A DNA stretch of 64,000 nt from an uncultured bacterium. Lineage in GTDB: Bacteria; Babelota; Babeliae; Babelales; Vermiphilaceae. The stretch covers positions 160,001 through 224,000 of the forward strand of contig OY969699.1 of NCBI GenBank assembly GCA_963702025.1. The letters run 5' to 3'. Within the stretch, counting starts at the first letter, position 1; every line of letters starts with the position of its first letter. The notes under the pieces are model-generated. The model was given only the letters and a program-made list of their open reading frames with translations, was not told where the DNA came from and did no database searches. Position numbers and translations under genes: made by a program. Positions 1-64,000 of this stretch are shown here, piece after piece.

Positions 1-101
1 CTTCCCAGCCTTCGACTTATTTTAAAATAGAACTTTACAAAAAAAAAAAACAAATAGCCTGCTAAGTGTATTTTGCTTTTTACTTTAAAAAAGGAGATTT
101 A

Positions 102-1607
102 ATGCAAAATTTACATTGGTTACTCTTACTCTCTTTTCTCTTGCCCTGGAAAATGTATAGCGATGAATGCTCACCCGCCAAGGCAAATGAAATTCAGTGC
201 CCGAGCAATATCATTCACCCCAAAACTTTTTTCAGTCCACGCCAAATTACTTTTGATTCTACGTTCGAACTTGCACTTGCTAATTATGATATATACCATC
301 CGTTAGACTGCGATGTTTCATGCGGGTACGGATTGCATCTGTATGCCACACCATTTTACGAGCAATCTAGAAAATCTTGTTCTCTTGCCCGTTATTTCTT
401 ACCCAATGGCAAATGTGCCATTAACGTGAAACAAGATGGAACCGGTGATGTTGATCCATTATGGCTCGGTTTAGTGGGAGTTCCGGGAAGTCCGTATAGC
501 TCAATTTTTGGTCTAAAGCCACAACGCAAAGCATACGGCGCTGTTTTTAATGCACGAATTGATTTAGGTGCATGGTCGGATTGCCTGTGCAATTATTGGA
601 TTTGGATCAATACTGCAGTAGTGCAGGCCAAACACAACATGCACGTATGTGAAGTTCCGGCAACCCAAGATACGTGTGTTGTTGGTGCCGACATGTGTAC
701 GGCACTTAATAACCCTTCCTGGACCGCAGGAAAAATTGCTTGTGAATCAAGAAAAAGAACGGGCCTTGACGATATACAAATAAAACTTGGTTACGATTGG
801 TATTATTGCGGATGCGATCAAGATAGCCACATTGCTCCCTACCTTATTGGCGGAATTCCGACCGGAAAACGACCAAAATCAGAATATTTATTTGAACCGT
901 TAGTTGGCAGCAAGCATGGTAGCTTTGGCGCCGGTCTGAATGCTGACGCAAACATTTGGGCATGCAATGATGCATCAATTGTTTGGATGATGGATTTTAA
1001 ATATCGGTATATTTTCAAAGCCCGTGAACGGCGCTCATTTGATCTATGCGCCAATGGAGATTGGTCACGGTATTTATTGCTGGCAAGTAGCACCGATCCA
1101 ATAACACCGATTCCGGCGATTAATATTCTCACTACTGAGGTGCATGTTACGCCACGCAGTGAAATAAACTTTTGGACCGCGTTACATTACGCATACTGCA
1201 ATTATGGCTTTGAATTGGGCTACAATCTCTGGTACCGTCAACGTGAAAAAGTACGATTAGATGTTCCACCTGCAATTGCTAATCTAGGAATTTATGATCT
1301 TGCCGGTGCAGCAGTACTTAATCCGGTTTCAGCAAGCACGGCAAATATTTCTCAATCAATCGGTGGCAGCAATCCGGTGGTCAGCGATCCAACGTTTGTA
1401 ACACTTACTCTGGCAAATCTCAATCTGGAATCCGCGGAACATCCACGCGCGGTAACGCACAAAGTTTATGCGGGCGGAGATTATCGCTGCTGCTGGTGCC
1501 AAAACGAAGTATTGCTCGGCCTAGTTGGATCCTATGAATTTACCGGCACTAAGCGCACTGCGCTGCAACAATGGGCAATCTTTGGAAAGTTGGGCATATC
1601 ATTTTGA
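102..1607 (+). CDS. Cys-rich secreted protein, probable outer-membrane beta-barrel
   Basis: AAGGAG RBS precedes the ATG at 102; N-terminal signal peptide; alternating aromatic strands; C-terminal Phe (GKLGISF); about 20 Cys. Confidence 0.55.
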   Translation: MQNLHWLLLLSFLLPWKMYSDECSPAKANEIQCPSNIIHPKTFFSPRQITFDSTFELALANYDIYHPLDCDVSCGYGLHLYATPFYEQSRKSCSLARYFLPNGKCAINVKQDGTGDVDPLWLGLVGVPGSPYSSIFGLKPQRKAYGAVFNARIDLGAWSDCLCNYWIWINTAVVQAKHNMHVCEVPATQDTCVVGADMCTALNNPSWTAGKIACESRKRTGLDDIQIKLGYDWYYCGCDQDSHIAPYLIGGIPTGKRPKSEYLFEPLVGSKHGSFGAGLNADANIWACNDASIVWMMDFKYRYIFKARERRSFDLCANGDWSRYLLLASSTDPITPIPAINILTTEVHVTPRSEINFWTALHYAYCNYGFELGYNLWYRQREKVRLDVPPAIANLGIYDLAGAAVLNPVSASTANISQSIGGSNPVVSDPTFVTLTLANLNLESAEHPRAVTHKVYAGGDYRCCWCQNEVLLGLVGSYEFTGTKRTALQQWAIFGKLGISF

Positions 1608-1652
1608 GAAGTTGAAAAAGAAAATCACTAAAAAAAGAAGAGTTCAATATAT

Positions 1653-3980
1653 ATGAGAATAATAAACACAAAAATTTTAACTTTATTTTTTGCTCTAGCA
1701 CTGGCCTGGGTGCCGTATGCTGAAGCAAAAATAGAACGAGCGGTTACCCAACCTGCATGTAACCAGTTATATGACGTTATTATTATTGGTGCGGGGAATG
1801 CAGGATCGGTGCTTGCAAACCGCTTAACAGAAGATCCGACCGTCAATGTGCTTCTTATTGAAGCCGGACGCGATGATACCCGTTTAGCACCGCTCCTTCC
1901 TATTGATTTGACTAGCCCTTTGCCGAATAAAACAAACAATCTATGGTCAAGTTTGCCTCGTTTTGGCGCTACCCTTTTCGCCGCTAATCAGGCGCAAGGC
2001 TTTGTTGGTTGGCAATTTACTCCACTTTTGAGGGATGATCCAACCAGCAGATCTACTTTTTATGTACGGGGAGCCACGTTGGGTGGATCCACAATAAATA
2101 ATGGCACTATTGCATTACGTGGGCATTTTTATGTGTATGATGAATGGGATGCGGCAGTGGGTAATCCTGGCATATGGGCCTACAATGATCTGATTCCTTA
2201 TTTTAAAATAATGGAAAATCGTGGTCAGCACCGTGCTCCTTTTGACGCTTTGAGTCCTGGTGGACTTTATTTCAACCCTGCACAGCCGGCTAATACGCTT
2301 GGCGATTTTGATCCGGCTACCCAAGGAATAGGGGGACCGGTAACATTACTTTGGAATACCTTTATAGTTGATCCATTGTCTGGTGCATTAGCAGCTGCAT
2401 TGACGGGCAATACATATCCTGGATCTCCCATACCGGTGAACGTTGATCCTGATAACCAAACCAATACACAATATCTGAGCGGAGCACCATTTACACAATA
2501 TGATCAGTATGGCGCAGATTTTCCATCGCTTAACCCGTATACTGGATTTTTAGAATTCCCTACCGGTTATGGGCCATTTACTGGCATGATTCCACGTACC
2601 GAGCGCATGCATGCCGCTGGTTCATATTTGTATCCTATTCTTCCGGGTGGTTCAACTCCTCGCCCTAATCTCACTCTTCTTTCTGAAGTGCTTGTTACAA
2701 AGATTGTTTTTGACAATCAAAATAGAGCGATTGGTGTTCAGTATTTAGAAAGTAATACTGGCACACCAACCGGCACTTGGAATGTTTATCAAGCCGGCCG
2801 CCAAATGAATACATCTCGTGCCGGTATTGGTGGCACTCCATCTGATGCGAAAGCAAATGCAGCAGTAGCCTTAGAAGCAGGACCAAAAGTTGCGCGAGCA
2901 GCAAAAGAGGTAATTTTGTGCGGTGGAGCATTTAATTCTCCACAACTATTATTACTTTCCGGCGTTGGCCCTGCAGCTGATTTAGAAGCGCTCAATATTC
3001 CGGTAGTTGCAGATTTGCCTGGCGTGGGACAGCATCTTATGGACCATGCAGGGGTTGACATTGTCTGGAATCATAACACCCCTTACAATCCTCTTGTTGA
3101 TATCGGTTTAGGACAATTGCCACTAATTGTTAATTATTTTCTTGATTTTAAATCAACCGCTGCTCAGCCATTTGGGGACTTTGTTGCTGATTTCTATCCG
3201 GGAGGAACAACTCTGGGGTGGAGCGGTGGAAGCGATCTAATGGATGCTGTTAATTTCAATACTGATGTCTTTGGAAATGCGCGATATGATGGACCGCCGC
3301 AATATATCTATCCGTTTATCTTTAGTAATCAAGATGGCACGAGCTCAAACCAACGCTATGATCCGCCACTTGATCAAACCGTTCATGCTGCTATGCTTTT
3401 GGAAAAGCGAGGTAATATTCAATCAACCGGTTTCTTAAAATTGCAAAGTGCTGATCCTACAGTCCCCCCATACATAGTAATGAACTATTTGTTGGATCCT
3501 ACAGATATGCAAGACTATATCAATGCATTTACCGGTACCATTGCGCCATTGATACAAAACCTTGCAGGTGTCGCCCCAGGTTGGTTTGGTTCCTGGGTTG
3601 CACCGGGAATTGACAGCTTCTTACTGCCTAGTACTGGACCAATATTACTTCCCGACAATTCTAATTTCAATCAACCGGCATTTGAACAATGGTTATTAGA
3701 TCACGTTTGGGGTCACCATGCATGCGGAACATGCAAAATGGGACTTTCCACAGATCCTATGGCAGTTGTCGATGCGGATTTGCATGTGTATGGCGTGGAA
3801 CGAGTACGGGTAGTTGATTGCTCAATATTCCCTGTTATTCCTACTGCCAATACTCAAATACCTTGCTATGTAATGGCTGAACGCGCTGCCGATCTGATTA
3901 AAGCAGACTTACCAGCGATTACTCCAATTACTTCTATCAATCCTTTAGTTGATGCTCTTGTAGCCACCTACGGTAATTGA
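1653..3980 (+). CDS. GMC family FAD oxidoreductase with signal peptide
   Basis: DVIIIGAGNAG FAD-binding motif, RGATLGGSTINN, GAFNSPQLLLLSGVG, HHACGTCKMG, RVVDCSIFP..ANTQ. Confidence 0.9.
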   Translation: MRIINTKILTLFFALALAWVPYAEAKIERAVTQPACNQLYDVIIIGAGNAGSVLANRLTEDPTVNVLLIEAGRDDTRLAPLLPIDLTSPLPNKTNNLWSSLPRFGATLFAANQAQGFVGWQFTPLLRDDPTSRSTFYVRGATLGGSTINNGTIALRGHFYVYDEWDAAVGNPGIWAYNDLIPYFKIMENRGQHRAPFDALSPGGLYFNPAQPANTLGDFDPATQGIGGPVTLLWNTFIVDPLSGALAAALTGNTYPGSPIPVNVDPDNQTNTQYLSGAPFTQYDQYGADFPSLNPYTGFLEFPTGYGPFTGMIPRTERMHAAGSYLYPILPGGSTPRPNLTLLSEVLVTKIVFDNQNRAIGVQYLESNTGTPTGTWNVYQAGRQMNTSRAGIGGTPSDAKANAAVALEAGPKVARAAKEVILCGGAFNSPQLLLLSGVGPAADLEALNIPVVADLPGVGQHLMDHAGVDIVWNHNTPYNPLVDIGLGQLPLIVNYFLDFKSTAAQPFGDFVADFYPGGTTLGWSGGSDLMDAVNFNTDVFGNARYDGPPQYIYPFIFSNQDGTSSNQRYDPPLDQTVHAAMLLEKRGNIQSTGFLKLQSADPTVPPYIVMNYLLDPTDMQDYINAFTGTIAPLIQNLAGVAPGWFGSWVAPGIDSFLLPSTGPILLPDNSNFNQPAFEQWLLDHVWGHHACGTCKMGLSTDPMAVVDADLHVYGVERVRVVDCSIFPVIPTANTQIPCYVMAERAADLIKADLPAITPITSINPLVDALVATYGN

Positions 3981-3997
3981 ACGTATTTTTTTATCCC

Positions 3998-4023
3998 AAA
4001 AGGCCTTGTTAACAAGGCCTTTT
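3998..4023 (+). terminator. Intrinsic terminator-like palindrome
   Basis: aaaaggccttgtt-aacaaggcctttt directly after the GMC stop codon. Confidence 0.7.
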
Positions 4024-4275
4024 CTCTGAAAAGCATACCTAGGAGACGATTATTTCAATCTGAATTAAAAAAATGCAAAGTCATAAGAATTGCAATTAAT
4101 ATAAAACCGCTTATAATGAAGTTAAATGATTACTTTTAACGCTTCAGTTTTAAATGCATACCAAATCTATATATAATTACACCAACAGTTATTTATCTAG
4201 TTTCGGGAGGACTCCAGCGAGAACAAACTCATTTTTGTTGTTTTTTTTTAATTCTTTTATATAAGCGAATTTATA

Positions 4276-4590
4276 ATGAATATTTATGTTGGAAGACTTC
4301 CACGTACCTTCAATGAAGCAAAACTCAAAGAAATTTTTGAGCAATATGGTGTTGTGACCTCAGTAAAAATGATTAAAGACAAATTTACTGGCGCACTCAA
4401 AGGCTTTGCATTTATCGAAATGCCTGAAGATGAAAGCGCACAAAGCGCCATCGCTGCTTTGAATGGTAAGGAATATGAAGGCCAAAGACTCGTGGTGAGC
4501 GAAGCTCGTCCTCGTGAAGAGCGGCCAATGCGCGAAGGCGGCAGATTCCAAAGTCAACGTCCTCGCTTTGGTGGCAATAACCGCTACTAA
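4276..4590 (+). CDS. RRM (RNP-1) RNA-binding protein
   Basis: IYVGRL (RNP2) and KGFAFIEM (RNP1) motifs; Gly/Arg-rich tail. Confidence 0.92.
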   Translation: MNIYVGRLPRTFNEAKLKEIFEQYGVVTSVKMIKDKFTGALKGFAFIEMPEDESAQSAIAALNGKEYEGQRLVVSEARPREERPMREGGRFQSQRPRFGGNNRY

Positions 4591-4608
4591 TTTGATTTGA
4601 TTTTCAAG

Positions 4609-4645
4609 ATAAGGCGCCCGTAAAAAGGCGCCTTATTTGTTTTAT
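4609..4645 (+). terminator. Intrinsic terminator
   Basis: ataaggcgcc-loop-ggcgccttat followed by a T-rich tract. Confidence 0.75.
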
Positions 4646-4691
4646 TTCGCTAAACCCTTCACTGAACTCTGGCTAAAAAGATGGAAAAAGG

Positions 4692-5163
4692 CCGCTCGTG
4701 ATGAGTGCGAACGCAGTGAGTCCTTCGACGGTGCTCAGGATAAACTCCATGAGAGCGTACTGGTCCGGCGAAGCTTTAGCGAAGACGGATCGAACCATGC
4801 GGCCTAAAAATCATAAAGATAGTACTGATAGTGTTGAAAAAAGAATTGCAGAGCATGTCTCAGGTTCTTATCCTGGTTATACCAAAACACGTCTACCTGT
4901 AGAACTTGTATATATTCAAGAGTTTGCAAGCCGCGATGAAGCCTTTAATGCAGAACATCAAATAAAGAAATGGAATCGAAAGAAAAAGGAAGCACTCATT
5001 GAAAATGATTGGAACTCTTTAAAATTGTTGGCGAAAAAGAAATTTTATTGATAAATATTTATGAAACCCCGCATGGTTCGATACGATTGCTTCGCAATCA
5101 CTCACCACGAGCGGGGACTAATCCGCTCACCCTGAGTAGCGCCCAAGCGCGTATCGAAGGGTC
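4692..5163. mobile_element. Palindromic-repeat-flanked element containing a truncated GIY-YIG gene
   Basis: Left unit ccgctcgtgatgagtg...tcgaaccatgcgg (4692-4802, with nested insertions) is inverted relative to ccgcatggttcgatacg...cactcaccacgagcgg (5069-5114); a second unit lies at 5122-5163. Confidence 0.7.
4820..5051 (+). pseudogene. 5'-truncated GIY-YIG (YhbQ-like) endonuclease
   Basis: TDSVEKRIAEH..GYTKTRLPVELVYIQEFASRDEAFNAEHQIKKWNRKKKEALI matches the C-terminal part of the family; the N-terminal GIY/YxG strands are absent and replaced by repeat DNA. Confidence 0.75.
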
Positions 5164-5199
5164 GAAGCGAACGGATAATCCAAACAGCGCCTTATTTTT

Positions 5200-6585
5200 T
5201 CATGGTCTGCCCATCATCGCATAGGCAAAAGAATGATCTCTCAGCTGAGCAGGATCTAAAATATTACGCGCATCAACGATAATCTTTTGTTTCATCAGCA
5301 GGGCAGCCTGTGCAAGATCGATATACTTAAATTCATCCCACTCAGTAAGTATAATTGCCGCATCAGCCCCCTTGAGCGCCTCATAAACACTGTTCGTGTA
5401 ACAAAGACGGGGGAACAATTTACGCATGTTGTGCATAGCAGCCGGATCAAATGCTTGAATATTCACACCATTTTTTAATAACAGCTCAATAGTTGTTATC
5501 GCCGGTGAGTAACGGATATCATCGGTATTATTTTTAAAAGCAAGGCCAAGCAATGCAACGGATTTGCCCTCGAGCTCACCGTGCATGAGGGTGCTCAGCT
5601 TTTCAAATGGCTTTCTTTTTTGTTCCTCATTTCGCCTGAGTGCCGCTTCAACAACATGCATGGTTACACCAAAAGACTTGCCCATGTTATTCAGTTCATG
5701 GCAATCTTTGGGAAAGCAGGATCCGCCAAAACCGGGACCCGGTCGTAAAAATGCATTTCCAATTCTTTTATCAAGCCCCATCCCTTTGGCAACATCATCA
5801 ATATCAGCCCCCGAGTTATCACACACATCCGCAATTTCATTAATAAAGCTTAATTTGGTGGCAAGAAAAGCATTCGAAGCATATTTAATTGTTTCCGATG
5901 AAATAATACTGGTGCAAACACAGGGCACCCCGGCATCTAAAGGCGGTGCGTAAAGATTTTTCATATCTTCAATCGCCTGTTGGTTTGAACCACCTATTAC
6001 AATACGATCAGGATACATAAAATCATTAATAGCACTTCCCTCACGCAAAAATTCCGGATTTGAAACGAGATCAAAATTCTTTTGATCCACACCCAATTCG
6101 TTCAAAAACTGAACCATTTTGTTACCCGTACCGATGGGCACCGTACTTTTTATACAAACTATTTTATAGGTATCTAAATGATCAGCAATGCTCGAAAATA
6201 CTTGATAGATAGCAGAAAGATCAGCGCAACCATTCTGGCCCATAGGAGTTCCTACCGCAATTACAATTACATCGGATTTATCAATTGCGCTTGCCATGTC
6301 GGTGGTAAAATAGAGCCGTTGCGCCTCTACATTTTTTACCACCAAAGGAGCAAGCCCCGGTTCATAAATAGGAATATGATTATTATTGAGTTGTTCAATT
6401 TTTGATGCATCATTATCAACACAAAATACCGTATGCCCAAAATCAGCAAAACAAACACCGGTGATTAACCCAACATAACCGGTTCCGATAACCGTGACGG
6501 TTGAATGACCACCCTCACAAGAAATCGATGCTGATCCGAATAAAAAATTTACAATTAAAAATAGAATAATTTTTTTATTTTTCAT
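5200..6585 (-). CDS. ugd: UDP-glucose/GDP-mannose 6-dehydrogenase with signal-peptide-like N-terminus
   Basis: VIGTGYVG, KSTVPIG, SNPEFLREG, GFGGSCFPKD; RBS before the ATG at 6585. Confidence 0.9.
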   Translation of the reverse strand: MKNKKIILFLIVNFLFGSASISCEGGHSTVTVIGTGYVGLITGVCFADFGHTVFCVDNDASKIEQLNNNHIPIYEPGLAPLVVKNVEAQRLYFTTDMASAIDKSDVIVIAVGTPMGQNGCADLSAIYQVFSSIADHLDTYKIVCIKSTVPIGTGNKMVQFLNELGVDQKNFDLVSNPEFLREGSAINDFMYPDRIVIGGSNQQAIEDMKNLYAPPLDAGVPCVCTSIISSETIKYASNAFLATKLSFINEIADVCDNSGADIDDVAKGMGLDKRIGNAFLRPGPGFGGSCFPKDCHELNNMGKSFGVTMHVVEAALRRNEEQKRKPFEKLSTLMHGELEGKSVALLGLAFKNNTDDIRYSPAITTIELLLKNGVNIQAFDPAAMHNMRKLFPRLCYTNSVYEALKGADAAIILTEWDEFKYIDLAQAALLMKQKIIVDARNILDPAQLRDHSFAYAMMGRP

Positions 6586-6766
6586 AATCAACCTCTTTTG
6601 TTTCTTTATGATAGTACCGCAATGCAAAAGAAAAATTGAAGCATTTTTAAAAAATATTAATTTCAGATTGGAAAATAGCGATCTTTGCTTAAAAAATAAT
6701 CTCTTGTTTGATGCAATTAATTTTTGTTAGAAGAAATAGTAGGGAACAACCAAAAAAGGGGCTGGA

Positions 6767-7573
6767 ATGCGGTATTTATTCTTAGCAACTCAGTTACTTA
6801 CGGCTTGCGCATGCCTTTTTGCTACTGTTCAAAAAGAGATTATTGTTATCACCGCATCATATAATAATATTGAATGGGTTGAAGGGTATTTTAATTCAAT
6901 TGCCGGTCAGCAATACCAAAACTGGACGCTGATTTATATCGACGATGCCTCCACCGATGGCACTTATCAAAAGATGTTTTATCTGAGCAAAGCAAGCGGG
7001 CTTTCGGATAAAATATTTATTTTAAGAAATGATGCGCGACACGGACATTTACATAATCAGTATTATGCCATCCATTCGTGCCGTCCCAATGCGATTATTA
7101 TTATTGTGGATGGTGATGACAAACTTGCCCATGAGCATGTTTTTGAAGTAATTAATGCTGCGTATCAGGATGAAAATATATGGCTCACCTACGGGCAATT
7201 TCTCTATGTTAAAAAAAATAAAAAAGGTTTTTGTCGCCCGATTCCCAAAGAGACAATAGAAAATAATGCTATCCGCGAAATAAGTTGGCGCACATCACAC
7301 TTGCGAACCTTTTACGCTGGGCTTTATCACCAAATCAAATTTGAAGATTTACAATATAATGGCGCATTTTTTCCCAAATGCGCTGACGTTGTCACTATGT
7401 TTCCCATGATAGAAATGGCCGGATTTCACATCAAATTTATCCCCGAAATTCTTTATTTATACAATGACGACAATCCGCTTTCATATCACCACGATCCCGC
7501 GCATCAAAGAGAACTGGAAGCGTGTATTCGTAATATGCCCCGGTATCAGCCGTTAAAGGAAAAAGTATGGTAA
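6767..7573 (+). CDS. Glycosyltransferase family 2 with signal peptide
   Basis: ITASYN, IDDASTDGT, DGDD motifs. Confidence 0.85.
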   Translation: MRYLFLATQLLTACACLFATVQKEIIVITASYNNIEWVEGYFNSIAGQQYQNWTLIYIDDASTDGTYQKMFYLSKASGLSDKIFILRNDARHGHLHNQYYAIHSCRPNAIIIIVDGDDKLAHEHVFEVINAAYQDENIWLTYGQFLYVKKNKKGFCRPIPKETIENNAIREISWRTSHLRTFYAGLYHQIKFEDLQYNGAFFPKCADVVTMFPMIEMAGFHIKFIPEILYLYNDDNPLSYHHDPAHQRELEACIRNMPRYQPLKEKVW

Positions 7574-9081
7574 AAAAGCTTATTTTTATGTTTGCTCTCT
7601 GTTTTAATTTTGTAAACATGCGTGGCATCGAAGAAAAAAAGTTCATTATCGTGATCACGAGTTTTAATAATGCCGAATGGTGTGTAAAAAACCTTGAAAC
7701 AATCTTCTTTCAAAAAAATCCTGATAATACTGGTCTCTATGAAAATTATCGTGTAATAATTGTTGATGACTGCTCGTTAGATGGTAACGCTGAATATATT
7801 GAACGGTATGGCTATGCCTGCAATCAACAACATCGAGTAACCTTAATCAAAAACAAAACACGCAAAAGAGCGCTTGCCAATCTTTATTATGCATTGCAAA
7901 TGTGTGAGCCCGATGCAATTGTCTATAATTATGATGGTGATGACTTTCTGGCGGATGATCAGGTTTTTGCCTTAATTAATACCATTTATGAAGATCCGAA
8001 TGTGTGGATCACCTACGGCTCCTTTATTAATTGGCCAACAAATCAAATGGGATATTGCAAACCATTTCCGGATGAATACTGGCAAAAACAACTGTTTCGC
8101 AAAAAATGGTGGATGCCGGGGCAACTGCGCACGTTTTACGCATCACTGTTTCATCAAGTGAAACTCAAGGATCTCTTTTTTGAAGGGCCCTATTTTCAGG
8201 GCCAATTTTTCCCGGCAAATTCCGATCTTGCCGTTTATTATCCGATGATGGAAATGGCCGGCCCGCATTTCAAATTTATCCCCGATGTTATTTATATTCG
8301 CAATGTGGCCACACCAATTAATGATTTTAAGGCCAACAAAGATGTGCAAGTTCTTGGCAGTAAACTGATTCGTGAAAAGCAGCCCTACTCATATATCGAA
8401 TCACCGCGCTTTGACTATTTCAAACAATTTGAAAATCAAACCGCTGATCTCATTGTTTTCACTGAAAATCCTGATCTCGCGCAAAAACTTATAAGCTCAT
8501 GCGATCGGCTTATGCGCAACTACGCTCATATTCATCTCTTCTATCAGCAGGCGGCGCACACTGAAACTGCCTACCAAAAAATCGCTACGCAAAATGCTAC
8601 GGTGCAGTTGCACCCAATAACCGCCAATACTTGCAAAGATGAACTTCTTGCGACACTTGCTCATGGACAACCGTATATTCTTTTTGCCCATGATGGCGCG
8701 GTGCTCAGCAAATATACCGATTGTGCCGACTGTATTCTTGCGCTGGAAAAGGCATTTGCTTATGGATTTTATTTAAGTCTGGGAACCCAGAATTCAATTT
8801 CAGGCCAAACCGGCATGAAACAACCCATACCGGCACTCAATGAAATAAATAATACTATGTATGCATGGGCATTCCATTATGCCGATTCGGGTGATTGGCG
8901 CTGCTACAATAATTTAGATTTAACGCTCTATCGCACAACTACAGTGCGTGAACAACTGCAAGAATTGCAATTTACCAATCATCATGAGCTTTTTAGAGAG
9001 TGGTCGAAAATACCACTTGACCTTGAACAGGTTGGGCTTTGTTATGAACAGAGCAAAGTTGGCTATATAACGTGGCATTGA
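7567..9081 (+). CDS. Glycosyltransferase family 2 with signal peptide and an additional C-terminal domain
   Basis: ITSFN, VDDCSLDG, DGDD; paralog of the upstream gene (WxTYG, LRTFYA). Confidence 0.85.
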   Translation: MVKKLIFMFALCFNFVNMRGIEEKKFIIVITSFNNAEWCVKNLETIFFQKNPDNTGLYENYRVIIVDDCSLDGNAEYIERYGYACNQQHRVTLIKNKTRKRALANLYYALQMCEPDAIVYNYDGDDFLADDQVFALINTIYEDPNVWITYGSFINWPTNQMGYCKPFPDEYWQKQLFRKKWWMPGQLRTFYASLFHQVKLKDLFFEGPYFQGQFFPANSDLAVYYPMMEMAGPHFKFIPDVIYIRNVATPINDFKANKDVQVLGSKLIREKQPYSYIESPRFDYFKQFENQTADLIVFTENPDLAQKLISSCDRLMRNYAHIHLFYQQAAHTETAYQKIATQNATVQLHPITANTCKDELLATLAHGQPYILFAHDGAVLSKYTDCADCILALEKAFAYGFYLSLGTQNSISGQTGMKQPIPALNEINNTMYAWAFHYADSGDWRCYNNLDLTLYRTTTVREQLQELQFTNHHELFREWSKIPLDLEQVGLCYEQSKVGYITWH

Positions 9082-9165
9082 TTTCTTCAGCCTTTTATAA
9101 TTATGTACTTCGGTTATAGTAATTAAAAAGATGTTGAATTGAGAAATTAATATTAACTAAAAAAA

Positions 9166-9258
9166 GACCCTTCGATACGCGGAAAACCGCTACTCAGGGC
9201 GAGCGGATCTCTCCCCGTTCGTGGTGAGTGATTGCGTTAGCAATCGTATCGAACCATG
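9166..9258. repeat. Palindromic repeat doublet, inverted copy of 5069-5163
   Basis: gacccttcgatacgc..ctactcagggcgagcgga plus ccgttcgtggtgagtgattgcgttagcaatcgtatcgaaccatg. Confidence 0.85.
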
Positions 9259-9326
9259 TTTTGCAATATTTAAAGCATCAATCTCGCAATTCGACTTAAA
9301 AAAAGATAGTTTTATAGGAATCTCAC

Positions 9327-9842
9327 ATGAAAAAGTTATATGCTCCCTGGCGCGATTCATATGCCGGCGCAACAGACAAAACAAAAGAAGAAAATGCTCA
9401 ATCGCATGAATGTGTTTTTTGTGAATTTATTACAGAAAATAACGATGAAAAAAATTTTATATTACAACGCTCCGCGCATTGCTTTGTAATTTTGAACAAG
9501 TATCCCTACAATGCGGGCCATCTCATGGTGTTGCCGCTCAAGCACACAAAAAATCTTGCCGACCTAAGCAAAGAGGCACGGCATGAAATTATTGATGTGA
9601 TAGATCATTGCATGACAAGCGTAGAAAAAGTTTTGAAAGCAGAAGGATTAAACATCGGGTTAAATATCGGCCGCGCTTCTGGTGCCGGAATCCCAAGCCA
9701 TATGCATTGGCATATTTTACCACGTTGGAACGGCGACACTAACTTTTTACCGGCACTGGCCGATGTAAAAGTGGTTTCATTTGATTTAAAAGAAATTTAT
9801 GATTTGCTGAAGCCTGCATTTAAAAATCATACGATAAGTTGA
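9327..9842 (+). CDS. HIT family hydrolase (Ap4A phosphorylase/hydrolase-like)
   Basis: LYAPWR, CVFC, NKYPYNAGH, HMHWHILPRW triad. Confidence 0.9.
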   Translation: MKKLYAPWRDSYAGATDKTKEENAQSHECVFCEFITENNDEKNFILQRSAHCFVILNKYPYNAGHLMVLPLKHTKNLADLSKEARHEIIDVIDHCMTSVEKVLKAEGLNIGLNIGRASGAGIPSHMHWHILPRWNGDTNFLPALADVKVVSFDLKEIYDLLKPAFKNHTIS

Positions 9843-10114
9843 TCTTCTTCAGTTTGCATTGCTTGAATATTCAGACGAACAAAAAGCACTTTAACCATGC
9901 TTGCAACTCTGAGATATAATTCAGGATTTTGTTCACGAAATTCGTCGTTATTTAACAAAGCAACCAAACGCATCAGTTCATTGCGATCAACCGTTTTTAC
10001 TTGTTCTTGTTGCAGAGCTGCGATTTCTTCTGGAGTTTCTGCAATTTCTAATGCATTAACCTGACTTATGAAAGCTGAGAGTAAAAGAGCCAAAAAAGCA
10101 ATATTTTTCAACAT
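9827..10114 (-). CDS. Small secreted hypothetical protein
   Basis: Signal peptide ending VNA-LE; AAGG RBS. Confidence 0.65.
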   Translation of the reverse strand: MLKNIAFLALLLSAFISQVNALEIAETPEEIAALQQEQVKTVDRNELMRLVALLNNDEFREQNPELYLRVASMVKVLFVRLNIQAMQTEEDQLIV

Positions 10115-10280
10115 TTTATACCTTTTGTTTCCTAGGAAAAACTTATGTTCTAATAATAAGCTTACAAGCTATTTTTTAGAAAATCAATAATATTTCAGCC
10201 TGAAAATATCGCGATGTTGAACTTATAGTATTTTAATGTCATATTAATTTCATATCAATGGCAGAAACAAGAGGATTATT

Positions 10281-11360
10281 ATGTTTAAGCCCGTATTTAC
10301 CATAACCCCGGAAATCGCTTTAATTCTTATGCACATTGAAGCAGTCAAGCAAGAAATAAAAACTCTTCCCATCACGCCGCGCATGTTGGAAAGTTTGCGC
10401 GAAAGTGCCCGTTTAGCTTCAACCAGATATTCAACCTATATTGAAGGGAATCGTTTAACACAGGAACAAATAGATCTGGTTATCCATCATGATCAAAAAA
10501 TTCCTGGCAGAGCCCGAGAGGAAAAAGAGGTGTTGGGATATTATGCTGCTCTTGAAGAACTTGAAAAAATATCAGCACAAAAACAGCCGATCACCCAAGA
10601 AACGATTCAATTACTCCATGCATTAGTTATGGGAGGGGGTGCCCTAAAAGTTAAACCTACCCCCTATCGTGAAATGCAGAATGTTATTCGCGATAGTTCA
10701 ACCGGAAAAATCGTATATCTTCCCCCTGAAGCAAAAGATGTGCCTGAACTTATGCAAGATTTAGTAAATTGGCTAAAAACTCAAAAAAAAGATTTATTGC
10801 CAGATCCTTTACGCGCAGCAATTGCCCATTATCAATTTGCTACAATCCATCCTTATATTGACGGCAATGGCAGAACTGCTCGTTTGCTTGCCACCCTTAT
10901 TTTATATAAAGGAGGATATGATTTGAAAGGCATCTATTCTTTGGAAGAATACTATGCAAAAGATCTTGCATCCTATTATCAAGCGCTGGATATAGGCCCC
11001 TCTCATAATTACTATCTTGGGCGCGCCGATGCTGATATTACACCATGGATAACCTATTTTTGCTCTGGAATGCTTGAAAGCTTTCAAAAAGTAAAAGAGC
11101 ATGCTCTTCTTGCGCAGTCGACAAAAGATATAAGTAGGGAGTTAAAATCGCTTGATCCTCGTCAACGCAAAGCTCTTGCGCTATTCAGAAAAAAAACGGC
11201 AATTACCAGCCAAGACATTAAAAAGCTTTTCAAGCTGAAATCCAGAACAGCCAGACAGCTTTGCTCTTCCTGGCTTCAAAAGGGGTTTCTCGTTATCATC
11301 GATCCAGCTAAAAGAACACGTAAATATGGCATAAATCAAACCTATAGAAACTTATTATAA
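10281..11360 (+). CDS. Fic family protein (class II, internal inhibitory motif)
   Basis: HPYIDGNGRTARL catalytic motif; N-terminal STYIEGN inhibitory motif; C-terminal winged HTH. Confidence 0.9.
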   Translation: MFKPVFTITPEIALILMHIEAVKQEIKTLPITPRMLESLRESARLASTRYSTYIEGNRLTQEQIDLVIHHDQKIPGRAREEKEVLGYYAALEELEKISAQKQPITQETIQLLHALVMGGGALKVKPTPYREMQNVIRDSSTGKIVYLPPEAKDVPELMQDLVNWLKTQKKDLLPDPLRAAIAHYQFATIHPYIDGNGRTARLLATLILYKGGYDLKGIYSLEEYYAKDLASYYQALDIGPSHNYYLGRADADITPWITYFCSGMLESFQKVKEHALLAQSTKDISRELKSLDPRQRKALALFRKKTAITSQDIKKLFKLKSRTARQLCSSWLQKGFLVIIDPAKRTRKYGINQTYRNLL

Positions 11361-11440
11361 CCATTTTTAACCTTGACATTGCTCCATTTTATTGTATATT
11401 AGAAAATAATAGATAAAAATAGATCAAAATGGAGTTAATT

Positions 11441-12121
11441 ATGTCACTTTTTAACAAGATCCTTATTGCTAGCTTTGCAGTACTTTGTGCCGTTGGTTCT
11501 CAATCAATTTCTGCCATGGAAACTGATAAAAATGCTCTTGCATTTTCGCATTTAAAACCTTTTTACCAAGAATTAGACAGTTTTAGGAAAGATGAAACAA
11601 AAGTAACATTTTCTATTCATACAATTAATGAAACAATTAATCAAACCGAAATCCTCTATGGTGCCTATCTGCACGATGCACACAATACTAAACTTGGATC
11701 ATGCAAAATAAAATATAACCCCCAAACCCGCGTAGCATTTTGCTATAGTTTATGGGTACATCAAAACGATCGGCAACAAGGGATCGGAACATATCTGGCT
11801 GCGATGGTTGCAAAATTCTTAGCATCATATGATTGCCGGGGCATAGCATGGCATGTTGAGCCACATGATTTGAGAGATGGGGAACAAAAAGATCAGATGA
11901 TGTCTAAATTAATCAAATTCTATGAAGCACTCGGCGCAACATATTACAAAGATTTAAATTGTATGTTTTTTGATATACAACAACAAACAGATATAAAAGC
12001 GCTCATTCGAGCAGTGACCCTTGCAAATCACGTTGCGCAATCCGATCAACCGGATACCGTTATGCCGGAAAAAGCATACGGCAGAATTAATATAGTGTTA
12101 AATCACTTACAAAATAGATAA
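11441..12121 (+). CDS. Secreted GNAT-fold acetyltransferase-like protein
   Basis: Signal peptide ..ISA-ME; VHQNDRQQGIGTYL acetyl-CoA motif; LIKFYEALG. Confidence 0.75.
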   Translation: MSLFNKILIASFAVLCAVGSQSISAMETDKNALAFSHLKPFYQELDSFRKDETKVTFSIHTINETINQTEILYGAYLHDAHNTKLGSCKIKYNPQTRVAFCYSLWVHQNDRQQGIGTYLAAMVAKFLASYDCRGIAWHVEPHDLRDGEQKDQMMSKLIKFYEALGATYYKDLNCMFFDIQQQTDIKALIRAVTLANHVAQSDQPDTVMPEKAYGRINIVLNHLQNR

Positions 12122-12139
12122 GGAATTTTGGAGGTTATT

Positions 12140-12789
12140 ATGAAATTAAGAATGATAATTGTAACGCTAACTCTCATTGTCACACAATCCATTTTTGGCA
12201 TGGCGCAGCACCAAGCGCTTAATCGCGCACGCCAGATTGTTGGCCATCTGCAGCAACCAAGGCAGCCAAGTGCACCAGGATATCAGCCACATGAAAAGCT
12301 CATGTTGCCCATGGCATGTGCCGGTAGTATAGAAGGTTGTGTGGAGGGTTGGATACATGAAAAAGTTATCTCCGATAAAAAAACACAACAGCCAATTGCC
12401 TGTATTCACCTTTTTGTTGAAGATGATAATTCATCATCTACCAAATTTACCGCTTCACTTTCAATGCCAACTCAGCATAACATTGGGTCAGCAATGGTTA
12501 CTTATCATAAAAAAAATAACACTTTAGAGCTGGAACTTTTAACGGTAAATACTGATTTTCGTGGCAAAGGTTATGGTAGCATGCTCCTTGCCTCTGTTAA
12601 AAATCTTGCTCGCCATCTTGGCTGTAAAGAAATCACCGGCACCGCAGCTCCGTATGCACTTAAAGAAGGTGAAACAAAAAGCAAAATCTTCCAAAATTGA
12701 TCAAATTATACCGTTCATTCGGCGCCAAACTAGATGGCAAAGCTACTGCGATCGAAGCGCCGATGAAGATCAGTCTGCAAAAGAAATGA
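12140..12789 (+). pseudogene. Secreted GNAT acetyltransferase with frameshift near the 3' end
   Basis: VNTDFRGKGYGSML motif; the ORF stops at 12700, but the shifted frame continues NLPKLIKLYRSFGAK, matching the paralog's SKLIKFYEALGA, to TGA at 12789. Confidence 0.65.
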
Positions 12790-12905
12790 AGGCTAGTGCC
12801 AAGCCGCTTCATTTGAGCAGCAGCTTAAAAATTGATTGATCCCCAAAAAAGCGGTACTATTTTTGATAATAAATTACAAAAACTGACGCTTTTAAGGGAT
12901 ACTCA

Positions 12906-15509
12906 ATGACATCCGATCAAATACGCCAAAAGTTTTTCGATTTTTTCATCAAACGGGGCCACACTCAGGTTGCCAGCTCGTCATTGATTCCCGCCCAAGA
13001 TCCAAGTTTACTTTTTACCAATGCAGGGATGAATCAGTTCAAAGATGTCTTCTTGGGTAAAGAAAAACGAAGCTATACCCGCGCAGTGTCCATTCAAAAA
13101 TGTGTGCGGGCCGGCGGTAAACACAATGATTTGGAAAACGTTGGCTTTACCAAGCGACATCTAACCTTTTTTGAAATGATGGGCAACTTCTCATTTGGTG
13201 ATTATTTTAAGAAAGATGCCATCCATTTTGCCTGGGATTTTCTGGCCAAAGAGATGAATCTTCCGACTGAAAAATTACATGCCACTGTCTATAAAACTGA
13301 CGATGAAGCATACGATATTTGGCATAAAGAAATTGGTATACCTGCTGATCGTATGCATCGCCTTGGTGAAAAAGACAACTTTTGGCAGATGGGTGAAACC
13401 GGCCCTTGTGGCCCTTGCACCGAAATTCACATTGATCGCGGCCCTGAATTTGGCTGCAAAGAGATTAAAAACTGTGGCCCGGCATGCGATTGCGATCGCT
13501 TCTTGGAAATCTGGAACTTAGTGTTCATGCAATTTGATCGCCAACCGGATGGCGCGGATAAGCCGCTCAAACAGACCGGCGTTGATACGGGTATGGGCAT
13601 TGAACGCTTGTGTGTTGTTGTCCAAAATAAAGACTCGGTATATCAAACTGATCTTTTTACACCAATTATTGAGCGCATAGAAAAACTCTCGGGTAAAAAA
13701 TATGCTGAACAAAATGATCAAACAAAAGCAGCATTTCATGTTCTTGCCGATCACATTCGTTCATCAACCATGATTATTGCCGATGGCGGCGCTCCCTCGA
13801 ATGAAGGGCGCGGCTATGTCTTGCGTAAAATAATCCGCCGCGCAGCATTGTTTGCTCAAAAATTAACCTCCGAGAATATTTTCCCTGAACTTTCACGGGT
13901 AGTTATTGAACAATTGGGGGCTATTTATCCTGAGCTCAATACCAATGCAACGCTCATTTATAAAATTTTAGACAGTGAAATTAGTAAATTCTCGGCAAAC
14001 TTAACTCGGGGGCAAGCTATCTTAGAAAAATATTTCCAAGATCATCCAAAGGAAAAAATTGTCACCGGATCACAAGCATTTAAATTATATGACACCTATG
14101 GCTTCCCTATCGAACTTATTCGCGTAATGGCGCAAGAAAAGGGCTTTACCGTTGATGATGCGGGCTTTGAAATAGAAATGGCAAAACAACAAGAACAATC
14201 AGGTAAAAAAACAACCATTGATGAACTCAATTATCTGCTGCCCGATTCAGTAACCACAGAATTTACCGGTTATCAGGAACTGCAAACAAGTTCACCCATC
14301 ACTCATTTAATTTATGAAGATAAGCTCGTTGATAGTGTGCCGGCCGGCTCGCTATGTTGGGTGATCACACAAAAATCCCCTTATTTTATCGTTGGGGGCG
14401 GGCAAGTGCCCGATCAAGGAACAATCACCATTCAGGGAGTTGAAACTCCTCTCCTGCAAGTCCGCTATATTAATAATGCAATAGGCATACATATTAAAAC
14501 GCCCGTTGCCCTAAAAGTGGGCCAAACAATTACGAGCTCGGTTGATCCGGTATGGCGCACCAATGCGATGAAAAATCATACCGCAACCCACTTACTGCAA
14601 TCAGCGTTAATTACGTTATTTGGCAAACAGATCAAACAATCCGGTTCGTTGGTACATCCTGACTATTTGCGCTTTGATTTTACCTATCATGAAAATTTAA
14701 GCGCAGCAGATTTGCAAAAAGTAGAAGATTTAGTAAATGAAAAAATAAGACAAAATATTCCGCTTAAGATAGAATATCTGCCGCTCACTGAAGCGGTAAA
14801 GCGCGGCGCCTTGGCTTTCTTTGGCGATAAATATAATCCTGAAAAAGTACGTTTGGTGGATGTTCCCGGCTTCTCTCAAGAGCTATGCGGCGGCACTCAC
14901 GTGCGCGCAACAGGAGACATTGGAGTCTTTAAAATTACTGATATGAGTGCTCTCTCAGCAGGACATCGCCGCATTACGGCAATAACGGGGCCACGCGCGC
15001 TTGAACTGTTTCAAGAAACATTTGCCATCGTAAAAAGCCTTAGTCAGGATTTTAAGGTTCAAAAAGAACAGGTTTTAGATGCTGTAGCAAAAGAAAAAGA
15101 GACCTTCAAAAAAATGCAAATGCATCTTAAACACCTCAAAAAACAATTATTTGCATTACAAATACCAGCATGGCTTGAGCAGGTTCAAACAATTAATGGA
15201 TTACCTTTCCTTTATCAATCAATAACTGATGCATCCAATGAAGAAATAAAAGAGATTGCGCAACAATTGAGTCAAAAAAAATCAGGGCTCTATTTCTTGT
15301 CCAGCTGCACGGATGATAAAACTATTTTTGTCGCCCAGCTGAGTCCTACAATTAAAAATATTGATATCAAAAAACTTGCTCATCACTTACAAGAAAAGTA
15401 TGGCATCCGCGGGGGCGGATCGAGCACCTTTTTGCAAGGTGGGGCCAATCAACTGCCACAATCGTTAAAAGAGGATTTAAAAGAATGGTTAGAAAAAATA
15501 TCTGCCTAG
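12906..15509 (+). CDS. alaS: Alanine--tRNA ligase
   Basis: LLFTNAGMNQFK, HLTFFEMMGNFSFGDYFK, DTGMGIER, NHTATH and ELCGGTH editing-domain motifs. Confidence 0.98.
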   Translation: MTSDQIRQKFFDFFIKRGHTQVASSSLIPAQDPSLLFTNAGMNQFKDVFLGKEKRSYTRAVSIQKCVRAGGKHNDLENVGFTKRHLTFFEMMGNFSFGDYFKKDAIHFAWDFLAKEMNLPTEKLHATVYKTDDEAYDIWHKEIGIPADRMHRLGEKDNFWQMGETGPCGPCTEIHIDRGPEFGCKEIKNCGPACDCDRFLEIWNLVFMQFDRQPDGADKPLKQTGVDTGMGIERLCVVVQNKDSVYQTDLFTPIIERIEKLSGKKYAEQNDQTKAAFHVLADHIRSSTMIIADGGAPSNEGRGYVLRKIIRRAALFAQKLTSENIFPELSRVVIEQLGAIYPELNTNATLIYKILDSEISKFSANLTRGQAILEKYFQDHPKEKIVTGSQAFKLYDTYGFPIELIRVMAQEKGFTVDDAGFEIEMAKQQEQSGKKTTIDELNYLLPDSVTTEFTGYQELQTSSPITHLIYEDKLVDSVPAGSLCWVITQKSPYFIVGGGQVPDQGTITIQGVETPLLQVRYINNAIGIHIKTPVALKVGQTITSSVDPVWRTNAMKNHTATHLLQSALITLFGKQIKQSGSLVHPDYLRFDFTYHENLSAADLQKVEDLVNEKIRQNIPLKIEYLPLTEAVKRGALAFFGDKYNPEKVRLVDVPGFSQELCGGTHVRATGDIGVFKITDMSALSAGHRRITAITGPRALELFQETFAIVKSLSQDFKVQKEQVLDAVAKEKETFKKMQMHLKHLKKQLFALQIPAWLEQVQTINGLPFLYQSITDASNEEIKEIAQQLSQKKSGLYFLSSCTDDKTIFVAQLSPTIKNIDIKKLAHHLQEKYGIRGGGSSTFLQGGANQLPQSLKEDLKEWLEKISA

Positions 15510-15763
15510 GACTCATATTAACAACTGCTATAGCCTCAACAACTTTTAGCATGGTTATTGAACGCGAATTGCGTCAACTAAACCGAAAGCGACAAACGGA
15601 AGAAATTGAAAGGAAAATTGCTTTGCAAAATAGAAAAACAACTAACTTTTCAAGCAAAAGAAATCCGTCCAGAAATTGCCTTGCATTATTAGATTGGTTC
15701 ATCTCACATTACACCTACGCAAATATACAGCCCAACGTTCATCCGGTCATGAATGAATGGTAA
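15485..15763 (+). CDS. Small secreted hypothetical protein
   Basis: Signal peptide ..TFS-M; overlaps the end of alaS. Confidence 0.5.
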   Translation: MVRKNICLGLILTTAIASTTFSMVIERELRQLNRKRQTEEIERKIALQNRKTTNFSSKRNPSRNCLALLDWFISHYTYANIQPNVHPVMNEW

Positions 15764-16194
15764 CCGTCATGCGCTATATTTTTCTTATATCTGCTCTTTT
15801 TTTTGTGCCGCTATCAGGAATGGAAAATCCTGAGCCTATCTTAAATGAAGCGCTCGAAATTCAAGAATTCACATGGCCGGTACGCAAACAAATAGTATTG
15901 CACACCCAAGACATTAATACATTAATGGACAAATGTGCCGGCAAAAAAAGAGAACCACCTCATACCGCCTGTTGTGATAAACATTCAACAATCTATGCCA
16001 ATGCAAAAGAATATTTACGGGGTATTAAACATCTTTTAGACAGAATAATCCTTGAATGCGATAAAATACGTGCACATCATGGTAACTATCAGGAACATTT
16101 TGAACGCGCACGGCTCTTGTTATGGCAATCGTATGAAAAAGCAGAAAAATATGCCGAAATACAGGATACTTTAAAAGAAAAATTCTCATCATAG
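15757..16194 (+). CDS. Secreted hypothetical protein
   Basis: Signal peptide ..LSG-ME. Confidence 0.6.
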   Translation: MVTVMRYIFLISALFFVPLSGMENPEPILNEALEIQEFTWPVRKQIVLHTQDINTLMDKCAGKKREPPHTACCDKHSTIYANAKEYLRGIKHLLDRIILECDKIRAHHGNYQEHFERARLLLWQSYEKAEKYAEIQDTLKEKFSS

Positions 16195-16261
16195 AGCATT
16201 TTTCTTATTGGTCTCACTATTTTTTATGATTTGCAAGAGTGCTGGAGTGTTCATTTCAAGA

Positions 16262-16843
16262 TCAAAGTTTTTTTTGTCCCTCATTAAACTTTTGTTCCTC
16301 AAGGCGGGCATTTATCTCAAGCATTAACGCAATCCGCGCGACCATAAGATCTCGATTACTTTTTTGCAGCTCTTCAATTTGCCGAGAAGATGATTGTGTT
16401 AGTAGTGTTAGATCGGAAATCCCTTGCTGATCTATCGCAAACTCATTAAGAGATTTTTTCATAAATTTTATTAGATTATTACGACACGCCGTTACAGATT
16501 CTAAATCTTTAATCTCGTTCTCAAGCACCGTTTCAAGATCTTTAGATGGTTCTGTATCACATGCTTCAGCTGCCATTGCATGATTAAGTAGACTCATATT
16601 ATATAGATTGGCTAATGTCCCCATGTCTGAACAAACTCTTTCAAAGATCTGGTCTTCACGTTGCTGTATTTGTGGGTTTTTTAGTCCGACAATACGAATT
16701 TTTCTCATTGGACATACAAAATTCTGGGCAGACTCCATAACAATATGAGCAATCTCAGTTTGAGAGTCCTTATCTTTTTCTCCTTCCATGGCATATGCGA
16801 GAGATACTGTTAAAGCAAGCGTTAAGCTCATTAATTTCTTCAT
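16262..16843 (-). CDS. Secreted helical hypothetical protein (paralog of 17000-17626)
   Basis: Signal peptide ..AYA-ME; shares CP, NL(Y/F)xM and SKD(L/I)xT(V/I)L motifs with its neighbour. Confidence 0.7.
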   Translation of the reverse strand: MKKLMSLTLALTVSLAYAMEGEKDKDSQTEIAHIVMESAQNFVCPMRKIRIVGLKNPQIQQREDQIFERVCSDMGTLANLYNMSLLNHAMAAEACDTEPSKDLETVLENEIKDLESVTACRNNLIKFMKKSLNEFAIDQQGISDLTLLTQSSSRQIEELQKSNRDLMVARIALMLEINARLEEQKFNEGQKKL

Positions 16844-16999
16844 ACAAGCCCCCTTCTGAAATATTTATAAATTATTTTAATTATGATTACTAAATTTATG
16901 AAAAAAAATCAGATTATTTTTTCGATCATTGTAATAGCTTGATCGATTTTTTCAGTAAGTAAAATAGAGGACGACCGATGCCAAATCTTCGAATGATCT

Positions 17000-17626
17000 T
17001 TACGACATCGCTTCTTTTTTGTTTTGTACCTGCTCATCAAATTCGTCAAGAATTGCATGCTCTTCTAGCGTTAAAGCAAGAAGCAGTGTTAGTCGGTTAT
17101 GAATATTTAATCTTTGGTCTTGGATCAATTTGGGAAGTTTACTCAAAGCAGACGACTGAAGTTCTTTACCGAAAAGATCTCCTTCCTCAGGATACAGACT
17201 CTTCATTGTGGCTTCTACAGATATCATACCCTGAAAAATATCCTTTTCAATTTCTTCAGCGTGTTTTGTAAGGATGGTTTTAATATCTTTTGACTTATTA
17301 ATATTATGTTCTGCGATAGCATTCTCATAAGTCATGGTTGCCATGGCAAATAGATTTGTATATAATTTTTTTTCAGTTAAATTTTGCAAAATCTTTTCTT
17401 TTCTTTTTTTTATTTCAGGATCCATTCGATTAAATTCAAAATTAGTTACCGGACATTCGAGTGTTTGCCCGTAGATATGTCCTTGAGAAGTTTTAGTAGA
17501 TTTATTGTCTACTTCAAATTCCCCTTTAGTCGCTTCGATTTTTTTAGAAATCTCGGGATTCTTTTCTTCCATGGCGCAAAGATGAGGGATAATCACTACC
17601 AATCCTATAGTCATTAATTTTTTCAT
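17000..17626 (-). CDS. Secreted helical hypothetical protein (paralog of 16262-16843)
   Basis: Signal peptide ..LCA-ME; AAGGA RBS. Confidence 0.7.
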   Translation of the reverse strand: MKKLMTIGLVVIIPHLCAMEEKNPEISKKIEATKGEFEVDNKSTKTSQGHIYGQTLECPVTNFEFNRMDPEIKKRKEKILQNLTEKKLYTNLFAMATMTYENAIAEHNINKSKDIKTILTKHAEEIEKDIFQGMISVEATMKSLYPEEGDLFGKELQSSALSKLPKLIQDQRLNIHNRLTLLLALTLEEHAILDEFDEQVQNKKEAMS

Positions 17627-17697
17627 AATGGATCCTTTTTAAAACAATATTAAAAAAATTTTGATTAAGATTTACCAAAATTATAAAAAAAAATATA

Positions 17698-18219
17698 TCA
17701 AATTGTTTGCTCAATAAGTGTAACAACCTGATTAATTTTCTCATCCAGCATAGTGGAGTCTTCATTAAATTTTTCAAGCACGTAATTTGGAACATCTTCT
17801 TTTGCCAAAGGACGACCGATGCCAAATCTTAGACGTGCAAATTGATCACCACAAGCAGAAATAATAGATTTCAGACCATTATGACCACGAGCACTGCCGC
17901 CAACGCGCATTTTAACAACGCCAAAAGGCTGCTCCAATTCATCATGCACCACTAAAATATTTTCTGGCTTAATCCCCTGCTTGAGTAATGCGGGAATAAC
18001 TTTGCCCGAATCATTCATGAAAGTTTGGGGCTTTATCAAGAGTATTTGTTTGCCATTAAACGGCATTATTGCCACTTCCATATTACTTTTGGTCTGCCAA
18101 GAAAGATGATGGCGATTGGCAAGGGTATCCAAAATACGAAAGCCAATATTGTGACGGGTATAATAATAACGAGGGCCGGGATTCCCCAGCCCTATAATTA
18201 CTTTAATATCTAAATTCAT
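17698..18219 (-). CDS. pth: Peptidyl-tRNA hydrolase
   Basis: GLGNPG..Y..TRHNIGF, KPQTFMNDSG, HDEL, GHNGLKS. Confidence 0.97.
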   Translation of the reverse strand: MNLDIKVIIGLGNPGPRYYYTRHNIGFRILDTLANRHHLSWQTKSNMEVAIMPFNGKQILLIKPQTFMNDSGKVIPALLKQGIKPENILVVHDELEQPFGVVKMRVGGSARGHNGLKSIISACGDQFARLRFGIGRPLAKEDVPNYVLEKFNEDSTMLDEKINQVVTLIEQTI

Positions 18220-18848
18220 TATGCAGCTTTTGTTGCCGGTTTAGGGGCCGCTACAGCTTTGCTTTTTGCCAGCGTTGTTTTTTGTTCATGCTTTTGATTA
18301 GCGAGTTTCATAACATCAGCAGTTGCATCGAGTCCTGCTTTTTTATAAATAACTCTGCCGCTGCTTTCATCAAGAACCATATAGAGATTTTTCTCTTTTG
18401 CCCAATCAGAAACCACTTGCACAAGATCAGCATACAGAGGTTGCATAAGACGCATCTCTTCCATTTGCAAATCGTTGCGGCCATCTTGCACAATTCGTTG
18501 CAACTTAGCGTTCAACTCACCTTTTTTATATTCAAGATCTCTAATTTTCTTTTCTGAATCCGCTTGTGCTTGGGAACTAGCCACCGCTTTTTGTTTCATA
18601 ATATCGGCGCGAATTCTTTGTTGTTCATCTTCAATATTTTTTAACTCTGCCATAATTTGCTTGGCTTCTGCTTCTAAAGAAGCGGACAATTTTTGCAACT
18701 GACCAATAGCTTCTTGGCCAAGTTTAGATTCCATCACCAAGCTTTGAAGGTTAACAGTACGTACCTTATCTTCCAAATTAAAATCTCCGCGTAATGCTGT
18801 CATGCTGCACAGAACAGTTAATGACAGTAACATATTTTTTAGTTTCAT
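18219..18848 (-). CDS. skp: OmpH/Skp family periplasmic chaperone
   Basis: Signal peptide, VNLQSLV..SKLG, coiled coil, AKEKNLYMVLD..D(A)TADV. Confidence 0.75.
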   Translation of the reverse strand: MKLKNMLLSLTVLCSMTALRGDFNLEDKVRTVNLQSLVMESKLGQEAIGQLQKLSASLEAEAKQIMAELKNIEDEQQRIRADIMKQKAVASSQAQADSEKKIRDLEYKKGELNAKLQRIVQDGRNDLQMEEMRLMQPLYADLVQVVSDWAKEKNLYMVLDESSGRVIYKKAGLDATADVMKLANQKHEQKTTLAKSKAVAAPKPATKAA

Positions 18849-18925
18849 ATGTGCCTCTTGAAAAAAAAATGGTTTTTAGGATGACTTTTATGCTTACTTT
18901 CACTCTACCCAAAGCTATAAAATAG

Positions 18926-21607
18926 TCAATCAAGCCTTGAACGAACAACCCATTTTCGTGTCTCTTCAGTCCATAATACTGTTGATGCAACCAATACACA
19001 AAAAAGCCATTGATAGATATTGAGCCCGGTAGTCATAAAGATCTTCTGGAAAAAGGGGATATAGAGGACCAAAATCTGCAAAATAAATATCACAAAAGTA
19101 GCAATGATGAGCCAATAATTACCCCTCAGCCCCATGCTAAAAACAGATTTAGTCTCCGATCTACAGTTCCACGCATTAAACCATTGAAATAATACCAGGG
19201 TGGTTAATGTCATTGCCCGGGCAAGAGGTAGATTAATGCCGCTATAAAGAATAAACATACCCAAAGAACCTATGGCCATTGGAAGGGCAGCAAAGAACAT
19301 TTTGCCAACCATTGGCCCATCAATGAGGCTTATTTTTTTTCTTTTGAGCCAACTCTGCTCCGATAAAAGCCCCTTTTCTTGCTGTTCCATGGCAAGAGCG
19401 CTATCCAAAAACCCATCGCTGATAAGATTAAGCCACAAAATCTGTGCCGCAGTAAGTGGAAAAATCAAATGCCAATGGGGATAGATTAGCGCAACAAAAA
19501 ATGCACCAATAATAATAAGAATTTCAGCTACATTAGTTGAAAAGAAATATAAGATAACACGCCGCAACGTGTAGAGAATATGCCTTCCCTCTTGAATGCC
19601 ATTTAAAATATTAGAAACAGAATCATCTAACAAAATAATGTCGGCAGCCTCTTTTGCCACTTGCGTGCCCACTTTTCCCATTGCTATGCCGATATCGGCC
19701 GCAACTAATGAAGGCGCATCATTAACCCCATCACCGGTCATGGCAACTACCAGATCATTTGCATGGAGCGCTTTGATAATGCGTAGTTTTTGATCCGGAT
19801 CAACGCGAGAAAATACCGTAGTGTGCATAATCGCTTCATTTAATTGGTCATCATTCAGAGTAGCAAGTTCTGCGCCATCAATCGCCTCATCACCTTCTGC
19901 ATAAATACCGGCATACTTAGCAGTTGAAAGAGCCGTCCACTGATGGTCACCGGTTGCCATAATAACATGAAACCCGGCATTTCTCGCCTTTTTTATAGTA
20001 TGAATCGCATCCGAACGCAATGAGTCTTCAATACCAAATAAACCTAAAAATCGCAGTCCGTTTTTTACTTCTTGATTAAAATCAAATACTGTTTCTTTTT
20101 CAATTTTTTTTAGTTCAAACTCTTTGGTGGCACAGCAAATTACTCGCAGTCCTTGGGCCAATAGACTGCGTAACGCACTATTGGTTGCTTCATTAATATC
20201 CGACCGTTTGCCTATAAGTTCAGGCGAACCGGTAACAAAAACTATTCCTTTACCCCGATAATTATAAAAAGAAGCATGATACCCATGTGAAGAACCAAAA
20301 GGAATCTCATGGATTTTTTTATAGTCCTGTTCTAATTTTTCGAGGACCACTCCCAATTTTTGCGCAAAAACAAAAAGTGCCGCTTCGGTGGGATCCCCTT
20401 TAATTTCAAATGTTCCTCGCTCAGAAACCAAGGTGATCGTTGCCGTGTTTAAAAGATTTGCGGCAACAGCAAGCTGCCAAAGATCCGAATCGGGCATCAC
20501 CGTGATCGGCTCATTATCATGCAAAAGGTGGCCCTCAGCATAATAGCCCTTGCCGGTTACATGATAGGTTTTTCCACCACCATAGACAGTGCTCACGATC
20601 ATTTCATTGCGTGTTAAAGTACCAGTTTTATCAATAACAAGAGCATGCGCATGACCCAACCCTTCAACTGCTTGCATGTTTTTTATGAGTACCTGCTTTT
20701 TTGCCATCCGATAAACACCGGTAACCAGGACCAATGTTAAAACGACCGGTAATCCTTCAGGAATTACACAAATAAAGAGTGCCGTAAGCATCACGATAAG
20801 CTCTTTGGGAGATTGCCCAATCCACATGCCCAGAGAAAAAAGCATTAAACAAACAACAAAAATAAAAATAATAATCCACCAGGCAATCTTGCGCATCTCG
20901 TGCGCCAAGGGTACCTCCGTTTCAATTTCATGCAATGAACGTTGAATTTTCCCTCTCTGTGTTGCACTACCAATTGCAATAACCAGTGCCTTTGCCCATC
21001 CGCTCACTACCCAGGTTCCGGCATATGCCATATTGTGGCGATCAGCAAGCTGTTTTTTTTCTACTATGAGGTCAGCGCTCTTAAGAGCCGGCTCCGATTC
21101 TCCGGTTAATGATGATTCATCAATGCGCAACTCATACGCCTCTAAAATTCGCACATCGGCAGGCACCTGTTGTCCTTCTTGCAAAAGTATAATGTCGCCC
21201 GGCAGCAGATCTTTTGCCGCAATCAGGATTCTTTTGCCATTCCTGATAACCACACACTCTTGCTCAAAAAAATGTTTAAGGTTCACTAAAATATTCTGCG
21301 TTCTACTTTCCTGAATGGTGCCAATAAAACTATTAAATAATAAAATGCCGGCAATAATATAGGCATCGCGTGGATCATCGCCGAGAAAAAAAATAAGTAA
21401 CGCCGCGATGAGCAATAAATAAATCAATGGGCTTGCAAATTGAGAGAAAAAAATCCAAATCCAGTTTTGCCTTTTTTGATCAGGCACTGTGTTGTTTCCA
21501 AATTTTTTCTTTCGCGCAGCAATCTCTTTTGACGACAAACCATGATAAATATTGCTGGAATATTTATCAATTACTTCTTCTTGGCTCAGCTGATAAGGCT
21601 TTTTCAT
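18926..21607 (-). CDS. Cation-transporting P-type ATPase (type II, Ca2+-like)
   Basis: DESSLTGES, IPEGL, DKTGTLT, KGDPTE, TGDGVNDAP. Confidence 0.95.
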   Translation of the reverse strand: MKKPYQLSQEEVIDKYSSNIYHGLSSKEIAARKKKFGNNTVPDQKRQNWIWIFFSQFASPLIYLLLIAALLIFFLGDDPRDAYIIAGILLFNSFIGTIQESRTQNILVNLKHFFEQECVVIRNGKRILIAAKDLLPGDIILLQEGQQVPADVRILEAYELRIDESSLTGESEPALKSADLIVEKKQLADRHNMAYAGTWVVSGWAKALVIAIGSATQRGKIQRSLHEIETEVPLAHEMRKIAWWIIIFIFVVCLMLFSLGMWIGQSPKELIVMLTALFICVIPEGLPVVLTLVLVTGVYRMAKKQVLIKNMQAVEGLGHAHALVIDKTGTLTRNEMIVSTVYGGGKTYHVTGKGYYAEGHLLHDNEPITVMPDSDLWQLAVAANLLNTATITLVSERGTFEIKGDPTEAALFVFAQKLGVVLEKLEQDYKKIHEIPFGSSHGYHASFYNYRGKGIVFVTGSPELIGKRSDINEATNSALRSLLAQGLRVICCATKEFELKKIEKETVFDFNQEVKNGLRFLGLFGIEDSLRSDAIHTIKKARNAGFHVIMATGDHQWTALSTAKYAGIYAEGDEAIDGAELATLNDDQLNEAIMHTTVFSRVDPDQKLRIIKALHANDLVVAMTGDGVNDAPSLVAADIGIAMGKVGTQVAKEAADIILLDDSVSNILNGIQEGRHILYTLRRVILYFFSTNVAEILIIIGAFFVALIYPHWHLIFPLTAAQILWLNLISDGFLDSALAMEQQEKGLLSEQSWLKRKKISLIDGPMVGKMFFAALPMAIGSLGMFILYSGINLPLARAMTLTTLVLFQWFNAWNCRSETKSVFSMGLRGNYWLIIATFVIFILQILVLYIPFFQKIFMTTGLNIYQWLFCVLVASTVLWTEETRKWVVRSRLD

Positions 21608-22040
21608 ACTAATTTTTTATACTTTCTATTACTTTCGTGGCCATGATATAAAAATGCAAAATACATCTCAATGAATCACTAACCGTTACTAATTGAACTG
21701 CATAATGGTATGAAATTTATTGAAGAACATCAATATAGAGAGATAGGACGCGGGAGAAAATGTCCATTTTTTAGTTCACCCCACTCCCCTTCAGAGTCTT
21801 CCATCGCATGTCGCCTCCCGCGTACATAAATTACAGAGTCTCAATTACTTTACGCCAATAGAAGATATTTTTGCAAAGAGTTTAAAAATTTGATGAGATA
21901 TGAAGCAAACAACGGCTATATTGATGATTTTTGCGAAGTAGAATAATTGATAGTAAAGAAAACATCGTTGAAATTTTTCGATAAAATTAATAATACTCAA
22001 GGTGATATTATTAAATTATTTTCCAAAAGAAAGAATTGGT

Positions 22041-22313
22041 ATGAAAAAAATTATCATGTTACTGTCACTTACAATAATTACTACCTCTTTTATGCATGCC
22101 ATTTGTAAAAAACCGGATAAAGGCCATGTTGACCCAAATATTGTCCACTGCCCATATACCCAAGAAGATATAAATCGTTGTTATTGCAAAAAAGGAACTT
22201 GCTATACTGACTTTCAAAAAAGAAATGAATGTTTTTTTTGCAGCTGCCCTAAAAGCGAACATACCACCAAAGAAATCCCAAAAAAACAAAAGAAAAGAAG
22301 ACGCATATATTAA
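22041..22313 (+). CDS. Small secreted Cys-rich protein with basic tail
   Basis: Signal peptide; CYC, CFFCSC..H; C-terminal PKKQKKRRRIY. Confidence 0.7.
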   Translation: MKKIIMLLSLTIITTSFMHAICKKPDKGHVDPNIVHCPYTQEDINRCYCKKGTCYTDFQKRNECFFCSCPKSEHTTKEIPKKQKKRRRIY

Positions 22314-22451
22314 TATTTTATAATGCAATGCAGTCCGTCTACGCTTTCACTTCGTTGGTATCAATTACTAAAGAAGCTTCTGCTTCGCCGGACAGCCTAC
22401 GCTTAGTTCTACCAATATCAAATTATATCTATATCAATCCTTTAAAAAAAT

Positions 22452-22484
22452 GGCCGTGCCAGCCGAAGCCTTGGCGTAGGCTGG
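22452..22484. repeat. Short hairpin repeat abutting the tmRNA 3' end
   Basis: ccagcc-gaagccttggcgta-ggctgg; related copies at about 4763-4789, 25287-25310 and 31895-31922. Confidence 0.65.
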
Positions 22485-22838
22485 AGGCGATGGGAGTTGA
22501 ACCCATGTCCGTTCTGTATCCTACTAAAAGCCACTACATGCTTAGCCTCTGTTTATACTCTTCTATCATCCCAGAGACAGGGTTTAATAAAAGAGGCCCG
22601 GTGCGTGATACCTCTCAAGCTACTCACTATGCAAAGCCTTACTTGAGTGTTCTATCTTGTTGATACGAGTTAGCGCAACTGATAGACACGTTATGCTAAC
22701 AAGCGCTCTTTGCTTACGCTTGAGCGGCAACTACAGGAGTTGCATTTCTTGTTTTGACCAATTGTTTAACGAGCACTTAGTCAACGCTCGGCATGCTCTT
22801 TTGGTATTCAACAGCTCGTCGAAACCAAATACGCCCCC
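22482..22838 (-). ncRNA. ssrA: tmRNA copy B (357 nt, CCA not encoded), tag (A)ATPVVAAQA
   Basis: 5' GGGGGCGTATTTGGTTTCGAC; 3' GGACATGGGTTCAACTCCCATCGCCTCCA; G3-U70 alanine acceptor stem; pk1 CGAGC/GCTCG; resume context AAGAAAT-GCA; tag ORF 22743-22714. Confidence 0.92.
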
Positions 22839-22867
22839 AAAATTTCAAAGAATCGCTATTAAATTAT

Positions 22868-22897
22868 ACTATAACAGTAATATTTCCCGTTTGTCAA
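22868..22897 (-). promoter_or_regulatory. Sigma70-type promoter for tmRNA copy B
   Basis: Minus strand TTGACA-N18-TATAGT with extended -10 TG, about 30 nt upstream of the tmRNA 5' end. Confidence 0.65.
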
Positions 22898-23043
22898 AAT
22901 TGCGACTAAGAAGGACCCTTTTTTGTGCAAAAGATTTATTAAATCAATGTTATTTTGCTTTTTTTAAATTTGTGATTGCTGTTTTTACAAAAATTCACGT
23001 AATATGATAATAAGATCATCAAATTTCATTAAAAAGTGATGGC

Positions 23044-24186
23044 ATGTTTAACAGAATTTTAAAATTACCTCTTAATGGCACCAGCAGTATTTTCTTATTT
23101 GGCCCCCGAGGAACCGGCAAAACATCATGGATCAAAGCCCATATGCCTGATGCCCTTTATCTTGACCTTCTGGATTTTTCATTATACAGTTCACTTTCAG
23201 CAGCTCCCGATCGGTTAGAAACCCTTATTCCAAAAGGGTTTGATGGCTGGATTGTTCTTGATGAAGTGCAACGGGTGCCTGAACTACTCAACGAGGTTCA
23301 TCGCTTAATTGAAAGCAAAAAACTCCGATTTTTACTCACCGGCTCAAGTGCCCGCAGTCTCAAACGAAAAGGGGTGAACCTTCTTGCGGGTCGAGCATTA
23401 CGATATACCATGCATCCGTTAACGGTACAAGAAATTGGTTCTCATTTTGATTTGGCACATGCGGTGCAATTTGGCATGTTACCAACCGCCGTTACCCATG
23501 AAGATCCCAAAAAATATTTAGAAAGCTATGTGCAAACCTATTTGCGCGAAGAGGTGTTGCAAGAGGGCATTTTGCGCAATGTGGGAACTTTTGCACGATT
23601 TTTAGAAATAGCCAGTTTTTCTCAGGGTAATTTAGTTAATTATTCAGAAATTGGGCGCGAGCTGGGACTTAATCGTCTGAGCGTTGCGAACAATTTTGAA
23701 ATACTTGATGACCTCTTGCTTTCCATCAGAATCGATCCATTCACGCAGCGCGCCAAACGCAAAATGGTTGCTCATCAAAAATTTTATTTCTTTGATGCCG
23801 GGGTTTATAGGGCAATACGCCCCATGGGCCCTCTTGACTCGCCCGAAGAATCTGACGGCGCTGCGCTCGAAACACTCTTTTTGCAGTCGCTTTGCGCGAT
23901 TAATGATTATTATGAGCTGGGATACACTATCTATTTTTGGCGCACCGCAAGCGGCACAGAAGTGGATTTTATTTTGTATGGGCCGCGAGGCATTCATGCT
24001 TTTGAAATCAAACGCTCAAGCACGGTACAAAATAAAGCGCTCAAGGGATTAAAGGATTTCCATGAAGATTACCCGGAAGCAAAATTACACTTTGTATTTG
24101 GCGGTAAAAATAAAGAATATCATGGCGACATTCAAGCCATTCCGTTTGAACAAGCACTAAGAGAATTGCCACAATTGCTTGGATAG
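23044..24186 (+). CDS. AAA_14/DUF4143-type ATPase with C-terminal PD-(D/E)XK-like domain
   Basis: GPRGTGKT, LDEVQ, LTGSS, KFYFFDAG, EVDFI..FEIK. Confidence 0.88.
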   Translation: MFNRILKLPLNGTSSIFLFGPRGTGKTSWIKAHMPDALYLDLLDFSLYSSLSAAPDRLETLIPKGFDGWIVLDEVQRVPELLNEVHRLIESKKLRFLLTGSSARSLKRKGVNLLAGRALRYTMHPLTVQEIGSHFDLAHAVQFGMLPTAVTHEDPKKYLESYVQTYLREEVLQEGILRNVGTFARFLEIASFSQGNLVNYSEIGRELGLNRLSVANNFEILDDLLLSIRIDPFTQRAKRKMVAHQKFYFFDAGVYRAIRPMGPLDSPEESDGAALETLFLQSLCAINDYYELGYTIYFWRTASGTEVDFILYGPRGIHAFEIKRSSTVQNKALKGLKDFHEDYPEAKLHFVFGGKNKEYHGDIQAIPFEQALRELPQLLG

Positions 24187-24202
24187 AGATAGTTTTACCG
24201 GA

Positions 24203-24505
24203 TTATTTTGATTTTGAAATCGAACTCAAGCTCATATCAATCTTTTTGCCAATCACCGCAGCAGCTTTATTTAAAGTAAGCAGTGTTACTGAGTAATTTT
24301 TTGGATCCATGAGCCTTTTTAATCCTGATCTGCTTGTCCCTAATTGTTTTGCCATCTCATCTTGAGTAAGGTGTTTTTTCTTCATGTGTTCTTTTAAGTT
24401 GCGCGCTATAACAGTTTTTACAGCGGCAGCATTAACTTCTTCTAAAATTCCTGCTTCCTCAAGAAAACTTTCGAAGCTTGATCCGATATGTTTGCTTTTT
24501 TTCAT
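24203..24505 (-). CDS. XRE-type HTH antitoxin-like regulator
   Basis: HIGSSFESFLEE N-terminus; HTH QDEMAKQLGTSRSGLKRLMDP; SVTLLTL. Confidence 0.8.
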   Translation of the reverse strand: MKKSKHIGSSFESFLEEAGILEEVNAAAVKTVIARNLKEHMKKKHLTQDEMAKQLGTSRSGLKRLMDPKNYSVTLLTLNKAAAVIGKKIDMSLSSISKSK

Positions 24506-24520
24506 ATAATCCTATGAAGA

Positions 24521-24829
24521 TTAATTATGCGCAGGATTAACTGAAAGATTTAAATTTAAGGCATGTATAATTGCTTTGATGCTTGACCATCGCGGATTAC
24601 CTTTTAAAGAAAGAATTCTATAAAGATTTACTCGATCGAGTTTAGTCATATCTGCTAGATCAGAGATATCTCCACCTCGAGCATCAAGAACATCTTTTAA
24701 AGCAAGTAAAAAAACGCGATCATCTTCATCCTTAAGAGCCGCATTCAAATAAGCAAGTGCTTCCTTTGGATCTTGAAGTTTTTCGAATAAATATTCTTTA
24801 AAATCTCTGTGTTGTTTTTTTTGTGCCAT
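24521..24829 (-). CDS. Addiction module antidote protein (HI1420-like HTH)
   Basis: AYLNAAL..FLLALKDV..G.S.LA....R.NLYR.LS..GNP. Confidence 0.85.
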   Translation of the reverse strand: MAQKKQHRDFKEYLFEKLQDPKEALAYLNAALKDEDDRVFLLALKDVLDARGGDISDLADMTKLDRVNLYRILSLKGNPRWSSIKAIIHALNLNLSVNPAHN

Positions 24830-24830
24830 A

Positions 24831-25160
24831 TTATTCCTCTTGATACGCTACCCAATATTGTTCTGCTTTTTCTATGTCTCTGCGCTGGGTTCGTTTAGTT
24901 CCCCCATTTAGAAGTATTACAATCATTAATGATTTTTTTCCATAATAAATCCGATAGCCAGGCCTTGGTCTATAACGATCTCACAAATTCCAGATTTGCT
25001 TCCCGTAACTGGTTTGCAACTTTGAAAATTACCAAGCCTCAGCCGCGCAATTCTTGCATTTATGATACTGCGATCTGTAAAATCTAGATCCTCTAATCAT
25101 TCAGCTTAAAGGCTCTTTCCCCGAGTTAGTCTTATAAGTGATTGTTTTTATCATACTCAT
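24831..25160 (-). pseudogene. RelE/HigB-like addiction module killer (HI1419-like) pseudogene
   Basis: Manual translation gives YKTNSGKEP/AE*LEDL..INARIARLRLGNF..K.V..GICEI.ID.G/PGYRIYYG..IVILL.GG.K.TQ..DIEKA..YW, with two frameshifts and a TGA at the conserved Trp. Confidence 0.85.
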
Positions 25161-25430
25161 ATAGATATGGTAGCTTATAAGCAACAATATTGTAAAGGAT
25201 AAAATAAAATTTTTTCTTTTTCGCTCTTTGATCCCTCTACCGGATTTGCCGACGCCGGGTCTACAAGGACGGAAAAGCAAGCGAGCCCTGGGGAAGCTTT
25301 AGCGAAGTAGCAAGTCTCAGCTTTTTTCACCCAAAAGCCAATAATGCGCCAAGCCAATTCCCCTATTGGATTTTCCGATAGCTTAAATCTAAAAAATGAA
25401 CATATAAAGGTTTTTGGGGCATATTGCTCA

Positions 25431-25458
25431 TTGACAAATATGCAATAATGCATATAAT
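25431..25458 (+). promoter_or_regulatory. Sigma70-type promoter of the giant gene
   Basis: TTGACA-N16-TATAAT. Confidence 0.6.
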
Positions 25459-25490
25459 TAGGGTATAATATACGTCAAATATATATAAAA

Positions 25491-28400
25491 ATGAAGGTTA
25501 TTATGAAATTTTCTATAAAAATCACCGTTTTCTTGTGCCTTATAGGTTTACAGGCATACGCAAGCGAAAAGCAAAGCAGTATTGCTCTGACCAGAGCACA
25601 GCAATTAATGGGTCACATAGCCCCCTCTGTTGATATTCCGGGAAACCTAAATTCTACTGCGCACCAGAGAATTGACGGGATTTTGGGCCATATTGCGCCT
25701 GAATTGCAAGAATATCCTTTTGACGTTGAATTAAATCAATGTGCCGGCATATCCCAAGATGCGATAGATATTTTTCAAAAAAGGCTCATTGAAAAAAAAG
25801 AAATAAAACTTCCTTTAAATACGATTATTGAATGGAACTTATCAGGAAATCACCAGTTTTTTATAGATTCGCTCAACGGTAAAAGTTCTGAAATCAACCC
25901 AACCCGCACCGCAATGGCTAAAAAATGGGTTCGCAATGCCTCTACTCGTATATTTAATGATCTCAACCGATCCTTCTTGGAGATTGTGGTTAATGCTTTT
26001 GACGCAATGTTACCCGAAGATCAATCGGTGGGCAAATTCGGCATGGGATTTTTCTCATTATTAAGCTTCTTGGATCTCATTGAAACGGATGGCGCAATTA
26101 TAGCCATAGATACCACTGCTTTGGATAAAAATGGAAAACCCTTCACCTTCACGATGCACATTGAAAAAAATACCGCTCAAGATATTTATGTAACTTTCAA
26201 ATTACAAGAAACACCGAACACACAAACAGGCTCTAAAATTGCTATTTTACCTAAAAATACAGCAAAATCCTTTTCCCCCGGAACGATAGAAAATATATAT
26301 CGCTACTTACATTTTTTACAGTTTTATGAAAATGGAACAATTAATCTGACCATTGAAAGAAATGGAACATTACAAAACGAAAAGTTATGCGCAGGAACCA
26401 ACACTACTGCTATTGCTCAAGTTGCACTAAGTTCACAAGAACTATCAGCCACCGATAAAGGAAGTGGTATCACCGTTCCTGTTGCCTTAACAAAACTGCT
26501 TGTTCCCAGCTCATCATCAAAAGGAAATATTAAGATAAAATCTTTAGAAGATGCAAAGAAAGAGGCACTCAATAACATCTCAAAGCCACAGCTGGTAAAC
26601 TTTAAAGGGAAAACGAAAGAAAATCTCAACTACTCACACTTCTTAATTAAAATTAATGGTGTTGTGGTAATTGCCATTCCTAATAAGCAAAAAGAAATAG
26701 AAAATCAGATTGTTGATTCAACCGGGCACATAAAAGATCTATTAATTTCCATGCCGCAAATTACGCAGTTAACCTTGGCACGTAATGAAATTTATATAAA
26801 CCCTGATGGCAAGAGCTTTGAAGAAACGTATTTAAAAAAGGTGATAGAAAACGCCATTAATACTATTTTATTAATTAATGATAGCACCGATCAAAAAACA
26901 TTGGTTGAAAATCAACTTCTCATCTCTGCATTATATAATGCCTTTGATTATTGGGAAAAACAGACGGCGGCCGAACACGTTAATGGGCTCTTTACCAGTT
27001 ATATAAAAGAAGTTCTTGCAAAATTATTAGAAAGCAAAAAAAATATTTTTCCGGTGCACCCGTTATTCTATTCGATGACAAAATCAATTTGTGATACGTT
27101 TTTAGGAACTACCAATCAACAGTGTACTTTGTTACCAATAGATGCCTCTATTGTTTCTTATAGTTATTCAAAATTAGAAAACTTTTTGAAAGCACAATTT
27201 TTAACCAAAGCATCAAAAATAGAAAATCCGACACATAAAAGTTTATTCTTAAAAGGTATTAATCAAGAGTTAATCGCGGGTAAAATTATCTTATTTGTAC
27301 CCGAAGATGTATTAAAAAATAAAACGGGAAAACCAACTATAACTGATGCCGGTTTACGCCAAACGTTATTTATACCAATTTCATTTTTACAACAAAGTAC
27401 AAACGAAGATGCTTTAACTAATAAAATTATTAACTATTTCACTCAAACAATCCTCAGTTCTTATAACAAGAATCCCGAAAATTCACATCAAAAAGTCTTT
27501 TTAATTAATAAAGATAAAGCGGGTGATTTTTACTGTAGCAGGCTCTATGATTTACCGAATGATAAAATTACCTTTTTAACTCAAAATCAATCCCAGCTCG
27601 CTGATGAATTTTTAAACACACATAAAGAACTAATAAAGAATTTGCAATTACCCGACGAAAATAGAAACTCTATACTCAGGTTTATTGAATGTTATGGCAA
27701 AGATTGTAAAGAAGCATTTCATCGGCATTCAGAGGATAATGAGAAGTTTGAATATAATATTGATATTTTTCATCCAGCCATAGCTACCGTTGACCATCTT
27801 GTTGTACAATTTAGGAAATTTTTTACCGCATTTAAAAATATACACAATGGACAAAGAGACGCACTATTAGAAGGCCCGTTTCGAGATGATGAATTTCCTC
27901 ATGTATTTTGTAAGATCTTAGAAAACACCATTTTTTTTGATGAAGCAACGAATACATTTCACAAGTTTGATAATGCAAAAGCAAAAAGACTATTTATTAA
28001 CGAATTCAGAACAAACCAAGCTTTCAAAGAACTAGCTCAGCTCAATGCTCCTGAATATTTTTCCAGAAGATTTGAGGCAGAGGCTAAACCTTTGTTATTG
28101 AAACTGATAAAAGACAATAATTTATTAGGTGAAAAAATTAATTCGTTGAATCTGGTGAATTTTATATTTTATAAGCTGCTTCAGAATAGTGAATTAAGGA
28201 CTCGTGACTATATACTTGAATATAATCATAATATCGAAATATTCCCTAAATTAGATAAAAACCTGATTGCTTTAGAAAATCTATTTCTATCATTAGTATC
28301 AAGAAAAAATTATGAAAACTTTTATTGGCGTAATTATGTAGAACCGATTTTATCTAAAAATATTAGCGTGCAATCGAAGGGGTTAAATAAAGAACTGGTG

Positions 28401-31400
28401 CGCAAAGCGATTACAGAAAAATTAGAAGAAATTCCGGTCAGTCTCGAATATCAAAATACATTAACAGCGAGTATCGAGAATTTAAATATTCCTTCCACGT
28501 TAGTAGACTCATTGGTTGCGTATCTTAATATAAGAGATGAATCAAAATTGACCGAAAGTAATAAAAAATCTTACTTCGAATTCAGAAATTCGATGCTTGG
28601 GATGTATAAGCATTATTTTAAAATTAATGATAATGATATTGCCTATAATTATGGCTATGGCGATCGCGTTAAAGCCATTCATCCGACTAATGATGTCACC
28701 GGTAATGAATTAATAACATTGCTGCAAAAAATTGATCCTAACCCGACTTTATACAATAAGCTTTTAGAATTCCAGATTACTGATTTCATTTTCCAAACTA
28801 ATAGCATGGTAAAATCCCAGGATCTCTTAAATAAAAAATTTTACGTGCCATCGCTGTTCGCAAATACTCCTGTCTCAATACTTGCTTATCTTTTAAAAAG
28901 CGGTGTGCATGAAAATATCATAAAAATTATTCTTCAAGATTCACGCAATAGCGCTGAGTTAATGTACATTTCATATTTAATAGCTTTATTGCATTCTAAT
29001 CCTACTATTAAACTGTTGTTACGGAATGAAAATAAAGAAATAGAAAACAATTTAAAAGTTATTATTAAAACATTGATCCAAGAAAAAGTTGATCAGGATA
29101 GAATTATCAAAATTTATAATGAAAATAGATCAAAAAATTCAATAAAAGAACGACTAGAATCTTTCTCTACTGAACCTATCGCTAAAAACATTCAAAGCTA
29201 TTTAGCCGATTTAGCACAAAATTCAGTCAACTTTGCGCGCAAACAATCGTTTGTCGCATCTAAATTAAAATTACCAGATACAAAAAAATTCACTCTCAAA
29301 CAATTGATTAATGCCCACTGCACCGGCACCGGACTGAGTGCATTGTTACCCATTAATGATCCAAACATTAAAAGAACGCCAGCGCAATTAAACAGCATTA
29401 TTGAACATATAAACAAACAAGAGAATGAATTAGAATTTGGCAAAATCGAACAATCGGTTGAAGCAGGGAGTGAAAAGAGCCCGGTATGCGGCACTATAAC
29501 TGAATGTTTACAAAATTCGATTGACTCGGTAAAACAGTTTATTACATCAATGCAACAGAATAAAACTGAAATAAGAGAATCTTTAAAAGCACGATATAGC
29601 ACCACTTCTAAGGTGCTCGACGCAGTATCTTCAATAGAATTTTCTTTAGCAACGATACCTTCCAAAATCGATAATAATAACCATCTCTCTTTAACAATAA
29701 GGGACCATATCGGTTTTGCAACCTTAAAATCGTTAATTACCGATTTTCTCTTGCCGGATTACAGCAACAAAAGACCTGATTTAGGAAACGTTGGCGATAT
29801 GGGCAATGGTTCATTTAAAATGTATCAACAGGCAGAATTTGTTTCGATTATTACCCGGCCCGTTGAGGACCCAACAAAAGTGTATATGTTAACCATTGTT
29901 CCTTTAAGAAATAAATTAACCAATCGCGTTGAGGATTTATCAATTACTCTCCGTGATATTACCGCTCAAGTTCCTAAAACTCTTTTTGGCACAACGATCC
30001 GCATAGTGTTCTTACCTGAACCAAGTAATAGAAATGATATTAATTTATTGTATGTTAAAGATTTCTTAACCAATACCGTTGGCGCCACCGATATCACATT
30101 GCCCCATGGGAAAAAAATAACTATTTATCTGAAGAATGGAAAAGAAGCAATCTTATTAAATAAACCCACAAAAACTGTTTTCCAAACAGTGTACCCGGAA
30201 ACCGGCAAAGTTAAATTTAAAGTAAATCAGCGCGAGAGTGATTACTTGCAAAGCTTTATAACTACCGGAGGCGTTCCCTTTAGAACCTTGCCTTCTTTAT
30301 GTAAACAGATGAATTTATTGCCAACTAATTTTATTACCGATTTTAGTTTCGGCTACCTTGTGGATTTGGATATAAACAGCTATGAACCGGTTCAAAGTAG
30401 AACATTGCTACAAATGAACAAAGAAAATCATATCCAATTAAAACAGGCGCTCCTTGATGCCTATTTTATCATTGGCTTGCACAAAGGCATCAATAATTCA
30501 AATTATTTTGACAAAGTATTTACCCATTTTGGCAGTTCGTGCCATTCATTAGAACAAGTTAGCTTAAGCTCTCAACTCAATGAGACATGCAATGAGATGA
30601 TAAACAACTTTTTAAATTCCAACTCAGTTACCACGATGGAACCGGAACTCTTCTTTACCTATTACAAACCTTCATGGGCGGACAAGAGTTTTTATCACCA
30701 TATCAAAGAGGTGTATGATACGATTCTGGACAGCGTGAATGCGCAGATAAAAGAAAATAAGAGGCTTATTGAAGAGTGGCACACCAAAAATAAAAATGAC
30801 CTCACCACCATCGCTACCAGCGAAGATAAAGCATTGGCAGAACAATTAAAGGAAAAATTAGCAAATGAGTTTAAGCCATTGAGAGAAAAATGTGCCCACG
30901 CAATTGAGACTATTTTTAACAATTGGAAATTCCAATTTAAAACATCAAAAAATGAAACTGCAAATCTTTTTGAAACAAACGTTGTAATACCATGGGTGTT
31001 TAAAAAGGCTGAGGGAATTAGTACCGGCTTTAAAAATGCACTAATGGAAATACCGACAATAAACAAAGATGGGGGAAAAAATAAATCTTCTTCTGCTGAA
31101 TCCATATATTCTCATAATTTAAACATAGTCTCGTTATTTAACGACTTAATGAAGCATAGTCTTTTGAGTTATTGTAATTTATTTTTAAACAAAATAGGCG
31201 TAACAGATATACAAAACAAACTAAGTAATGCCTCTTTTTATTACAATCCCTACCAATTAACAAGTGGATTTTACGTCCCAAAAACTAAAGAATTAAAAAT
31301 CAATTTAGCATTTGTCTCAGTCGCAGATTATTTTGAGATGTTGATTAGAATATTAGAAAACGATGCTACCGGGATCAGGTTAAATAAAACCTATAATGAG

Positions 31401-31754
31401 TTATTTGCAAATAATGCCGGCAATGAGGCAACGTTGACCCATGAGCTTGAGCATGCACGGCGCGAGGATAGCCACAATGGCCCCCACGGCCCTGGATTGG
31501 ATGCTGAGGGAAATATGTCTAATTTTAGACAATGCGCTAATAGTTTTAGTAGAAAAGCCCAAGAGGCCGGGTTACTGCAAGACTGGATAGCGGATATTCG
31601 GAATTTCTACAATAGTAAAGTTGATGCCCGTAACCGCGATTCTGAAAAGGAAAGTATGAAAAAATACGCTTTAAGCAACGTGAGAAGAGTTGAAGCTGAA
31701 AATAAAATATCTCTCATGCAAGAATTGGGATATTTATTCGGGGCTAAGTTGTAA
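25491..31754 (+). CDS. 2087 aa secreted protein with two GHKL (Hsp90-like) ATPase modules and a C-terminal HEXXH motif
   Basis: Signal peptide (likely start 25503); LEIVVNAFDA..VGKFGMGFFS and TECLQNSIDS..RDHIGF..VGDMGNGSF; THELEHAR..HGP; ends AKL. Confidence 0.75.
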   Translation: MKVIMKFSIKITVFLCLIGLQAYASEKQSSIALTRAQQLMGHIAPSVDIPGNLNSTAHQRIDGILGHIAPELQEYPFDVELNQCAGISQDAIDIFQKRLIEKKEIKLPLNTIIEWNLSGNHQFFIDSLNGKSSEINPTRTAMAKKWVRNASTRIFNDLNRSFLEIVVNAFDAMLPEDQSVGKFGMGFFSLLSFLDLIETDGAIIAIDTTALDKNGKPFTFTMHIEKNTAQDIYVTFKLQETPNTQTGSKIAILPKNTAKSFSPGTIENIYRYLHFLQFYENGTINLTIERNGTLQNEKLCAGTNTTAIAQVALSSQELSATDKGSGITVPVALTKLLVPSSSSKGNIKIKSLEDAKKEALNNISKPQLVNFKGKTKENLNYSHFLIKINGVVVIAIPNKQKEIENQIVDSTGHIKDLLISMPQITQLTLARNEIYINPDGKSFEETYLKKVIENAINTILLINDSTDQKTLVENQLLISALYNAFDYWEKQTAAEHVNGLFTSYIKEVLAKLLESKKNIFPVHPLFYSMTKSICDTFLGTTNQQCTLLPIDASIVSYSYSKLENFLKAQFLTKASKIENPTHKSLFLKGINQELIAGKIILFVPEDVLKNKTGKPTITDAGLRQTLFIPISFLQQSTNEDALTNKIINYFTQTILSSYNKNPENSHQKVFLINKDKAGDFYCSRLYDLPNDKITFLTQNQSQLADEFLNTHKELIKNLQLPDENRNSILRFIECYGKDCKEAFHRHSEDNEKFEYNIDIFHPAIATVDHLVVQFRKFFTAFKNIHNGQRDALLEGPFRDDEFPHVFCKILENTIFFDEATNTFHKFDNAKAKRLFINEFRTNQAFKELAQLNAPEYFSRRFEAEAKPLLLKLIKDNNLLGEKINSLNLVNFIFYKLLQNSELRTRDYILEYNHNIEIFPKLDKNLIALENLFLSLVSRKNYENFYWRNYVEPILSKNISVQSKGLNKELVRKAITEKLEEIPVSLEYQNTLTASIENLNIPSTLVDSLVAYLNIRDESKLTESNKKSYFEFRNSMLGMYKHYFKINDNDIAYNYGYGDRVKAIHPTNDVTGNELITLLQKIDPNPTLYNKLLEFQITDFIFQTNSMVKSQDLLNKKFYVPSLFANTPVSILAYLLKSGVHENIIKIILQDSRNSAELMYISYLIALLHSNPTIKLLLRNENKEIENNLKVIIKTLIQEKVDQDRIIKIYNENRSKNSIKERLESFSTEPIAKNIQSYLADLAQNSVNFARKQSFVASKLKLPDTKKFTLKQLINAHCTGTGLSALLPINDPNIKRTPAQLNSIIEHINKQENELEFGKIEQSVEAGSEKSPVCGTITECLQNSIDSVKQFITSMQQNKTEIRESLKARYSTTSKVLDAVSSIEFSLATIPSKIDNNNHLSLTIRDHIGFATLKSLITDFLLPDYSNKRPDLGNVGDMGNGSFKMYQQAEFVSIITRPVEDPTKVYMLTIVPLRNKLTNRVEDLSITLRDITAQVPKTLFGTTIRIVFLPEPSNRNDINLLYVKDFLTNTVGATDITLPHGKKITIYLKNGKEAILLNKPTKTVFQTVYPETGKVKFKVNQRESDYLQSFITTGGVPFRTLPSLCKQMNLLPTNFITDFSFGYLVDLDINSYEPVQSRTLLQMNKENHIQLKQALLDAYFIIGLHKGINNSNYFDKVFTHFGSSCHSLEQVSLSSQLNETCNEMINNFLNSNSVTTMEPELFFTYYKPSWADKSFYHHIKEVYDTILDSVNAQIKENKRLIEEWHTKNKNDLTTIATSEDKALAEQLKEKLANEFKPLREKCAHAIETIFNNWKFQFKTSKNETANLFETNVVIPWVFKKAEGISTGFKNALMEIPTINKDGGKNKSSSAESIYSHNLNIVSLFNDLMKHSLLSYCNLFLNKIGVTDIQNKLSNASFYYNPYQLTSGFYVPKTKELKINLAFVSVADYFEMLIRILENDATGIRLNKTYNELFANNAGNEATLTHELEHARREDSHNGPHGPGLDAEGNMSNFRQCANSFSRKAQEAGLLQDWIADIRNFYNSKVDARNRDSEKESMKKYALSNVRRVEAENKISLMQELGYLFGAKL

Positions 31755-31789
31755 AATGCTTTTTTCGAACCTAGTTTTGAATATTAAAC

Positions 31790-31834
31790 CCGCATGGTTC
31801 GATACGCTCGCTATGCTCGCACTCACCCGAGCGG
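31790..31834. repeat. Palindromic repeat unit (same family as 4692, 5069, 9215, 47636, 47768)
   Basis: ccgcatggttcgatacgctcgctatgctcgcactcacccgagcgg. Confidence 0.85.
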
Positions 31835-31868
31835 TTTTAGTATTATTTTTATTAATCCTTTAAAGAAC

Positions 31869-32052
31869 TGGCTGCGCCAGGCGTCCTTCGAGACCCGGCC
31901 TACGCCAAGGCTTCGGCGGGCATGGCGCAAGCTCCTCAGCTTGTCCGCCATAGCTCCAAAGGAGCGACGGCTGGAGATGACCGGAAGGACGCGTTTACTC
32001 CCGAGCCCCCGCCGAGGGGTTGCCGAGCCGGAAGGCCCGGATAAGCGAAGAC
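31869..32052. repeat. Nested GC-rich palindromic repeat cluster 3' of tmRNA copy A
   Basis: Outer gcgtccttc...gaaggacgc encloses cctacgccaaggcttcggcggg and ccgccatagctccaaaggagcgacgg hairpins. Confidence 0.7.
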
Positions 32053-32477
32053 TGGTGGAGGCGATGGGAGTCGAACCCATGTCCGCATAATATCAAACTT
32101 CAAGCACTACATGCTTAGTCTGAGCATCTACGATTTGACCAGCTTCAAAGACACAGCGCAGCCAAAAAGACAGCTTAGTATACTAGTCATGCCACAAAAC
32201 TATACAATCTTGCATGGTAGTTCCATCTTTTATAATACGTATTAGCCAAACTGACAGACACGTCCAGCTAATAAGGCATCAGCTAATTAAGCAAAAACAG
32301 GTCCGCTTTGAGCGAAATCATTAAAGCTAAAAAGTGATGTTGGAATTGAACTATAGTTCGCTTCCACTTTTGCATCTTCTGCATTTCTTATTTTGACCAA
32401 TTGTTTAACGAGCACTTAGCCAACGCTCGGCATGCTCTCAAAGCTATCAATAACACGTCGAAACCAAATACGCCCCC
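32053..32477 (-). ncRNA. ssrA: tmRNA copy A (425 nt, CCA encoded), tag (A)AEDAKVEANYSSIPTSLFSFNDFAQSGPVFA
   Basis: 5' GGGGGCGTATTTGGTTTCGAC; 3' GCGGACATGGGTTCGACTCCCATCGCCTCCACCA; G3-U70; pk1; resume context AAGAAAT-GCA; tag ORF 32382-32287; 1.25 kb downstream of smpB. Confidence 0.95.
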
Positions 32478-32540
32478 AGTAATTTCAAAGAAAAGATTAT
32501 AGTAAAACAGTAAGTAATTATTGATTATAAGTCAAATTTT

Positions 32541-33656
32541 TTAAAAAAGAGAGCACTCCTCCTTTTTTTCTTTTCTTTTAACCTTTGCTTCTTGAGCAAG
32601 AAGAGTTTTGCAATCCCAAATTCTTACTCCTTTTTCGGTATACGAACCAAATGCCAACTCTTGACCATTAGGGCTAAATGTTAACGAGCCAGCTTCGTGG
32701 CTTGCATTCTTATTGCTCGTGCTCGCCCTTATTAATTTTGCTGGCTGGTTTCCGGACAAGTCAGCAAGGAGCAAGTTTCCATCATCGATGCTCGCTGCAA
32801 AAATTGTTTGTTGATTTGGGGCAGGGTTAATGGCAAGTGCAATGGCGGATACTTTTTTCTCGGGGGCATTAGAAAGCGCCGCTGAAATCTTAGAGCCTCT
32901 TGGTGATTCCTTTTTGCCTTCTAGATTGTATACCGCTAATAATGCGGTACTACTTGCATCATAGACCTTAATATGTGACGAACAGGCAAGAAGCTTGTTA
33001 CCATTCTCAGCATAGGCAATTTTTAACTGGCCATCGCGGTCCTTTAAAGAATAATAAGCATAATCTCTTCTGCTATCCCATATTTTTACTGTGTCGTCTG
33101 CTGCACAGGTAGCGAAATGTTCCGGTTCAACAGGATGCCATTTAACTGCATGGATAGCACCTTCATGACCGTAAAATGCTCCTGCCTGTAATGTTTCTTT
33201 TTCGCGAATATCCCATATTTTTATCACACCATCTTTATAGCCCGCCAAAATGAGATTACCCTCTTTACTATAGTCCACTGCCGTTACCGGTACATTATCC
33301 TGCATCTCCCTGATGCATGCACCTTTTTCAATATCCCACATTTTAATTTTGTCATGGTCTCCGGTGGCATATTTCAATTCCCGTGGATCGGTGGCTAGTG
33401 CGACAACCGGACCGGTATTTATCCCGTCTGCTAAGCAGCTATTTTTAGCATTTCGTTTCCAAACTTTAATGGGAGAATTATTTAACTTATTATCATTGTA
33501 AGTGCCTGCAATAATGTAGGAGCCGTCATAACTATATGCCACCGATTCAACTGGGTAATTTGATTCTAAAAACGTCTTGGCCAAAGGCTCCATACACAAA
33601 ACTGCCAAGTGCGCCCAACACAACAAGCAATACATAAGAATTAAGAAATAGTTCAT
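32541..33656 (-). CDS. Secreted WD40-repeat protein with C-terminal CaaX-like motif
   Basis: Repeated IKxWD, GH..WD units; signal peptide ..VLC-ME; ends KRKEKKEECSLF. Confidence 0.85.
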   Translation of the reverse strand: MNYFLILMYCLLCWAHLAVLCMEPLAKTFLESNYPVESVAYSYDGSYIIAGTYNDNKLNNSPIKVWKRNAKNSCLADGINTGPVVALATDPRELKYATGDHDKIKMWDIEKGACIREMQDNVPVTAVDYSKEGNLILAGYKDGVIKIWDIREKETLQAGAFYGHEGAIHAVKWHPVEPEHFATCAADDTVKIWDSRRDYAYYSLKDRDGQLKIAYAENGNKLLACSSHIKVYDASSTALLAVYNLEGKKESPRGSKISAALSNAPEKKVSAIALAINPAPNQQTIFAASIDDGNLLLADLSGNQPAKLIRASTSNKNASHEAGSLTFSPNGQELAFGSYTEKGVRIWDCKTLLAQEAKVKRKEKKEECSLF

Positions 33657-33728
33657 CGCAGATCCTTTAAACCATGTTAAAAGAAATTATACTGTTAACC
33701 TTATCAAACTAATTTCATGAGTCAAAAC

Positions 33729-34187
33729 TTAGAATTTATAGCGCCCACGCAGCTCACGAGACGTCTCTCTTTTGATATCGCGCTCTTTGATGGTCTCTTT
33801 TTTATTCGCTGCTTTTTTGTGCTTCGCAACACCCAATTCTACCTTTGCAAAATTTCGGTCATTAAAATAGATCTTAAGAGGAACTATGGTAACTCCTTTA
33901 CGGGAAATATCACCGATGATGCGATTGATTTCTTTACGATTCAAAAGAAGCTTACGGCTTCGCGTAGCGTCCTCTTTTTTAGCTTGAAATGCTTGGGTGT
34001 AGGGAGTTATATTGCAATTTAATAAAAATAACTGTCCATCATGAACGGTGGCAAATGAGCCGATAAGTGATACTTTACCCGCCCGCAATGATTTAACTTC
34101 GTCACCCGTTAATACAATGCCTGCTTCTAATCGTTCAAGAATTTCATAATCAAAAAATGCTTTTTTGTTCTGTGCAACAACTTTCAT
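33729..34187 (-). CDS. smpB: SsrA-binding protein
   Basis: NKKAFFDY..EAGIVLTGDEVKSLR, R.RKLLLNRKEI. Confidence 0.97.
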   Translation of the reverse strand: MKVVAQNKKAFFDYEILERLEAGIVLTGDEVKSLRAGKVSLIGSFATVHDGQLFLLNCNITPYTQAFQAKKEDATRSRKLLLNRKEINRIIGDISRKGVTIVPLKIYFNDRNFAKVELGVAKHKKAANKKETIKERDIKRETSRELRGRYKF

Positions 34188-34199
34188 ATTTGTACCAAT

Positions 34200-34655
34200 T
34201 TATTGTCGAATGACACGATGGAAAAAATGGAGTAACAATGGGTATGCAATAAGCGCGACGGCCAAACCAAGAACATGGCCGCCAATAAGAAATGCCCACA
34301 AAGAAAGGTTGGGTATCCCGAGGCAGGCGAGCTTCACATTGAGCCAGTTCATCCAGGTGGGATTATAGGCAAATAGATCAATGCCCAGCTGACGCGCAAT
34401 AAAAGTTCCTACGGCATAGTCTGCCAAATAAATAGGCACCATGGTGAGTGGGTTATTAACCACGTGTGCTGCCGCATACATCACCCCAAAGTTAAGGCGA
34501 AAGGCCCAGGCAAAAATAATGGTCAAGAGCCAATGAATCCCAAGAAGGGGGGAAAAAGCAATAAAAATCCCGAAGGATGAAGCAAGTGCAAGCTTTTGGG
34601 GGGTCCGCTCACCCAAAATCAACTGCTTACCAGTGTGGATCATTTTCTTTATCAT
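34200..34655 (-). CDS. DUF2062-like membrane protein
   Basis: TPQKLALASSFGIFIAFSP.LG.H, NPLT..PIY. Confidence 0.8.
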   Translation of the reverse strand: MIKKMIHTGKQLILGERTPQKLALASSFGIFIAFSPLLGIHWLLTIIFAWAFRLNFGVMYAAAHVVNNPLTMVPIYLADYAVGTFIARQLGIDLFAYNPTWMNWLNVKLACLGIPNLSLWAFLIGGHVLGLAVALIAYPLLLHFFHRVIRQ

Positions 34656-34761
34656 TTTTACAACGCCAGAATTAAGAAATTTATTTTAATGTGAAAAAAT
34701 TTGCTTTTGGTATAGTATATCCTAAAGTTAGTTTAATACGCTAGGATATAGGATTGCTTAT

Positions 34762-35454
34762 ATGAATACTACAAAAATATACAAAATCGGATTGTTAAGC
34801 GTACTTGCATTCAGTGGCCCATTATACGCCTATGCCTACCCAAAAACTCTTTTTGTTGAACGCGTTATATTTCCCAGCACTCTTGAAACAGTTCCCACGA
34901 TTCGCGCATTTTATGCAGGAAGAAAAATATCGGGTGAAGTGAGCGGCAATAGTGTGACCTTCAGTTTCCCCGAAATGCGCCGCAACTTCTTCTATCTGCT
35001 TATATCTCATGATTTAGAATTTGGCTCTCCTGACAACACCATCTCCTGCCTCAAGCTCAAGAAAAATGCCAACTATAAATTTTATGCCCTTGAGCTGGTG
35101 AGTATGGAAAATAAAAAACGCAAAAGATCCTTAAATCAACCGCAATTTGATTACACCTGGAATGTGAAAGAGCTTACCTTATCACTGGCAGGCAACCGCA
35201 TTCCTGATGACACTATTATCGTGTGGTATAATCCCGATTTCATTAAAGCTTTAGAGGGCGGAAATCTTATTGAGTTTCCCAAAATTGTGATAAAGCCCGA
35301 CATTATATCGTTGCTTGGCTCTGAAGAAAAGTTGCACAACCTTTCCAACCAATATCTTCTGAGCGCACTCAATCTTGATACGATCCACGATAATATCACG
35401 CAAGAAATTGCACATACTGCCAGCCCAAAAACAATTCTTGCGCTGACCACCTAG
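34762..35454 (+). CDS. Secreted hypothetical protein
   Basis: 230 aa ORF with signal peptide, immediately upstream of tsaD. Confidence 0.65.
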   Translation: MNTTKIYKIGLLSVLAFSGPLYAYAYPKTLFVERVIFPSTLETVPTIRAFYAGRKISGEVSGNSVTFSFPEMRRNFFYLLISHDLEFGSPDNTISCLKLKKNANYKFYALELVSMENKKRKRSLNQPQFDYTWNVKELTLSLAGNRIPDDTIIVWYNPDFIKALEGGNLIEFPKIVIKPDIISLLGSEEKLHNLSNQYLLSALNLDTIHDNITQEIAHTASPKTILALTT

Positions 35455-35462
35455 GATTTACT

Positions 35463-36485
35463 ATGGCACGTTTGACCTTAGGATTAGAGACATCATGCGA
35501 TGAAACTGCCGCCGCGGTATACCATGAGCAAAAAGGCATACTTTCCAGCGCCCTCTACTCCCAAGTGGCCTCGCATGCCAAACTTGGTGGGGTGCTACCC
35601 GAAATTGCTTCCCGCAAACAACTAGAAAAGATTAATCCTATCATCAAAGAGGCTCTCTCTTGCGCGAACGTGAGCATAGATGATATTGACTACATAGCCG
35701 TTACCCATAAGCCAGGCCTTCCCGGTTCTTTGCTTGCAGGCGTCTGCTTTGCAAAAGCACTCGCCTGGTCCTCCGGTAAAAAATTGATTGGTGTTAATCA
35801 TCTTGAGGGGCATGCATTTTCGCCATTAATTGAGCATGCTGTGCCATTTGCCCATATTTGCATAACCGCATCGGGTGGCCACACGGCCATTTACCTGATT
35901 GAGGGGCTTGGCAATTATACCATGCTGGGAGAAACGGTTGATGATGCAGCCGGTGAGGCATTTGATAAAATTGCTCGTTTGATGCACTACGAATATCCGG
36001 GTGGGCCAATTATAGAAAAACTTGCGGCGCAGGTTGCATATAAAGATTTTTTTCATTACCCACGCGCCATGAGCCAGGGCCTCAACTTTAGTTTTTCAGG
36101 CCTCAAAACGGCAGTGCTCTATGATCTGGTTAAACGCAATGCGTATGATTTGGCCGCTAAAAAGTTCTTAAAAGAACATGATGAGCAATTCAAACAGCAA
36201 GTTGCCAGCTCACTCTTGGTCTGCATCACCGATATTTTCATCGCTAAAATAGAAAAAGCTCTTCAACAATGCCCTCAAGCAAAAGCGGTTACCTTTGCCG
36301 GTGGCGTTGCCTGCAATCAATTTATTAAAAAGAAATTACAAGAACTCTGCGAGAAAAAGGGGATCTCATTTTTTACCCCTTCGCCCAAATATTGCACCGA
36401 CAATGGCGCAATGATCGCCTTTGTGGGCAATTATAAAGCGCAGCAAGGCAAGTTTTCCGATTGGGACCTTGATATTTTGCGATGA
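35463..36485 (+). CDS. tsaD: tRNA N6-adenosine threonylcarbamoyltransferase
   Basis: GLETSCDET, NHLEGH, SGGHT, DDAAGEAFDK, CTDNGAMIA. Confidence 0.97.
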   Translation: MARLTLGLETSCDETAAAVYHEQKGILSSALYSQVASHAKLGGVLPEIASRKQLEKINPIIKEALSCANVSIDDIDYIAVTHKPGLPGSLLAGVCFAKALAWSSGKKLIGVNHLEGHAFSPLIEHAVPFAHICITASGGHTAIYLIEGLGNYTMLGETVDDAAGEAFDKIARLMHYEYPGGPIIEKLAAQVAYKDFFHYPRAMSQGLNFSFSGLKTAVLYDLVKRNAYDLAAKKFLKEHDEQFKQQVASSLLVCITDIFIAKIEKALQQCPQAKAVTFAGGVACNQFIKKKLQELCEKKGISFFTPSPKYCTDNGAMIAFVGNYKAQQGKFSDWDLDILR

Positions 36486-36654
36486 GCTAATCCGCCTTTC
36501 AGCCTTGGATTCGTAAAATAGATGAACAGGTAAATCAGTTACACACAAGACCGGATACTAAACCGTCAACATAAAGAATTCATTAAAATTAAAATGAAAA
36601 AACGATCACTCAATAAACAAGCACAAGAAGAAGTAAGAAAATCTCAATAATTTT

Positions 36655-38289
36655 TTACATTCCTGACGAAGATCCATTTGTGCCGCTGCCGCCACCGGGT
36701 ACCGTTTTCTTGTTGATCGCTTCTAAAAATTCGCGATTGGTTTTCGCTTTTTTCATCTTATCAATCAAGAATTCCATACCTTCAATCGTATTCATCGTTG
36801 CCAAGACTTTCTGCAACACCCATACTTTGTTCAAATCTTCTTCGGATAAGAGAAGATCTTCACGCCGAGTTCCGGACATCAAGAGATCAAATGATGGATA
36901 AATACGCCGATTGGAAAGTTTACGCGTCATGTGCATTTCTAAGTTACCCGTACCTTTAAACTCTTCATAGATAACTTCGTCCATACGTGAGCCGGTTTCA
37001 ACGAGCGCTGATGCTATAATGGTGAGCGAGCCGCCTTCTTCCATATTTCGCGCCGCGCCAAAGAAACGTTTTGGGCGGGTAAGCGCATTGGCATCAATAC
37101 CACCGGTTAATATTTTACCGGAGGCAGGCGCCATGGTGTTATAGGCACGCGCCAAACGGGTTATTGAATCGAGAATGATAAAAACATCTTTACCCGCCTC
37201 AACTAATCGTTTTGCTTTTTCCATAACAATTTCAGCTACTTGAATATGGCGATCGGCAGATTCATCGAAGGTTGAGCTGATTACTTGCGCCGATGATCCA
37301 CGAACCGTGCGCCTCATATCGGCAACCTCTTCGGGCCGCTCATCAACGAGTAAAATAATAAGAATTGCTTCAGGATGATTGGCGATTACCGCTTGTGCAA
37401 TCTCCTTAAGCAACATTGTTTTACCCACTTTTGGCGGCGCAACAATTAATGCACGCTGACCTTTGCCCACTGGGGTAAATAGATCCATTATGCGGGTAGA
37501 AATGCAGGTTGGATCATATTCGAGATTAAATTTTTTATTTGGGTGTAACGGTGAAAGTCTATCAAAATTCGGGCGATCTCCCGCCAACGCCGGGTCTTCA
37601 AAATTTACTTTAGACACTTTAAGAAGCGCAAAATATTTTTCACCTTCTTTTGGTTTACGTATTACACCGGATACGGTGTCGCCTGTTCTTAAATTGAAAC
37701 GCCTAATTTGAGAGGGAGATACGTAAATATCATCCGGCCCTGAAACATAATCGTATTGTGCCGATCGTAAAAACCCAAACCCGTCAGGCAACTTTTCCAG
37801 AACACCCTCAACTTCGATTTCTAAATCAGGATTAGCATCGAGATACTTTATACGCTCTATAAGATTGGTTTTTGATAAAAGACTTGCGCCGACAATGCCA
37901 AATCTTCGCGCATACATATTTAATTCGCCGATAGTCATCTCTTCAAGCGGAATTAGGGTGCGTTGTTTTTGTTCACGATAGTGTGGCTGGCTTGGCATTT
38001 GCCCTGGATCTCTTTGATCCTTTTCACGATAATCGGATGATTGGCGCTGTTCAGATGATGGACTAGCATCCGATTCTCGCTGACGATACTGGGTTCTCAC
38101 ATAGGGTCTACGTTCGCGAGTATATGGACGCGGTTGAGTGCTCTTTTGCTCTTCAGTTGGTTGAGGTAATTCAGAATTAGAACTCGCATTGGTAGGCACT
38201 GGCATATCTACTTCGGGCATAGGTTCTTGTTTCTGATTGTTTTGATCATCGCTGACCACCGGTTTTAATTTTGGATCTTGATCATTCAT
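36655..38289 (-). CDS. rho: Transcription termination factor Rho with N-terminal low-complexity extension
   Basis: [48 protein letters not shown] before 38289. Confidence 0.97.
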
Positions 38290-38533
38290 CAAAATCTCCT
38301 CAAAGCAAAAATGAAGACACAAAAAGTCATAATATCTCCGAAAATAATTTTTATACTATTGAATTTCACTCAAAAAGTGACCCTAGTTTCCATCGATAAA
38401 AAGGATTTTTTATATAAATTCGATACAGAAATAGAAAGCTTATTTGCAAAAAAATTTTTCTACTAGAATTATTTTATCATGACAAACATTCTATTTTCAA
38501 CTAAATAGTGCATCGTATTAAAAAAAGCTATTT

Positions 38534-39433
38534 TTAAAGGCTTTTTTTCGCATCTTTATAGAGCAGCATCATAACAGGGCTTGCAATATAAATTGAAGAA
38601 TAGGTGCCAAATACTATTCCAATTAGCAATGCCAAAGAAAAATCTCTTAATGCTTCTCCACCAAAAAAGAGCATAGAAAGAACTGTTAAAGCTGTCGCAA
38701 AACTTAATAAAACACTACGACGCAGCGTTTTATTGAGACTTAAGTTAACGATTTCGTGCAGCGTTGCATCTTTCATTTTATGCAAATTATCACGAATTCT
38801 ACTAAAAATTACAATGGTATCGTTAATTGAATAGCCCATCACTGCCAAAATTACACCGATAACGTTAACTGATATTTCAAGATCAAACATTAAGAAAATG
38901 CCCAGAATAGCAAGAGGGTCATGAATAAGGGCAACAATAGCTCCCGCCGCAAAAGCAAATGACCAAAAACGGATAGCGATATAAATTAATATTGCAATCA
39001 ACGCAATAAGCACCGCCAGGAAAAAATTCCATCGCAGGGTTTTTCCTACGCCGGGGCCCACCGCTTCACTTTGTAATATTTGAACCTGATTATCTGGCAT
39101 TTCAGTTTGAACGGCTTGGCGCATACGCTCTGCCAAACCCTTTGAGTCATTAGAATATTCGCTCACGCGAATTAAGACTTCTTCAGGAGTTGAAAACTCA
39201 CGGGCGATTGGATTGCTCCATCCATTTTTCTCTAAAATATCTTTTACGTGGCATATGCTTACCGGTTTGGCAAACTTAAGCATAACCTGTGTGCCACCGG
39301 TAAAATCGATACTATACTTAAACGTTTCGCCGCGCGTCTGCCATTTATATACATAAACGCCTAACGATGCGAGCAAAAAGAGAAAGCTAAAAGTTCCACA
39401 AACTAAACGATATTTTAAAAAATTAATCATCAC
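38534..39433 (-). CDS. secF: Protein translocase subunit SecF
   Basis: IDFTGGT, VGP.VG, ALIHD, GYSINDTIVIF.RIR, GTYSSIYIASP. Confidence 0.95.
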   Translation of the reverse strand: MMINFLKYRLVCGTFSFLFLLASLGVYVYKWQTRGETFKYSIDFTGGTQVMLKFAKPVSICHVKDILEKNGWSNPIAREFSTPEEVLIRVSEYSNDSKGLAERMRQAVQTEMPDNQVQILQSEAVGPGVGKTLRWNFFLAVLIALIAILIYIAIRFWSFAFAAGAIVALIHDPLAILGIFLMFDLEISVNVIGVILAVMGYSINDTIVIFSRIRDNLHKMKDATLHEIVNLSLNKTLRRSVLLSFATALTVLSMLFFGGEALRDFSLALLIGIVFGTYSSIYIASPVMMLLYKDAKKSL

Positions 39434-39551
39434 GCTCTCCGAACTACTTATTATAATGCATATTTTATCGTGGGGTTTTTAGGATTTTTTCACTTGCTTT
39501 AGGCCAGCCACAAAGGCAGAAATCTGATCGATTTGGCACTAAAAAAACGAA

Positions 39552-39809
39552 CTAGGCAAGTGGAAGTATTGAAACGTATTTACGACCCTTGGGCCCAAAG
39601 TGAAATTTAAGCGTTCCTTGCGTTTTGGCAAAGAGCGTATCATCTTTTCCTATGCCAACATATTTACCGGGATGAAACTTGGTACCACGCTGTCTGACGA
39701 TAACTTCACCGCCATTGACTACTTGACCATCAAAAAGCTTTACCCCTAGTCGCTTACTCTGACTATCGCGATTATTCTGCGTCGATCCACCGGTTTTACT
39801 CGTTGCCAT
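39552..39809 (-). CDS. rpmA: 50S ribosomal protein L27
   Basis: [30 protein letters not shown]. Confidence 0.97.
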
Positions 39810-39992
39810 CGCAATCCTTATTATTCGTTACTATGTGAATTATTTTTTTTTAGACAAGGCTATTATGGTTCTAGTATGGATAGATCAGCAAAAAAGTCAA
39901 TATCGAGTTTACAAATCCCTAAAAAAGGCTATGCTTTATGATAAGCAAATTATAATAAAAAGTTGCAAATTTGGCGCTATAAACGGAGGCCA

Positions 39993-40691
39993 ATGCTCAT
40001 GAAAAAAGTTGCTCTACTTTTAAATAGTCTTCTCTTCTTAACCAATTCCTTTTCTCTTGAACCAGGCAAAGCACCGCTGGTAAAAGCTGCTGCCGACTCG
40101 ATTTTATTGAATGCGGCAAAAAAAGGTGAATCCCAGCAAATTAAACGCATTCTCGATCATAAAAATGATCCTGATATTCGGGATTCAAATGGCGTAACAC
40201 CCTTAATGTTTGCCTCATATTTTGGATACACTCCCATAGTCCAGATGCTCTTGGCCGCCCGCGCAAACTGTAATCTCGCTACGCATTCAAATAACGCATT
40301 TTCTTTTGGCAAACTGCTCTCAAATAAAAATAGTGGTACCACCGCATTAATGCTTGCGGCATTTTGTGGAAAAATAGAAATCGTTTTGGCACTCTTAAAA
40401 TCCGGCGCTAATCCAAATGCCGTTGATAGTGATGGCCAAACAGCTTTAACGTATGCTATTTTAGCTGATAAAGAATGGCCACATGCGCCGCTGCATGAAT
40501 CGCGCAAAAGGATTATCAAACTACTTCTTGATTTTGGCGCTAATCCAAATATTTGTGATAAAAACGGATTGAATCCTGCCTACTATTATTCTTGTGTGGC
40601 GGGCCTTGTTCCCGGTTTTGGCGTTCGAGGATTCGATACTGATCCAGAAGTTGCGGAGAATGATCCTTTATATAAACGAATGAAATGGTAA
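39993..40691 (+). CDS. Secreted ankyrin-repeat protein
   Basis: GVTPLMFAS, GTTALMLAA, GQTALTYA, GANPN repeats; signal peptide. Confidence 0.9.
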   Translation: MLMKKVALLLNSLLFLTNSFSLEPGKAPLVKAAADSILLNAAKKGESQQIKRILDHKNDPDIRDSNGVTPLMFASYFGYTPIVQMLLAARANCNLATHSNNAFSFGKLLSNKNSGTTALMLAAFCGKIEIVLALLKSGANPNAVDSDGQTALTYAILADKEWPHAPLHESRKRIIKLLLDFGANPNICDKNGLNPAYYYSCVAGLVPGFGVRGFDTDPEVAENDPLYKRMKW

Positions 40692-40701
40692 GGAGTAACA
40701 A

Positions 40702-41448
40702 ATGAAGCAAACCTTTCTTATTTTAACATTGACTACCTATTTGGGAGTTCATGCAATGGAAAGCAATAAAAAACACCCATCCCCATCAGTTTGGGTTTGG
40801 AGCCCTGAAATAGAGAAAGCGCTTGAAATAGCAGCTCAATGGCATGATGGCACATATCGGAAAGGATTGAGTTCGCATCAACCAGCATTTATGTTGCCTA
40901 ACCAAGAAAGTCCTAAAGTTCCGGTCATAACACATTTGGCCGGTGTTGCTATGATATTACTAAGAACAGGATGGGATGATGAAACGGTAGCTGCAGGGCT
41001 TTTGCATGATACACTTGAAGATGCAAATAAAGCCCAACAAAATTTAAGCAAAACAGCACTAGAAGAAGCGGTTGGTAAAAATATTGCAAATATTGTCGCA
41101 GAAGTATCCGAGCAAAAAACCGATAGCTCCGGCGCTAAACTCAGCTGGAAAGAACGCAAAGAAGCCTATATAGCTCATCTAAAAGAAACCGGCAATTTTA
41201 GAGCGGTAGCAGTAAGTTTAGCCGATAAAATTAATAATATCCGTACCATGAATAATACTATTGCAGCAGGCATTAATCCTTTTAAAGCATCAACCGATAG
41301 AGAAGCGCTCAAAGCGGGCCCCGCTGAACAGATTTGGTATTTCACATCAGTCATCGAAGCTTCTGTGCGGTTTGATGATTCTCGCCTAAAACCATTGCGC
41401 GAAACATTGTCGCAGGAATTAACTCGTTTTAAAGATCTCACAAAATAA
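40702..41448 (+). CDS. HD-domain (RelA/SpoT hydrolase/Mesh1-like) protein with signal peptide
   Basis: ALEIA..WH.G..RK, THL..VA, AAGLLHDTLED, W.ERK, ADKINN; signal peptide ..VHA-ME. Confidence 0.85.
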   Translation: MKQTFLILTLTTYLGVHAMESNKKHPSPSVWVWSPEIEKALEIAAQWHDGTYRKGLSSHQPAFMLPNQESPKVPVITHLAGVAMILLRTGWDDETVAAGLLHDTLEDANKAQQNLSKTALEEAVGKNIANIVAEVSEQKTDSSGAKLSWKERKEAYIAHLKETGNFRAVAVSLADKINNIRTMNNTIAAGINPFKASTDREALKAGPAEQIWYFTSVIEASVRFDDSRLKPLRETLSQELTRFKDLTK

Positions 41449-41462
41449 AAAAAATCTTATTG

Positions 41463-41491
41463 AAAGACCTTCGTTAAAAAACGGGGTCTTT
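41463..41491. terminator. Bidirectional terminator hairpin
   Basis: aaagaccttcgtt..aacggggtcttt between convergent genes. Confidence 0.6.
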
Positions 41492-41505
41492 TATTAAAAG
41501 AAGTT

Positions 41506-41925
41506 TTAGATCTTAATAAGCCTATATAATTTTTTCATAAGATTGAAATGAGTTTCAGCTTTTTGTGCAATTCTTTCAGCCATCTCATCGCTATAAGTAT
41601 GCACGGTCTCATTGCGATCATCAGACATTTCTAATGCTTCTCGCAGTTCATTTTCAGATAACAGTTTTTGATTAAAACATTCTTGAAATACCTTCTTAGG
41701 CGAAACCACTTCTTGCCCATGTTTTTTTGCTAAAAAATCTTTTAAACTTTTCCAAAGTAGATCGAAACATATCTCAAAGCGCTTGATGACAGAATCACGA
41801 AATGCTATAGTTTCGGGAGAATTTTTAGGTTTATGCTTCTTACTTTCTGTAAGCAACTCAATACTATTTGAAAATTGTATGAGCGCTTTATCAAGATCCT
41901 GATATCGCTTAGTTACTCTTTCCAC
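41506..41925 (-). CDS. HEPN toxin / nucleotidyltransferase substrate-binding protein (HI0074-like)
   Basis: RDSVIKRFE.CF.L.WK, SPKKV, DRNETVHTY (Rx4H plus Tyr). Confidence 0.88.
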   Translation of the reverse strand: MERVTKRYQDLDKALIQFSNSIELLTESKKHKPKNSPETIAFRDSVIKRFEICFDLLWKSLKDFLAKKHGQEVVSPKKVFQECFNQKLLSENELREALEMSDDRNETVHTYSDEMAERIAQKAETHFNLMKKLYRLIKI

Positions 41926-42215
41926 AAGATTCCTTCTTTCAGTATGTTCATTCTGAATCCCGCCGGAACACTATTAAGATCAACGACATCAACTTTTCGC
42001 AAAATATTTACTGCCTCAAGAACATTCTTTGCCATAGCAATCTCTGATATGTCTAATTGCCTGCCCATATCAAGTGCCAAATCTATATCCGATTCAAACT
42101 TATGAGTTCCTTTAGCTCTTGACCCAAATAAATATATCTTAACGCCAGGAAAAAGAGCGCTGAGCATACGAATAATCAAATCTTTTTGTGTAACATCACC
42201 ACTAATATTTTTCAT
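41913..42215 (-). CDS. Minimal nucleotidyltransferase (MNT) antitoxin
   Basis: YLFGSRAKG....SDIDLA, KVDVVD. Confidence 0.9.
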   Translation of the reverse strand: MKNISGDVTQKDLIIRMLSALFPGVKIYLFGSRAKGTHKFESDIDLALDMGRQLDISEIAMAKNVLEAVNILRKVDVVDLNSVPAGFRMNILKEGILWKE

Positions 42216-44935
42216 TTGGTAGTCTCTTTCCAGTTTTTACCAATCCGGGTACTTACCACTAACGGTACATTCCAATCGACAACATTTTCAAGAACCGTAG
42301 TAACTAATCCCGGCACCTTCTCTATTTCATCATGCGGCACTTCAATGAGAAGTTCGTCATGGATTTGCAAAACCATTTCACTGCGTAAATGCTCTTTTTT
42401 AAACGCGGTATCCAGATGCAGCATGCCGATTTTCATAATCTCGGCAGCAGTGCCTTGTGACACGGTATTAATAGCAACGCGACATGCTTCTTCATACATT
42501 GCACGATTTTTTTCATAAATAGCTGGTACATATCGGCGGCGACCCCAATGGGTTGTCACATACCCATGATGTTTTGTATCAATAATAACTTTTTCCATCC
42601 ACGCAGAAACGCCCGGGTATTGGGCAAAATATTTTTCTATGTATATTTTTGCATCTTTAAAGGGAATTTTTAAATCTTGCGATAGGCCGTAGGGCGTCAT
42701 GCCATATAAAACACTAAAATTAATACGTTTACCAATCTGGCGTTGCGCAGAGGTCACTTGATCAAGCGGCACATCAAACAATGCCGATGCAGTTTCAGTA
42801 TGAACATCACGGTTATTGAGGAATGCATCCATCAAATTTTTATCTTGGGATAAATAGGCAAGCACCCGAAGCTCAATTTGTGAATAATCGGCCGAAAGAA
42901 AAACATATCCTTCTCTAGGCGTAAACGCAGCACGAATTTCTATGCCGTGGCCATTATTTGTTGGAATATTCTGCAGGTTCGGCTCAGAACTGGCAAGCCG
43001 CCCGGTTGCCACTATCGTTTGGCTAAATGTTGTATGAATTTTTTTAGTGTGAGGGTTCACGTAATCGGGCAAAGCATCGATATACGTAGTTTTTAACTTG
43101 GAAAGTTCCCGATATTTCATTATTAACCGCGGCACCGGATGCAAGGCGCTTAAGAATTCTAAAACTTCCTGATCCGTTGAATAGCCTGTGCGTTTTGCAC
43201 TCTTTTTTTGTGGCGGCAATTGCAACTTCACAAATAAAAGTTGTTCAACCTGACGCGGCGAATTAAGATTTAACTCGGCCATGCTCATGCCAACCAGATC
43301 ACCAATCTCTTTGATGATATCAGCTAATTCAGCATCAACTTTTTTCCCGAGCTGGGCAAGCAAACTGGTATTAAGGCATATTCCTTCAACTTCCATTTCA
43401 TACAAAATCTGACTGAGGGGATGCTCAATGGTGTAATATAAATCTAAAAGTTTTTCTTCTTTTAATGCTTTTTCCAAAAGTGGCTTTAAGCGGAATGTTT
43501 GATGTGCGTCAGCAGCGGCATATTTTGTTGCCAATTCAAGCGGCACATAGGAAAAGTTTTTGTATTTATTATCTTTTACCACTTCCTGAAATGTTAACAT
43601 CGGTTCATTAAAATAATGCTCCGAAAGATATTTTAACCCAATCCGCTGCCAATCTTTGGTGACTAAGTTAGCGGCAATAAGCGTATCAAAAATAATGCCA
43701 TTCACTTCCAAGCCAATCCCATGCAGCGCCTCTTGATCAAATTTTGCACTATGAAAAATTTTCTGGATTTGAGCATCTGCCAAAATAGGCTTCAGAGTTT
43801 CAACCACATAATCTTGCGAAAGTTGTTGCACATTTTTATGGCCAAATGGCAGATAGTAAGCCGTTCCTTCTTGAACACAGAATGAAATGCCAACACAAGA
43901 ATTTTTCACCAGCGGATACCAGCCATTTGTCTCAGTATCAAGAGCAACCAGTTTGCGCTGCTTGATTAAGGAGCACAGATGGTTAAGCTGATCAATGCTT
44001 ACAATAGTGATAAATTCATAGCCAACCATTTTTTGTGCAATTTCTAGCTGAACACCTTTTTCTACCTCATTGGTGACTTCCAAATCTTTGAGTAATGTCT
44101 TAAAATCAAGTTCAGCAAATAACGGACGTGCTTTTTCCCAATTTTTTGCACTAAATTGCAAATCATCAAATGAAAGCCCTGATGGATGCATTTGCAAAAG
44201 AAAAAGTTTATAACTTAAAAAGGCGTTGTCTTTATGCGTTATTAAAGCAGCGCGCATGCGATCTTTAGAAACCTTGTCTAAATGTTCATAAACATCTTCT
44301 AAAGAATTAAATTGTGTTACTAGTTCGAGCGCTCCCTTATCACCAATTCCTTTAACACCGGGAATATTATCGGAAGTATCACCAAGAATGGCAAAATAGA
44401 AGGGCAATTTACTAATGGGAAGCCCCATCTTTTTTTCAAATTTTTCTTGATTAAAAAATTCATCTTTCCAAGGATCAAAGAGCACTATTGTATCATTTTC
44501 AATCGTCTGGCCCATATCTTTATCGGAAGTTACCAAGACAACATTATGGCCCAACTTTTTTTGCTCCTGCGCAATGGAATACATAATATCATCCGCTTCA
44601 ATGCCTTGCTGCGCAACTTGCTTCAATCCAATCAAATCGGCAAATTGAATAATGTATGCTTTTTGTTCAAATATATCGCTGGGCGGCGCTTGGCGAGTTG
44701 CTTTGTATTCCTGATACATTTCATGGCGCGTCGTTTTTCCTTTGCTATCCCAGACAATAGCAATATGCTCCGGCTTAAATGTGTCAATTAATTTTTTAAT
44801 CATGCGGCAGAAACTATAGACCGCTTGCACCGGGATCCCTTTGGCCGTATGCAAGGGGCGAACGCCATAATAAGCTCGATACAAAAATGAAGAACCATCG
44901 ATGAGAAATACTGTTTTTTTGGGATCAAAATTCAT
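42212..44935 (-). CDS. polA: DNA polymerase I
   Basis: 5'-3' exonuclease LIDGSS..YRAY, EADD; DTET exonuclease motif; TGRLASSEPNLQNIP, DYSQIELR, QIHDEL. Confidence 0.98.
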   Translation of the reverse strand: MNFDPKKTVFLIDGSSFLYRAYYGVRPLHTAKGIPVQAVYSFCRMIKKLIDTFKPEHIAIVWDSKGKTTRHEMYQEYKATRQAPPSDIFEQKAYIIQFADLIGLKQVAQQGIEADDIMYSIAQEQKKLGHNVVLVTSDKDMGQTIENDTIVLFDPWKDEFFNQEKFEKKMGLPISKLPFYFAILGDTSDNIPGVKGIGDKGALELVTQFNSLEDVYEHLDKVSKDRMRAALITHKDNAFLSYKLFLLQMHPSGLSFDDLQFSAKNWEKARPLFAELDFKTLLKDLEVTNEVEKGVQLEIAQKMVGYEFITIVSIDQLNHLCSLIKQRKLVALDTETNGWYPLVKNSCVGISFCVQEGTAYYLPFGHKNVQQLSQDYVVETLKPILADAQIQKIFHSAKFDQEALHGIGLEVNGIIFDTLIAANLVTKDWQRIGLKYLSEHYFNEPMLTFQEVVKDNKYKNFSYVPLELATKYAAADAHQTFRLKPLLEKALKEEKLLDLYYTIEHPLSQILYEMEVEGICLNTSLLAQLGKKVDAELADIIKEIGDLVGMSMAELNLNSPRQVEQLLFVKLQLPPQKKSAKRTGYSTDQEVLEFLSALHPVPRLIMKYRELSKLKTTYIDALPDYVNPHTKKIHTTFSQTIVATGRLASSEPNLQNIPTNNGHGIEIRAAFTPREGYVFLSADYSQIELRVLAYLSQDKNLMDAFLNNRDVHTETASALFDVPLDQVTSAQRQIGKRINFSVLYGMTPYGLSQDLKIPFKDAKIYIEKYFAQYPGVSAWMEKVIIDTKHHGYVTTHWGRRRYVPAIYEKNRAMYEEACRVAINTVSQGTAAEIMKIGMLHLDTAFKKEHLRSEMVLQIHDELLIEVPHDEIEKVPGLVTTVLENVVDWNVPLVVSTRIGKNWKETTK

Positions 44936-44984
44936 TTGTTTTTACCTTTGGACGCATAGCGCGCTTTTCTCGTCATGCCACTAT

Positions 44985-45542
44985 CTAAGCGGTGGCAAGT
45001 TTCTTGTAAATTTCTTTTGCTACTGATGGCGATACATAATCCTTCGCGTCTTTAAATTGTGCCTCAGGCAATGCTTGACCACCAATTTTTGTTAATCTAT
45101 AAATAGTAGCTTGTAATAAACTTTTTTCAACTCCAAGCGACTTCAACTCTTTGTAGCCAAATTCGCGCGCGCCAAATGTTTCAATAATTTTTTTTAATAA
45201 CAATTCATCGCCGTGACCAATAACTGAACTGGCAAAAACAAATTCGTAATGGCCCAACTGCCACAAAATTGCCTTGGGTATGTTGTTACGCATTTCCAAA
45301 AAGAATCCTTGGGATGTTTGGCTTTCATCCGGCTTGCAACATTCAGGCCGACGCAAATCAAGGGTAACAGCTTTTCCCGAATGCTCTTTTTTTATAGATT
45401 CTGCTAAATCGATAATTTTATTTTTAATATTTATTACTATCTTATAATCTTCAAGATAGATGCGATCCGATGCCTCTTTTTCTTCCATAGCACACGCAGC
45501 AAGATTCAATATGCTCAAAAAATAGATTAATCTTTTCATCAT
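44985..45542 (-). CDS. Secreted hypothetical protein
   Basis: Signal peptide ..ACA-ME; AGGAG RBS. Confidence 0.65.
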   Translation of the reverse strand: MMKRLIYFLSILNLAACAMEEKEASDRIYLEDYKIVINIKNKIIDLAESIKKEHSGKAVTLDLRRPECCKPDESQTSQGFFLEMRNNIPKAILWQLGHYEFVFASSVIGHGDELLLKKIIETFGAREFGYKELKSLGVEKSLLQATIYRLTKIGGQALPEAQFKDAKDYVSPSVAKEIYKKLATA

Positions 45543-45628
45543 AATACTCCTGATAAAAATAATGATTCATCTCACTTTTTTGTTGGTATACTATCTTTAA
45601 GTTAATACCTTTTATTCAGCGATGGCAA

Positions 45629-47593
45629 ATGCATTATATTCATGTGAAACTTCTTAATGGGTTCCCGCAACCCTTAACCTATAAAGTCCCTCAACATTTG
45701 CAGGAAAACCTTATTGGCACCGTGGTGAAGGTTCCTCTTAAGGATCGTTTTGTTTCAGCATACGTCTTTGCACAATCAGAAAAACTTGCCACCATTCCCG
45801 CATTTATAATCAAAGAGATGCATTCGCGTGAACCTTTTCCGGCTGATACTCATTATCAGCAATTTCTTGCGCAACTGGGCTCCTATTATCAGGTTGACCC
45901 ACTTCATTTTGTAAAAAGAATTCGCAATTTTGTGAGTCAAGAAGCCGAACCGGAAATTGTATCTGCCCATCAAGTAGCCGGATCCTCAAAAGTTATTCAA
46001 CTCACCCAAGAGCAACAGCATATTGTTGATACGCTCAGCCCCTTCATTGCCCAAGATATTTTTTGCCCGGCACTGGTCCACGGCGTCACCGGTTCAGGTA
46101 AAACAGAAGTATACAAAGAGCTCATTATTAGAACTCTTGAGCAGAAAAAAACTGCGCTCTTACTCTTGCCGGAAGTGAGCCTGGCCTTACGCTTTGAACA
46201 ATTGCTCAAAATACAACTTCCGCAAATACCCATTTTTGGGTTTCACTCGGGAACGCGGCCCAAGGAAAAACGACAATTATGGCAGATGCTGCTGGCAGGA
46301 AAGCCGCTCTTAATCATCGGCGTTCACATTCCCATTTTACTGCCGATTGCTCATTTGGGTTGTATTATAGTTGATGAAGAACATGAGATTGGCTACCAAG
46401 AAAAAAAGCACCCGAAAGTAAATACCAAAGAAGCAGCGCTCATGCGCGCACAACTGAATAAAATTCCCATTGTGCTCGGATCGGCAACGCCATCAATCAG
46501 CTCACTACATCTGGCTAGAACTAAAAAGTGGCACTTTTTTTCGCTGCGCAATCGATTTGCCGGATCATTCCCCGAAATTAAAATTGTATTATTGCCCACC
46601 AAAGAACGCCGTTCCCATTTTTGGATAACCAAAGAACTTGAAGCAGCTATTAAAGATCGTTTGGCAAAAAAAGAACAAATTATCATTTTTTTAAATCGGC
46701 GCGGCTATAGCTTTTTTGTGCAATGCAAAGACTGCAGTTTTATTTTTGAATGTACCGCCTGCTCAGTGAGTCTCACGTTGCATAATACCAATGAACTCAC
46801 CTGCCATTATTGCGGCCGCAGCCAATCATTGCCCCAAACATGTCCTGGCTGCAAATCAAGTGGTCTTTTAAAAAAAGGAATTGGCACACAACAAGTAGTA
46901 ACTATCCTTGAAAATGTCTTTCCCGGAGCACGGGTAGGCCGGGCCGATATGGATGTGAGCAGCAAGAAAAAAATATGGCAACAAACTATGCATGATTTTG
47001 AAACCGGCGCTATTGATATTTTGGTTGGCACGCAAACAATTACCAAAGGGTTCCACTTCCCCAAAGTTACTTTGGTGGGCATTTTATGGGCAGATCTCAA
47101 TTTACATTTTCCATTTTACAATGCCGCCGAAACAAGTTTGCAACAATTGATTCAAGTGGCCGGCCGTGCGGGAAGAGAATATGCGGGCAGCCAAGTGATT
47201 GTGCAAACCATGATGCGCCATCCAATATTTAACTATGTGAATGAAGTTAACTATCTTGATTATTTCGAATACGAAATGGGTATTCGCGCCATGGTAAAAT
47301 ATCCGCCCATTATTCGTCTAGTGGAAATAGAGATTAAAAACACCAATGAAACTGAGTGTGATGACGAATCGCTACAAATAGCTGAAATATTATTGCAAAT
47401 CATTGAAAAAAATAAATATCAAATCACTCTTTTGGGCCCGGCAAAACCATCGGTGGCAAAAATAAAAAATATTCACTCGCGCAAGATATTTTTAAAAAGT
47501 GATTCGATTGCGCAATTAATTAATGCCTTCAGGCACATTGATTGCACACGATTCAAGAGCCACATTTTTTTTACACCAAATCCTAATAGTTAG
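45629..47593 (+). CDS. priA: Primosomal protein N'
   Basis: GVTGSGKTEVY, DEEH, GSATPS, NRRGY, four CxxC motifs, QVAGRAGR. Confidence 0.96.
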   Translation: MHYIHVKLLNGFPQPLTYKVPQHLQENLIGTVVKVPLKDRFVSAYVFAQSEKLATIPAFIIKEMHSREPFPADTHYQQFLAQLGSYYQVDPLHFVKRIRNFVSQEAEPEIVSAHQVAGSSKVIQLTQEQQHIVDTLSPFIAQDIFCPALVHGVTGSGKTEVYKELIIRTLEQKKTALLLLPEVSLALRFEQLLKIQLPQIPIFGFHSGTRPKEKRQLWQMLLAGKPLLIIGVHIPILLPIAHLGCIIVDEEHEIGYQEKKHPKVNTKEAALMRAQLNKIPIVLGSATPSISSLHLARTKKWHFFSLRNRFAGSFPEIKIVLLPTKERRSHFWITKELEAAIKDRLAKKEQIIIFLNRRGYSFFVQCKDCSFIFECTACSVSLTLHNTNELTCHYCGRSQSLPQTCPGCKSSGLLKKGIGTQQVVTILENVFPGARVGRADMDVSSKKKIWQQTMHDFETGAIDILVGTQTITKGFHFPKVTLVGILWADLNLHFPFYNAAETSLQQLIQVAGRAGREYAGSQVIVQTMMRHPIFNYVNEVNYLDYFEYEMGIRAMVKYPPIIRLVEIEIKNTNETECDDESLQIAEILLQIIEKNKYQITLLGPAKPSVAKIKNIHSRKIFLKSDSIAQLINAFRHIDCTRFKSHIFFTPNPNS

Positions 47594-47597
47594 AGCG

Positions 47598-47835
47598 AAT
47601 TCGAGCTAAAACTACAGACACCGATTGAAAAAGGTCGCTCGTGGTGAGTGCGAACGCAGTGAGCGTATCGAACCATGCGGCCTAAAAGGAAGCACTTATT
47701 GACAATGATTGTGGCTCTTTAAAATTGTTAGCAAAAAAGAAATTTTATTAATAAATATTTATTAAACCCGCATGGTTCGATACGATTGCTTCGCAATCAC
47801 TCACCACGAGCGGGTTTTAGTTCTTAGCTCGAATT
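47598..47835. mobile_element. MITE-like internally deleted derivative of the 4692-5114 GIY-YIG element
   Basis: Inverted repeat units 47636-47680 and 47768-47813 enclose the last ~70 nt of the GIY-YIG gene; outer inverted repeats aattcgagctaa(g)aacta at 47598-47614 and 47818-47835. Confidence 0.8.
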
Positions 47836-47959
47836 GGCGTTAGTTAGCAGTTTTTTTAGGCTAACGTCATTTTTGCAAATCATTATATCTTCAAGATCCG
47901 TTCGCCTCCATCGACCCGAACGGGGAGGGTTCTTAGAAAAAGTCTAATTTATATTCACT

Positions 47960-48826
47960 CTACACGCTGTATTGCGGCCTGATACCAAACCCTAAATTCA
48001 TTGGACCACGATCGCAGCGGGCAATCTTTCCTTGCAACGGCAAATCCATCTGACTAGTAACCCCATAAAAATAGATCTCCTTTTCATTTTTTATCAATGC
48101 GTATTTACCATCATAAGTTGTTACCAAAGTAATATAACCATCATTAACATTGAGTGATCTAAAATCGGTCTCAAAATTATTAAATTTTTCAAACTCATTT
48201 TCTCGAATAAAAAATGCATTCACAGTGGTAAGCGCTACCAGTTTATATCCTTTTGTTTGAGCAATTCTGGCAAGCGCCGCTGCGGATGAGCCAAAGTTGT
48301 TATTACTGCAATATGGCGCAAATACATCGTAATGAATGGGAATGGTGGGATTATATTCGCAGATTATTACCCGTGGGCGTATTTTTTCTAGGCTATTAAA
48401 TATGTGATAATCGTTGCCATCCACATCAATAGAAAGAAGATCAATCGGTTCGGTAATATTAAATTTTTCCAAAACAGCTTCTAAGCAGTCTGCTTTTTCT
48501 ATGCCAACCCACGCGCACACGGCAAGAACATTAAATTGAGCCGCCGTTTTAGCAAGCTGCTCAAAGCGGTTTACATTGCCCTCAATTAATACCGCTCGCC
48601 AAGAGAGATCGCCAATCCATAACTTGGCAGTATTAGAAAGGTGAATGCCGTCCCATGCGCCAAATTCAACCGCTAGTTTTGATTCGGGGCCAATTATTTC
48701 AAATATTTTTTTGATAATACCATCCTCACCAAATTGTGAATACATATTTTGCGCATACTCAATTAAGCGCTCTTTTGCGTGGCACACGAATGAGCAAAAA
48801 ATGAGTATGGTGATAATTTTTCTCAT
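47960..48826 (-). CDS. FkbM-like SAM-dependent methyltransferase-fold protein with signal peptide
   Basis: YSQFGEDGII, VEFGAWDG..SNT, DLLSIDVDGNDY, PRVIICEYN. Confidence 0.75.
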   Translation of the reverse strand: MRKIITILIFCSFVCHAKERLIEYAQNMYSQFGEDGIIKKIFEIIGPESKLAVEFGAWDGIHLSNTAKLWIGDLSWRAVLIEGNVNRFEQLAKTAAQFNVLAVCAWVGIEKADCLEAVLEKFNITEPIDLLSIDVDGNDYHIFNSLEKIRPRVIICEYNPTIPIHYDVFAPYCSNNNFGSSAAALARIAQTKGYKLVALTTVNAFFIRENEFEKFNNFETDFRSLNVNDGYITLVTTYDGKYALIKNEKEIYFYGVTSQMDLPLQGKIARCDRGPMNLGFGIRPQYSV

Positions 48827-48954
48827 GAGTTATTTCCTTTTTATAATAAACCCGGGCAAAATTTGTCCCTTACGATAAAACACACTATTTTACAAAAATA
48901 ACAAGCGAAATATAATTTTAAAAAAGTTTAATCACAAAAAAGGAAACGAGAAGC

Positions 48955-50091
48955 ATGAACAAAATTAATAGTATATTTTTTCTCATTCCATTCTTGATGG
49001 CCCAAACCGGTTATCCTTGTGTAATAACAAATGGGATTGAAGAGTGGCGCCGACTTGGCGATGGCATTATCACCGTTATCAAAGCAAAATATTATGCCCA
49101 GAAGTTTAAAATACCATTTTATTATAGCAACTTTCCGTATTGCCAGGATTTCCTTTTTTCCGACCAAGAAAAGGCTCTCACTGATAATCATAAAGCGAGC
49201 TTTAGCCGGATTATGATTATTAACGAAGAAAAAGATATTCAAGATGCTCTTGATGGCAACGAATCAATTTTATTCGTGACCCATTTCCTTTGCCCAACGC
49301 CCGATCTCTTTGACTTTATTAAAGATCCACAAAATGCTGATTTTTGTGCAACAATAGAAAAGATGTTCCAATTAAAAACACCCATAGAACCATTACCCAA
49401 AAAACCGAGCACGCTACATGTTGCCTTGCATGTGCGCAAAGGGGGCGGCTATGATTTTCCACTAGACTCGCAACAAGAATATACTCTTGATGCGCCGCTG
49501 CTCAAGAGCAAACAAATCTATATCCACCGAAAAAATCCCGGTATCGCCACCGATGATATTTGGCCCCTTACCGGTCTTGCCGGCCCTGGATTTACCACGC
49601 AAACAAAACTGCTGCTGTTTAAAAAAAATAATTATTCCGATTATATCTGGCCCATCAAGCTCCCGCCCGATCAATATTATATTGAACAAATAAAAGTATT
49701 AGTCAGCATGCTACCGCCGGAAAAACAACTGCAGATAATACTTTTTACCGACGATCCGAACCCGGAAGGCATAGTTGAGCGCTATTTACAAGCGCTGGGC
49801 AACCCATCAAAAATAGAATTCTACTTTCGAAAGTTTGATAATAAGCATAATCAAAACGTGGTTGAAGATCTTTTTTATCTGGCATCATGCGATTGCATTA
49901 TTAGCGCCTATTCATCATTTGCTTTGAGCGCACATCTGATAGGCCATCACTCAATAATTATTTGCCCTGAACATGCTATTACATTACCGGACAAAGTAAT
50001 TATTGATAAAATAAAAACAATCACTATTGAGAATGCCCATGATGCAGCTATGAGGAAAATAGTTAAAAAAGTTATGGCATTGAAAATTTAG
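48955..50091 (+). CDS. GT11/fucosyltransferase-like protein with signal peptide
   Basis: RLGD, ALHVRKGG, YY, LFTDDP, DLFYLASCD.II...SSF. Confidence 0.65.
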   Translation: MNKINSIFFLIPFLMAQTGYPCVITNGIEEWRRLGDGIITVIKAKYYAQKFKIPFYYSNFPYCQDFLFSDQEKALTDNHKASFSRIMIINEEKDIQDALDGNESILFVTHFLCPTPDLFDFIKDPQNADFCATIEKMFQLKTPIEPLPKKPSTLHVALHVRKGGGYDFPLDSQQEYTLDAPLLKSKQIYIHRKNPGIATDDIWPLTGLAGPGFTTQTKLLLFKKNNYSDYIWPIKLPPDQYYIEQIKVLVSMLPPEKQLQIILFTDDPNPEGIVERYLQALGNPSKIEFYFRKFDNKHNQNVVEDLFYLASCDCIISAYSSFALSAHLIGHHSIIICPEHAITLPDKVIIDKIKTITIENAHDAAMRKIVKKVMALKI

Positions 50092-50438
50092 TTTATGAGT
50101 GTTGCATTAACAACAAGATGCTCGGTAAATTTGGCTTCCTTAAGAGAATAAATTCTATTGAGAGGTATTGTTTCTGTGGGAAACTCATGAGTTACTTTCC
50201 GTCCGCCTTCCCTTTCAACTTTAACACAAAAGTCAACATCTACACTATCCCAATTTTCCTGCACCAGTGTTGCGCTGAATCTTATGAGAGTACAACCAAT
50301 CTCTTTTTCAAAAAGCATTTGTTTCTGATTGAGTTGTAAAGTTTTTTCTATTATTCCATCACGCAAATGAAACTCCAATTTAGCAGCGCCATTTATAAAG
50401 ATTGGCAAAAGCATTAACATGAATAAAATTCTTTTCAT
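50088..50438 (-). CDS. Small secreted hypothetical protein
   Basis: Signal peptide MKRILFMLMLLPIFING; AAGGA RBS. Confidence 0.6.
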   Translation of the reverse strand: MKRILFMLMLLPIFINGAAKLEFHLRDGIIEKTLQLNQKQMLFEKEIGCTLIRFSATLVQENWDSVDVDFCVKVEREGGRKVTHEFPTETIPLNRIYSLKEAKFTEHLVVNATLIN

Positions 50439-50469
50439 CGCACATCATCCTTTTTTAGAAATATTTTTC

Positions 50470-53400
50470 TCAGATATTCTTTTCGCGTAATTCATTAACT
50501 TCATTTTGCAAAGCAGTTATCAGCATTTGTTGATCCTTAATTAACTGATTATGTTGTTGTACTTGATTAAGTAATGCTATAAATGCTTTATCTAATTGCA
50601 GGTAGTTACTCAATTTTCCATCAATCATACTGAGTAATTCCGGACAAAATTCAGCTGGATCATCAGGGGGCATCAACATAGCCTTAAGATCTCTTTCTCC
50701 AAATTGAGAACGATAAAAAACTGACTTGAGCTCCATCAACTTTTCTGATTGATTTCTGGTGAATTGATCATCAAGCGAATCTATTGCTAAAGATCTCACT
50801 CTTGGCGGTGGAGCAACAGCGCAGGCCGCGCACGGACCATAGACAACCGCTCCAAGAACCGGAGTATAACTTACGATTGTAAATGGATCAAAGCCCGGTA
50901 GCAACCCATGTATAAAGCAACCGGTTTCATTAACGAAACTTCCAAGCGTGACATCACTTCCAAAACTTTCAGAGACGGTTCCTATTGAAATGGCATTCAC
51001 CCCAAATGAAAGAGATGTGTCACCGATGGTAACATTACCCAATCCATTTGACGAACAATCAGCTCCTATTGCAATCCCACCCGCTCCATCCGAAACGGCA
51101 GCATCACCAATGGCAATTCCACCCAGCCCATCTGAAGAGGCGCCATTACCTATGGCAATTGCACCCGCACCAACTGTATCGGCCGCATTACCAATACAAA
51201 CGAGGCCAACCCCAAAAATGTCAATACCGTCACCAATTCCAACTGTTCCAGCACCGACAATACCCATAGCATTTCCAATTCCAACCGCACCAGCACCATC
51301 TACTGCAGCAGCCGCTCCCATACCAATGGTTCCCGCACCAACCACTCCAATAGCATCGCCTATCGCGATCGATCCCGCACCATCGGTAGTACCCGCATGC
51401 CCGATACAAATACTGGCAACCGCTGCCACTTCAGCCTCACCACCAATACAAATGCTGCCAACACCATTACAATCAACTGCTTGTCCAATAGCAATACTTT
51501 GTAGGCCATCAGTAACTGCTTCAGATCCTATGGTTATGGCCCCTTCACCGGTGGCATAAGTATTATACCCAACGAGCGTACAGGCAACTCCAACCGCTTC
51601 ACATTTTGCGCCGATTGCCGTAAGAAGTTCATCAGCAGAATAATAGATTGCTGAAAATCCCACGGCGGTGTTAAAGTACCCTTCTACGTTGGTTGCCATT
51701 GCCATAGAGCCCACGGCAACATTATAATTACCATATGATTCTTCCATAGCGTGCCATCCAACGGCAGTATTATCATACATAGGATTTAAGTGACTCAGAC
51801 TAACGGTTTTATTACCGCCCAGTGTTTCAACACCAACCGCCGTACAATTATAGGCAAAAACGGTATTTCTAATAGCACTATCCCCAACAGCTACATTATC
51901 CTTGCCATAATACATGCCGGATAGCGCGCTCGCCCCGCACGTTGTATTACCCGATGATAAATTAAGATATTTATTGTTCATCGCATCATTACCAATAACG
52001 GTATTTGAATAATTATAATAAGAATAAGCTCCACTCATGGTGTTATTGCCATGTGTCACATTATCAAAGCTAAAATAGTGGTTCTTGAGCGTATTATTAC
52101 CAATAGCAACATTTTCATAGCAAAATATCGGGCGCTGAAGACTGCTATTACCAATCGAAATATTACCATACTGGAAAGGGAAATAGGGGACCGTGAAGCT
52201 GGGAATAGAGTGGCCGGGAAAAATAAATGGGTATATGTCCGAGAAGCAAACTTTATATGATATCGGAATGTGCGGGAGACTAAAGGTGTAGCAAAGATTT
52301 CCGGTTAGCTGTCCCGGCCCTTGCAAGGCATTTACTCCAACCGCAATGTTCTCATAACTGAATGTGCTATATTGCATCGTGTCAGTTCCAAGAGCAGTAT
52401 TGCTATGAGCATAAAGATGCTGAGTTGGAATTATTGGGTTGCTTGGTGCAATGGAAATTGTTTGTAGATTTTCCATTGAATGGGTGCCAACTGCCGTAAG
52501 TTCCGTACCAAAATCACTCGCTTGCAACGCATACGATCCAACAGCAAGATTTTCATCAACTTGATTGGTATAGAGCGCTTGCCAACCGACTGCGGTATTT
52601 TCAGATGCCGGATCAACGGAATATAAAGTAAACGCACCTAATGCAGTATTGCCATCCCCGGAGGTCATTTGATTCATGGAAGAGCACCCCAAGGCAGTAT
52701 CGTTGGTGCCGGTTTGATTATTTTGCATAGCGCCTTCGCCAATGGCGGTATTTGAGGTGCCGTTGGCTACCGGATTGGTATTATCGCCAACCGAGAGATT
52801 ACAGTTGGCCAGATTCGTGGATACCACCGGGTTGCCATTTATACTAAAATATGAATAGGTAATAATTGGCCCTTGCGCACTAATACCGCCGCAAACATAG
52901 AGATCTTTGCCAATACCAACACCGCCATCAACTACCAATGCACCATTATTGCAGGCACTGCTATCGGTAGTATTAAAAATATGTTCTTTGCCACAGATAT
53001 TTAAATTGCCACCAATTCCTTCACCACCGGCCACGACTAATGCCCCATTGGTGCACGCTGTGCTTTGTGCCGTATCAAAAATATTAACCATTCCGCAAAT
53101 ATTTGCGCCGCTTGCTATTCCTACTGAACCATCAACAATCAACGCGCCACCTGAGCAGGTTGAATCCGAAGCGGTGCTAAAGATATGGGTTGTGCCGCAT
53201 ACATTAAGATCGCCACCGATCCCAAGGCCACCGGCAACAACAAGCGCACCCGATCCACAATCATTACTTTGTTGAGTGCTGCCCACGGTGATACCACCAC
53301 ACACATTTAAATCTTGGCCAATACCAACACCACCGCCAACCACTAATGCGCCATGTTGACAATCGATACTTGGCGTTAAGTTATTAATATGTTCGGTGCC

Positions 53401-54006
53401 GCAAACATTTAAATTACCTTGGATCCCAACCCCGCCTTTTACCGTAAGCGCACCCGAGCCGCAATCTGAGCTGTCAGTTGTATTGTTAATAACCACTTTC
53501 CCGTTAAAAATGCCATTTTGGGTAACCTGCTGGCTTTGAGCGCAGACATCATTAAACCCAATAAGAATTCCCTGATTTTGAACCCCGGCGCCGGAGCATG
53601 GGCTGGGCACCGCGCGCTCAACAGTGGTAACCGGCGCTTCATCCAGATCTTTTTTTATTTTTTGCAGATAATGCGCAATTAATTCACCATCGGCAGATGC
53701 ACCATTTTGCATGAGGTTATTGGCAAGTTGCTCAAGTTGCTTCAGACCAATGCGAAGCTCATCTTGGCAAGCAATCATCTCACCTTTTTCAATCTGCTCA
53801 ACAAGAGCTAGAAAAGCCGGAACCGATTCAGCTTTCGCTTCTACTTTACTCTTTAAAAGAAAAAGCCGTTTAGCTACTTTCCGTGGTAATTCGAGTGCCG
53901 GCACCTGCTCCTTGATCATATGATCAGCAGACAATGCCGCATGATGAAAAACAAGAAAGGAGAATAATAAAAAAGTAAGATTTAATCTTGTTTTAAAAAA
54001 CTTCAT
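50470..54006 (-). CDS. Large fibre/adhesin-like repeat protein
   Basis: Signal peptide; six S..C..GAL.V.GG.GI repeats; many NTA(I/V)G repeats; YadA-head-like G.GAIAIG repeats; C-terminal coiled coil. Confidence 0.75.
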   Translation of the reverse strand: MKFFKTRLNLTFLLFSFLVFHHAALSADHMIKEQVPALELPRKVAKRLFLLKSKVEAKAESVPAFLALVEQIEKGEMIACQDELRIGLKQLEQLANNLMQNGASADGELIAHYLQKIKKDLDEAPVTTVERAVPSPCSGAGVQNQGILIGFNDVCAQSQQVTQNGIFNGKVVINNTTDSSDCGSGALTVKGGVGIQGNLNVCGTEHINNLTPSIDCQHGALVVGGGVGIGQDLNVCGGITVGSTQQSNDCGSGALVVAGGLGIGGDLNVCGTTHIFSTASDSTCSGGALIVDGSVGIASGANICGMVNIFDTAQSTACTNGALVVAGGEGIGGNLNICGKEHIFNTTDSSACNNGALVVDGGVGIGKDLYVCGGISAQGPIITYSYFSINGNPVVSTNLANCNLSVGDNTNPVANGTSNTAIGEGAMQNNQTGTNDTALGCSSMNQMTSGDGNTALGAFTLYSVDPASENTAVGWQALYTNQVDENLAVGSYALQASDFGTELTAVGTHSMENLQTISIAPSNPIIPTQHLYAHSNTALGTDTMQYSTFSYENIAVGVNALQGPGQLTGNLCYTFSLPHIPISYKVCFSDIYPFIFPGHSIPSFTVPYFPFQYGNISIGNSSLQRPIFCYENVAIGNNTLKNHYFSFDNVTHGNNTMSGAYSYYNYSNTVIGNDAMNNKYLNLSSGNTTCGASALSGMYYGKDNVAVGDSAIRNTVFAYNCTAVGVETLGGNKTVSLSHLNPMYDNTAVGWHAMEESYGNYNVAVGSMAMATNVEGYFNTAVGFSAIYYSADELLTAIGAKCEAVGVACTLVGYNTYATGEGAITIGSEAVTDGLQSIAIGQAVDCNGVGSICIGGEAEVAAVASICIGHAGTTDGAGSIAIGDAIGVVGAGTIGMGAAAAVDGAGAVGIGNAMGIVGAGTVGIGDGIDIFGVGLVCIGNAADTVGAGAIAIGNGASSDGLGGIAIGDAAVSDGAGGIAIGADCSSNGLGNVTIGDTSLSFGVNAISIGTVSESFGSDVTLGSFVNETGCFIHGLLPGFDPFTIVSYTPVLGAVVYGPCAACAVAPPPRVRSLAIDSLDDQFTRNQSEKLMELKSVFYRSQFGERDLKAMLMPPDDPAEFCPELLSMIDGKLSNYLQLDKAFIALLNQVQQHNQLIKDQQMLITALQNEVNELREKNI

Positions 54007-54174
54007 TATTAAATCCTTTTAAAAATTTTATATTAAATATCTCAATCCAAACTAATAAAAAAAAATCCACCAAGTCAACGGTAAAAAAATTGTTTGCATC
54101 CTTGCATTTTCAATTCAATTTGAGTAATGCTCTTTTTAAGAGAGTATGATTACAATTAAAGTGAAAGGAGCATT

Positions 54175-55830
54175 GTGAAGACACTACATTATTATGTTAT
54201 TATTTGTCTTTTTTTAGCCTTATCGGGCCATACAATTACACAAACACAAACAAAATTACAGGCGGCAAATCTTAGTGCAGCAACCATAACAAGAGCCTGT
54301 CCGGCGGTTGGCTGCATACCATCGTTAACATGTGTATCAAGTTCAAGCTCATTCACCGGACCCTGCGCAAATTTTGACTGCATCACTACCATAAATTTAA
54401 CGATCGGCGGCATCTTAACAGCAGCCTGCGAACAAATTACCGGAAATCTTACGGTGGGCGGTAGCACTCTCATAGAAGGAAGCCTTGTTGTTGAGAGCAA
54501 TAGCGATTTCAAGGGCAATGTCTGCGTCGAAGGTAATTTGAATGTTTCAGGTGATGAAACGGTGGGCGGCAATGAGAATCTAGCAGGAAGTTTAACCGTA
54601 AATAATGGTGCAATTATTAACGGCGGCTTGACCGTAAACGGTGATGAAACCATTACCGGTTCAGTAACCGTTAGTGGCAATCAAACAATTAACCAAAACC
54701 TTCTTGTACAAGGTCTGGGTACCATCAACGGTCTTACCACCGCAAATGGCGGGTTGGTTGTCTTTAATGGTGAAACGATCAACAATGGCGGATTAAATGT
54801 TTTAAACGGCGGGGCAAGCATCACCGGCGATGTCACTGTTACGGGTAGTGAAACCGTGGATAATTTAGAGGTTCTTGGTAATTTAACCGTTGATGAAACT
54901 GGTTTTTTAAACGGGTGCAGCACCACGGTAAACGGCACATTTACCGCAAACGGCCCGGTAGTAATGAATCAAGGATTAACAATCGCCTCGGGAGATGAAA
55001 CCATAAATACCGGTAACTTAACACTCAATAGCGGCAATTTAACAGTTGGTGGATTCTCAACATTCAATAATCCGGTCACTGCAAATAGCGGCGCAACTAT
55101 TAATGGTGGACTCACCGTATTTGGCGGCGAAACAATCGCTACGGGTAATCTCACCATTGCCAACTGTAATAATAGTGTTACCATAGGCGGAAGCCTGAGC
55201 GTAGCAGGCTCTATCACCAGCCCTTCAGAGGCAACAATGGGCAGTTTAACGCTCACCAATACTACCAATAGCACAAGCCCTACCACCGGCACACTTATTG
55301 TGAACGGTGGCGTTGGAATAGGGGAAGATCTCTGGATTGGCGGCAGCGAATATTTTGCTAACGTAACCACCCAAGGCGGCACACCCAGCCCATTTAATTA
55401 TTACGAAGAAACATGCTTTACTACACGATTCATTGCGGGTGTCGCATCAGCCACGGTAACCATTGGCATCGTTCGCATCGGTAGCATAGTTAATTTACTT
55501 ATTCCTGCATTTACGATGAGTAACACGCAGGCTTGTGCGGTTATTTCTACCGCCGGCTTCGGCGGTGGGCCCACATTACCTGCTCGCTTTATTCCCTGCT
55601 TGGCCCGCGGCGCATCATCAACCATTATTTATAATAGTGGCTCTGTAACAGTTGGTCAATTAGGCGAATGGGAGGTGGACTCGATGGGGAACATAACATT
55701 TGGCCTCCCCGCTAGCACCTGCATGATCCCTCCTGCATTGGGACCACAGCCTTTTGCCTCAACTGTGCCGGTCCAAGTGGATGCGACAACAATTACCTAT
55801 AATGTTCTTGGCTGCTCGTGCTCCAATTAA
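54175..55830 (+). CDS. Secreted beta-repeat fibre-like protein
   Basis: GNLTV/GDET(I/V) repeats; STSPTTGTLIVNGGVGIG; Cys-rich ends; paralog of the next gene. Confidence 0.7.
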   Translation: MKTLHYYVIICLFLALSGHTITQTQTKLQAANLSAATITRACPAVGCIPSLTCVSSSSSFTGPCANFDCITTINLTIGGILTAACEQITGNLTVGGSTLIEGSLVVESNSDFKGNVCVEGNLNVSGDETVGGNENLAGSLTVNNGAIINGGLTVNGDETITGSVTVSGNQTINQNLLVQGLGTINGLTTANGGLVVFNGETINNGGLNVLNGGASITGDVTVTGSETVDNLEVLGNLTVDETGFLNGCSTTVNGTFTANGPVVMNQGLTIASGDETINTGNLTLNSGNLTVGGFSTFNNPVTANSGATINGGLTVFGGETIATGNLTIANCNNSVTIGGSLSVAGSITSPSEATMGSLTLTNTTNSTSPTTGTLIVNGGVGIGEDLWIGGSEYFANVTTQGGTPSPFNYYEETCFTTRFIAGVASATVTIGIVRIGSIVNLLIPAFTMSNTQACAVISTAGFGGGPTLPARFIPCLARGASSTIIYNSGSVTVGQLGEWEVDSMGNITFGLPASTCMIPPALGPQPFASTVPVQVDATTITYNVLGCSCSN

Positions 55831-55846
55831 TTACTAAGGAGAGTAT

Positions 55847-57544
55847 ATGAAAATTGTAACTTATATCGCAAGCACACTGCTCTTCTTTGGTGGTACAATT
55901 ATCACTACTACCGGGTATGCCAGTGCCAGAAATAACAGTTGCGCACATCCGGGCCCAATCAGTATGCGCTCATGTCCGATTTGCCCTAATTTTCTGTGTA
56001 CCGGCCCAACCTCGTGCTCCGGCATTACCGGCTGCACGGGAATGACCGGCACTACAGGAAATACTGGCTGCACCGGACCATGCACAGCACAAATATGTAA
56101 CTGCATAGATGTTATCGGGAACGTAACGGTTAATACTCAGTTGCTCGTTAACACCCAAATTATCAACAACAATTTGATCATCGATCAAAATGCTGATTTT
56201 AAAGGCAATTTTGTGGTTGTGGGAAGAGCAAACTTAACCGGCATAGTCTGCGTAGAACAAGATATCGGCGTGGGTAATAATCTCGTTATTGGAGAAAATG
56301 GTGTTGTTCTTGGCACCATGACTGTTGGTGAGGGTACCTTTATAACCGGCCCATTACAAGAGATAGGAACGGTACAAATTAACGGCAATGCATCAATTGG
56401 CGGTGATGAAACAGTAGGCGGCAATCTTTTAGTTCTTGGCACTGCTACTTTTAATGATGTGCTTACTGCTAATAATGGGCTCACCGTCAATCAAGGAGAA
56501 ACCATCAATAGTGGTGGGTTAACTATTTTGGCAGATGGTGCTTCCATAACCAGTAACCTTTGCATTAACGGTGATGAAACCGTAACAGGAGATTTTACCA
56601 CCAATACAGTAACCGTTGATGGAAATACAACTTTTAATAATTTAATTTCCGGAACCGGCACACTCACTGCCAATGGCCCTGTTGTTTTTAATGAGGGATT
56701 AGTAATAGCATCGGGCAATGAAATTATTAAGGCCGGCAACTTGATTCTTACTGAAGGTAACCTTACTGTTGGCGGCAGCACCACATTGCAAAGCAAGGCG
56801 ACCATGAATGCCGGCGCAGTAATTAGTGGCGGCTTAACCGTTAACGGTGGCGAACAAATTTCTCAAGGCGGGCTGGATATTACCAGCGGCAGCCTTATCA
56901 TTAGTGGGAATCTTTTTGTGAGCGGCGCAATAACCGGAGCTAGTGCAGGCACTCTTGATAGCCTCACCCTCACTGACACTATAAATAGCACCGGGCCGGC
57001 CAGTGGAACACTTGTTGTTGATGGCGGCGTGGGGGTTGCTCGTGATATTTGGGAAGGTGGATCCGAATACCTTCAAACTGCCAGTGGCGTGGCTAGTCCC
57101 TTGGACTTTTACGAAGAAACCACTTTTTCTACCGGCTTTATCTGGGGGGGCGTTACGGTTGCCCCATCATTGAGCCTGCTGTTAAGAATTGTGCGCGCCG
57201 GGGATCTGGTAAACATAATGATTCCTAATATTATTATTAACAATGCCGGAACTCATATTGATGTGATAAGCTCAGCAACGCCATTACCAACCAGATTTAG
57301 ACCATTTGTTACCGTTCGGGGCCCTGCTTCAACAATAATATACAATACTTCAGTCACCGGACCACTGGTCGGCGTGCTCGGTGAATTTAACGTGTCGCCG
57401 GCAGGAACCATAACACTCGGGTTACCCGGAACCGCTATCGGTCCTCAAACAATACCATCAAGCGGCGGCGTGCAAGCTGACTATAACACCATAACTTATA
57501 CTTTGATTAGCGGATGCAATAATCATATCTGTCCGACAACGTAG
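55847..57544 (+). CDS. Secreted beta-repeat fibre-like protein with short collagen-like segment
   Basis: GITGCTGMTGTTGNTGCTGP; GDETV repeats; STGPASGTLVVDGGVGV; C-terminal domain shared with the previous gene (YEET.F.T.FI..LP.RF.P..RG..STIIYN). Confidence 0.7.
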   Translation: MKIVTYIASTLLFFGGTIITTTGYASARNNSCAHPGPISMRSCPICPNFLCTGPTSCSGITGCTGMTGTTGNTGCTGPCTAQICNCIDVIGNVTVNTQLLVNTQIINNNLIIDQNADFKGNFVVVGRANLTGIVCVEQDIGVGNNLVIGENGVVLGTMTVGEGTFITGPLQEIGTVQINGNASIGGDETVGGNLLVLGTATFNDVLTANNGLTVNQGETINSGGLTILADGASITSNLCINGDETVTGDFTTNTVTVDGNTTFNNLISGTGTLTANGPVVFNEGLVIASGNEIIKAGNLILTEGNLTVGGSTTLQSKATMNAGAVISGGLTVNGGEQISQGGLDITSGSLIISGNLFVSGAITGASAGTLDSLTLTDTINSTGPASGTLVVDGGVGVARDIWEGGSEYLQTASGVASPLDFYEETTFSTGFIWGGVTVAPSLSLLLRIVRAGDLVNIMIPNIIINNAGTHIDVISSATPLPTRFRPFVTVRGPASTIIYNTSVTGPLVGVLGEFNVSPAGTITLGLPGTAIGPQTIPSSGGVQADYNTITYTLISGCNNHICPTT

Positions 57545-57653
57545 CAGTTGCAATTTTAAGAGATGCCACATAGTTGGATTCCTTTCAATTATGTGGTATC
57601 TCTTTTTGTGAACTCGATCTAAGAAATTCAAAAAACTGGGAAAAAAGGAACTC

Positions 57654-58736
57654 ATGAACCGTACTCTTTTTTTGTATCCGCTACTGTTGTATTGCATTAG
57701 TAGTAATGCGGATTACTTTACCGATAAATTCTCTCAACCCTGCCCCATCCCCAAAAAAAATATTGAAAAAAAAGAAAAGAAAATTGACTGGCATGCGCTC
57801 TTGCCCACCGTCGATGAAAAAAATCCGGATCTTACCTTCAAAATCAGCCGCAAAAATAATTGTTTTGAGCCAACTTTTTTACAAATGATTGAAGAGACAT
57901 TTTGTGTGCCGGATTGCATTGAAATGGCAACCTTTAGCGGGCAAACAACCACACACTTAAAGACAATCTTTAAAGAAGTACATAGTATTGAAATGCGGAA
58001 AACCTTTTACGAGCAAGCTAAAAAAAAATTTAATCCGGAAAAAAATATTTTTCTTTACCAAGGCAGCCCTTTGGAACATTTACCCGCCATACTTAAAAAA
58101 TTACCTAAGGAAAACCTTATTCTCTTTAACACACAATACAACACAAGCACTATTATTTCACCTAAAAATCTTATTCTTAAAGAGCTTGATTTAATAAAAA
58201 AAGCAGGCTCCTTACCAATACTTATCTTTGATGACATGCGATTATTTTACGCGCAAAAAAATAAAAATCCGAACTTGCTTTACCCATCAATTGAAGAAAT
58301 TATAGGGGTAATATCCCAGATGGACAGCCCTTATCAGATTGCTCTGATCTACGACGCATTAATTGCTTTTCCCGCGCAGTATGAGATCACTGTTACACCG
58401 GTGGTACATGCAGCTACTCTTAGCAGAATCTATTCCGGTTCAAATTTTACCGATGAAGAATTACTTATTGCGGAGCTATGCATTGCCCAAGCCAAAGAAG
58501 ATGAAAAAACTGCCTTATGCCATTTGGGCCAAACATGGATCGAATCATGGACAAAGCAATTGGGATTCGCTCAGCATATACCACTCTGGTTTGGACTCAT
58601 TATGCTTGCCCACGACCAATTTCCAACAGCAGCTGCGTATTTAAAAGAAGCAAAAGATCGCGGATTAACGCATTGGCGGATCGACTGGTATTTGGCGATG
58701 GCAGAATGCAACTGTTTTTTTAATATTAAGGAATAA
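57654..58736 (+). CDS. Secreted hypothetical protein, possibly a degenerate SAM-methyltransferase fold
   Basis: Signal peptide; IEMATFSGQTT..F..VHSIE..G.P...L, LIFDDMRLF. Confidence 0.55.
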   Translation: MNRTLFLYPLLLYCISSNADYFTDKFSQPCPIPKKNIEKKEKKIDWHALLPTVDEKNPDLTFKISRKNNCFEPTFLQMIEETFCVPDCIEMATFSGQTTTHLKTIFKEVHSIEMRKTFYEQAKKKFNPEKNIFLYQGSPLEHLPAILKKLPKENLILFNTQYNTSTIISPKNLILKELDLIKKAGSLPILIFDDMRLFYAQKNKNPNLLYPSIEEIIGVISQMDSPYQIALIYDALIAFPAQYEITVTPVVHAATLSRIYSGSNFTDEELLIAELCIAQAKEDEKTALCHLGQTWIESWTKQLGFAQHIPLWFGLIMLAHDQFPTAAAYLKEAKDRGLTHWRIDWYLAMAECNCFFNIKE

Positions 58737-58750
58737 TATTATTGTGCATT

Positions 58751-59302
58751 TCATTTTTCCGGAATAAAAAAATATTTCCTGTAATGCGCAAGCTCTTTTA
58801 TCGAACCGCGAACATCTTCCAGAGCGCGATGATTGTCCGGCTTTTCAAATTTAAGAAATTGGCTTTTTGGATACCATCGGATGGCCAACTCTTTGACCGA
58901 ACTGACATCAATCAAGCGATAATGTAAATAATCGGTAATGCGCGGCATGTATTTGCGCAAAAAGGCACGATCTTGCCACACGGAATTACCGCAAAGCACC
59001 CCGTCACGCAACGGGCAATACTCTTTAATAAAATCAAGCGTTTCTTCTTGCGCAACGGCAACGGTCATAGATGATTTGGTAACCGCGTCTATTAAGCCAG
59101 TTTTAGTGTGTTGATTACGCACCCAGCTATCCATTAAATCAAGCGCCGCTTGCGGCTGGTGTATAATTAATGCAGGCCCTTCTGCAATTATGTTAAGTTC
59201 ATTATCGGTAATAATTGTGGCAATTTCTAAAATGACATCAATATCCACGTTTAACCCGGTCATTTCCAAGTCCATCCACACCAAATGTTCTTTTTTATTC
59301 AT
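58751..59302 (-). CDS. orn: Oligoribonuclease
   Basis: LVWMDLEMTGL, LCGNSV.QDR.FL, LHYR.IDVSS.KEL..RW, HRALED. Confidence 0.97.
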   Translation of the reverse strand: MNKKEHLVWMDLEMTGLNVDIDVILEIATIITDNELNIIAEGPALIIHQPQAALDLMDSWVRNQHTKTGLIDAVTKSSMTVAVAQEETLDFIKEYCPLRDGVLCGNSVWQDRAFLRKYMPRITDYLHYRLIDVSSVKELAIRWYPKSQFLKFEKPDNHRALEDVRGSIKELAHYRKYFFIPEK

Positions 59303-59382
59303 AAACTCCTAAAAAAATTAATATACTATAGTATTATTATTACATTAATTATTAGTTTTCACCTCAAAAAGAATCAATATTT

Positions 59383-61602
59383 ATGACAAAACTTCGCGTT
59401 GGCGTTTTAATGGGCGGTAAATCTATTGAGCGGGAAGTGTCTTTTAACTCAGGGCGCACCATTTGTGATCACCTTGATACCCAACGGTACACCATTATCC
59501 CGTTATTTCAGACAATCTCCAACCGGTTATTTATTCTTCCGTGGCATTTTTTGCATCGGGGAAAAATTAGTGATTTTGAGCAACGGCTCACTATCCAAGC
59601 GCAAGAAATAATCTGGGATGATTTAAAAAATCATATTGATTTTGCCTATATCGCAATGCATGGCAAATATGCCGAAGACGGCACCATGCAGGGAATTTGT
59701 GAAGTTTTTGGCATTCCTTACATCGGCTCAAAAGTGTTGGGTAGCGCACTCAGCATGGACAAAATAATGCAAAAAAAATTTTTGAATGCCAATAACATTG
59801 CCACAGCACGCGATATTGTAGTTACCCCGGATCAAATTACTCATTTTACCGCACATGCTGCTAAAATAATGCAACAAATGCAAGAAAAAAATATTGAATT
59901 CCCCTGCATTGTAAAGCCTTATAAAGAAGGATCCAGCTTGGGAGTCAGCGTTGCGCGTACACATGACGAACTTGAACACGCACTCATTAGTGCCTGCTTT
60001 ATTGATAAAAAAAATCCTCAATCGGTGCTGGTTGAAGAAAAAATAATCGGCATGGAGTTCACCTGCATAACCATCACCGATTATAAAACCAACACCATTA
60101 TTGCCTTGCCACCTACTGAACTGGTTGCCGATGCATCGGTTGAATTTTTTGATTATGAACAAAAATATATGCCCGGCAGAGCAACGGAATTTACACCGGC
60201 TCGCTGCAGCGAACAAATTCTTGAAAAAATAAAAAAAACCTGCATCAAGGTTATGCGTGCTCTTAATCTTACCAATATGTCTCGCATTGATGGATTTGTT
60301 AAGCAAGACGGCACAATTGTGATTATAGACCCTAACTCATTTTCCGGCGCTGCACCCAGCAGCTTTTTATTTCGAGAAGCAGCATTTTATGGCATGAGCC
60401 ACACGCAGCTGATTAACCATCTTATTGAAACAGAGCTTGAATCATACGGCATGTTGCAATCCATTCTTGACCAAGAACAAAAAGAGGCGACCATTATGCA
60501 AACTAAAAAAATTCGGGTTGGTATTTTAATGGGCGGCCCATCCAATGAGCGTGAAATATCTCTTGAATCCGGAAGAAATGTTACTTACAAACTTTCACCC
60601 CATAAGTATGAAGCATTACCTATCTTTGTAAGCAGTAGCATGGAACTCTTTCCGCTTTCCCATCAACAATTGGTACTCAATTCTACGCAAGAAATCTCAC
60701 AATCCCTTGATTCAAAAAATAAAATCACATGGCATGATTTATCACAATTAGTTGATTTTGTATTTATCGCTCTCCATGGTGGCCCGGGAGAGAATGGTGC
60801 GGTGCAAGGAACATTGGAAATGTTAGGGATTCCTTATAATGGTTCAAGTGTACTTGCAAGCGCCTTATGCATGGACAAATATAAAACGAATGAGTTTTTG
60901 CATTCACAAGGATTTGATGTCCCACGTAATATGTTGCTTGATAAACAAACATGGCTCAATGACAAACAATCTGTCATGGCAAATATTCTTGACACCTTAC
61001 CACTCCCATTGATCATAAAACCTCATGATGATGGATGCAGTGTAATGGTACAAAAAATAAAAAAATCAGCAAATCTGGAACCGGCCATCAACCTGATTTT
61101 TTCACACGGTAAAGAGTATGCACTTATCGAAGAGTGCATAATGGGTATGGAACTTACCGTCGGCATTATTGGCAACGATAGCCCCCGTGCGCTACCACCA
61201 TCACAAGCAGTGTGCAATGCAGATATACTATCCATCGAAGAAAAATTTTTACCGGGCGCCGGCGAAAATCAAACACCCGCACCATTACCCAAAGATAGTT
61301 TGTATTTTGTGCAAAAGATCATGGAAGCAGTTTACGTGGCAGTTGGCTGCAAAGGCTACGCACGAATTGATTGCTTTTATCAATCGGCCGACCAAAGTCC
61401 AACGGGAAAAGAACGGGTGATTATCCTAGAAATTAACACCTTGCCGGGGATAACTCCCGCCACCTGCATTTTTCATCAGGCGGCGGAGGTAAATATAAAG
61501 CCAATGGATTTTATTGATTTGATTGTAACACTCGGTTTGGAAAACCATCGATCGTCCGCAGATCTTCAGCAACCGATACAACAGCCTTCTGCTTTTGTGT
61601 GA
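59383..61602 (+). CDS. ddl: Tandem two-domain D-alanine--D-alanine ligase
   Basis: Two full Ddl repeats, each with GG.S.ERE(V/I)S..SG, HG...E(D/N)G..QG, SAL.MDK, KP..GxS, RID. Confidence 0.9.
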   Translation: MTKLRVGVLMGGKSIEREVSFNSGRTICDHLDTQRYTIIPLFQTISNRLFILPWHFLHRGKISDFEQRLTIQAQEIIWDDLKNHIDFAYIAMHGKYAEDGTMQGICEVFGIPYIGSKVLGSALSMDKIMQKKFLNANNIATARDIVVTPDQITHFTAHAAKIMQQMQEKNIEFPCIVKPYKEGSSLGVSVARTHDELEHALISACFIDKKNPQSVLVEEKIIGMEFTCITITDYKTNTIIALPPTELVADASVEFFDYEQKYMPGRATEFTPARCSEQILEKIKKTCIKVMRALNLTNMSRIDGFVKQDGTIVIIDPNSFSGAAPSSFLFREAAFYGMSHTQLINHLIETELESYGMLQSILDQEQKEATIMQTKKIRVGILMGGPSNEREISLESGRNVTYKLSPHKYEALPIFVSSSMELFPLSHQQLVLNSTQEISQSLDSKNKITWHDLSQLVDFVFIALHGGPGENGAVQGTLEMLGIPYNGSSVLASALCMDKYKTNEFLHSQGFDVPRNMLLDKQTWLNDKQSVMANILDTLPLPLIIKPHDDGCSVMVQKIKKSANLEPAINLIFSHGKEYALIEECIMGMELTVGIIGNDSPRALPPSQAVCNADILSIEEKFLPGAGENQTPAPLPKDSLYFVQKIMEAVYVAVGCKGYARIDCFYQSADQSPTGKERVIILEINTLPGITPATCIFHQAAEVNIKPMDFIDLIVTLGLENHRSSADLQQPIQQPSAFV

Positions 61603-62788
61603 TTGCATCAAGATGAGTTGATATTTCATTTCTCATTTTATGCGCTGCAAGTACTGCGGATATGTCCCATAATTTAATCGAAAGATCGCGAGACCCCGAG
61701 ACTACTTTGTTAAAATCATTAAAAGCAGCTAAACTTTGGATCCACTGATCATGGCCAATAAGAATTGCCAGGCACTGTGGTTTGCGTAAATCCCATAATT
61801 TAATTTGAGTATCCCATGAGCCTGAAAGAAGATACTGCAATTTCCCATCACTAACTAAAGTAGTAATTCCTGAAGAATGCCCCTTAAATATTTTAAATTC
61901 TTTTTTATCCCGAACATCCCAGAGCCGGATGTAATTATCTCCCGTTGCACACGCAAAAAAGTCTCCTCTATCATCAATTATTTTCATACAAGAAAGAGTC
62001 TCATCCGGCACTATTTGCAATGATGAAATCTCTTTTTGGGTTTCGGTGTCCCAAATTTTTACGCAGCCATCAAATGATCCGGAAACTACCGCGCAGTTAT
62101 CTGCAGTAATATATGCATCTTTAGAAGATTTGTTATGCCCTTGGAAAATAGCTTTGCATTCATTCTTTGCCGTTTGCCATAATTTAACCAGATGATCATT
62201 ACTCGTCGATACAAAATACTCTTCATTTGCAGATAATAAAATACTATTGATTTGTTTTTCGTGTGCGACTATGGTGCTTATAGCTTCGTACTTTTCTATA
62301 TCGTATTTCATAATGCCACCGGAAGAGCCACCAATAATTAGCAGCTTTCCATTCTTATCTAATGCCACACTCCCAATCCCGGGAGCAATGCCTGCTTTAG
62401 ATTTTAAGCAGTCAGTAAGATCATTTTGGCAACAAAACGTCATTTCTCCATCGCAACCGATGGCAAGAATCTGTTTTTTTGAGGGCAATGGAGCAACAAC
62501 ACAAACGCCTTTATATTCTAGGCTTTTATTATTTGTTGAAAATGCTTTCAAAGGAAAAGTCTCTTCTATTTCCTTCACTTTTTTATCGCCAGCAGTAACA
62601 ACAAGATCTTGAAGAACTGAGGGAGTACCCCAAAATTCTTGAGAGTCTAAAAATGGTGGCTTTTTTAGGAGAAGATAATCACAGATGATATCAACCAATT
62701 TTCTGATAAGTGCGGGTTTTTTAAAGGGTTGCATGGAATATGCGCAATTAAAAAAAAGAATCAGAATAAAAAATAAAGAACGGCACAT
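61511..62788 (-). CDS. Secreted WD40-repeat protein
   Basis: GH..SGS.D..(V/I)K(I/L)WD repeats; GGAGG RBS before the ATG at 62788; signal peptide ..AYS-MQ. Confidence 0.88.
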   Translation of the reverse strand: MCRSLFFILILFFNCAYSMQPFKKPALIRKLVDIICDYLLLKKPPFLDSQEFWGTPSVLQDLVVTAGDKKVKEIEETFPLKAFSTNNKSLEYKGVCVVAPLPSKKQILAIGCDGEMTFCCQNDLTDCLKSKAGIAPGIGSVALDKNGKLLIIGGSSGGIMKYDIEKYEAISTIVAHEKQINSILLSANEEYFVSTSNDHLVKLWQTAKNECKAIFQGHNKSSKDAYITADNCAVVSGSFDGCVKIWDTETQKEISSLQIVPDETLSCMKIIDDRGDFFACATGDNYIRLWDVRDKKEFKIFKGHSSGITTLVSDGKLQYLLSGSWDTQIKLWDLRKPQCLAILIGHDQWIQSLAAFNDFNKVVSGSRDLSIKLWDISAVLAAHKMRNEISTHLDAITQKQKAVVSVAEDLRTIDGFPNRVLQSNQ

Positions 62789-62864
62789 AGCAATTCCTCC
62801 CCCGTTAACTGTCCCACTAGTTAATTTTAAGGAATCACAAAAGCATTGTGCAATGAAAAAAAAA

Positions 62865-63302
62865 TTACGGCGTAAAATTAATTTTATAAACCAGTAATGC
62901 ACTCATAATATTTGCGCATATGATGCAGGCGATAACGCGCCATGCAATCAAGTGAACCCATCTGCGCATAATATATACTAATATAATCTCTATTCCCGAA
63001 TAACAAGCTGCTAAAACAAGACTTATATTCAGATGATCATACGTGCCATAATAAGAATTTTCGGGTAGCAAGTAAGGAACATTAAGCCACCATATCAAGG
63101 TGCCGGCTAAAGTACCAAAAAAAATAAGAAATGCCACACTATTAAAGAAAAAGCTCATATATATCGCTTTTAGTAATGGCTCATGATCCCACAATTTGAA
63201 TAACAATGCCATCAAAAAAAAGGCGAATGGAATGTGATAAATACCGCCGGTTATGCTCCATAAAAACAGCGTTAACAAGAAATTGGTAATATGCGTTATC
63301 AT
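62865..63302 (-). CDS. Hypothetical membrane protein
   Basis: About four hydrophobic segments. Confidence 0.65.
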   Translation of the reverse strand: MITHITNFLLTLFLWSITGGIYHIPFAFFLMALLFKLWDHEPLLKAIYMSFFFNSVAFLIFFGTLAGTLIWWLNVPYLLPENSYYGTYDHLNISLVLAACYSGIEIILVYIMRRWVHLIAWRVIACIICANIMSALLVYKINFTP

Positions 63303-63311
63303 ATTTTTAGG

Positions 63312-63488
63312 TTAGAAAATAACGATGCCAAACAAATAAAGAATAAAATAAACAATAACCAAGAAAAGAATAATATTAATAGCCGTTAGCAATAAACTCC
63401 GTAAAGTTCCGGTCGGTGCGGCAAATAAAAGATACGCAACTAAAATTGCCAGAATTAATGCGCCAACGGATGGAATAGCTAATATCAT
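63312..63488 (-). CDS. Small two-helix membrane protein
   Basis: AAGGAG RBS before the ATG at 63488; two hydrophobic helices. Confidence 0.6.
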   Translation of the reverse strand: MILAIPSVGALILAILVAYLLFAAPTGTLRSLLLTAINIILFLVIVYFILYLFGIVIF

Positions 63489-63633
63489 ATTTTCTCCTTT
63501 ATAAAAAAACAGTAACACTTCATATCATCTCAATACCATAAAAAATTCCCCTTTAACAAGAGTTCTATCTACTATTGTTTCTGCTCAGCATTACTTGGTA
63601 GAGTAATTTTGAAAAAATGAAAGGGGAACATTG

Positions 63634-64000
63634 ATGAAAAAATTAATAGTAATAGCATCTTTTATCAGTACCTTGGCACACGGGCAAGAAACACCAGTGA
63701 GTCCAGCCATACAAGAAGAACAAAATGCCGAACAAGAAAATAGCCTACCCACACGTTCAATCACTATTAATCTTTCGGTAGCGAATTCACATCAAGTGGA
63801 AAACAGCCCCTGCGCGCCAGTGATTCAAGCAATCTCTCAAGAACAATCAAAACCATTGCCGCAACCAATACCCGAGCCCATAATAGTACCTGAATCTTCA
63901 CGGTTCAAGAAGGCAGCATTTGTGGCGTCTATGGGATACCTTGCTGCTAAAATGGCAGGAATTATGGATAAAATAGACATGAATAAATTATTTTCAATTT
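63634..64000 (+). CDS. Secreted hypothetical protein, 3'-truncated by the window edge
   Basis: AAGGGG RBS; MKKLIVIASFISTLAHG signal peptide; frame open to the end of the window. Confidence 0.65.
   Translation, partial: MKKLIVIASFISTLAHGQETPVSPAIQEEQNAEQENSLPTRSITINLSVANSHQVENSPCAPVIQAISQEQSKPLPQPIPEPIIVPESSRFKKAAFVASMGYLAAKMAGIMDKIDMNKLFSI

Follow-up and report, generated by a model that had tools for sequence, protein, structure and literature searches.

The stretch of DNA analysed here (the window, 64,000 nucleotides) carries two complete and diverged tmRNA genes, copy A with a long tag and copy B with a short one. Together they form a two-gene variant of trans-translation that is real, recurrent and under selection, in a lineage devoid of ClpXP, with a putative function for the split between long and short tags. 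Textbooks describe ssrA as present once per genome, and further copies tend to be ascribed to islands, plasmids or bad assemblies.

Two full-length tmRNA genes beside smpB

The source genome (G000), of the Babeliales (Dependentiae), is a single 1.60-Mb contig, 95% complete and 0.9% contaminated. Cultured Babeliales/Dependentiae are described as intracellular parasites of protists (PMC6561590). At the locus, smpB is followed by a WD40 gene, then by A, 9.2 kb of cargo and B; next come a 103-aa gene, a P-type ATPase gene, ompH, pth and alaS. The smpB gene (33729..34187, minus strand) is the sole copy in the genome, in keeping with the single shared SmpB initially proposed. The WD40-repeat gene that separates it from A (32541..33656, minus strand) is missing in the close relative L216. 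The cargo between the copies is variable. It consists of a 2087-aa gene (25491..31754, plus strand), missing in L216 and in contigs from two further sequencing runs (X2 and X6), and of a segment (23044..24829) with an AAA_14/DUF4143 ATPase gene on the plus strand, two HTH antitoxin-like genes on the minus strand and no integrase. Beyond B, a conserved anchor region (18926..22313), made of the P-type ATPase (18926-21607, minus strand) and 103-aa (22002-22313, plus strand) genes, marks the position of B across the genus. A hairpin repeat with a terminator-like site lies 3' of B (22452..22481, minus strand), and an inverted relative of this repeat lies 3' of A (31895-31926).

Both genes are called by ARAGORN on the minus strand, A at 32477-32053 and B at 22838-22482, and each matches positions 1-374 of the 374 positions of the Rfam model RF00023, with 144.9 bits for A and 141.9 bits for B (gathering score 47). 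They are the only matches above the cut-off in the whole genome, and A is kept in 8/8 genomes of the genus. The two sequences are about 30% apart. Their 5' ends are indeed identical, as had been noticed, over 22 nt rather than 21, and the helix 2 and pk2 strings quoted in the original prediction lie where it had placed them. The alanyl acceptor stem with its G3-U70 pair, the discriminator A and the T-arm with its T-stem do not vary among 8 B and 11 A genes, the T-loop of this B differing from that of A by one base. An open tag frame, running from the resume codon to the stop and ending in Ala, is found in 11/11 genes of the A clade and 8/8 of the B clade. In A this frame (32287..32382, minus strand) encodes AEDAKVEANYSSIPTSLFSFNDFAQSGPVFA, 31 codons plus stop, and contains two local hairpins in the predicted fold. 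For B, the frame initially read as ATPVVAAQA (22714..22743, minus strand; 9 codons plus stop) is accepted, since its start at position 96 and its context match those of A and since the homologous frame is kept as a 7-9-codon tag ending in Ala-stop in 8/8 B genes. An alternative B frame given by ARAGORN is ruled out on the same grounds.

The promoter claimed for B, TTGACA-18-TATAGT with a TG (22868..22897, minus strand), matches the consensus at 11/12 positions. Promoter-like sites are no more numerous upstream of B than in shuffled sequences (2 versus 2.0), so that support for this promoter comes from its position and conservation: TTGACA precedes 8/8 B genes, and TTGAC precedes 10/11 A genes, the eleventh being cut by a contig end. 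The likely sigma-70-type promoter of A, TTGACT-17-TACTGT (32507..32535, minus strand; 8/12), falls under the scan threshold and is deduced from ortholog spacing.

This B has two weak points. It ends at the discriminator A with no encoded CCA, whereas CCA is encoded in copy A, in 37/38 tRNA genes of the genome and in 66/70 single-copy tmRNAs of the family. The genome has one PF01743 nucleotidyltransferase, presumably the CCA enzyme. Its helix 2a has a 2x2 mismatch, with positions 2 and 3 both mismatched and position 1 paired, a configuration unique among the 118 genes scored. The same 2x2 mismatch is seen in B of the near relative L216, which lies outside that count, and the short gene of G011, from another genus of the family, has three helix 2a mismatches. 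The lack of CCA and the weakened helix would suit a specialisation of the copies as RNAs, a rather improbable alternative in which B is a partly active modulator competing for SmpB and AlaRS, or in which the long extension of A is a structured insert serving stability, binding or regulation with the peptide as a by-product. There is a precedent for the former, as a molecule reduced to the tRNA-like domain (TLD) is reported to inhibit tmRNA, perhaps through SmpB titration (PMC4131195). However, helix 2a is normal in the other B genes, and those of G002 and G003 do encode CCA. Both RNAs are very probably working tmRNAs.

Selection, spread and descent of the pair

The claim that both copies are under selection was borne out by comparison with L216, in which 17/357 positions of B and 11/422 of A are changed versus 660/1958 (33.7%) four-fold sites in 15 neighbouring genes. 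Between G002 and G003 the corresponding figures are 46/428 for A, 20/358 for B and 74/145 four-fold sites, the latter drawn from two genes only. Genus-wide, B genes differ by 22-24% with four-fold sites near saturation (65-67%). Covariation was counted for B only, on a 94-pair structure from which the second stem of pk3, of unclear register, was left out, and it supports the helices of pk1-pk4: 32/94 pairs are changed on both sides, and none of 500 shuffles scored as high. When the structure is slid along the alignment, this compensatory count drops from 32 to 3-8. Over the eight B genes 95.9% of the cells are paired versus 35-41% in slid controls, a figure favoured by the fact that the structure was hand-drawn from the same sequences. 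B is under strong purifying selection.

A look for two copies in related genomes had been proposed as a check, and the pair is found in 4/8 congeneric genomes and on the metagenome contigs L214 and L216. Across the family, 8/80 genomes have two RF00023 matches, with both copies on one contig in six of them: G000, G002, G003 and G004 in the genus, G011 and G013 beyond it. In the order sample two copies are seen in 3/151 genomes, namely G000, G073 (same contig) and G061. A metagenome motif scan gave eight loci, with both copies on L214 and L216 and B-type genes on L218, L219 and L221. In the control phylum (that of G250, whose locus is titled Bacteroidia; nine candidates scored per genome), two copies were found in 0/144 genomes with a match, out of 151 searched. 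Three candidate pairs were set aside: in G172 and G187 the second genes lie on other contigs, on very long branches and among small unknown ORFs, and in G061 the copies are near-identical and lie at contig ends. These three resemble mixed bins or phage contigs.

They would fit a view of B as a passenger, whether brought in at one end of an element that integrated with an entire tmRNA gene, decaying as a pseudogene, or assembled from mixed strains. Several other facts point the same way: the copies form direct repeats around variable, mobile-looking cargo, tmRNA genes are frequent island sites (PMC11915505), and a two-tmRNA assembly of Hydrogenivirga was judged to be a blend of two genomes (PMC4227106). 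Still, the check for a chimeric assembly gave a 14.6-kb contig from the independent run X2 on which both copies lie and the 2087-aa gene is skipped, as it is in X6, and the pair recurs in L214 and L216. No integrase is present between the copies here or among the 24 ORFs that separate the copies in six relatives, the two tyrosine recombinases of the genome lying about 700 and 900 kb away. The spacing is only 527 nt in G004, and a scan of viral contigs with one shared motif gave 0 matches. Where an island would have an integrase and, at its far end, a partial 3' repeat, this locus has a complete gene and its promoter. Together with the strong selection and covariation, these observations largely refute the passenger account of B's maintenance, which can be regarded as highly improbable; neither faulty assembly nor an island scar accounts for the pair.

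The descent of the copies was analysed in a tmRNA tree built without the tag region from 96 genes (those of the family, 8 metagenome and 6 outgroup genes; G061, G172 and G187 left out). The eight B genes form one clade (100/95), and a second clade (100/95) unites the eleven A genes, among them every single-copy gene of the genus. A recent duplication within the genome, grouping the two copies of G000, is rejected (p-AU 0.025). The protein tree, computed with FastTree from 70 taxa and up to 12 genes with much missing data, resolves the genus as ((G000,L216),((G004,G006),((G002,G003),(G007,(G005,G001))))) with supports of 0.94-1.0. The B-bearing G000 and L216 form its deepest branch, and B is also present in G004 and in G002/G003. 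It follows from the separate A and B clades and this distribution that B is ancestral in the genus and was lost at least twice. It is absent from G005, G006 and G007, all contiguous across the B site, and no B remnant was found in four loci of single-copy congeners. The G001 contig stops 1.4 kb past A and gives no view of its B site.

In the tree B is joined to genes from a different genus, those of G020/G193 (97/91), which could also be put forward in favour of a passenger. A single clade of A and B (p-AU 0.32) is not rejected, nor is a grouping of B with the short G011 and G013 copies (p-AU 0.26), so that the pair would have two or three origins. In G011 and G013 a second arrangement occupies the same locus, with MutS-like and oxidoreductase genes between the copies, and the short copies group together (98/88). 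The pair of G073 is an independent event, both copies falling inside their own family in the tree. B itself may have arisen by duplication or by transfer from a relative in the same family.

Long and short tags and their candidate readers

In the dual loci of the genus, A tags have 30-34 residues and B tags 7-9 in 6/6 cases. The tags of the other pairs measure 46 and 10 residues in G013 and 33 and 13 in G073, and the long copy is the upstream or smpB-proximal one in every pair. The length cut-offs between long and short were picked post hoc, and the pattern represents two or three independent origins. In G011 the genes are 454 and 366 nt long; in the assembly the longer one has a frame of 18 codons, and a more extended frame that ends in Ala lies one base away, an indel being the probable cause. 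Single-copy tags of the family (n=69; excluded are G166, whose frame is misaligned, and the second gene of each of G172 and G187) range from 3 to 33 residues with a median of 12, 7/69 having at least 27 residues and 40 at most 13; 64/69 end in Ala and 29/69 in FA. Such a spread indicates that tag length drifts without duplication, which weakens any inference drawn from the tag difference alone. In the clade without B (G001, G005 and G007, with L220 assigned by its A sequence) the A tag has 17-21 aa, yet G006 has lost B and kept a 33-aa A tag.

The A-clade tags favour C-ending codons (Phe is TTC in 17/30 cases versus 0.19 genome-wide), the bias to be expected if the frame is translated. Other features would agree with the reading set out above, of an A extension retained for its RNA structure, since changes in the A tag alter residues and spare synonymous sites: 0/13 four-fold sites are changed between G000 and L216, and G002 and G003 differ by 15 non-synonymous versus 2 synonymous codon changes. 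Long tag frames also tend to fold better than synonymous recodings (15/34 do so, with a mean z of -1.54 over the 34). The extension may thus be selected as RNA rather than as peptide. Against this, the frame is kept open with its Ala-stop end in all eleven A-clade genes, the hairpins differ among A orthologs, and the A tags of G002 and G003 show no folding excess (z of -0.5 and 0.0).

As to the proteases, ClpXP and ClpCP had been named among the possible readers of the tags. Such a reading is not supported, since ClpP and ClpX were not found in the genome, nor in nearly all relatives searched. In G000 the search for ClpP gave one weak, SppA-like match, and the single Clp ATPase is ClpB-like (858 aa). 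ClpP is present in 2/201 genomes of the order, and both the ClpX zinc finger and HslV-type subunits were found in 0/80 family genomes, in searches whose positive controls worked. G000 has two Lon proteases (804 and 787 aa, 42% identical), one FtsH and one S41 protease, which are the candidate tag readers. An ArfB-sized release-factor homolog is also present, and RqcH gave no match above the cut-off. A pairing of the two Lons with the two tmRNAs was rejected, as no correlation is seen: at least two Lons are encoded in 73/80 family genomes. Two Lons throughout the family thus allow the pair and do not explain it.

The preferred explanation, given about even confidence, is that a second tmRNA was fixed in the genus ancestor with both copies working, and that the long and short tags differ in fate or cost. 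A difference of this kind is the best reading, given that the split between long and short is stable and recurs across two or three origins. The second gene would have been fixed beside the first, by duplication or from a same-family relative, and both RNAs would be expressed, charged and able to tag with the one SmpB. Given how SmpB-tmRNA selects ribosomes, A and B, with a near-identical tRNA-like domain and pk1, would compete for the same stalled ribosomes with no choice of substrate. Their shares would be set by the separate promoters. A would append its 30-34-residue tag with hydrophobic and aromatic residues, which by analogy with Mycoplasma would most probably act as a strong, multipartite degron read by Lon, or else by FtsH; the protease concerned and any difference in fate are predictions. 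B would append a family-typical tag of 7-9 residues ending in A-x-A, so that release would be cheap and the degron weaker or read in another way. With such a pair the cell could tune rescue capacity and degradation strength separately. Of 20 sequencing runs, one of them RNA, none covers half the stretch. In contigs of the RNA run (X20), where the organism is barely present, 10/30 bins are covered, with neither A nor B among them.

A more elaborate version can be offered only tentatively. It posits two-channel trans-translation, in which a promoter-switched choice between short and long tag decides between quick destruction, sparing or another protease (Lon-1, Lon-2, FtsH), for instance in the replicating versus the released stage, and which evolved more than once after ClpXP loss. 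Several observations sit less easily with a functional division: B is dispensable, two Lons occur family-wide, single-copy tags vary from very short to long, and this B has a weakened helix 2a and no encoded CCA.

A simpler possibility, to be viewed with some doubt, is dosage or redundancy: both copies would be ordinary tmRNAs of which more is helpful, with only the A-x-A end being read and length drifting without ClpXP. It would account for the wide range of single-copy tags with their nearly constant Ala end, for the repeated loss of B and for the near-consensus promoter belonging to B. It also agrees with the report that M. pneumoniae can grow without the degron, the essential role being ribosome release and not degradation (PMC8403727). 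Dosage does not predict, however, that the two length classes stay apart in all six loci across saturated synonymous divergence, nor that the split recurs in G013 and G073, and a stronger promoter would presumably be a cheaper solution in a 1.6-Mb genome. A difference in tag fate or cost is for these reasons preferred.

Significance and comparison with known systems

A selected pair in a genus of reduced genomes shows that two tmRNAs can be worth keeping. It also makes two natural tags of the same cell available for studying the effects of tag length. Because laboratory strains can express both the RNAs and the proteases, the matter is open to direct experiment, and new orthogonal tag-protease pairs are a possible yield. 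With the order-wide loss of ClpXP, Babeliales would represent a second independent case, beside Mollicutes, for the co-evolution of tag and Lon.

The literature search, with most subscription papers outside its range, turned up neither a conserved tmRNA pair nor any description of Babeliales tags. In the parts of PMC11915505 available, pairs and Dependentiae are not discussed, and the taxon names are absent from one of its supplementary files; its database of 97,179 tmRNA sequences may well list A and B. The Hydrogenivirga case (PMC4227106) likewise involves more than one complete tmRNA gene but, as described there, no vertically inherited, selected pair with two tag classes. Another published mention of more than one complete tmRNA gene is confined, in the text available, to one sentence, with no list and no inherited pair of two tag classes. 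Islands at tmRNA genes and phage-borne tmRNAs share with this locus the direct repeats around variable genes. They differ in that both ends are here complete genes with their own promoters, with no integrase and no counterpart in the viral contigs scanned.

Like the standard tmRNA (ssrA, RF00023) acting with SmpB, A and B have the G3-U70 stem, the T-arm, four pseudoknot regions and a tag frame, and they likewise lie near smpB; the difference is that two diverged copies are kept across a genus. The Mollicute system (Mycoplasma, Mesoplasma) offers a further comparison. The 27-aa tag of M. pneumoniae is reported to be degraded in vivo by Lon and not by FtsH (PMC8403727), Lon reads the long tag of M. 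florum, whose last residues are NYAFA (PMC9382460), and reading of the Mollicute long tag by Lon is also described in PMC11986505. The system presented here, known from its sequence alone, resembles it in its reduced, host-dependent genome devoid of ClpXP, the presence of Lon and the aromatic-Ala end of the long tag, and differs from it by a short-tag copy beside the long one, two Lon paralogs and a tag length that varies across the order.

Genes and repeats around the two tmRNA copies

The smpB–tmRNA region is a hotspot for the gain and loss of genes. In two congeners that also carry both tmRNA copies (G002 and G003, loci L038 and L039), tandem arrays of WD40 genes surround the long-tag gene, copy A; the G002 array places six genes before copy A and one after it, and the array genes of both genomes begin with a signal-peptide-like sequence. 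In the window, a gene for a 2087-residue protein (25491–31754, plus strand) lies between copy A and the short-tag copy B. This gene is missing from close relatives, its G+C content is lower (0.34), and its product has no match in Pfam, NCBIfam or PHROGs. The N-terminal part is similar, with a score of 0.95, to HATPase_c_3 (GHKL) clusters. Inspection by eye also shows another set of GHKL-like motifs, as well as HExxH in the C-terminal part.

Two antitoxin-like HTH genes (24203–24829, minus strand), with no toxin gene adjoining them, are located between the same copies. Their proteins are 100% identical in L216, a metagenome locus from a close relative with both tmRNA copies, where the neighbours show 75–98% identity, except for one other small gene. 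A hairpin repeat is found 3' of both tmRNA genes (22453–22484 and 31895–31926). The genome holds 8 copies of it at no more than 2 mismatches, and similar sequences occur 3' of relatives' tmRNAs.

Unusual tmRNA genes elsewhere

The second tmRNA genes of G172 (L155) and G187 (L157) are highly diverged, and their contigs, which carry small unknown ORFs, are probably of phage or foreign origin. The sole tmRNA of G175 (L162) encodes a three-alanine tag. In G209 (L193), the tag frame stops after 4 codons and a normal-looking tail lies one base off, probably reflecting an indel. An unrelated genome, G249 (L093), has two RF00023 matches on separate contigs, one at a contig edge.

Proteases and hydrophobic tags

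Across their order, the Babeliales seem to be without ClpP, ClpX and HslV (ClpP in 2 of 201 order genomes; the ClpX zinc finger and HslV each in none of 80 family genomes) and to retain two Lon paralogs, a combination for which no statement was found in the literature searched. A membrane-helix-like hydrophobic run (19-residue hydropathy 1.8–2.4), followed by 2–4 basic residues, is present in 8 of 34 long Babeliales tags (G013, long tag; G026, G152, G162, G046, G090, G029 and G100), a share biased by the inclusion of twelve order-level genes selected for length. Seven of these eight genes are single-copy. Such tags resemble a tail anchor and could bring rescued chains to FtsH.
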